This document shows, piece after piece, positions 1 through 37,395 of a stretch of DNA of 37,395 nucleotides. A program made the position numbers and the translations under genes. The stretch lies in contig NC_133620.1 in assembly GCF_048593235.1 (NCBI RefSeq), positions 22,161,728 through 22,199,122 on the forward strand. Reading direction: 5' to 3'. Position 1 is the first letter of the stretch. Every line of letters starts with the position of its first letter. The notes beneath the pieces were generated by a model. It was not told the DNA's origin and ran no database searches. It saw only the letters and a program-made list of their open reading frames with translations. The DNA is from Sminthopsis crassicaudata (lineage: Eukaryota).

Positions 1-726
1 TCTCTATGCTGGGCTCCATTCCATTCTTGATGAGGCCATTTTACAGAAAGAGAAACCGAGGCCAGCAGATGCCTCTTGTGCAATTAAGGGTAATAAGGGA
101 GCTGAATACGGCGTTTTAAGCCTGAGAGGGCTTTGTGCCTTCTTGGGGGAGCCCTGTCATCAACAAAGCCCTGCAGGAGTGTCAGCTCTTGTGTGTGAGA
201 CAGATGGGAGGGCTTGAGCCCCAGGGCACAAAGGAGCCAGGCTGGGATTCACCTTCCCATTTCACAGATAATGAAACTGAGACCCAGATGGCCCACCGAC
301 GCTTGTCCCCCTAGAGAACGAAACCTGGCTGGTGGAGAGGAGAATTACTGCAGCCCCCGACCTCAAGGACATAACCGCCCAGTTGTGAAGCGATAATAGA
401 GCACAAGCCCAGCAGACGCTTGAGATGGTAAGGATGGAGGGTTTCCGTTCTGGGCCCCAGAGCTTTTAATTTGGCCAAAAGAAGAGCAACCGATACTGTC
501 TTGGTTTGCCTCGCTGAAAGACAGAGGAAGCAATGAAGGGAATGGGGCTGTACGCTGAGCTACGGCAGCTGAGAGCACCAAGAAAAAGAGGCAGATGGAA
601 AGGACCTCGTCCTCGGGCCCAGGCCCAAAAATGATGTCCCAGCCTGTGGAAAGCATCGATTCTTGGGACTGCTGGCCACTTGCTCATCATCTCAGTTACT
701 TCATATGTTCCTCTCATTCTTTTGGA

Positions 727-1085
727 AAATAAATTTTTATTTTGTTTAGTATTTCCCAATTATTTTTTTGAATTTCACATTCATTTTTAGACTTTTAAGT
801 TCCAAATTCTTTCCCTCCTTCCAGCCCCTCTTCCATTCCTTGATTCGGAAAGCAATCTGACATCAGTTATACATGTGAACTCGTGCAACACATTTCTGTA
901 TTAGCTGGGATGCAAAAGAAAACATGGAAACAAAAAAAAAATTTAAGTTAGAAAAGGACTGCTTAATCCGTACTCAGAGTTTCTCTGTTAGCTCACATCT
1001 TTTCTCTTCATCCTCAAGAATATTGGAAGAGACTTTGTCAGACTCTGCCAAAATCTGAGACCTGTATAATCCTTAATATTCTTCT
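727..1085 (-). mobile_element. Old marsupial L1 3'-end fragment
   Basis: T-rich start followed by 'aagttccaaattctttccctcc...gttatacatgtg...catttctgtattag'; the same motif recurs at about 23.7 kb and 24.8 kb. Confidence 0.65.
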
Positions 1086-1344
1086 AACCCAGCAGTTTAG
1101 TTAAAAAAGGGAATGGGAGTATTCTGCGGAAGAGAAGGGATACTCTGAGGGCTCCCTCCCCCCGACCCGCTGGGCTAGGACCATGGCAGCCAATTTTAGC
1201 AAGGGAACCTCGCCCGGGACCAGCCCTCTGCTCCCCACACTTCCAGAAGCCCTTGTGGGGAGCCTGGGCCAGCACACGGAAGGGGGGAAGGGAGGACCCT
1301 GTTCCTGTTGAAGCCAGATGGCTCTTTTGAAATCACTGCTCATT

Positions 1345-1470
1345 TATTCACTTATTCATTCAGCAAACATTTATTAAATTCCTGCTGTATGCCAGGCACT
1401 ATGCTGGGTGTTGGGAACGCAAAGACAAAAGGGAAATAGCTCCTGTCCTCAGGGAGCTTGCAGTCCTCTG
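1345..1470 (-). mobile_element. L2 3'-end fragment
   Basis: 'ttcattcagcaaacatttattaaattcctgctgtatgccaggcactatgctggg...ctcagggagcttgcagtc' is the typical L2 tail. Confidence 0.75.
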
Positions 1471-1940
1471 GGAGGAAATAGCGACTTCCAAAGGAGTAGC
1501 TGCAGTCTACAAAGCAAGGGCTCCCTTTTCCAGAGTCACAAAGCAGCTTGCTAATCTCCTCTGAGCCACAGCCAGCTCCTTGGACTGGTTGATGGACTCC
1601 GTTCTCTTCCCCTTCCTTGGGAGGACTGCGACATTGGTGCTCCTGCGGCCTCTTGCCTCCTCCCGTCACCCCTTCTGAGACCACTGATGGGGGCTCACCC
1701 TCCCGTCCACAAATCCATCCCTGTGCTTCTGGGTCTGGTGAATTGAATGCATCACGAGCGAGTCCCTCTTTTTTTACTTGGTAAATTTCTATTGGACAAA
1801 GTAAAAGAAAAAAAAGAGAGCACATAGGCCATAATGAGGATATTCTCCCTGAAAACAGCTTATTGGAGGAGCTTAAAAGTACTGCAGCTTCTGGTTCATA
1901 CAGCCTTGCCATTTGTTAAAGAAGGAAGGAAGAAGCAGCC

Positions 1941-2194
1941 GGGGACACCACAGTGCCCAGAATGCCAGGCCTGGAATCAGAAGCATCCGTCTCCCTGAGT
2001 TCAAATCCAGCCTCAGACACCCCCGCTGGGTGACTCTGGGTAGGTCACAAACTTCACTCAGTCTGCCTCAGTTTCCTCATCTGTAAAATGAGCTAGAGAA
2101 GGAAAGGGCAAAGCCCTCCCGTGTCTCTGCCAAGCAGACCCCCAATGGGGGCAGGGAGAGTTGGAGGCAACTCAGAAATGGCTGAACAACAACA
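1941..2194 (+). mobile_element. MAR1/MIR-family CORE-SINE
   Basis: tRNA-like head, 'gagttcaaatccagcctcagacac', core 'gcctcagtttcctcatctgtaaaatg' and (aac)n tail. Confidence 0.85.
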
Positions 2195-2835
2195 TAAAGC
2201 AACATTTCCAGAGGCAACGAGAGGTCAGCGGGACCCCGGATCAGAAGCCACCTGTGACTCTTAGCAGCTGCCTGACCCAAAGCTACCCCTTGCTCTCCTA
2301 AGGTGCTCATGGTATCATCAGGGGCTGTGGAACTACACAAAGCGCACCTCCCTCTTTCTTGCAGTCGTTGCAGTCAGGGTGCACCGGGTAACTTTGGCAT
2401 CGCCTGGGTGCCCGACCCAGCTCTGGTGCAGCGCCTGCTTCAGCACCTTTGTGGCCACTGAAATTGCTCCCCCCACCCATTCCACGGGGATGTCTTCTCG
2501 GGCTTGGGGGAGACACCCCCCAAATCACTCTGAGGCGTCTGCCCACGGAGAGCTCTGGGGGTCCGGGCTCTCCCAGGCCCCCTTGAGGTCAGGCACGCAG
2601 CTGCCCCAGAAGTGGCAGAGAAGGTGGAGGCGGTGATCTCTGTGGGTGGAGGGGGCTTCCTCCCTAGAAGCCCCCACTAGGGGCCTCACCACAGTTGGGG
2701 AGGCCCGTGGCCCCAGGCCGGCACTTACTCACTCACAAGTGTTCATCTTTTGTTACTTGGAACTGAACCATAGATGGGTAAGTGGCTCTTTCAGGCCTTG
2801 TTCGGCCTCAAACCCAGCCAGCTCTCTCTCCACAG

Positions 2836-2942
2836 GAACGCTACCACGTTCTGGACCACCACGGGGATGTTCCCTCAGGAGTTCATCATTTGTTTTCACA
2901 AACATGTGAAGATTGAAAGGCTCTTCCTCCAGTGCTATTTTG
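2836..2942 (+). CDS. IFT25: IFT25/HSPB11 internal coding exon (first one recognisable in the window; gene is 5'-partial)
   Basis: Acceptor ctctccacAG at 2834-2835 and donor Gtgagg at 2943. Encodes (G)NATTFWTTTGMFPQEFIICFHKHVKIERLFLQCYF, matching recalled human IFT25 NPETFWTTTGMFPQEFIICFHKHVRIERLVIQSYF. 107 nt. Confidence 0.96.
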
Positions 2943-3724
2943 GTGAGGGACCAGGGCCCTGTCTGCCGTGGGGCAGGGGGAGCTCCATGGAGGGGACCCA
3001 GGCTGAATGGGGCCTCTGTCCGGGAACGCCGAGCACCCTCACTCTGTGGAGGCGCAGGGATGGCAAAGAACATGACTAGAACCTGGGAGCCCATCCACCC
3101 GAGCGCTGAATTTCAGAGCTTTTTACTGTGGATTCACCTGCCGTCAGCACCAAATTCCGGGTTAAAGTCGAGAGGCCCCCTCATTTACTCTGGATTGTTC
3201 CGGCCTCTACGGCCACCCTTTGTTCTCCTGGGGGCCCCTTCGAGCCCAAAAGGAACAGGGTCAATAGGGTTCCCTTGGGCTGTTGCCATTGGGTGGAAGG
3301 GAAAGGCTGGGATCCCATGTCGTCCCTTGTTCCAGCTGTCTCTGCCCTGGGGGTGGAGGCAAGGAGTCCCTCTGGGCCAAAGGGCGCCTCACAGAAGTCC
3401 CCTAGGGGGCAGGAAGGTGCCTTCTGGAGGACGGCTGGACGTGGGGGAACGTCCCTAAGCTCAGTTTGGAAGCCGTGAAGTCGGCTTCCAGGGGCAGAGC
3501 CCAGAGACATCAGAAAGTGGGTGTCTAGAGAGCTGTCCCCCTATGTGGAGTCAGGGAGATTATCGAGGGGTCCTGTGAGGTGAGAACTCCCTTGAGGGGC
3601 CTCTTCCATCTCCATCCCCGGCCTAGCTTTGCGGGACACCTCCAGGGTTATGGGGATCCTGCTCCAGCACCACCCTGCCCCTCCAAGGCAGGATTTCTGT
3701 TGTCTTCACTTCCTCCCAAGTTGA

Positions 3725-3865
3725 GTTTGGGTTTTTCAGAAATGGGTTTTTTTCATTAAAGCTTTTTATTTTCAAAACATCTGCACAGATAATGTTCCAC
3801 ATTCACCCTGCCAAACCTCATGTTCCAGATTTTCCCCTCCCTTCCCCCTCCCCTCGATGGCAAGA
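3725..3865 (-). mobile_element. Short L1 3'-end fragment (dasyurid-type)
   Basis: 'ttttttcattaaagctttttattttcaaaacat...cccctcgatggcaag'; similar to the start of the L1 at about 32.59 kb. Confidence 0.6.
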
Positions 3866-4339
3866 AATGCTTCCCTAGTATTTATTTCCCAGAGCCCGGA
3901 ACTCCTAATTCGAGGGGCTCAGAACCTCCTTTGGCCCCAAAGCTGGCACACGCCTCTGCCCCGGGCTGGGCCCCCACAGGGTGCTAGCCGCCCCCTCGGA
4001 GGACCGGAAGCAGGGTCTGCCCCTCCACTGGCCAGCTTTACCTTCCACCAAAGGTGGCCCAGGGAGTAGCACTAACCAGTGAACCTCTGCACCCCGGGCC
4101 TGCTTCCCTGATCTCTCTGTTGCCGAGACTTAGAGAAGCGCGTGGGGAGGGCTATGCCCTGGCCGCATCCCCCCTCAGAGTGGCCCGCAGGAGGGAGGCC
4201 GCCCAGGCTGTCAGTCAGAGCGCAGAGGGCCAGCGTGGGGTCTGCTGGGGCTCAGGGCTGGACCTTCGAACCTGGGGGTTGTCCCAATTGGGCGTGAAGC
4301 CCCAGAGCGCTGATAGCGCCTCCCTCTCTCTTTATACAG

Positions 4340-4408
4340 TGCGGGGCATTCGGATCGAGAAGAGCAACGCCAAAGAGCCCGTGGACTTTGAGCGATGGGT
4401 GGAAAGAG
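4340..4408 (+). CDS. IFT25: IFT25/HSPB11 coding exon
   Basis: Acceptor tttatacAG, donor GTaaga. Encodes VRGIRIEKSNAKEPVDFERWVER vs human VQTLKIEKSTSKEPVDFEQWIEK. Phases match the flanking exons. Confidence 0.95.
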
Positions 4409-4609
4409 GTAAGAGCGAAATGCCCCTGCACCCCCAGGCTGGGGGGGTTCGGACCTCCACCGAGGATGAGGCAAGGGAAGCAGGAGCCAGAATTAGCGGG
4501 CCTGCTGCTAGTTTCTTCCTCAGCTGGACAATGAGGGAGCCGATAACGGCCCATTGGACTCCAAGGATGCTCTCTGTCCTTCTGTCCTTCTGGGCAGTTC
4601 TGGCATTTA

Positions 4610-4745
4610 GGTTCTAAGCTCCCCCTCACCTCTGCCCCGGTTCTGACATTCTGTTCTGAGACGATTCCCCACTCCAACACTCACTCCCAGCTCTGACATC
4701 ACCTGTTCTGAGGCTGCCCCAGTCCTGACCTCCCCTGTTCTAGAA
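4610..4745 (-). repeat. Degenerate ~30-bp tandem repeat (gttctga/ctctgaca motifs)
   Basis: Recurrent 'tctgacat..ctgttct' units; reverse complement of the repeat family at 21345-21630. Confidence 0.5.
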
Positions 4746-5209
4746 ATGCCCAGAAGTTCCTTGAGTAGCATGTTTAAGGGGCTGGTTTTTATGCAGGAAT
4801 CCGTCTATTTGCTATGTTGAATTATCACCTCCAAATTATGCTTTTAAAATTATCCAAGTGAAGTTTTAATAAGTCCTAAGGAAGAGAGATCAGAAAAGGT
4901 TGCAGGCAGCGGGATGCCCAAAGCAGGCGTGGTCAGCAGGACAAGGGACCTGTGGGAGCAGCTCTGGACCCTCGGGGCCCCCCTCGCTGGGGGGAGACTT
5001 TTCATCTGGGTTCATCATTTGGCCATAGAAGTCACTTTGTGGTGACAGGCCCCTGGGTCCTTAGCTCACGGAAACGTTACAGAAATGAAGGAGACAGAGG
5101 GAGGCGGGCTTCAGTTCTGGGCTCCAGGCGGCGGACTCCTTGTGACCTAGGATGACCTCCATCACCAAGGGGCCAGCTCGTTAAGTCTGCTGTTGCATTT
5201 CTCTTGTAG

Positions 5210-5253
5210 ACCTGGTGCTCACAGAGGGCCAGCTGCAGATGGAAGAGTTTATG
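5210..5253 (+). CDS. IFT25: IFT25/HSPB11 coding exon (44 nt)
   Basis: Acceptor ctcttgtAG, donor GTaagt. Encodes DLVLTEGQLQMEEFM vs human DLVHTEGQLQNEEIV. Confidence 0.95.
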
Positions 5254-5652
5254 GTAAGTGTGAGCGGGGCCCGGGCCCTTTGGAAGTCGCCCATCCCAGC
5301 CCTGGGAAGCCCACCTAGAGCCGGGAGAGGGGAGGGTAGCGTGTTTGGGGCATCACTGCCCATGTCAGGACCATGATCAGAAAAGGTGCTGGTGTGTCCC
5401 GGGACATCGTGGTTTCCTGGTGGAGATCATTCCTACTTCTGTGGGGCTTTTCTCCCAGAGACTCCAGGGGCTCTCCTTGTAATGGAGTCCTGGCGTGGCA
5501 CTGTGCCATAGCATTGGGTCTGTGGGAGGGGCTGCCCCTGTCACCAGGCTGGCGCTGAGAGGGCACCCCTGGCCCCTGCCTCCCCAGCAGGGCCTTTAAA
5601 TTAAAGGGACACCCCGCGCCAGGGATTCCCAGAGCTTGCTTCTCTCCCACAG

Positions 5653-5766
5653 TTCCGGGACGGCTACGCGACCCACTTGCGGTTCATCATCAAATCCGGC
5701 TTCGACCACTTTGTGTCTGTGCACAAAGTTAACATAGAAGGAATCAGCGTCTCGTCCCTCACCTAA
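5653..5766 (+). CDS. IFT25: IFT25/HSPB11 last coding exon
   Basis: Acceptor ctcccacAG. Encodes FRDGYATHLRFIIKSGFDHFVSVHKVNIEGISVSSLT followed by TAA, vs human AHDGSATYLRFIIVSAFDHFASVHSVSAEGTVVSNLSS. Confidence 0.95.
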   Translation, partial: FRDGYATHLRFIIKSGFDHFVSVHKVNIEGISVSSLT

Positions 5767-5836
5767 GGATTCCTGAAACCGGCTTGTGGGGGGTTTTGTA
5801 CCATTTGTGTAAATACTCGGTAATCTCGATAAGTTT

Positions 5837-5842
5837 ATTAAA
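5837..5842 (+). terminator. Likely IFT25 polyadenylation signal (ATTAAA)
   Basis: ATTAAA 71 nt after the stop codon, followed by GT-rich sequence (gtgtttgg). Confidence 0.55.
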
Positions 5843-6560
5843 AGTGTTTGGATTCACATGGGGGTCTCTGCATTTTATCCCCATCACCCGCCAGATTCAC
5901 CTTTAGCAGCTACTTGTTTGTGTCTGCGCCGTGTCCAAGGCCTGGGTGGTCCAGAGATCTAGGACGGAAGCAATAGGACCGAGTTTCAACTGTAAGCTGT
6001 AAGTGTAGCCTTCTTCTCCAACTTGGTCATTTTATTGATGAGGAAACTGAGTCAGAGAACCATGGAAGTGACCAGCCCACCCAAAGGTGGTCGGTGACCG
6101 GCACGGGACGGACGGTTATGATGTAAGAGGAGCCGCCATACCTGCTGTTGCTACCTGTGCCCTCCCTGGGCCGCCTCTCATGCTCCGGGCCCCTTGAGAT
6201 AGAATGTTTATTGACAACTTCTGTAGGCAGACAGAAGAGAAGTGAGTTGTGTGGAGTCACGGAGCTAGTAAGTGTCAGAGGCTGGATTTGAACTCAGGTT
6301 TTCTTAACTCCAGACCCAGCACTCTATTCAGCTGTTACAACCCAAGGAGTCGGAAATGCTCTTTGGAACAAAGTTTTAAAAGCATAATCTCTCCCTTCAT
6401 CCCTAATTAGTCACAGAAAGCCCAAGCAGCTCAACTGCATAACCATTAGACAGGCCTTTGTCCCATGTATAACAAAAGCAAGCAACTTTTGAGCCACTTT
6501 GGAGTGGGGCTGGGAACTAGCAGTAGAGGATTCCAGAGGATTTACCTGGGGTTGGAGGGT

Positions 6561-6695
6561 NNNNNNNNNNNNNNNNNNNNNNNNNNNNNNNNNNNNNNNN
6601 NNNNNNNNNNNNNNNNNNNNNNNNNNNNNNNNNNNNNNNNNNNNNNNNNNNNNNNNNNNNNNNNNNNNNNNNNNNNNNNNNNNNNNNNNNNNNNN
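6561..6695. other. Assembly gap
   Basis: Run of N. Confidence 1.
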
Positions 6696-7419
6696 GTCTC
6701 TCATCCTTCCCTACATTGATAATACAAAGTTTGAGTCCCCTTTCCCAGGGACCTTGTGATTTAAGGGGAGATTGAACCTTCAGCTTGGGGTGAGGGATGT
6801 ATCTATAACAATTGTCCTGCCTACATTAATTTAATAAATGCCTTTCTAACAGCTAATTGAATCTGGTTAGTAAGCAACAGGGAGCACGCTGGTCCAGGAT
6901 TGGGGACGATGATTTCCCCTAGAAATCTGAGAGGAGGAGGAGTCACCTGCCATCTGGGGATGAGGCAAGTCCATTTGAGTAGATACTGGGGAAAAGAAAG
7001 GGGCGAGGTGGGGGTTGGAGGGCGTTACTCAAGATGTGCACTGGTTAGAAGTTGGCCACAGCTGCTGGGCAGCCGTCGCAGGCCCCAGGAGGCCTCTGGC
7101 GTTTGACATACCCTGGTTGTATCATCCTGGCCAAGTCCCTTACCTTCCAGGGTTCACTCCCTAAGACTGTAAGGTGAAGAGAAGGAGCTGTCCAGCATGG
7201 CTAGCACATGTATCCTCATTGAGTTCTCTGTACCAAAGAAATCCCCAATCCGGCTCCATCACTAAACCTTTGCATGGCTCAGCCCCTGAAGATTGCTCCC
7301 TAGTGTTCAGGGACCACGCCCAGTGTGAAAAGATGCTTTTCTAGCCTAGAGCTTCCAGAATCCACTCCAGAACACAATCATTTGCCTACTAATATTCACA
7401 TCAGCGCACTGGTATTAAC

Positions 7420-7932
7420 ACATCCTGTGTGTGACGGTCAGCTATGAAAGGCTTGGTTCTTCTCAGCGTTCAGTGCTCCCAAGAGACTGTGGACAGAAAA
7501 CGCCATCTGTATAATGTCCGGGGGAGCTTTCTGGAGGTCCTTGGGATGGGCCGTGGTTTCAGCAGGAAAAACACCACGAGGATGGTCAGGAACAGAGTCT
7601 AGAGTCTTTAAAGTCTCCTTCACAGTCTGTCTGTCATAGTCTGGCCCAGTCTTGATCTTAGTGCAGGAAGCAGGAGGCAGGAGAGCCATCAGGAGGATGG
7701 TCAAAGAGGGAGTGTCTCATTTCCAGTCCTTCTCAGGCCTTATATACCTTAGTACAATGACATCATTACAGCAAACTGAGCATGTGCACACTAGAGAACC
7801 ATGACATCATCATGCTAAGCACTAAGTATATTGGAACTAGAGAACCATCATCTCATCAATCCCACCGAGTTAACACCTTGTTGTAAGTATCCTTGTTTCA
7901 AGGAGACCTCTCCAGAGCTCCGGCCCTCTACA
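7420..7932 (-). mobile_element. Solo ERV LTR (left boundary approximate)
   Basis: Begins TGTAGAGGG on the - strand at 7932, with TATATAA at 7746-7740. 7643-7932 is clearly homologous to 33866-34875. Confidence 0.75.
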
Positions 7933-8989
7933 CAGCTGCATCCAGAGAAAGAACTGAGAAGACCAAATGTAAAGCAACAGCTGCTATGTTCACGTCATAT
8001 GTCTGTTTTTATTTTCTCTCCCACAGTTTTTCCCTTTTGATCTGATTTTTCTCCCTACATGAGTCATACAGCAATATGTATTGATAATAAATAACCACGT
8101 TCTAGCCATATGCCCTGGAGGGCTGAAGGACTTCTGGCTGGAGTTCCACATCCTCACCCTGGTGGGCTCTCCAGATCTAGGGAGGATGTCCCAAGGTCCT
8201 GATGCTTTATCTTCATTCAGTTTAAATTTCTCAAACTTTTAAGTGTCTCCCCTTTGCAAGACCCTATAAGTGGTCCTGGGAACCATAAAAACCTACAATT
8301 TCTGACCTCAACGAGCTCATAATCTTATAAGAGACACGCAAATCAACTTGATAAAAGATGGATTGTCAGGGAAAAATGCTTTCTAGGCAGAGAGCTCACT
8401 ATTATTGGGGTGGGGAGGAAAGTGTCAGAAGGAAGATGGCACCTGGACAGGACTTTGAAGGAAGAGGAGCATTTCAGTGAGCAGAGAAGTGACCAATGGC
8501 CAAGAGGGTTCCTCATGAGGCGAGCTATGTGCTGACTAGCTGTCTGGTTTGGCTGGGACATACAAGAAGGAAAACAGAGTTAAATAAGGTTGGAACTGCA
8601 GTAGTTCTTTTATTATCTTGTGGGCCACAGGGAGCCACCTGAGGTGTTTGAGCAGTGCAGTAATGGGGTGCGACCCATGCATTAAGAAGCTTTTGAGACT
8701 TGAGTGAAGGCAGGACTGGTGAGAGAGGAGAGCGTAGGGACCAGGTTGGGAGACTGAGCGCACACCTTGGGGAAACAAAGTCACTCGCCTCTAGAATTCT
8801 TTTCCTGGCTGGCCCAGAGTCTGAGAACCCAGTATCTCCAACCAGCCCCTTTATTACTGGCGCCATCACCACCATTATTTCTGTATATCTGTGCCAATAA
8901 TCTCCATAATTGTTCTACCCACTATTCTTGTGACTGACTTCCCGTTCCAAAGCACCTTTCTCTATCCACTCTTCCCCTGCACAGATTAA

Positions 8990-9105
8990 GTGCCTCTGTT
9001 AGAATGTAAGCTCTCGGAGGGCAGAGACTATCTTCGCTCTTTTACTTATATCCTCAATACTTAGTACAATGTCTGGAATATATTAAGCGCTTAATAAATG
9101 CTTTT
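8990..9105 (+). mobile_element. L2 3'-end fragment (further L2 pieces at about 8300-8780)
   Basis: 'tagaatgtaagctctcggagggcagagac...gcgcttaataaatgc'. Confidence 0.75.
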
Positions 9106-9195
9106 TTTCCCAATCAGTCAATCATTTGTTCACTCATTCTCTCATTCACCATCTGTGAAAAAGAAAAGAAAAGACTGGGGGATCATTAGCTACTT

Positions 9196-9201
9196 TTTAA
9201 T
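9196..9201 (-). terminator. Likely DIO1 polyadenylation signal (ATTAAA)
   Basis: ATTAAA on the - strand about 45 nt 3' of the SECIS core; first such hexamer noticed after the SECIS. Confidence 0.6.
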
Positions 9202-9234
9202 CACTTCCATGTGTATTCCCTGCCTCTCACAAAC

Positions 9235-9297
9235 GTTTTCTCACATCAAGTCCCAGCTGGCCTGAGCTTTAGGCTGTGACTGTCACAAATAAATATT
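9235..9297 (-). promoter_or_regulatory. SECIS element of the DIO1 3'UTR (GUGA-type core)
   Basis: Minus strand reads ...AUUUAUUU-GUGAC-AGUCACAG-CCU-AAAGCUC-AGG-CCAG-CUGGGACU-UGAU-GUGAG. It has the UGAN/NGAN quartet, helix II and apical AAA, closely resembling recalled rat/human DIO1 SECIS sequences. Confidence 0.93.
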
Positions 9298-9580
9298 TGC
9301 AGAAGCAGGATTGATTCACACAGGAACCTGCTTAATGGATCCTGTTGTGGCTGGTCGGCATCCACTGCATGTGGTCATTAGGAGACTTTCAAAGATATCT
9401 GAAAAGCCGATTTTCTGAAATGAACTTAGGTGTAACTGAACAAGAAGCGGAACCGAGGCAGATGAGAATATTTGGAGCCAACGGTCCTAGTGGCTTCCAG
9501 CCGGGTGGGAATGATCTGTGTCTTGGGGAAGCAAGAAGCCTTCGCGTCTCTGCCATTGGCCATCCAGACTTTCCTGAGTT

Positions 9581-9649
9581 TTATCGCCTTAGCTTTTCCA
9601 GGACCTTGCGGACCTCTTCCGGGTTGTAACGCCACGGGCCTGGCTCACC
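9581..9649 (-). CDS. DIO1: DIO1 exon 4 coding part
   Basis: Acceptor ttctttttcAG. Encodes [22 protein letters not shown] followed by TAA, vs human [22 protein letters not shown]. Spliced CDS is 325+144+200+69=738 nt, i.e. 245 aa plus stop. Confidence 0.96.
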
Positions 9650-10371
9650 CTGAAAAAGAACAAAAATCATCTCTGATGGGCATCAACTGCAGCATCAATT
9701 CTCCGTCCTTACAAAAGACGCATACTTGGAGTGGAAGGGACCTCTGGAGTGTCATGGGCCAGCCCCTTTCTGTTACAGGTGAGCAGACTAAGGCAGGGTA
9801 GAATCAACGGGCCTGAAGTCACATGAGAGATCGGAGGCAAAGCCAACCACAGGTGGGGCTCTCCGCTGCCAGGATCCTGTCCAGTCTGCAGGACTTTAGG
9901 GGTGAGCTACAGCTGCCCATGGAGGGTAATCCACCATGTTGGTTATAAAGGGGGCATTGGCCTGCTGTGGTGCTTCCCGGCTGCTCAGGACCAGGGGCTC
10001 ACTGGGTTTCAAAGCTAGAAGAGACTCAGGGGCAGCATGGGTCTCAAGCCAGTCGTCCTCATCCACACTCCCGAACCGCACATCCCGCCATCAGATCACG
10101 GGATCTCCGGGGAGAGCGCTGAATGAGAAGCCCTTGTGGCAAGTCTCCATGGAGTATTCGCTATTTATTGTGAGACCCCAAGCCAATCATTTAACTTCCT
10201 CCATGTGTAATTGTAACTGCAGGGACTTTCGGTGCAATAATGGACATAAAACAGTTTGCAACACTTTAAGCCCATTAGAAAAGTTTGTTATTATTAATCA
10301 CTTGCTTCAGTCAAGTCCTTGCTCTTCCTGACCCCATTTGTGGTTTTCTTGCTAAGTTTACAAGAATAGAA

Positions 10372-10548
10372 AAGCCATTTCCTTCTCTGGCTCATTTTAC
10401 AGATGAGGAAACTGAGTCAGACAGGGTGAAGTGACTTGCCCAAGATCACACAGCTAGAAAGTGTCTGAGGCTGGATTTGAACTCAGGAAGATGAGTCTTC
10501 CTGACTCCAGGCCTGGTGCTCTATTCACTGCTCCACTTCGCTGCCCCT
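10372..10548 (-). mobile_element. MAR1/MIR SINE
   Basis: 'cattttacagatgaggaaactgag...ggatttgaactcagg...ctgcccct'. Confidence 0.85.
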
Positions 10549-11295
10549 AGAAATGTTCAGCTGGCATCACACATTCCCTGACCCCTAAAATTGTACCCTC
10601 CTTCACATCCTTCTTGCAGGTGTGGGAAACTATTTCCTAACCGAGCAGCTGATAAACCCTTTGGGATATTAAGGGAGAGAATTTGGGCCACCGTTCCCCC
10701 ATCTTATATATAAGGAAAACCACAACAGCACAGCAGCATGGGAAGAACTCTGAGCTCGGAGTTAGGAAACTCAAGCCCAGACCCCAGCTCCCCCATTCCC
10801 TCTGTGACTGACCCTGGACATGCCCTTTACTCCACAGAGCCTCAGTTTCCTCAACTATAAAATGGGGATCATAATACTTTCTCTACCCACCCTTTTGTGG
10901 GCTCTCCGTTTCCCAGCCTGTCTCTGTGAATTTGATCCTAGAAGCATGGATTGTTTTATCTGTGGAGTCCTGAGAGGGATAGAGAGGGCAGAGGGATGGG
11001 GAAGTTCCTGTTGCTATTTATTTATTTGGTTGTCATAAGGTATTTATTTATTTGAAACAAAAATTCAAAATAGAAAAAGAAAAAAAAACATTGTCATACG
11101 CACAGCAGAACATGAGAGGATTCAAAATATGAAACAACAAATTTCCATTTCAAGAAAGCACACATAGTAAATAGTACACACTCTATTCAGAAATGTCCAT
11201 TTTAGTTTTTTATAGGTTTTCTTTTGTTCTCTGCTGTGCACTTTTTACTTTATTCTTTTTTCCCTTTCCTCCCCTGCACTTCCCCTAAGCAGACT

Positions 11296-11437
11296 NNNNN
11301 NNNNNNNNNNNNNNNNNNNNNNNNNNNNNNNNNNNNNNNNNNNNNNNNNNNNNNNNNNNNNNNNNNNNNNNNNNNNNNNNNNNNNNNNNNNNNNNNNNNN
11401 NNNNNNNNNNNNNNNNNNNNNNNNNNNNNNNNNNNNN
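11296..11437. other. Assembly gap
   Basis: Run of N. Confidence 1.
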
Positions 11438-11492
11438 AGAGAATTTTGTGCAAATGTCCAACTCCAAACCAAACTGCTCTCCTGCATCATAT

Positions 11493-11496
<4 letters not shown>

Positions 11497-11523
<27 letters not shown>
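11497..11523 (+). repeat. (AC)n microsatellite
   Basis: About 13 perfect copies. Confidence 0.95.
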
Positions 11524-12140
11524 TTTACGTAGATATCTATAATCACAAACATTTATACACATATACATCTGTGTAAGGTTATACTCTGCTTGTTTGAACT
11601 CTCTTGGAAGGTGGAGAACATTATCCTTCTTAGGACCAAGGCCCTTCCATACTTTTCTAAATCCATTTTCAACATCACAACAAAATTCCAGACTTATACT
11701 ATTGAGGTTTTTTAAATAATATAAAATAATATTGATCAATAATGGCTGATGTATGGTATAGTTTCCCTATTTTTCTCTTTTGGTTGAATCTATTTTAACT
11801 AACTTTTTTCAGAGATCAATTTTTTTTCTAATAAATCCCACTCCTGATCATTATTATTATATTTGTATCTCTTGTGTCCTGTCCCTGCTAACTCCTCTAT
11901 TTTATGTCTACTTTGCTTTGTTATTACTTAACCTACCTTCTCTTCAAGGATCCCTTCCTTTTACTCTCCCCTATCCTTTCTTTTCACTGCCTTTTTATCC
12001 CATTCCCATTAATCTACTCACCTTGTTATATTCCCCTTATCTTCCTCCTCTCTTTTTTCTTTATAAATTTAAGACTTTTATGCCTTGCTAGATAGATAGA
12101 CAGATAAATAGAAAGACACAAAGATAGATATATAAATAGA

Positions 12141-12524
12141 NNNNNNNNNNNNNNNNNNNNNNNNNNNNNNNNNNNNNNNNNNNNNNNNNNNNNNNNNNNN
12201 NNNNNNNNNNNNNNNNNNNNNNNNNNNNNNNNNNNNNNNNNNNNNNNNNNNNNNNNNNNNNNNNNNNNNNNNNNNNNNNNNNNNNNNNNNNNNNNNNNNN
12301 NNNNNNNNNNNNNNNNNNNNNNNNNNNNNNNNNNNNNNNNNNNNNNNNNNNNNNNNNNNNNNNNNNNNNNNNNNNNNNNNNNNNNNNNNNNNNNNNNNNN
12401 NNNNNNNNNNNNNNNNNNNNNNNNNNNNNNNNNNNNNNNNNNNNNNNNNNNNNNNNNNNNNNNNNNNNNNNNNNNNNNNNNNNNNNNNNNNNNNNNNNNN
12501 NNNNNNNNNNNNNNNNNNNNNNNN
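12141..12524. other. Assembly gap
   Basis: Run of N. Confidence 1.
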
Positions 12525-12645
12525 GGGGGCGCAGTGGAGAGAGCACCAGCCCTGGATTCAGGAGGACCTGAGTTCAAATCTGATCTCAGACACTTAACAC
12601 TTCCTAGCTGTGTGACCCTGGGCAAGTCACTTAACTCCAGCCTCA
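12525..12645 (+). mobile_element. WSINE1-type SINE
   Basis: 'gcagtggagagagcaccagccctggattcaggaggacctgagttcaaatctgatctcagacacttaacacttcctagctgtgtgaccctgggcaagtcacttaac'. Confidence 0.9.
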
Positions 12646-12655
12646 GGGGGGGGGG

Positions 12656-12657
<2 letters not shown>

Positions 12658-12732
<75 letters not shown>
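12658..12732 (+). repeat. (GATA)n microsatellite
   Basis: About 18.75 perfect copies. Confidence 0.97.
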
Positions 12733-15483
12733 GTATTGTTTCCTCTTTAACCTATTTCTGCTGTGAGTAGGATTCTAGAACTACTAGCTGTCCTCCCCCA
12801 TATAATTCTTCTGTCAGTTATTACTCTAATACCTAATTAGTATAATTACTCTTTTTTCCTTTTCCTACACAGTTTTGTTTTTTAGAATCACATCATACTC
12901 AGCTCTACCCCAATCTTTCTTTGAAACTACCTACCTTCTAATGACAGTCGTAGATATATGGTTTACATCTCCTAAAACTTAAATAATTTATCCTTATTGA
13001 GTCCTTTGAAATTAATCACTGATATTTACCTGAAATTTCTCTTGGATCTTATATGTACAATTTCCTGCCCCAAAAAATCCTGAAAGTCTGACAATTCATT
13101 GAAGGTCCATTTTTTTCCATTCAGGATAATGCCTAACTTTGATGGATATGATACTTTCAGCTACAACCTTAGTTCTTTTGCTCTTCAATATGTAGTGTTC
13201 CAAGATCTATGGTCATTTAATGTAGCCACTGCTAGGTCTTGTGTGACTCTAACTGTGACACCCTCATATTTGATTTTTTTTTCTTGTTGCTCAATATTTT
13301 CGCCTTGATCTGGGCTTTTCAGGATTTAATTATGCTGTTTCTATAGGATTTCCTTGTAGGATCTCTTTCAAATGGTATGGTAGATTTTTTATATTTCTAC
13401 TTTCCCTTCTTTATCTAACACTTTGGGGCAATTTTCGTTAATTATTTCTTGTATTATCAATACAAGATTCTTTTTTTGGTTGTAGCTTCCAGATACTCCA
13501 ATTATTCTTGTTTTCTCTTCTTTTTTTCCTCCAAATCTGTTGTCTTTTTTAAGAGATATGTCACATTCTCTTCTATATTTAATTCTTTACATTTTGTTTT
13601 ATTATATGGTTTTATGTAATATTATGTATTATATTATGTTATATATGATTTCTTATAATTTCACTGGCTTCCCCTTACACAATTCTAGCTTTCAAGGTTT
13701 CATTTTCTTCCTTAAGATTCTGGATCTCCTTTTCTAATTGGTTGACTTTCTTTTCATAGTCTTGTTTTTTCAGATTGCTCTTTTTTTTTTTTTTAGCTTT
13801 TCCTCAATTTCATTTTATTTTTAAGTCTGTTTTGAGTTCTCTGAATTCTTTTGGACACTGGGCCATTTAACGTTACTCTTTGGGGGAGTAGCAGCTTTTT
13901 TTTATTTCAATATCCTTCTCTGAAGATGAACCTCCATCTTCCCCTATTCCCATAGCATCTTTCTATTCTTTCTCCTTTACTTGCTCATTTTTTATAACAA
14001 GATCTTGTTATTGTAATATTGTAACCACCTCTAGTGGGGGAAAACTGCCTCTGGCTTCAGGTCTTCCTTCAATTCTCCCCTCTAGTCTGGAACATCAGAT
14101 AGCCAAGGTTAAGCTCCCCCCAACTTCCCATAAGTCCCCCCAGCCAGCAGCGTCCTGCCCCACTGCTTCTGCACTCACCAGGTGCTCAGATGCCTTCTTA
14201 TCCAGGGCCCAGTCTCAGCAGCATAGCTGAGCCTGGTGTTCCTTATCAGCAGAGGTTCCCTCAAGCTTTCTGGATTTAGAGCCAGGAAGGTTGGGTCCCC
14301 CAGCTTGGGCAGAGGCTGCCTCCCAACTCACCTTACCTCAAGCTGCTTGCTGTTTGGACAACTGGCCTGGAGGTGTTTCATGTGAGCCAAACCTCCAGCC
14401 CAGAATCTTTCTTTGGACCTTCTCCATTTGTCCTAGAAAGACCACTGTTCTGCCCAAACTCATATTTGTTTTTAACCAATCTACATTTGCCCTGATGCAC
14501 AATTTTGTCTTTTTGGGGTTGGGGAAATCTGGAGAGACTGGAATTTTCTGACTTAAAACACAATCTTCCCAGAATCTTCTCCCCTGAAGGCTATTAAAAA
14601 TAAAGCAAAACCAAAAAAACTTCCCCTATTTGCTCAATGATTCACAATATAGCAAGACAGGTTAATACTAATTACAACTAGCATTTAAGTAGCATTTTAA
14701 GGCCTATAAAGTACTTTTATCTCCTTTGCTTCTCACAATTCTTCGAGAAAGGTGCTATAATGATCCCTATTTTACAGGGGAGGAAACTGAGGCAGGCAGA
14801 ACTAAATGCCCAGAGTCCCATGCTACTAAGTATCCAAGGCTGGATTTGAGGATAGGTCTTCTTAAGTGCTGTGTTTATCCCAACTCTCTCATTGCTGGAT
14901 AGCTCTTTTAGTCAGCAATACCTCAAACCAAAATCTGCCTCTGCAGGTTTTGTTCTTGGCTCTCTTCCAGGACAGCCTCCCTCTTGCCCCCCAAATCTCA
15001 GCACTGTGGCTCACAATCTGGGATGGTTCTTGCTCCTTTCCACCCCTACAGCCTTGACTAGCATGGGCTCAACATTGGGGGCTTGGCAGAAGCTGCAGCC
15101 CCAGTGTTCTGTGATGGAAAAAAATTAACTACAGAATGAAGGGCAGCCGCTCCAGAGTAGGAGGGAGTCCCACTCCTTCATTTTACTGATGAACAAACTA
15201 AAAGTGAGGGGATTTATCTGAATCCACATGGAGTGAATGCCAGAGGGGGGATTTGAGCCCTCTCTGCCCCAAACTGGGGACCTGATCCTGACTGTCCACT
15301 CCCCTTTGGGGGGCCATTCCATGAGCAAAACATACTTGGAGAACACTTCCTATTTTCTGCTTGTGTGAACTGGATCTGCTTGGGACTTGCTCCATTGTAC
15401 CTGGAGCCACAGAGGAGACTCCTGACTGTGTGAGGTGAGAGAATGGGGATCACTGAGGAGGGATCAATCCCCTTAGTCTAGAT

Positions 15484-15657
15484 CAGGGGTTTTCAAACTT
15501 CAACCCGTGGGCCAGGTGGGGCCGGCTGAGGACGTTCAACTGGCCCGCTGGGAGGGGCAGAGCCAGAGTGGGAGCTTTTGTTTTTACTATAGTCTGGCCC
15601 TCCCACAGTCTGAGGGACAGTGAACTGCCCCCTATTTAAAAAGTGTGAGGAACACTG
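15484..15657. mobile_element. Non-autonomous hAT/Charlie MITE, OC1 (OposCharlie1)-type, 174 bp
   Basis: Perfect 8-bp TSD GTCTAGAT at 15476-15483 and 15658-15665. Imperfect TIRs CAGGGGTTTTCAAACTT / CAGTGTTCCTCACACTT. Internal 'tttttactatagtctggccctcccacagtctgagggacagtgaactg..ctatttaaaaag' recalled as OC1 terminal sequence. Confidence 0.88.
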
Positions 15658-15784
15658 GTCTAGATTGACCTCCATGCTTCCCAAGATTATAGCAACATTC
15701 TAGATGTTGTTTACTCACCTTGAGCTTGTGGCTCCCTAAGAACCCCAAGGCTTTTTCAAAAGGCCCACCCAAAGCCATTGGTAC

Positions 15785-15984
15785 CTTGAAGAAGATCCTG
15801 CCTTCCAGGAGAACATAGAAGCGCTCTGGGAGTGCAGCGTAGCTTCTGCTGGCCAGGTTGTCCATGGTGTCTAAAACAACAGGGCACATGGGCTTCTTGT
15901 CCCTTAGCAGCCTGGAAGCTTCCATGCGATCACGAAGGGTGCGATGCTGTCTAATTTCAATATTGTTTGCAAAGGCCCAGCCAT
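15785..15984 (-). CDS. DIO1: DIO1 exon 3
   Basis: Acceptor cccctccAG, donor GTacca. 200 nt encoding [67 protein letters not shown]. Confidence 0.97.
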
Positions 15985-16749
15985 CTGGAGGGGAAGGAGC
16001 AGTCAGATCAGCCAGGACTGATCCGGCCTGGGTTCTGGGCTGGCCATTCGGTTAAGTATTGGGGACAAAAAGGCAAAAGCCGAGTCCCTGCCCTCGATGG
16101 GCTCATGTTCTAATGGAGAACGCAACCTGCACACAGCTAGGCACAAACACCAGACACGGGGAGATTGGGAGAAAGGTGCCTTTATGAAGTACCTCCTGAT
16201 CCTTCAACAACTTTGCATCCCAAGAGCTAGTGTTATGCCCAGATTACAGATGAGGAAACTGTACCCAGCCCCGTCAGCTTTTGAGCCTGCCTAGAGGAGG
16301 CCCTAGCCCACAGGATACTGGGAAGGAATTTACTAGCAATAATAAATAGCAGCCTGAGGCTGAGACATAGGTCCTTTGATTCCAAATCCAGGGAACTTTA
16401 CATTCAAAGCAGCTGTTTCAAACCTGAAGTAGAACCTAGAGATGAAAGTGGTTTCCCTTCAGGGCTGGGTGGGAATGTGCTAATTGCCCATCAAAGACAG
16501 CTACAGGAGCTAATATTTATTTCAACTTATATTTCATTTTTTCAATCAGTGAAAATCCACCTTTTCCCCCTCCCTCTCTCTTCTCATTCCCTCTTATTAT
16601 GATTATAAAACAAATCCCGGTTATACACACGTATAGGCAAACAAAACCAAGGAAATTTCTATATAGGTGATGTTCAGATTCATTCTTGAGTCATTTTCAG
16701 TCATGTCCAACTCTCTGTGGTCCCTTTTTGAGTTTTCTTGACAGATATT

Positions 16750-16878
16750 GGAAGGGTTTGCCATTGGCTTCTCCAGCTCATTTTACAGATGAGGAAACTG
16801 AGGCAAACAGTGTGAAGTGACTTATCCAGAGTCACACAGCTAGTCAGTGTCTGAGGCTAAATTTGAACTCCAGGCCAG
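16750..16878 (-). mobile_element. MAR1 SINE
   Basis: 'tttgccattggcttctccagctcattttacagatgaggaaactgaggcaaacag...atttgaactcc'. Confidence 0.85.
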
Positions 16879-16884
16879 TGTGTG

Positions 16885-16923
<39 letters not shown>

Positions 16924-16925
16924 TG
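16879..16925 (+). repeat. (TG)n microsatellite, interrupted
   Basis: Core (TG)15 at 16887-16916. Confidence 0.95.
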
Positions 16926-18989
16926 ACACACAAACACACTTATTAATACTGTGGTTCGGGTGTAGGGTATGCTCAGGGAACACTAGTACCTCTGGGTGAG
17001 GGCTGCTTGTCCACCTTCGCTCTAACTCACCTCGGGCTCCAAGAAACTGAAGGATGCACGGCCACACCTCAGTAAACCCTTTCAGCAGACAGGCCAAGCC
17101 AGGTGGAGGGGAACCTATAAGTGAGTTAGGGGGATGTCTGCCCAAGCAAGGGAAGACTTCCCGGGTGGGATGGGCCGCTGATTGCTCCAAGGCCATGAAG
17201 GCGACTGAAGCAGGTGTGGTGGAGCACTTAGAGCTTGGTCAGACACCAAAGCTCGGTCAGACACCAAGGTCGTTCCCTGCATCCCGAGTCATCAGCGGTC
17301 TTCTTAACTCTATCCTACCTCTGGACAGAGGTGACTCTGGACGAGAGAGTGAGGCCGACTGTGCACCTCAGAGGAACAGAGGAACTCTGGTTTCTATTTA
17401 GTCTATTTGAATTTTCCAGGACTTTGTGGCTTGGACAAGGTCCTTGCCTCTTCTGCCACAAGGGTAATTTCTTTTCTAATTCTTTCTTCTGTAGCTCTCA
17501 TTCCCACTTTTTTCTTTACTAGCTCTTCACCATAACAGCTCTTTCTGGTGGAATTCCTTTTTTGTTTGCCGCTTCTTCCAGCATTTGCCCTGACTTTGGC
17601 CTTGATGGCTCAGTGCTCAGTTCTCTGCACACATTTGGAGGAAAGGCCAGGGCTGGTCCTGTTGCTGCTTTCCTGGGGTACTGGGCAGTGTATTATTCTA
17701 GGATCTCGGGGACAGCTCAGGCTGGGGACTTTCCCATCCAAAGTGATACAGGCAAAATCTGATCACTGCCTTCCTGCAAGGTCCTCAGCTGGATTTGGTT
17801 CTGAACAAAGTAATAAATTGTTGCTGGGCTTCGCCTCCATCAGTCAGCCCAATCACAGGCTTCCCTGCCTTAGTTATTCCTCTGTAGGCTAGGGGCTACA
17901 ACTGAGACCCTGCTCTGCTCTTGAGAGCTGAGCCACACCACTGCTGCCTGCCTTTGAACACATCCTCTCAGTATATAGTCCAGGGCCTGTTTTGGGGAGG
18001 GGGTGGGATTAGTATCGGTCCCTTTCTTCATCCTCCCTGAATCTGTAACTCAGATGAGCTACAAAGGGGCCAGTTGTCACCCATTTCTCTTGAGGTGCCC
18101 CAGTGTAGAGCTGGGACTTACACTCGTTGGGGTGTAGGGCCTCTTCCTGTGCTGGAATACTCCTTGAGAAGACTCCTGGCCAAAACCCAACCCCAATGCC
18201 TGTAATGTCTCTGCATCCCCACGTCACCCTGGGTTAGAAAAAGTACTAACAGTAACTTTTTCTTGGGTCTCTCCATTAGTTTTTGGTCTGGTGCATTTTC
18301 TAGAGCTGTTTGGAACACCGTTGCGGAGAAGGACTTGGGGGAATCCATGGTACAGCTACCTCCTATTTTGTCCTCTCACTTTCCCTTTGAAGGCTAGTAA
18401 TTCATAACAAGAACCGCGGTTCAGTGAATAGTTATGGCAAACACAGTTTTTGGTGACAATGGGCAGTTTCCATTGGTCATGAAGGCCACCAGTGGAAAGA
18501 AAATTGGATCTCAGTCCCAGCAGTGTTGAGGGCCATGGCTTTAAGTTCAGGGTCTCGTGGGGAGGGGGCTAGCTCTGAGGTCCTGCCTATGCCAGGGAAG
18601 AGTTCTGTGTGGTACAGATTGGTTTCTTTCTGAGAGGAGAAGGGGAGAGTCCTGCAGGAAGGCTTCTTCATATCAGAGTCATCAGGGAGTGGGATACACT
18701 ACAGACCACCTTGGCAGGAAGAGGAAATAGGTTTCATGCTTGAGTCAAAGATACCATCTATGAGGAACGGATAAAAATCAGCACTCTCTTGCCAAAATTA
18801 CCAATCAGGAAATTCTTGATTCCACCGAATAAATGATCGTTTCATTATTCAGGCAGCAGAGGGAACCATTCTTCTGCACTTATTGTGATCAATGAGAAGG
18901 AATTAGTTGCCAAGGTAGAAATTATTTCAACGTTAGCAGGAAACTCCATGTGAGAATTTGTATTAGAGACAAATCCAATCTAATCCAAG

Positions 18990-19250
18990 ATGCATTTGTC
19001 AAGCATATGTACAAGCACTGAATGGGTGTTGCCTCAGTCAAACTGAAACCTTAGCTTAAAAAGGCTGAGATCTCCCAGGGTCATCTCCTGTAGTCCCGAT
19101 CTCTCTCTGGCCACCAGACCCAGATGGCTCTGGGGGAAAGTGAGTTAGGGGCCCTTGCCAGCCCTCCCTCCCTCCAATCCACTTTACTTGAATGTCATGG
19201 CGTCACCTCCCTGATGGCATGGTCCTCTTGGAGAACAAAGGATGAACAAC
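18990..19250 (-). mobile_element. RTE-related marsupial SINE (WALLSI/RTESINE-like)
   Basis: 'ggccaccagacccagatggctctgg...gtcatggcgtcacctccctgatggcatggtcctcttggagaacaaaggatgaacaac'; family assigned from recall. Confidence 0.6.
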
Positions 19251-19639
19251 TATTCTAGGATCGGGATATAAAGGCAAAGTGAAAAAACAGACCACTCCCC
19301 ACCCCCACCACGGAGCTATTGTTTTAGTGCGGGATAAGCTGGATGCTGTTTAAGGGGTCCCCTGGACATTGCCAGAGCAGATTTCTAAGAATTCAGGCAA
19401 AGATGAGAGAGAATTGTTAAATGTCCATAGAAGTGAACCAGCAATGGTGTGGATCTGACATGAATGACACGCGAAAGCCAGCGTGTTTTGGGGGAGGTGG
19501 ATGGTGGTGTAGCCCTAGCATTGGGAAGTCCACAGGTAGAATCTGGCCTCAGACTGGGCAAGTCAGTTCACCCTGTTTGTCTTAGTTTCCTTATCTGTGA
19601 AACGATCTGGTAAGGAAATGCCAAACCATGTCAGTACCT

Positions 19640-19900
19640 TTATCAAGAAAACCCTAAAGGGCATTGTGAAGAGTTGGACGTGACTAGACAGAGGCAATGT
19701 GACTTGGAGAAGAAAGGCCTTGGCTCGGTGATGGGCTTAGAAGCAGCTTTTAAATGTCTGAAGGGCTGTCCTCTAGGAGATGGATCCGCTTTGTTCTGCA
19801 GGCCTCCAAAGATTGCATGGGAGTAAGGGGGGAAAGTCTCAGAAAGGTAGATTTCGGTCCAAGGAGAGGCTTCCCAATATTCAGTGAGATTTTAAAAATA
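19640..19900 (+). mobile_element. L3/CR1 3' fragment
   Basis: 'gacttggagaagaaaggc...ttttaaatgtctgaagggctgtc...ttgttctgc'. Confidence 0.6.
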
Positions 19901-21096
19901 GCCGGATGATCACTTGTTGGCTATGTTGTAGAGCAACTCAGCTGGATCCTGGCCTGCCATGCAGGGACTTAGAAAACTGCAAATTTACATTATCGATGTG
20001 ATAATTTTTATGTGTTTTGCTAAATTTTTTCCAATTACGTTATAATCTGGTTTGGGCAGCACTCTGGGCCCCAGTGGATGGATTTGGAAGTGGTGAAGGA
20101 AGGAAATGGTTAATGTTGGAGGGATCATGGAAACACACTGTCAGAACAGTGGTCTGGAGATCTGTCTAGTGGACTCAACGACACTGAGAAAGGAAAGAGC
20201 CAACATATACCAAAGTATTCACAGCAACAGGGGGTTTTGTGGTAACAAACCCATCAAATAAGGGCTGGCTCAACAATCAGTGGTATATGACTGGAAAGAG
20301 ATATTATTGGGCCATGACAGAAAGTGAGAATTCAAAGAAACTCTGAAGATTTGTATGAACTGACACAGAACAAAGAAAAGCTCGCAAAGAAAGCAGGGGC
20401 ATGGAAATAATGTATATAATGAACAACAATAAACAGGAAAACAATCCTAAAAAGGCATCAGAATTCAGCTTAGCGTGACGATAAAACCTACTTCCCTCTA
20501 CTGTCAAGTAGACAGTGGGGGCAGAGCATTGTAAATGCATTGAACATGTTGAATCGTTTTACTCGACTATTTTTCTTATAAGAAAAGGATGGTGATCGTG
20601 ACATATAATTTTAGATTTTTAAATTAAATTTTTATCAATTAAACCTTTTTGGAAAAGATGTTCCCTGGGGGCTCATATATCTCTGAGATCTTGCAATATG
20701 CTTGGAAGCCTGACAAAAAGAGGAAGGAGAATTAAGGGAAGGGCAATAAGTATTTATATAGCACTATCATATGCCAGGCACTATGGGAAATACTATTTCA
20801 TTTGATCCTTACAAAACTCCAGGACATAGGTGCGGTTGTTATTCCTGTTTACTTCTGAGGGAATTGTGGCAAACAGCGATTAAGGGACTTGCCCAGGATC
20901 ACATAGGTATAAGTGTCTAATGCTAAATGTAAATTCTGGTTTTCCTGACTCGGGCCCTTTGTTGGAATCACTGCACCACCTGCTACCAAGGACAGAACTC
21001 TGGAGTTGGAAGGGGCCCAGAAACCATCTTTTCTTCCCAATGGTCCTTTAGGCTTTGTTAACCATCATGGAGGTCCCAGAACTCAGGGCTTTGTAC

Positions 21097-21240
21097 CTGC
21101 AGCGTGAGCCTCCTCAATGTAGATGATGAGGAAATCTGCTATTGAGCTGAAGTCTTCAATGAGTTTCTGGAACTGGTTAAATTTGAAGATAAATGAGGGT
21201 CAGGTGCAGCTTCCAAAATTCAGCACCAAAGGCCTGTTGC
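21097..21240 (-). CDS. DIO1: DIO1 exon 2, containing the Sec (UGA) codon at 21202-21200
   Basis: Acceptor ttgttgcAG, donor GTacaa. 144 nt encoding [48 protein letters not shown](D), the deiodinase active-site motif. The ORF track misses it because of the TGA. Confidence 0.97.
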
Positions 21241-21344
21241 CTGCAACAAAAAATACGACCATGAAAATACTGGTGCCCAGTGACACAGAATCTAGAGAGT
21301 GAGAAGGCTTCCTGGTCTGCTACAGATGGTGTTCACTGCTTTGG

Positions 21345-21630
21345 ATAGGGAGGGCCTTAGAACTGAGAATGTCAGAGCTGAGGAGGGGGGAGTCTAGAAC
21401 AGGGAATATCAGAGCTGAGGGGGGTCTAGAACAGAGAATATCAGAACTGGGGTATCTAGAAGAATAATAGAGCTGGAAGAAACCTTAGAAATGGAGATGG
21501 CAATGGGTCTTAGAACATGGAATGTCAGAGATGGGGTACCCAGAAGAGGGAATGTCAGAGCTGGAGGAGGAGCTAGAACTGGAAGGGCCTTAGATTGGTA
21601 GGAACACAGAATGTCAAAACTTGAGGGAAC
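21345..21630 (+). repeat. Degenerate ~30-33-bp tandem repeat (tagaacagggaatatcagagctg-type), about 8 units
   Basis: Repeated 'tagaac..gaat(g/a)tcagagctg' units. Confidence 0.75.
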
Positions 21631-23069
21631 CATGAGAAAAAGTGGTAGTGTTGTGAAGGAATGCTAGTCTGGGAAGGACTATAGAAAGGAGTGCTAGAAC
21701 ATACAAAATTAAATGTGAGAATAGAAAGTAACCTTAATCATCTTTTTCCAACTTCCTTATATTTTAGATGAGGAAACAGGCTCAGGGAGGAGCGGGGAAT
21801 CATCAGTTTGTGGCACAGCTGTAATTAAAGTGTTCTCTATTCTTTACTGTCCATGTCTGACAAAAATTGGGGGTGGGATTAGGCAGTTATCAGGACAGCT
21901 GGGTGGCTTAGATAGAGTGCTGGGTCTGAAGTCAGGAAGATTTATGTGCTAGAGGCTTGGTGCTAGGGGCTGGAGACATATAAACAAAATAGAAAAATCG
22001 GGTCCTGACCCCAAGGAGAGACCAGGGGCAATGTGAGGATAAAGCAAAGATGAGGTCCCCAGTAGTTCTTGAAGAGCAAATCACAGCATTAAGGGAGAAG
22101 TCTTCCTACCCCATCCCTCCTCAGTAGTATCTTGTTTCTGATTCACCCTGCCCTGTGCCTGCCCTTCCTTCTATTACCCCTTCTCTCTTCTTTTACTCCT
22201 TTCTCCTAGAATTTCTATTCTCCCTCTACCAGCCCTACCCTTTTCTTTCCCCTTTCTCCTCCTACTTCTCTATAGGGTAAAATAAATTTCTATACCCAAC
22301 TGAATGATTCAGTTATTCCTTCTCTGAGCCAAAACTGACAATGTTCATCCCTCTATTGTAATAGGTCTTTAGTGCTTCTCCATGTGATCTAGTTTGTTCC
22401 ATTATACTTCCCTTCCTGTTCAGAAAGAAGTCTTTACTCAAAGAAACAATGGTGATGTTTTCACCAGGATTCAACCAAAAATGTCTGAATCAAGTTTAGT
22501 TCTGAGATATCCTACAGCTCTTCAGACTTCAATTGTTCCTAAGCTCAACCCCTGTCACTTGGGGGACCAGAAAGGGCTCCTGACTTTGAAGCCAGAAGGC
22601 TGGTTTTGAGACTGGGCTCTGCCACTCATAAACTGGGCTATGGAGGGTCAGTTCCTTTGCCACCAGAAATATCAGGGATAGAATTGGATTCGATCATTTA
22701 ATAAGACTCCAAGAAGAGGCTAAAATTGTACCCAAATCAGAGAACAGCCACAATTCAATTGAATTAAGCATGTATTTAGTAAGTATCTACTGTGTGTCAG
22801 GTTCTTTGTGGGAAGTTTCAAAGACAAAAAGAAAAAGAAGTTTGCCAACCATTTTACAGCTTGCAGGATGTTTTCATATACATTCACTCATAGGATTGTT
22901 CAGACGGCAGAGGGAGCTTCCCTAATCTGAATTTGAGGAAACTGAAGTCCAGATTGGCCCCATAACCTGCCCCCGTCACATGTGGCTTGTTACATCTGAC
23001 ATTGCTACTTCTTGACCTATGCCCAAGCCCATCATACCTATTCCCCCAGAAGAAGAACAATTCACTGAC

Positions 23070-23394
23070 CATTCATGAAGTCCCAGATGCGATGGCTCTC
23101 CCCGTTTTGGGTGACCACAGGAGAGTTGGGTGCCAGCCCCCCCTGTAGCGCCTGATCCTCCAGGCGCTGCCATCGAACCTTCAGGACAAAGAAGAAGTAC
23201 TGGATGCTGAAGAACGTTGGGCCCCAGTTCTTATACTCAAACGTAGGGTTCTGATTAATGCTAATTCTCTGGCTCAGGAGATTTCTCTTCATCCTGTCTG
23301 GGAACAAGATCTTCTGCACCTTCCCCACTGCAACATGCCAGGCCACCTGCAGCAAGACCCAGAGCCGCCTACCCCAGAGCAGCAGCCCAGCCAT
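23070..23394 (-). CDS. DIO1: DIO1 exon 1 coding part (type 1 iodothyronine deiodinase)
   Basis: ATG at 23394-23392. Encodes [40 protein letters not shown]...[25 protein letters not shown]...[10 protein letters not shown]...IWDFMN(G), the typical DIO1 N-terminal TM segment and following region. Donor GTcagt at 23069. 325 nt, phase 1. Confidence 0.95.
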
Positions 23395-23513
23395 GATGGA
23401 GATGGAGCTCCAACTGGCTGGCTGCAAGGAGGCTGCAAACCGATTAAGAAGAGACAGGAAGAAAAGATCAAAAGCAGGTGAGATCACATCTAGCTGGCAA
23501 AGCCATCCCATGG

Positions 23514-23526
23514 GGTGTAAAGTCCA
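23514..23526 (+). promoter_or_regulatory. Candidate HNF4-type site in the DIO1 proximal promoter
   Basis: GGTGTAAAGTCCA resembles the HNF4A motif (N)CAAAGTCCA and lies about 120-130 nt upstream of the DIO1 ATG. Confidence 0.4.
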
Positions 23527-24077
23527 GGGTTGCATGCCAGAAAGGCACGAAGCCCAACCATGTGCCTGGCTGAAGTGGGTGGGGTAAAATGCCACTTGTC
23601 CGTAGTTCCAGGTGAGAGCAGAGATATCCTTAGGAAAGTGTGGGTCTTGGATTTGTTTTAGGAGATCAATCAATCAATAAGCAAGTGTTTTGTTTAAATT
23701 ATTTAGAATTTTATTTCTTCCCCAATAACAGGGAAAAATATTTTTTAACATTCATTTTTTAAGTTTTGAGTTCCAAATTCTCCTTCTCTCTTCCTCCCTC
23801 ACCGAGAAAGACAAGTGATCTGATAAAGATTAAACATGTACAGTCCTATAAAACATATTTCCATACTAGTCATGTTATGAAAAAAAAGAGATAAAAAAAA
23901 ATCCAAGAAAAACAAAGTTTAAAAAAGTATGTTTTGATCCATATTCAAATCTATCAGTTCTTTCTCTGGGGACAGATAGCATTTTTCATCTGAAGGATAA
24001 TTCATCCTCCAGAATTGTCTTATATTGCTGAAAATAGCTAAGTCATTCACATTTATCCTTATAATATTGCTGTTACT

Positions 24078-24225
24078 GGGTAGCTAGGTGGCGCAGTGTT
24101 TAGAGCATCAGCCCTGAAGTCAGAAGTACCTGTCTTCAAATCTGGTCTCAGACATTTAACATTTCCTAGCTGTGTGATCCTGGGCAAATCACTTAATCCC
24201 AATTGCTCCAGCAAAAACAAACGAA
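24078..24225 (+). mobile_element. WSINE1-type SINE inserted in an L1 relic
   Basis: 'gctaggtggcgcagtg...cagacatttaacatttcctagctgtgtg...cccaattgctccagcaaaaac'. Confidence 0.88.
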
Positions 24226-24486
24226 AACCCCCCCACAATCTTGCCGTTAAGGTATGATGTTCTCCTGGCTCTGACACTTTCTATCAGTTTGTGTAAATAT
24301 TCCTAGTAAACAAGCATTAATTAAGCATATACTATGTCCTAAGTACTGTGTTAAACCCTGGGGAAACAAAAGACAATTATGGCCATCCATGGACATGTAA
24401 AAACTATCTCTGCGGGTAAATGTCCAGTCCAGAATTGTCCTTAAATTAATGTGGGACCCAGTAAAGTCCCACAGGGAGTGTGACCT

Positions 24487-24740
24487 NNNNNNNNNNNNNN
24501 NNNNNNNNNNNNNNNNNNNNNNNNNNNNNNNNNNNNNNNNNNNNNNNNNNNNNNNNNNNNNNNNNNNNNNNNNNNNNNNNNNNNNNNNNNNNNNNNNNNN
24601 NNNNNNNNNNNNNNNNNNNNNNNNNNNNNNNNNNNNNNNNNNNNNNNNNNNNNNNNNNNNNNNNNNNNNNNNNNNNNNNNNNNNNNNNNNNNNNNNNNNN
24701 NNNNNNNNNNNNNNNNNNNNNNNNNNNNNNNNNNNNNNNN
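24487..24740. other. Assembly gap
   Basis: Run of N. Confidence 1.
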
Positions 24741-27700
24741 TATTTTAATATTTTTAAGTATAAATTTTTTTTTAAATAAATTTTGAGTTCCAAATTTTTT
24801 CTTTGTCTTCTCTCTGGCTCACCCTTTGAGAAGGCAAGTAATGTCATGCAAAATATAGTTCCATATAAGTCATGTTGCAAAAGAAAACATACACACACAC
24901 ACAAAAGCAAGAAAAATAAAGAACATTTAAAATGGATGTTTCAATCTGCACTCAGAATTTATCAGTTCCTCTCTCTCCAGAGGTGGAGAGCATTTTTCTT
25001 CATAGATTCTTTGGAACTGTCTTGGATCATTGTATTGAGGAGAGCCGCCAAGTCATTCACAGTTGATCATCCTACAATGTTGCTATTACTCTGTACAGTG
25101 TTCTCTTGGTTCTGCTCGCTTCAATTTGCAACAGTTCAGGTATTTCTGAAAGCATTCTGTTCATCATTTCCTATATCACGATAATATTCCATCAGAATCA
25201 TATACCACAACTGGCCCAGAGGAAAGAATCCATTTCAGGTTTTGATACTTACAGTAGCTGATACAGTTGCTCACCAACTTCCCTTTTCTATATACAAGAG
25301 CAGAGACATACTTATTAATATGTTGATAAGAAACCTGGCGACTGAAGCAAAATGCAAACTCAACTATATAATGGATCAAAGACATTCCTTTGAACTTAGG
25401 GCAGGAAAAGCAGCCCACAAAGGAGACTAAAGGCATTTGGAAGAAAGGTGCTTGAGGACACTGGTATGATAATTTTACTTTGACCTGTATGTATCTCAAC
25501 TGTTTACATCTCTATGGAAGTAGCCAAGATCCTGGCTTAATTATTTGCATCTCAGAAGATTGTGCTTACTGGAAAGGATGTAGGAATATCAGAGTGTATT
25601 TTGTACCAAGCCTATAAGCATTGGAAGTATATATATATATATTTCTCTCTCTGATCAATAACGCTTGAAGAGTTCATATCAAATTCTCTCCGCCTGGCCC
25701 CTGCATAACACACTCCTGTTTCACTATTGGAGCTGGACTTCAATGCACAACTTTTTTAGCTATTTCCTGACTGATAGGCATTCTCTCCATTTCCAACTCT
25801 TTGCCACCACAAATAGAGATGCTAGAAATATTTTCGTACAAACAGCTTTTTTTAAAATATCTTTTGGGGATATAGACCTAGTAGTAGAATTGCTGGAGCA
25901 AAGGGTATGCACAGTTTTTCCTTTGGGCACAGTTCCAAATTGTTCTCCCAAACTCTACCAATAGTGTACCAATGTTCCTTTTCCCCATTTCCTCTCCAGC
26001 TTTTGTCATTTTCCTTTTTGGTCATATTACCTTGTCTAATAGGGGTGAGGTAGTACCTGAGAGCTGTTTTAACTTATATTGTTCTAATAAATAGTGACAT
26101 AAAACATTTTTATGTCACTATTGATAGCTTTGATTTCTTTTTCTGAAAACTGCCTGTTCATTGGAGATTAAATTTGTTGTTTGGTCCCCAAGAGCAGAAG
26201 TGGGAGCAAGTGCAGTGGGGATAAAGGTTGAAAAGAGGCTAATTTAGACTCAAACTACTAATGGAAAAACTGGAGGACTTCCTCTCATGGAGGTTGTCAA
26301 GCAAAGACTAGATGCTCACTTGTCTGGTGTGTTTTAGTGGGACACCTGGGTGGCCATTTAGTGCCCTTACAACTCTCAAATTTGGCAACTCTGCAAGACT
26401 GAATAACATCAAGGAACCTTTACAGCCCAAACTCTATGATTCCATAATTTGATGTGGGAGTAAGGAGCGATGTGTGTGGGGGAGTCAAAGGTGACTCAGA
26501 TGAGCAGTTTGGGTGACCAGATGGCTGTGATCTGAGCAAGAGGACTGGGGTTGAAATGAGGAGATCTTGAATTGTGTTTTGGCCACGTTAAGTTTGAAAA
26601 GCCACAGGCAAGTCCAGTTGGTAGTGAGGAAATGAAGTTTCTGGGAGAGGCCAGGCTTAAGCATTTGAGAATAACTTTCTTGGAAATTATGCCATAAAAA
26701 AACAACTGTAAATATGAAGAGGAAAAACAGCACAATGCCAATTTCAAGAGAAGGAAACTGAGGCACAGGGAGGTTGACAAGAGTCACATAGTTAATACCC
26801 CTCTGAGATGGTACATGAACCCAGGTCACCAACTCTGAGATTGTGACAGCAACTCCTGCTCATTTGGTCTGGTTTTTTGTAGCCTTAGTACTCATTCCCT
26901 CTGTGTCTTTTATTTTTTAAGTGTGTTTCTTATTCTCAGTAGATTGTTGGGCTTAGTTGTCTTGTTCCTTCTGCCATTTTCTTTCCTTTTATTGGATTTT
27001 TTAGTCCACTCCCATTTAAAGTTGAGTATTAGACTTGATTCCCTCCATTTGTCTTTTTTAATATTGCTTTTTAAAAATCCTCTTTCTCTTTTAAGTCAGT
27101 ACTTAAATTTTTAAGAGTTAACCTACTTTCACATTCATCTGTTTCTAGAGATTCTCTCCTCCTTTTCCCCTCCTCTCTGTCTACCCTTTCCCTAGTAAAG
27201 CTTATGAACTTTACTTAAATTATTATTTTGTCTTCCTTTATTTCTTTTATCTATTCCCCTCCGTCCTTGGGCAGTCTCTTTCCCCATTCAATTAAGTGGT
27301 TAGTTCAGAATCTTACTTAACCTTTCTGGGTCTTGATTTCCTTCCCTGTTGGACTTGGACTAGATGGCCTTTTGATTTCTTTACAGCTTGAATTTATGAA
27401 CCTATGAACCCAAGGATCAAATTGAGAACCCTGATCTAAGCAATCTCTCTTTCTAAGAATATTGCCCCCCCTTTTTTTCTGCTTTGCTCTTAGAAATATT
27501 ATTTTGTGGAGAAAAGAATGTCAGCTGAAACCAATGCCATGTAGTAGAGATAACCTTTCATCCCACTCTCTCCCCTGCCTGCACAGTAATCCAAGGCCAC
27601 ATTATCTTATTTCTGGGTTTACTCCTCCCCTAACCATGACAAGAGCTAACATACCCCTTGTCTCCTGGGAAAATACTGACTGGGAAGGGAGTCTTTGTAA

Positions 27701-28375
27701 CTTTTTGAAAACATCCAATTGGACAATTCAGCAAAGATCCTCTGAAAAAAAGTCCTCCCTCCTCCGGGGGTTCATATACCCCAGGTTCTGGAAAGCCAGG
27801 TCAGCAGAGCCCAGGATCTGGCAGGTGCCCCCACAACGGAAGGATTCTAGGTTCACGATCCTGGCAATTGACTGAGCTTGCTTTTTAGGAACCAGCCTCA
27901 GAGAACAGAGTCCTCATCAATAGTCTGGCCATTCACTGGTGAGTCCTTTGACCGAAGAGATCTCAAATCAGGAATAGAGGGGGCCCTCCTCACTATATGA
28001 TCTCCTTTTTCTGCAGTGATGGAGACAGAGTTCTTAGACCAGCCAAATTATTAGATTGACTTGCTCAGTAATCAAGGCATAGACAGAATTCAAAGGGAAC
28101 CATGAACCTCTAGGCTTTATCCCAGTTTATCTGAAGAGGTTTTCCCAAGTCACACATAGGATGGGCTGCAAGGGCATCAGAGGCCAGCTGTGTCCAAAAG
28201 CCCTGGGGAGGTAGAGCAAAGTATTTAGACCTGATCCATCTGACACCAGAATCTGCACTGGCCATGGGACCATCTGCTCTAACCCTCTCACTGCTGGGAC
28301 ATTTGTCTCTACATTGAGCTTAAATGAGCCACTTTTCCCTGTGTGATTTTAGGCTGAATTAAAAGAGGAATGGTG

Positions 28376-28500
28376 AGAGGCATCTAGGTGGTGCAGTGGA
28401 TAGAGCACCAGCCTTGAATTCAGGAGGACCTGAGTTCAAATCTGATCTCAGACACTTAGCACTTCCTAGCTGTGTGACCCTGGGCAAGTCACTTAACCCC
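28376..28500 (+). mobile_element. WSINE1-type SINE
   Basis: Near-consensus head, B-box 'gagttcaaatc' and body. Confidence 0.9.
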
Positions 28501-29379
28501 AGAGGAATGGTGTCCATTTCTAGGCAGGTTGAGAATAATACTGTTGTCCTCTCCATTAGATCATGTTCAAAGGATACGTGGAGCAATACCTGGCCATGAC
28601 CCACAGAAAACAGTAGGATATTTGTGAATAGCAATTCTTTGGAACCAGTTAAGGGTCAACAGTAATAGAGTAGATGTTCAAAGTCTCAGAACTTCTGAGT
28701 TATAAACAGCCTGCCCATGAGTACGCTCCGGTCACTCTAGCTCCCTAAATATCTTCACTTTTCCCTGGATGCTGTATGCTTAATGGGAGTAAGTCCTTTC
28801 TCCCCCAGACCAGCATGAAGCTAAGCACTTTGCACATACTTACGGGAGTAGACTCAAAGGCCAATCACTCTTGACATGTATTTGTGGGATAATGAAGCTC
28901 AAATTTATTCTCTCGCTACTCTTGTTGCTGTATTATTTCAAAGTCTATTTTGAACTAATTGTATCTTCTGTCTGACTAGTAAAGAGAAACATATCAGGGA
29001 GGACTGCAATAGATGCAAACCCATAGACTATCTTGAATCTGAGATAGTTTTGTCTGGGGGACCTACTTGTTGTGTCTCTAATACTTACGTAAAGAATTAT
29101 CACAGAGATTTTGCCTATATGGATAAGTAGGTATTTGAGCTGGTACTTCATGATTTTTTCACCATCTTCTTTTTTTTGGGGGGGGTAGTATTAATATCTG
29201 TGACTGTAAATTTTTTTCTGATATCTGAAAAGTTGATCCTTCAGTGCTCTCAAATGTGTAATTTGGAAGGGCACACACCCCATTTAAAAGAAAAAGAATC
29301 AGTGAAAAGGGAATGAAGAACAGAGATTTCTCAGCCAAAAAACAATCACCAAATAGTAATAATTTCTTAATGATAATTT

Positions 29380-29590
29380 TCTCTTTTGAAAGATGTAGGA
29401 CTCATCGATAAAAATGTTATTTCTGGATATGATTCTGGGAAACAGAATGAGCTGGATTTTGAGTGGGAAAAATGGGGGAAGCTAGTGAGGAGAGCCCTTC
29501 CTCTTGGAAATAGTGATAGGAGAAAGGAAAGCAGACTGGATTACAGAAAAACGGATTTTAAAAGGCTCAGAGAAACTAAGAATTGGATTT
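29380..29590 (+). mobile_element. L3/CR1 ORF2 remnant
   Basis: Translates to ...RLDYRKTDFKRLRE, resembling the CR1 ORF2 LDFRKADF..LRE motif. Confidence 0.55.
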
Positions 29591-29930
29591 TTTTGGATAA
29601 CAATAGCTTTTTGTCTCCCCCTTTCCCATGTTTTCTTCCTATCTCCCAAAAGCAATGTCTGTAGTTGGCAAATTCAGAGAAAGGGTCCAAAAAACCTGAG
29701 AGTGGGAGGCCCTTTAAGCCAAGGTTATACAAAGGTGAGGTTGGAACAGCACCAAAATTCTGGGACACGTGTTCATTCCAGGGGATTGAGTAAACATAAA
29801 TAATATTTGCTGAAGAAACATAGTTTCTGAGAAGTGAATTATGTGAACACAAGCTGGTTTTAGATATCACTGGGATAAGGATTCTACCTCTGTTAGACAA
29901 TAAACATTTATTAAGTACTCACTTAATATG

Positions 29931-30233
29931 CTTAAGGGGGGGTAGCTGCCTCAGTGTATAAAACGCCAGAACTGGAATCAGGAAGACTCATCTTAAAGGG
30001 TTCAAATATGGCCTCAGACACTAGCTGTGTGACCCTGAACAAGTCACTTCACCCTGTTTACCACAGCTTCCTCATCGGTAAAATGAACTGGGGAGAAAAA
30101 TAGCAAACTACTCCAGTCTCTCTGCCCACGAAGTCATATGCGACTGAAACAACTGAACAACAGCGACCATAAATATCGGGTCTTAGAAATTTCCTCCACA
30201 TTAGTGGGAGGTTTTTGGTTGGAGATGCTTACA
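29931..30233 (+). repeat. Copy 1 of a local duplication (MAR1 SINE plus ~65 bp of non-SINE flank)
   Basis: Colinear with 32064-32360. Confidence 0.85.
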
Positions 30234-30350
30234 GGAATTATGGGGTCAGGCAGAAATATTGCTACAGCATCCCCGCTGGGCAAATGTTTGGTAACCTGGG
30301 ATAGAGATAGACTCTCTGCCTAGCAGAGGATGACCAGAGAGAGAGCTCTT

Positions 30351-31313
30351 TTTTTTTTTTAATTATAACTTTTTATTGACAGAACATATGCCTGAATAAT
30401 TTTTTACAGCATTGTCCCTTGGACTCACTTCTGTTCTGACTTTTCCCTTCCCTCCCTCCACCTCCCCCCATAGGTGGCAAGCAGTCTCATATATGTTAAA
30501 TGTGTTATAGTATATCTTAAATACAATATATGTGTGCAGAACTGAACAGTCCTCTTGTTGCACAGGAAGAATTGGATTCAGAAGGTAAAAATAACCTGGG
30601 AAAAAACTAAAAATGCAAGTAGTCCACATTAATTTCCCAGTATTCCTTCTCTGGATGTGGCTGATTCTGTCCATTATTGATCAGTTGGATTTGAGTTAGA
30701 TCTTCTCTTTGTTGAAGATATCCACTTCCAACATAATACATCCTCATACAGTATTGTTGTTAAAGTGTATAATGATCTCCTGGTTCTGCTCATTTCACTC
30801 AGCATCAGTTGATGTAAGTCTCTCCAAGCCTCTCTGTATTCCTCCTGTTGGTCATTTCTTACAGAGCAATAATATTCCATAATATTCATATACCATAATT
30901 TACCCAGCCATTCTCCAATTGATGGGCATCCATTCATTTTCCAGTTTCTGGCCACTACAAAAAGGGCTGCCACAAACATTTTGGCACATACAGGTCCCTT
31001 TCCCCTCTTTAGTATTTCTTTGGAATATAAGCCCAATAGTAGCACTTCTGGATCAAAGGGCAAACACAGTTTGATAACTTTTTGGGCATAGATTCCAGAT
31101 TGCTCTCCAGAATGGTTGGATTCTTTCACAACTCCACCAACAATGCATCAGTGTCCCAGTTTTTCCTCATCCCCTCCAACATTCATCATTATCTTTTCCT
31201 GTCATCTTAGCCAATCTGACAGGTGTATAGTGGTATCTCAGAGTTGTCTTAATTTGCATTTCTCTGATCAATAGTAATTTGGAACACTTTCAAAGGAGTG
31301 GAAATTGTTTATT
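30351..31313 (-). mobile_element. 5'-truncated L1 (ORF2 C-terminus, 3'UTR and polyA) with 12-bp TSD
   Basis: ORF 30674-31129 (..LGLYSKEI..CAKMFVAALFVVARNWK..CPSIGEWLGKLWY..) is the L1 ORF2 C-terminal domain. PolyT at about 30349-30360; TSD GAGAGAGCTCTT at 30339-30350 and 31314-31325. Confidence 0.93.
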
Positions 31314-32063
31314 GAGAGAGCTCTTAAACTGTGTAAAATATGACTTGAGAATACAAAGGGCTTAAGGAAACTGTTCCAGAGCCAAAGAATAGAATTTTTT
31401 TATTACTTTACCTTTAGAGAATTATGGGATTTTATTGATCAATCTCCCAGAACCAGTTTGGAGCAAATGAGCCACTGATGTTGGTAGATTCTTCGTTTTG
31501 CCAATATTTGAAATTTTTTAGTTTTACTCAATCTGTTTTTCTTTCTGTGAAGAAAATTTTTCCAATTAAGAGCTTCCCTATTAAAGTAGAGGCTCCCTTT
31601 AAAATAGCCTGTTCTAAAAGGTTCTTTTACTTTCTCCACTAATATGGAGGTTCCCCATGAGATAGATCCTTTCCTACAGCTAACACTCAAGCAATCAGAG
31701 ATCTATCTGTTTTCTATATTCTCTAATTTTATCAACTCCTAACTTTGGGGCTTAACCTCTGGAGTCCTAAGACTAGTTAACTAAGGCCCCAAAGTCTTCT
31801 ATAAATAAATATTCAATAAAAGTTATACCAGCTTCTCTTTAAAACTTAAAAAAAATTATCTCTGATTGTCAGCAGCTGACCTAATCCAAAGAATATAAAT
31901 GAATTAACTGGGAGTCAGAAAAAGAGCGTAAGGACTAGAGAGAAAAACAACTGTAACGCTAGAAAGAAGGTCAGCTTAGCAGTTATAGCTTCTTTCTCTT
32001 TGAATTATGGAAACTCAGACTAGAATTTGACATATTGGCTTTTACCTCTCCCATTTCTTCCTC

Positions 32064-32360
32064 CTTAAGGGGGATAGGTGCCTCAGTGGGTAAAACGCCA
32101 GAGCTGGAGTCAGGAAGACTCATTTTAATGAGTTTAAATATGGCCTCAGACACTAGCTGACCCTGAACAAGTCACGTCACCCTGTTTACCACAGCTTCCT
32201 CAACTGTTAAATGAATTTGGGAAGGAAATGGCAAACCACTCCAGTCCCTCTGCCAAGAAGTCATATGTTATTGAAATAACTGAACAATAGCAACCATAAA
32301 TATGGGGTCTTAGAGATTTCCTCCACATTAGTGGGAGGTTCTTGGTTGGAGATGGTCACA
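32064..32360 (+). repeat. Copy 2 of the local duplication
   Basis: Colinear with 29931-30233. Confidence 0.85.
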
Positions 32361-32584
32361 TCTCCTTTCCCAACTTGATATATTTTCTTTTAATAAGTTA
32401 GAAAATAATTTTAACTCACTGTTGGGAGAAGAGAGAATCAGAATCCTTTCCAACTTCATTGCAGTTAAGAGATTTTGACAGTCTGGCTGTTAAGATACTG
32501 TGAAATTCTGCACTTTTGCCATTGGAAGAATGGGGACCTTTCCAAGCTGAACTGGGGGGCCATTTAAAAACATTTGGAAACTTT

Positions 32585-33650
32585 GTCTTTTTTTTTTATT
32601 AAATTTATTTATTTTCAAAACACATTATTTTATGAATGGTGTTGGGAGAGAAAAACCAGAGCCGAAGGAAAACCACAGGGGAGGGGAAAAAAAAAACAAA
32701 AAAAAAAAAAACAGAAAAAAGGAGTGAACATAGCATGTGTTAATTTACATTCAGTCTCCTTAGTCCTCTGGATCCAGATGGCTTTTTCTGCCAAAAATCT
32801 ATTGGGATTGCTTTGGATCACTGGATGCTGAGAAGAACCATGCCTTTTGGAGTTGCCCAATGTGTGTGTACAATGTATTCCTGGTTCTGCTTGTTTTGCT
32901 CAGCATCAATCTGTGTAGAATGGGAAGATGAAGAACTTATAGTAATGTGTGAATTCTTTTTCTTATTTTCATTATTCCTGTGTTTCCCTATGACCTCCAT
33001 AAGCACAATATGTACAGGCCTATATTTACTTAAACCTTAATTATAGGCATATTTACTTGACCTAAGTTGGTGACATTTAGCAGTGTTTGACATTTATCGA
33101 TATTATTCTATTAGCTTGACCACTGTCTGCTCGAGATTCTAAAACCTGAAGGCCCAAACCAGACACCTTCCATTCCAATCTCTCCTGATAGCACCAACCA
33201 GTTAGTTACCCCCCCCCCCCAATGCTCTCACTTGTGATGTAATCTCTTGGAACAAAATCTATAAAAGCTGTGTATACTCACTGATTCCTCCGCCCTCCTG
33301 CTGTGAGTACTTTATCTCTCACAGCTGGACTGCCTGCCTCTCATGAGAAGCTATAATAAGCAAGCTTTCTGCTTTCTACTTTGAGTGATCATTGAGTAGT
33401 CATTTTGAGTAGGGGTCTCTCACATCCCACACAAGTTCATGTCAATATTTTTCTAAAATCAGCTTGTTCTAAGTTTTTTATAGAATATTCCATTACCTTC
33501 TTGTACCACAGCTTGTTCAGTCATTCCCCATCTAATGGTCATCTACTCACTTTCCGATTTTTTGCTACTACAAAAAGAGCTGCTACAAACATTTTCCCAT
33601 ATGTGGATTCTTTTCCCTCCTTTAAGATTTCCTTGGGATACAAGCCCAGT
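32585..33650 (-). mobile_element. L1 3' fragment split by an LTR insertion
   Basis: L1 tail at 32585-33010 resumes at about 33432-33650 ('tttgctactacaaaaagagctgctacaaacatttt'). Confidence 0.7.
33011..33431 (+). mobile_element. Solo LTR (second family)
   Basis: TG...CA termini (tgtacagg...cccaca), TATA-like ctataaaag at about 33259, polyA-like aataag at about 33355; interrupts the L1. Confidence 0.6.
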
Positions 33651-34875
33651 GATTGATTGTGTCTGTTAGAGCAATTATTTATTGTGTGTGAATTTGTGGT
33701 AAAAAGTACAAGGCTAAACAAGTCTCTTAGGGCCCCAAGGAACAAGCCACTCCTCCCCTGCATAATTTTGATTGGTGGCTCATTGAAGGAAAATAGCAAC
33801 AACTCAACATCTGTGAACTCATATCAGTAGATGTAATGCTCAGGCTAGCTTTCCCGAGGATCTCAGGACCAGCCTTAATCTTAGTGCAGGAGGCAGGAGG
33901 CAGGAGAACCACCAGGAGGATGGTCAAAGATGGAATGTCTCATTTCCAGTCCTCTCAGCCCTAATATACCTCAATGTGATTACATCATTATAGCACACTG
34001 AGCATGTGTGAACTAGAGAACCATGACATCACCATGCCGAGCACTAAGTATCTATGGGAACTAGAGAACCATGGCATCGCCACGCCGAGCACTAAGTATC
34101 TATGGGAACTAGAGAACCATGGCATCGCCACGCCGAGCACTAAGTATCTATGGGAACTAGAGAGCCATGGCATCGCCACGCCGAGCACTAAGTATCTATG
34201 GGAACTAGAGAGCCATGGCATCGCCACGCCGAGCACTAAGTATCTATGGGAACTAGAGAGCCATGGCATCGCCACGCCGAGCACTAAGTATCTATGGGAA
34301 CTAGAGAGCCATGGCATCGCCACGCCGAGCACTAAGTATCTATGGGAACTAGAGAGCCATGGCATCGCCACGCCGAGCACTAAGTATCTATGGGAACTAG
34401 AGAACCATGGCATCGCCACGCCGAGCACTAAGTATCTATGGGAACTAGAGAGCCATGGCATCGCCACGCCGAGCACTAAGTATCTATGGGAACTAGAGAG
34501 CCATGGCATCGCCACGCCGAGCACTAAGTATCTATGGGAACTAGAGAGCCATGGCATCGCCACGCCGAGCACTAAGTATCTATGGGAACTAGAGAGCCAT
34601 GGCATCGCCACGCCGAGCACTAAGTATCTATGGGAACTAGAGAGCCATGGCATCGCCACGCCGAGCACTAAGTATCTATGGGAACTAGAGAGCCATGGCA
34701 TCGCCACGCCGAGCACTAAGTATCTATGGGAACTAGAGAGCCATGACATCGCCATGCTGAGTACTAAGTATATATGGGAACTAGAGAGCCATCATTTCAT
34801 CTATTCCACTGAGTAACACTTTGTTGCAAGTTTCCTTGTTTCAAGCATACTTCTCCAGAGTTCCAGCCCTCTATA
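33650..34875 (-). mobile_element. Solo ERV LTR carrying an expanded 48-bp array (left boundary approximate)
   Basis: Homologous to 7643-7932 on both sides of the array. Begins TATAGAGGG on the - strand at 34875; TATA-like TATATT at 33968-33963; AATAAA on the - strand at about 33680. Confidence 0.8.
34010..34792. repeat. 48-bp minisatellite (VNTR), about 16.3 copies
   Basis: Unit GAACTAGAGA(G/A)CCATGGCATCGCCACGCCGAGCACTAAGTATCTATGG. Units 2-15 differ only at one G/A site; units 1 and 16 are degenerate. Confidence 0.98.
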
Positions 34876-35659
34876 AGTAGATATCTGTCCCTGGGGAATA
34901 GTTGAGGAATGAGTATCATCCAATCCTGGAAAGATTAAGGTAAGAACCTTTAAACTTTTTTTCATCTACATCAAAGGTGTGTATATGATTCTTAATAACG
35001 GACCCCAAACTATGATTATTGGACCTTGATGTTAGACTTTGTGGGACTATAATTGATGTAGTCTGATTTCAGGTAGGATGATCAAGAAATGCTATTGGGC
35101 CATGGATCAATAAGAGCAGCAGGCAATAGGAATGGCCTCTGGCAACTACTTCAGATGGAGTTTTATCTCAAGGAAAGGTGAGGATGGCCACTTTGAGTCT
35201 GGGTTGAGGTGGGATAATCCTGGCCTGATTACCTTAGTGTAGCATTTCTTCTTGAATGAAGACTTTCTCCACCTGGACAAAATTCTGAGGTTAGCTGTAC
35301 CACTGTTTCAGTGATTCCTATTTTGAATTGACATTAAGTTAGGGAAGTATCCCCTCCTTACTATAGCTATGTCCTTTTTCTTTCTATGACAAATTTCTAT
35401 ATTCATGGCAGGTAATCAGTATGAACTCAATATTAAATCTTTTATCTTATGGGCTAACACTGGAGCACATCTGAACTACCATAATAAGATATAGGTCCAA
35501 GGTTTGAACTCTTTAGTCTAGAATTTTAGTCCTTTCTAAAATTAATGTGAGAATAATTAGGTATTGATGGAATAGTTTATAGGACCAAACTGTTTTTTCT
35601 ATAAATAATTAAGCCTAAAACAGAAACATCTTCAGGTTTTGTCTGAAGAAAAGAATTTT

Positions 35660-35795
35660 AGGGGCAGCTAGGTGGTGCAATGGACAGAGCACCAGCCCTG
35701 AAGTCAGGAGGACCTGAGTTCAAATATGGCCTCAGACACTTAACACTTCCTAGCTATGTGACCCTGGGCAAGTCACTTAACAGGGAAAAAAAAAA
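35660..35795 (+). mobile_element. WSINE1-type SINE
   Basis: Near-consensus body with A tail. Confidence 0.9.
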
Positions 35796-36109
35796 GATGT
35801 AAAACCAAGATAGCTTGTAAGCCTGCTGGACCAGGGCCAACCTCTCAGCTTCCACCCCCTGATGGGTCTATTAGGCCTCTAAAGGACCCCTGGAATCTTT
35901 TGGTTTTGGTCTTGGTTGCTAACAGGCCTAATAAAAGAATTGCACAGGTTTGCCCTAGAGAGAGAAATATTTCATGGAGACCATCAGATTATAGGCTACA
36001 GGGGAATTCTTAGGAATGAAAATGTTAATTTCATAACCAAGTATATAGTCTGGGTCATTGGTGATTGCAGGCATGGAGGTGAAGGACTTCAGAAATGAGT
36101 TTGTCCGTG

Positions 36110-36335
36110 TCTTAGCATGTGATTCACAGGCCTCTACGGAGATAGATTTCGGGGTCCATGGGCCAATTTATTCAATATGGGGAAAATCACATCTTTAATT
36201 TCATGAAAGTCTAATTGAAATTAAATAGTCTTTCAATGACTTAAAAAAAAAAAAAACAACATCCTTCTGAGAAGAAGTTCATTGGCTTTGTAAGACTGTC
36301 CTAGGGATCCATGAGGCAGAAAAGTTTGAATTATC
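36110..36335. mobile_element. Old non-autonomous DNA transposon fragment (hAT/MER103C-like)
   Basis: 'gatagatttcggggtccatgg...atctttaatttc...ttctgagaagaagttcattggcttt...gggatccatgaggcagaaaagtttg'; family assigned from recall. Confidence 0.45.
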
Positions 36336-36676
36336 CATGACCTTGTCCAACTCCCTCATTTTACACATAAGGAAAATAAGGCTCAGGAGTGGATTTACTT
36401 TGCTCAGGATCATACAGGAAATAAATAGAAAGCCTAACCCTGAACCTAAGACTTCTGACTCAAATCAGTGCTCTTTCTGTCAACAGTGATTCCTATGTAA
36501 TAAAAATTAAATTATTTATAAGAGCCCTACAGTATAAGGCACACACCTATTCCAATTGGACTAAATATTTTCTCCTAGGTCTATTTCGACATGCATGGCT
36601 TGCATCTTAGTGGCTTTGGTTACAAAGCGAACCAGGCTAATTCAGGAGATGGAGGGAGTTAAAGAAGTAGCATGGA

Positions 36677-36827
36677 GGGACAGCTAGATGGTACAGTGGC
36701 TAGAGCACCAGCCCTGAAGTCAGGAGGACCTGAATTCAAATCCAGCCTCAGACACTTAATACTTCTTAAAGTATTGACCTTGGGCAAGTCACTTAACTTC
36801 AATTGCCTGAGCAAAAAGAAAAAAAGA
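36677..36827 (+). mobile_element. WSINE1-type SINE with 12-bp TSD
   Basis: TSD AAGTAGCATGGA at 36665-36676 and 36828-36839. Confidence 0.92.
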
Positions 36828-37395
36828 AAGTAGCATGGATATCTGCCTTCGCTGCACACGGAATACTACAGAACCTTTCCATCTGAATTGGAATGAAACC
36901 TTCCATATATGTTGTCTTTTCCATCAGAGTATGAGTTTCTAGAGAACAGAGACTCTTACTTTTTTGTTTGTGCTTTATATAAGTTTTAAATAAATCTTCT
37001 TTGTCCTCATTCATACATTCATGGAGTCACTCCCTTGGTGGGAGGACATAGTGATGCAGTTGTGGAGCACAAAGTCCAACTAGAATTCCTGAAAAGAATG
37101 AAGCAAGACTTTTTTTTTAATTTACAAAACTAAAAATGATTTTATAAATGAAATGAGAATACCAGAACAAACAACAGGAAAACAAAAAAGCACCGGGGGG
37201 CGGGGTGGGGAGGAGTGGAAATGCAAGAATTAGCAACTTGACACAAGAAGTAGGAAACCTTACCCAAGCAACAGATGCCTTGAAAATTAGACCAAACAGA
37301 AGTCAACTATCCTAGGAAAAAATAAGAAATGTTAAGACAAAGTCAAAAGATTGAAAAAATATAGAGATGATATCTCAAATCAAAAAGCAACTAAT

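Follow-up and report, generated by a model that had tools for sequence, protein, structure and literature searches.

Ms6-hm and Hm-2 of the mouse are two minisatellite loci with very short units. Human minisatellites cluster subtelomerically, and GC-biased gene conversion (gBGC) is known from tandem families such as rDNA and the histone genes. The LTR10A and LTR10F elements of human have an internal VNTR whose repeated unit carries an AP1 motif, and enhancer activity is described for some copies (PMC466953). DSB-driven biased conversion on PRDM9 motifs is reported with a scaled drive of 57–174 (median 57, top 174) (PMC4230742), and an ATCCATG/TRIM28 motif in THE1B is reported to lower recombination in cis (PMC5705219). 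Among marsupials, crossovers in females of dunnart, opossum and possum are described at the chromosome ends and those in males as more interstitial (PMC5852568), and meiotic breaks are described as distal in two American marsupials and evenly spread in the tammar (PMC10166821). The devil PRDM9 is reported as partial, without KRAB and not fast-evolving, its loss being unconfirmed (PMC5519329).

A 48 bp minisatellite in the dunnart Sminthopsis crassicaudata lies inside an LTR on the upstream side of the thyroid-hormone gene DIO1. The stretch of DNA analyzed, termed the window, is 37,395 nt long (contig NC_133620.1, positions 22,161,728 to 22,199,122 of the forward strand). The array and the elements around it are as follows.

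34010..34792, no strand assigned: 48 bp minisatellite of 16.3 units; units 2-15 form a GC- and CpG-shifted core, and units 1 and 16 are nearer to the single copies
34025..34025, plus strand: unit position 16, G here; distal family copies carry G, interstitial copies T
33835..34875, minus strand: host solo LTR, 321 bp without the 15 extra units, class II-like by its 6 bp target-site duplication (TSD), with the array within U3
33829..33834, plus strand: left target-site duplication, AGTAGA
34876..34881, plus strand: right target-site duplication, AGTAGA
33961..33968, minus strand: TATA position of the host LTR, different in sequence from all 61 single copies
33650..34972, minus strand: outer LTR-like element that holds the host LTR, with approximate ends read by eye
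33683-33678, minus strand: AATAAA in the outer element
33484..33648, no strand assigned: repeat fragment split by the outer element, 74% like the repeat at 30871-31035
7612..7931, minus strand: second family copy, termed the sister, with one unit, a different, longer R/U5 end, a left end that is not fixed and G at unit position 16

In the assembly sequence, TRF gives a period of 48, 16.3 copies and 98% matches at 34010-34792; the units are arranged head to tail, and their length is within the 10-100 bp of minisatellites. Units 2-15 are near-identical, as the preliminary description had stated, with position 11 as the sole variable site (units 1-3 and 9 read A there). Unit 1 differs from unit 4 at four positions and unit 16 at five, and at every one the G or C is on the core side. 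The core unit is 54% GC and has three CpGs, with an observed/expected ratio (o/e) of 0.85, and the array is a CpG-rich block (o/e 0.82) amid CpG-poor DNA (o/e 0.22 in the rest of the window); both had been claimed and both stand. CpG islands are defined as sequences of >200 bp with GC >50% and o/e >0.6, a stricter rule calling for 55% GC, and the 783 bp array, at 52.5% GC and o/e 0.82, passes the loose rule and fails the strict one. Its CpG load is the highest among the arrays described below (three per unit, the next 1.5), and none of its CpGs has yet decayed. A recent homogenization, also proposed earlier, is supported by its being the second most uniform among 25 arrays ranked. A hairpin as the expansion trigger was considered and rejected, since the folding of two core units, and of the sister region, does not surpass that of shuffled sequences (z −0.07 to 0.60).

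The host copy begins with TG, ends with TA (CA in most other copies) and is flanked by AGTAGA on both sides. It belongs to a dispersed family with thousands of candidates and a U3-TATA-R-U5 layout; a TATA-like box is found in most of 61 copies and an AATAAA in the long R/U5 type. A TSD scan of 56 single copies, whose search window missed the left end of the long R/U5 type, found 8 exact 6 bp duplications, 2 chance-like 4 bp ones and none in 46. Duplications of 6 bp are those of class II (beta-like) ERVs, which are further marked by a tRNA-Lys primer-binding site (PBS) and a class II pol. Together with a stretch after one family copy elsewhere (L193, C2 349.33 Mb), which we take to be PBS-like, the duplications indicate that the host is a minus-strand solo LTR of class II-like kind. 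In that other region (L193:1762-4180) two family copies lie on the same strand 1.8 kb apart, with the PBS-like stretch after the first; the pair is possibly the remnant of an internally deleted element.

The origin of the array in an LTR U3, and the minus-strand orientation of this LTR toward DIO1, are borne out. The TATA box assigned to the LTR is correct in position and atypical in sequence, as none of the 61 single copies has the same letters; the family letters at sites 33963 and 33965 also occur in contigs from other studies and species labels. The fragment split by the outer element, and the repeat at 30871-31035, are presumably L1-like. A contig with another species label (X14 record 9) matches 33655-33946 at ~90% identity across the left junction of the host LTR, the insertion of which is thus older than that species split. 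In X5 and X7 the unique flank 33655-33830 is not covered, an absence that carries no weight. The sister copy, ~1.7 kb beyond the DIO1 stop codon, had been presented near 7788-7848 as the low-copy state of the same LTR. It does have one unit and the usual partial copy; it is, however, an independent insertion, ~85% identical and with a different R/U5 end. Elsewhere in the window, 29931-30233 and 32064-32360 form a SINE-containing 300 bp direct duplicate, 87% identical and 2.1 kb apart.

The preliminary description had proposed looking for tandem repeats in other genomic copies of this LTR, and at least 38 loci have arrays from the same U3 unit. Searches gave 3,751-4,624 first-look candidates, of which 40 per search were scored; family copies are ~81% alike in pairwise comparison. 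Thirty-six arrays were measured, including the one beside DIO1, and two more were met; they range from 3 to ~446 units, counts that sometimes include a leading half unit, so that unit number differs among paralogous loci. All 36 are <33 Mb from a chromosome end, a portion that makes up 14% of the genome, and single-unit copies are found everywhere; the array queries bore distal-type alleles, and interstitial T-type arrays could be under-sampled. Queries that were unit-blind or had a single unit recovered no locus with three or more units among 45, 39 of them interstitial. Among 100 T-type matches listed on C1 there is no pair one unit apart; in a separate set of matches the one adjacent T pair is at 3.2 Mb. 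Derived alleles at unit positions 26, 30, 33, 37 and 46 are common to the arrays, which may therefore not be 36 independent cases. Unit number shows no correlation with distance from the end (rho −0.25, p=0.14).

Several loci of the family have features of their own. The largest arrays are at C1 8.52-8.54 Mb (L037/L191/L190), C2 2.2 Mb (L162/L163) and C3 639.6 Mb (L038/L192); the largest three have ~446, 307 and 283 units, span 14-21 kb and contain 69-107 distinct unit types. At C1 743 Mb (L031:1008-5196) is an 85-unit array that has the full CRE palindrome TGACGTCA in most units and a recurring 80 bp unit with a short inverted piece. The only array located on the X (C7 57.57 Mb, L189) is 32 Mb from the end and has 0.11 CpG per unit, yet carries G at unit position 16. 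Two identical-scoring two-unit copies lie 7.8 kb apart at C1 24.9 and 32.8 kb (L032/L033); a provirus pair was considered for them and rejected, as they are a 99% segmental tandem duplicate.

That the CpGs of the array are newly made, a further claim of the earlier account, is upheld by the single copies. In 61 of these, CG is present once at unit positions 21-22 and never at 26-27 or 29-30; the usual letters at the three sites are CA (54), TG/TA (34/18) and TA (47). With one CG overall, the CpG is the derived state. Common array variants, those at ≥25% within arrays, change from weak (A/T) to strong (G/C) letters over the reverse at a median of 6.5:1, against 1.2:1 in single copies; each of 34 real interstitial copies served as the yardstick (10th-90th percentile 3.1-10.9), with position 16 left out. 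The DIO1-side array has eight weak-to-strong changes and no strong-to-weak ones. In 17 of 24 arrays the interior is higher in GC than the edges (p=0.02); the remaining seven show no such excess. Arrays with more units have a higher unit GC (rho 0.43, p=0.008), and unit GC is lower farther from the chromosome end (rho −0.38, p=0.02); this distance stands as a proxy for recombination based on literature for related species. Single copies follow the same course: weak-to-strong changes amount to 5.4% in distal copies (255/4689) and 3.1% in interstitial ones (227/7371), a 1.8-fold difference, where the distal set (n=40, against 61 interstitial) was mostly chosen by the pattern at unit position 16 and its 27 pattern columns were left out. 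Strong-to-weak changes, at 8.8% distal and 8.0% interstitial, are unchanged. An excess of weak-to-strong changes, with no excess of weak-to-weak or strong-to-weak ones, fits the signature expected of gBGC. Several larger arrays show the new CpGs beside their decay products, as in C3_640.3 (CG 0.44, CA 0.26), C2_682.06 (0.47 and 0.17) and C1_743 (CG 0.72, TG 0.09), which suggests germline methylation. Three arrays show such decay letters without the CG.

A second distal signal is a T>G change at unit position 16, here termed G16. With T at this position, an exact 27-letter pattern has 587 matches, mostly interstitial; with G it has 82, spread over 52 loci, and a further 15 matches have A or C. 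Of the 52 G16 loci, 48 lie no more than 41 Mb from a chromosome end, in a portion that makes up 18% of the genome. Among the matches listed on C1, G and T number 8 and 0 at 0-24 Mb, 2 and 7 at 24-41 Mb, and 0 and 93 at 41-483 Mb, and for a subset of 81 matches, listed completely, G is found in 3 of 7 within 25 Mb and in 0 of 65 beyond 41 Mb (p=0.0006). The arrays are mostly G16 (34 of 36). The notion that G16 is fixed distally was rejected, as the loci listed for the outermost 25 Mb of C1, C2 and C3-left are six T, one C and two G. All eight C loci of the 27-letter pattern are interstitial, and a simple GC bias, which should favor the commoner T>C, therefore does not explain G16. None of the five U3 haplotype backgrounds lacks the allele, haplotype a being poor in it (1/15, chi-square p=0.016), and it is seen in both R/U5 types. 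Descent from one G16 subfamily is rejected (p-AU 0.02 for a single clade, on 105 rows and only 124 columns, ten of the 115 rows having been dropped for other or unread letters), although the label shows clustering (23 changes, against 33 when shuffled); the change appears to have arisen repeatedly after insertion. G16 occurs with G27 at ~40 of 52 loci, as read by eye, and with A27 as well; among 100 T16 matches listed, about half have G27. A second T>G, at position 46, is alike and weaker (10/38 distal, 0/59 interstitial copies).

Replacing 45-75% of distal copies from the interstitial rate of 4 in ~600 needs ~90-210 times the neutral rate, and the pattern looks like site-specific meiotic drive. 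A conversion drive toward a cold allele may tentatively be put forward for G16, and the T>G could act, for instance, through a newly gained site for a repressor or a CRE-type factor. It is more doubtful that the change is a mutation templated during repair from an 11 bp repeat (ACCATG, 11 bp downstream), and we consider it unlikely that it came by ectopic conversion, and likewise that it reflects an insertion bias of a G-bearing lineage. Templating from the upstream half-repeat was rejected, the corresponding site being T in seven of nine distal G16 copies. A bolder and doubtful proposal is that the unit is a break-prone element in a lineage reported without canonical PRDM9, and that one specific T>G cold allele has become fixed by drive, independently, in dozens of distal copies and ~100-200 times faster than under neutrality, the same breaks seeding minisatellites and the G/C ratchet. 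Should it be true, hotspot drive by gain of one site would be legible as a fossil recombination map of the genome.

For the array itself, we regard a neutral by-product of distal meiotic recombination as the likely explanation, with gBGC the likely supplier of the new CpGs. A single-unit LTR already has its unit flanked by two partial copies, and misaligned repair between the unit and these partial copies would start an array. Repeated unequal exchange and conversion would then lengthen and homogenize the interior and leave the edge units behind, and heteroduplex mismatch repair favoring G/C would turn CpA/TpG into CpG. The DIO1-side array would represent one recent sweep of a unit with 7-8 such changes. 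Replication slippage alone, with CpGs that are ancestral, kept in the array and decayed elsewhere, could call on the fact that CpA and TpG are the usual decay products of CpG. Ancestral CpGs should, however, leave both products, and the single copies have 54 CA and no TG at 21-22, 57 CA and no TG at 18-19, and 47 TA at 29-30; moreover, the non-CpG sites 11, 17, 33 and 43 also move to G/C, and slippage does not predict a distal restriction. Single-copy letters and array polarity largely refute such an origin, and we give it hardly any credence. An assembly artefact is just as improbable: the 14 near-identical units are known here from the assembly, but the edge units are distinct, the A/G site is patterned, 21 kb arrays with 91 distinct units are resolved in the same assembly, and array-type alleles of the family are present in contigs from other studies and species labels. 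If ectopic conversion in a telomere bouquet spread units and alleles from chromosome to chromosome among the distal copies, the arrays would be one network instead of separate births. The same derived alleles do recur in arrays on six autosomes, and the bouquet is described in marsupial meiosis (PMC10166821); against this, the array flanks are spread over all haplotype types, 11 of 12 distal G16 single copies retain an A30 that lies 14 bp off and is replaced in large arrays, and at position 27, 11 bp off, G16 is accompanied by either allele. Conversion tracts would thus need to be very short, and a single network is quite unlikely.

The gene that the LTR faces has four coding exons in the window.

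23070..23394, minus strand: first coding exon of DIO1, ATG at 23394, Pfam PF00837
21097..21240, minus strand: coding exon 2, with an in-frame TGA (FGSCT*PSF)
15785..15984, minus strand: coding exon 3
9581..9649, minus strand: last coding exon, to the stop codon

From this four-coding-exon layout we take the gene to be DIO1 rather than DIO2/3; a PDB search with exon 1 gave no matches. The region 23395-23480 shows a branch-point-like word and a pyrimidine tract with AG ~38 nt upstream of the ATG. This splice-acceptor-like tract makes an upstream exon likely, and the first exon of DIO1 may be non-coding and lie far upstream. A degenerate 32 bp tandem repeat is found at 21358-21461, in intron 1 just upstream of exon 2.

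The preliminary description had read the array as an enhancer or alternative promoter acting on DIO1 and variable in both copy number and methylation, a role that we judge improbable. The array is indeed sense to DIO1 and 10.6 kb upstream of the ATG, in line with the distance first given; in addition to the acceptor-like tract at the first coding exon, donor-like words are present on the minus strand at 33550 and 33281. The array is the most CpG-rich of all, which leaves room for selection, its CpGs are so far undecayed, and the VNTRs of human LTR10 offer a precedent (PMC466953). The same unit is, however, expanded at ≥36 distal loci, with at least 37 other arrays. The CRE-like sequence TGACATCA is kept in unit 1 and the sister and is absent from the amplified core unit; in a short list of motifs, the core shows no TRE half-site, AP-1, E-box, GC-box or CCAAT and one E2F-like word, and on that list the repeated unit does not carry an activator motif as in LTR10. 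The atypical TATA of the host LTR, and an AATAAA at 33683 on the same strand, 280 nt downstream and before the first donor-like word, also speak against it, as does the germline methylation suggested by decay products in several larger arrays. Finally, a true CpG-island promoter is situated ~11 kb beyond the array and is, we infer, the likelier source of the DIO1 upstream exon. At least 38 arrays from one LTR spot, distal and GC-richer, make a by-product of recombination likelier than a DIO1 switch, and on that reading the place of the array near DIO1 would be incidental.

On C4, ~10 kb beyond the array (L035:7744-8431), is another minisatellite, GC- and CpG-rich, with units of 42-55 bp over ~690 bp. 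The CpG-island promoter (L035 ~8450-9120), with a donor-like word near 9107, adjoins it. Judged by its position, this second minisatellite makes a stronger candidate than the array as a VNTR with a regulatory role between DIO1 and the gene lying head to head with it, presumably YIPF1 by synteny; a Pfam Yip1 search of the genome gave no matches.

For DIO1 itself the array is probably of little consequence, and its locus is one ordinary case of a process that recurs. The LTR family is a natural experiment: only distal copies expand and gain G/C, and the birth of minisatellites and the gain of CpGs, probably by conversion, can be viewed next to unexpanded controls. The G16 allele and the arrays may serve as markers of where the marsupial germline recombines, and G16 offers a route to test sequence-specific drive in mammals with unsettled PRDM9 status. 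A literature search of open main text found nothing on this LTR minisatellite family, whose LTR may be named in Repbase/Dfam, or on the G16 allele, and the 48 bp repeat was not found in the portions available of two accounts of dasyurid ERVs (PMC4408412, PMC11334065). LTR-born minisatellites are already known; the family-wide distal expansion, the G/C ratchet and the parallel transversion are, as far as that search goes, new.

As in rDNA and histone gene conversion and the subtelomeric minisatellites of human, the dunnart family shows a shift from A/T to G/C and distal clustering; unlike them, it is one LTR family whose thousands of unexpanded copies act as matched controls within a single genome. 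Like the mouse Ms6-hm and Hm-2 loci in MaLR LTRs (PMC9659126), its arrays were born inside LTRs, but they number ≥38 loci with one 48 bp unit in a class II-like LTR. LTR10A and LTR10F are similar in that an internal unit, of 28-30 bp in LTR10, expands at many copies of an ERV LTR family and varies in length. LTR10 repeats its AP1 motif, with enhancer activity described for some copies, whereas the amplified dunnart unit has lost the CRE-like site and any activity is hypothetical; confinement to chromosome ends with a G/C shift sets the dunnart arrays apart from LTR10 as described in PMC466953. The THE1B ATCCATG is likewise a short LTR motif, and a cold allele of such a kind would be favored by conversion; for G16 the binder and the cooling are putative, and PMC5705219, as far as its text was available, does not describe drive toward the motif. 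With the PRDM9 motifs of THE1 LTRs, the dunnart family shares a family-wide, recombination-dependent substitution of an LTR motif (PMC4230742, PMC5698624), and the drive range reported for PRDM9 motifs (57-174) is close to the 90-210 needed for G16. The loss of the THE1 motif is described as proceeding by many different mutations under PRDM9, whereas one specific transversion dominates in the dunnart LTR.
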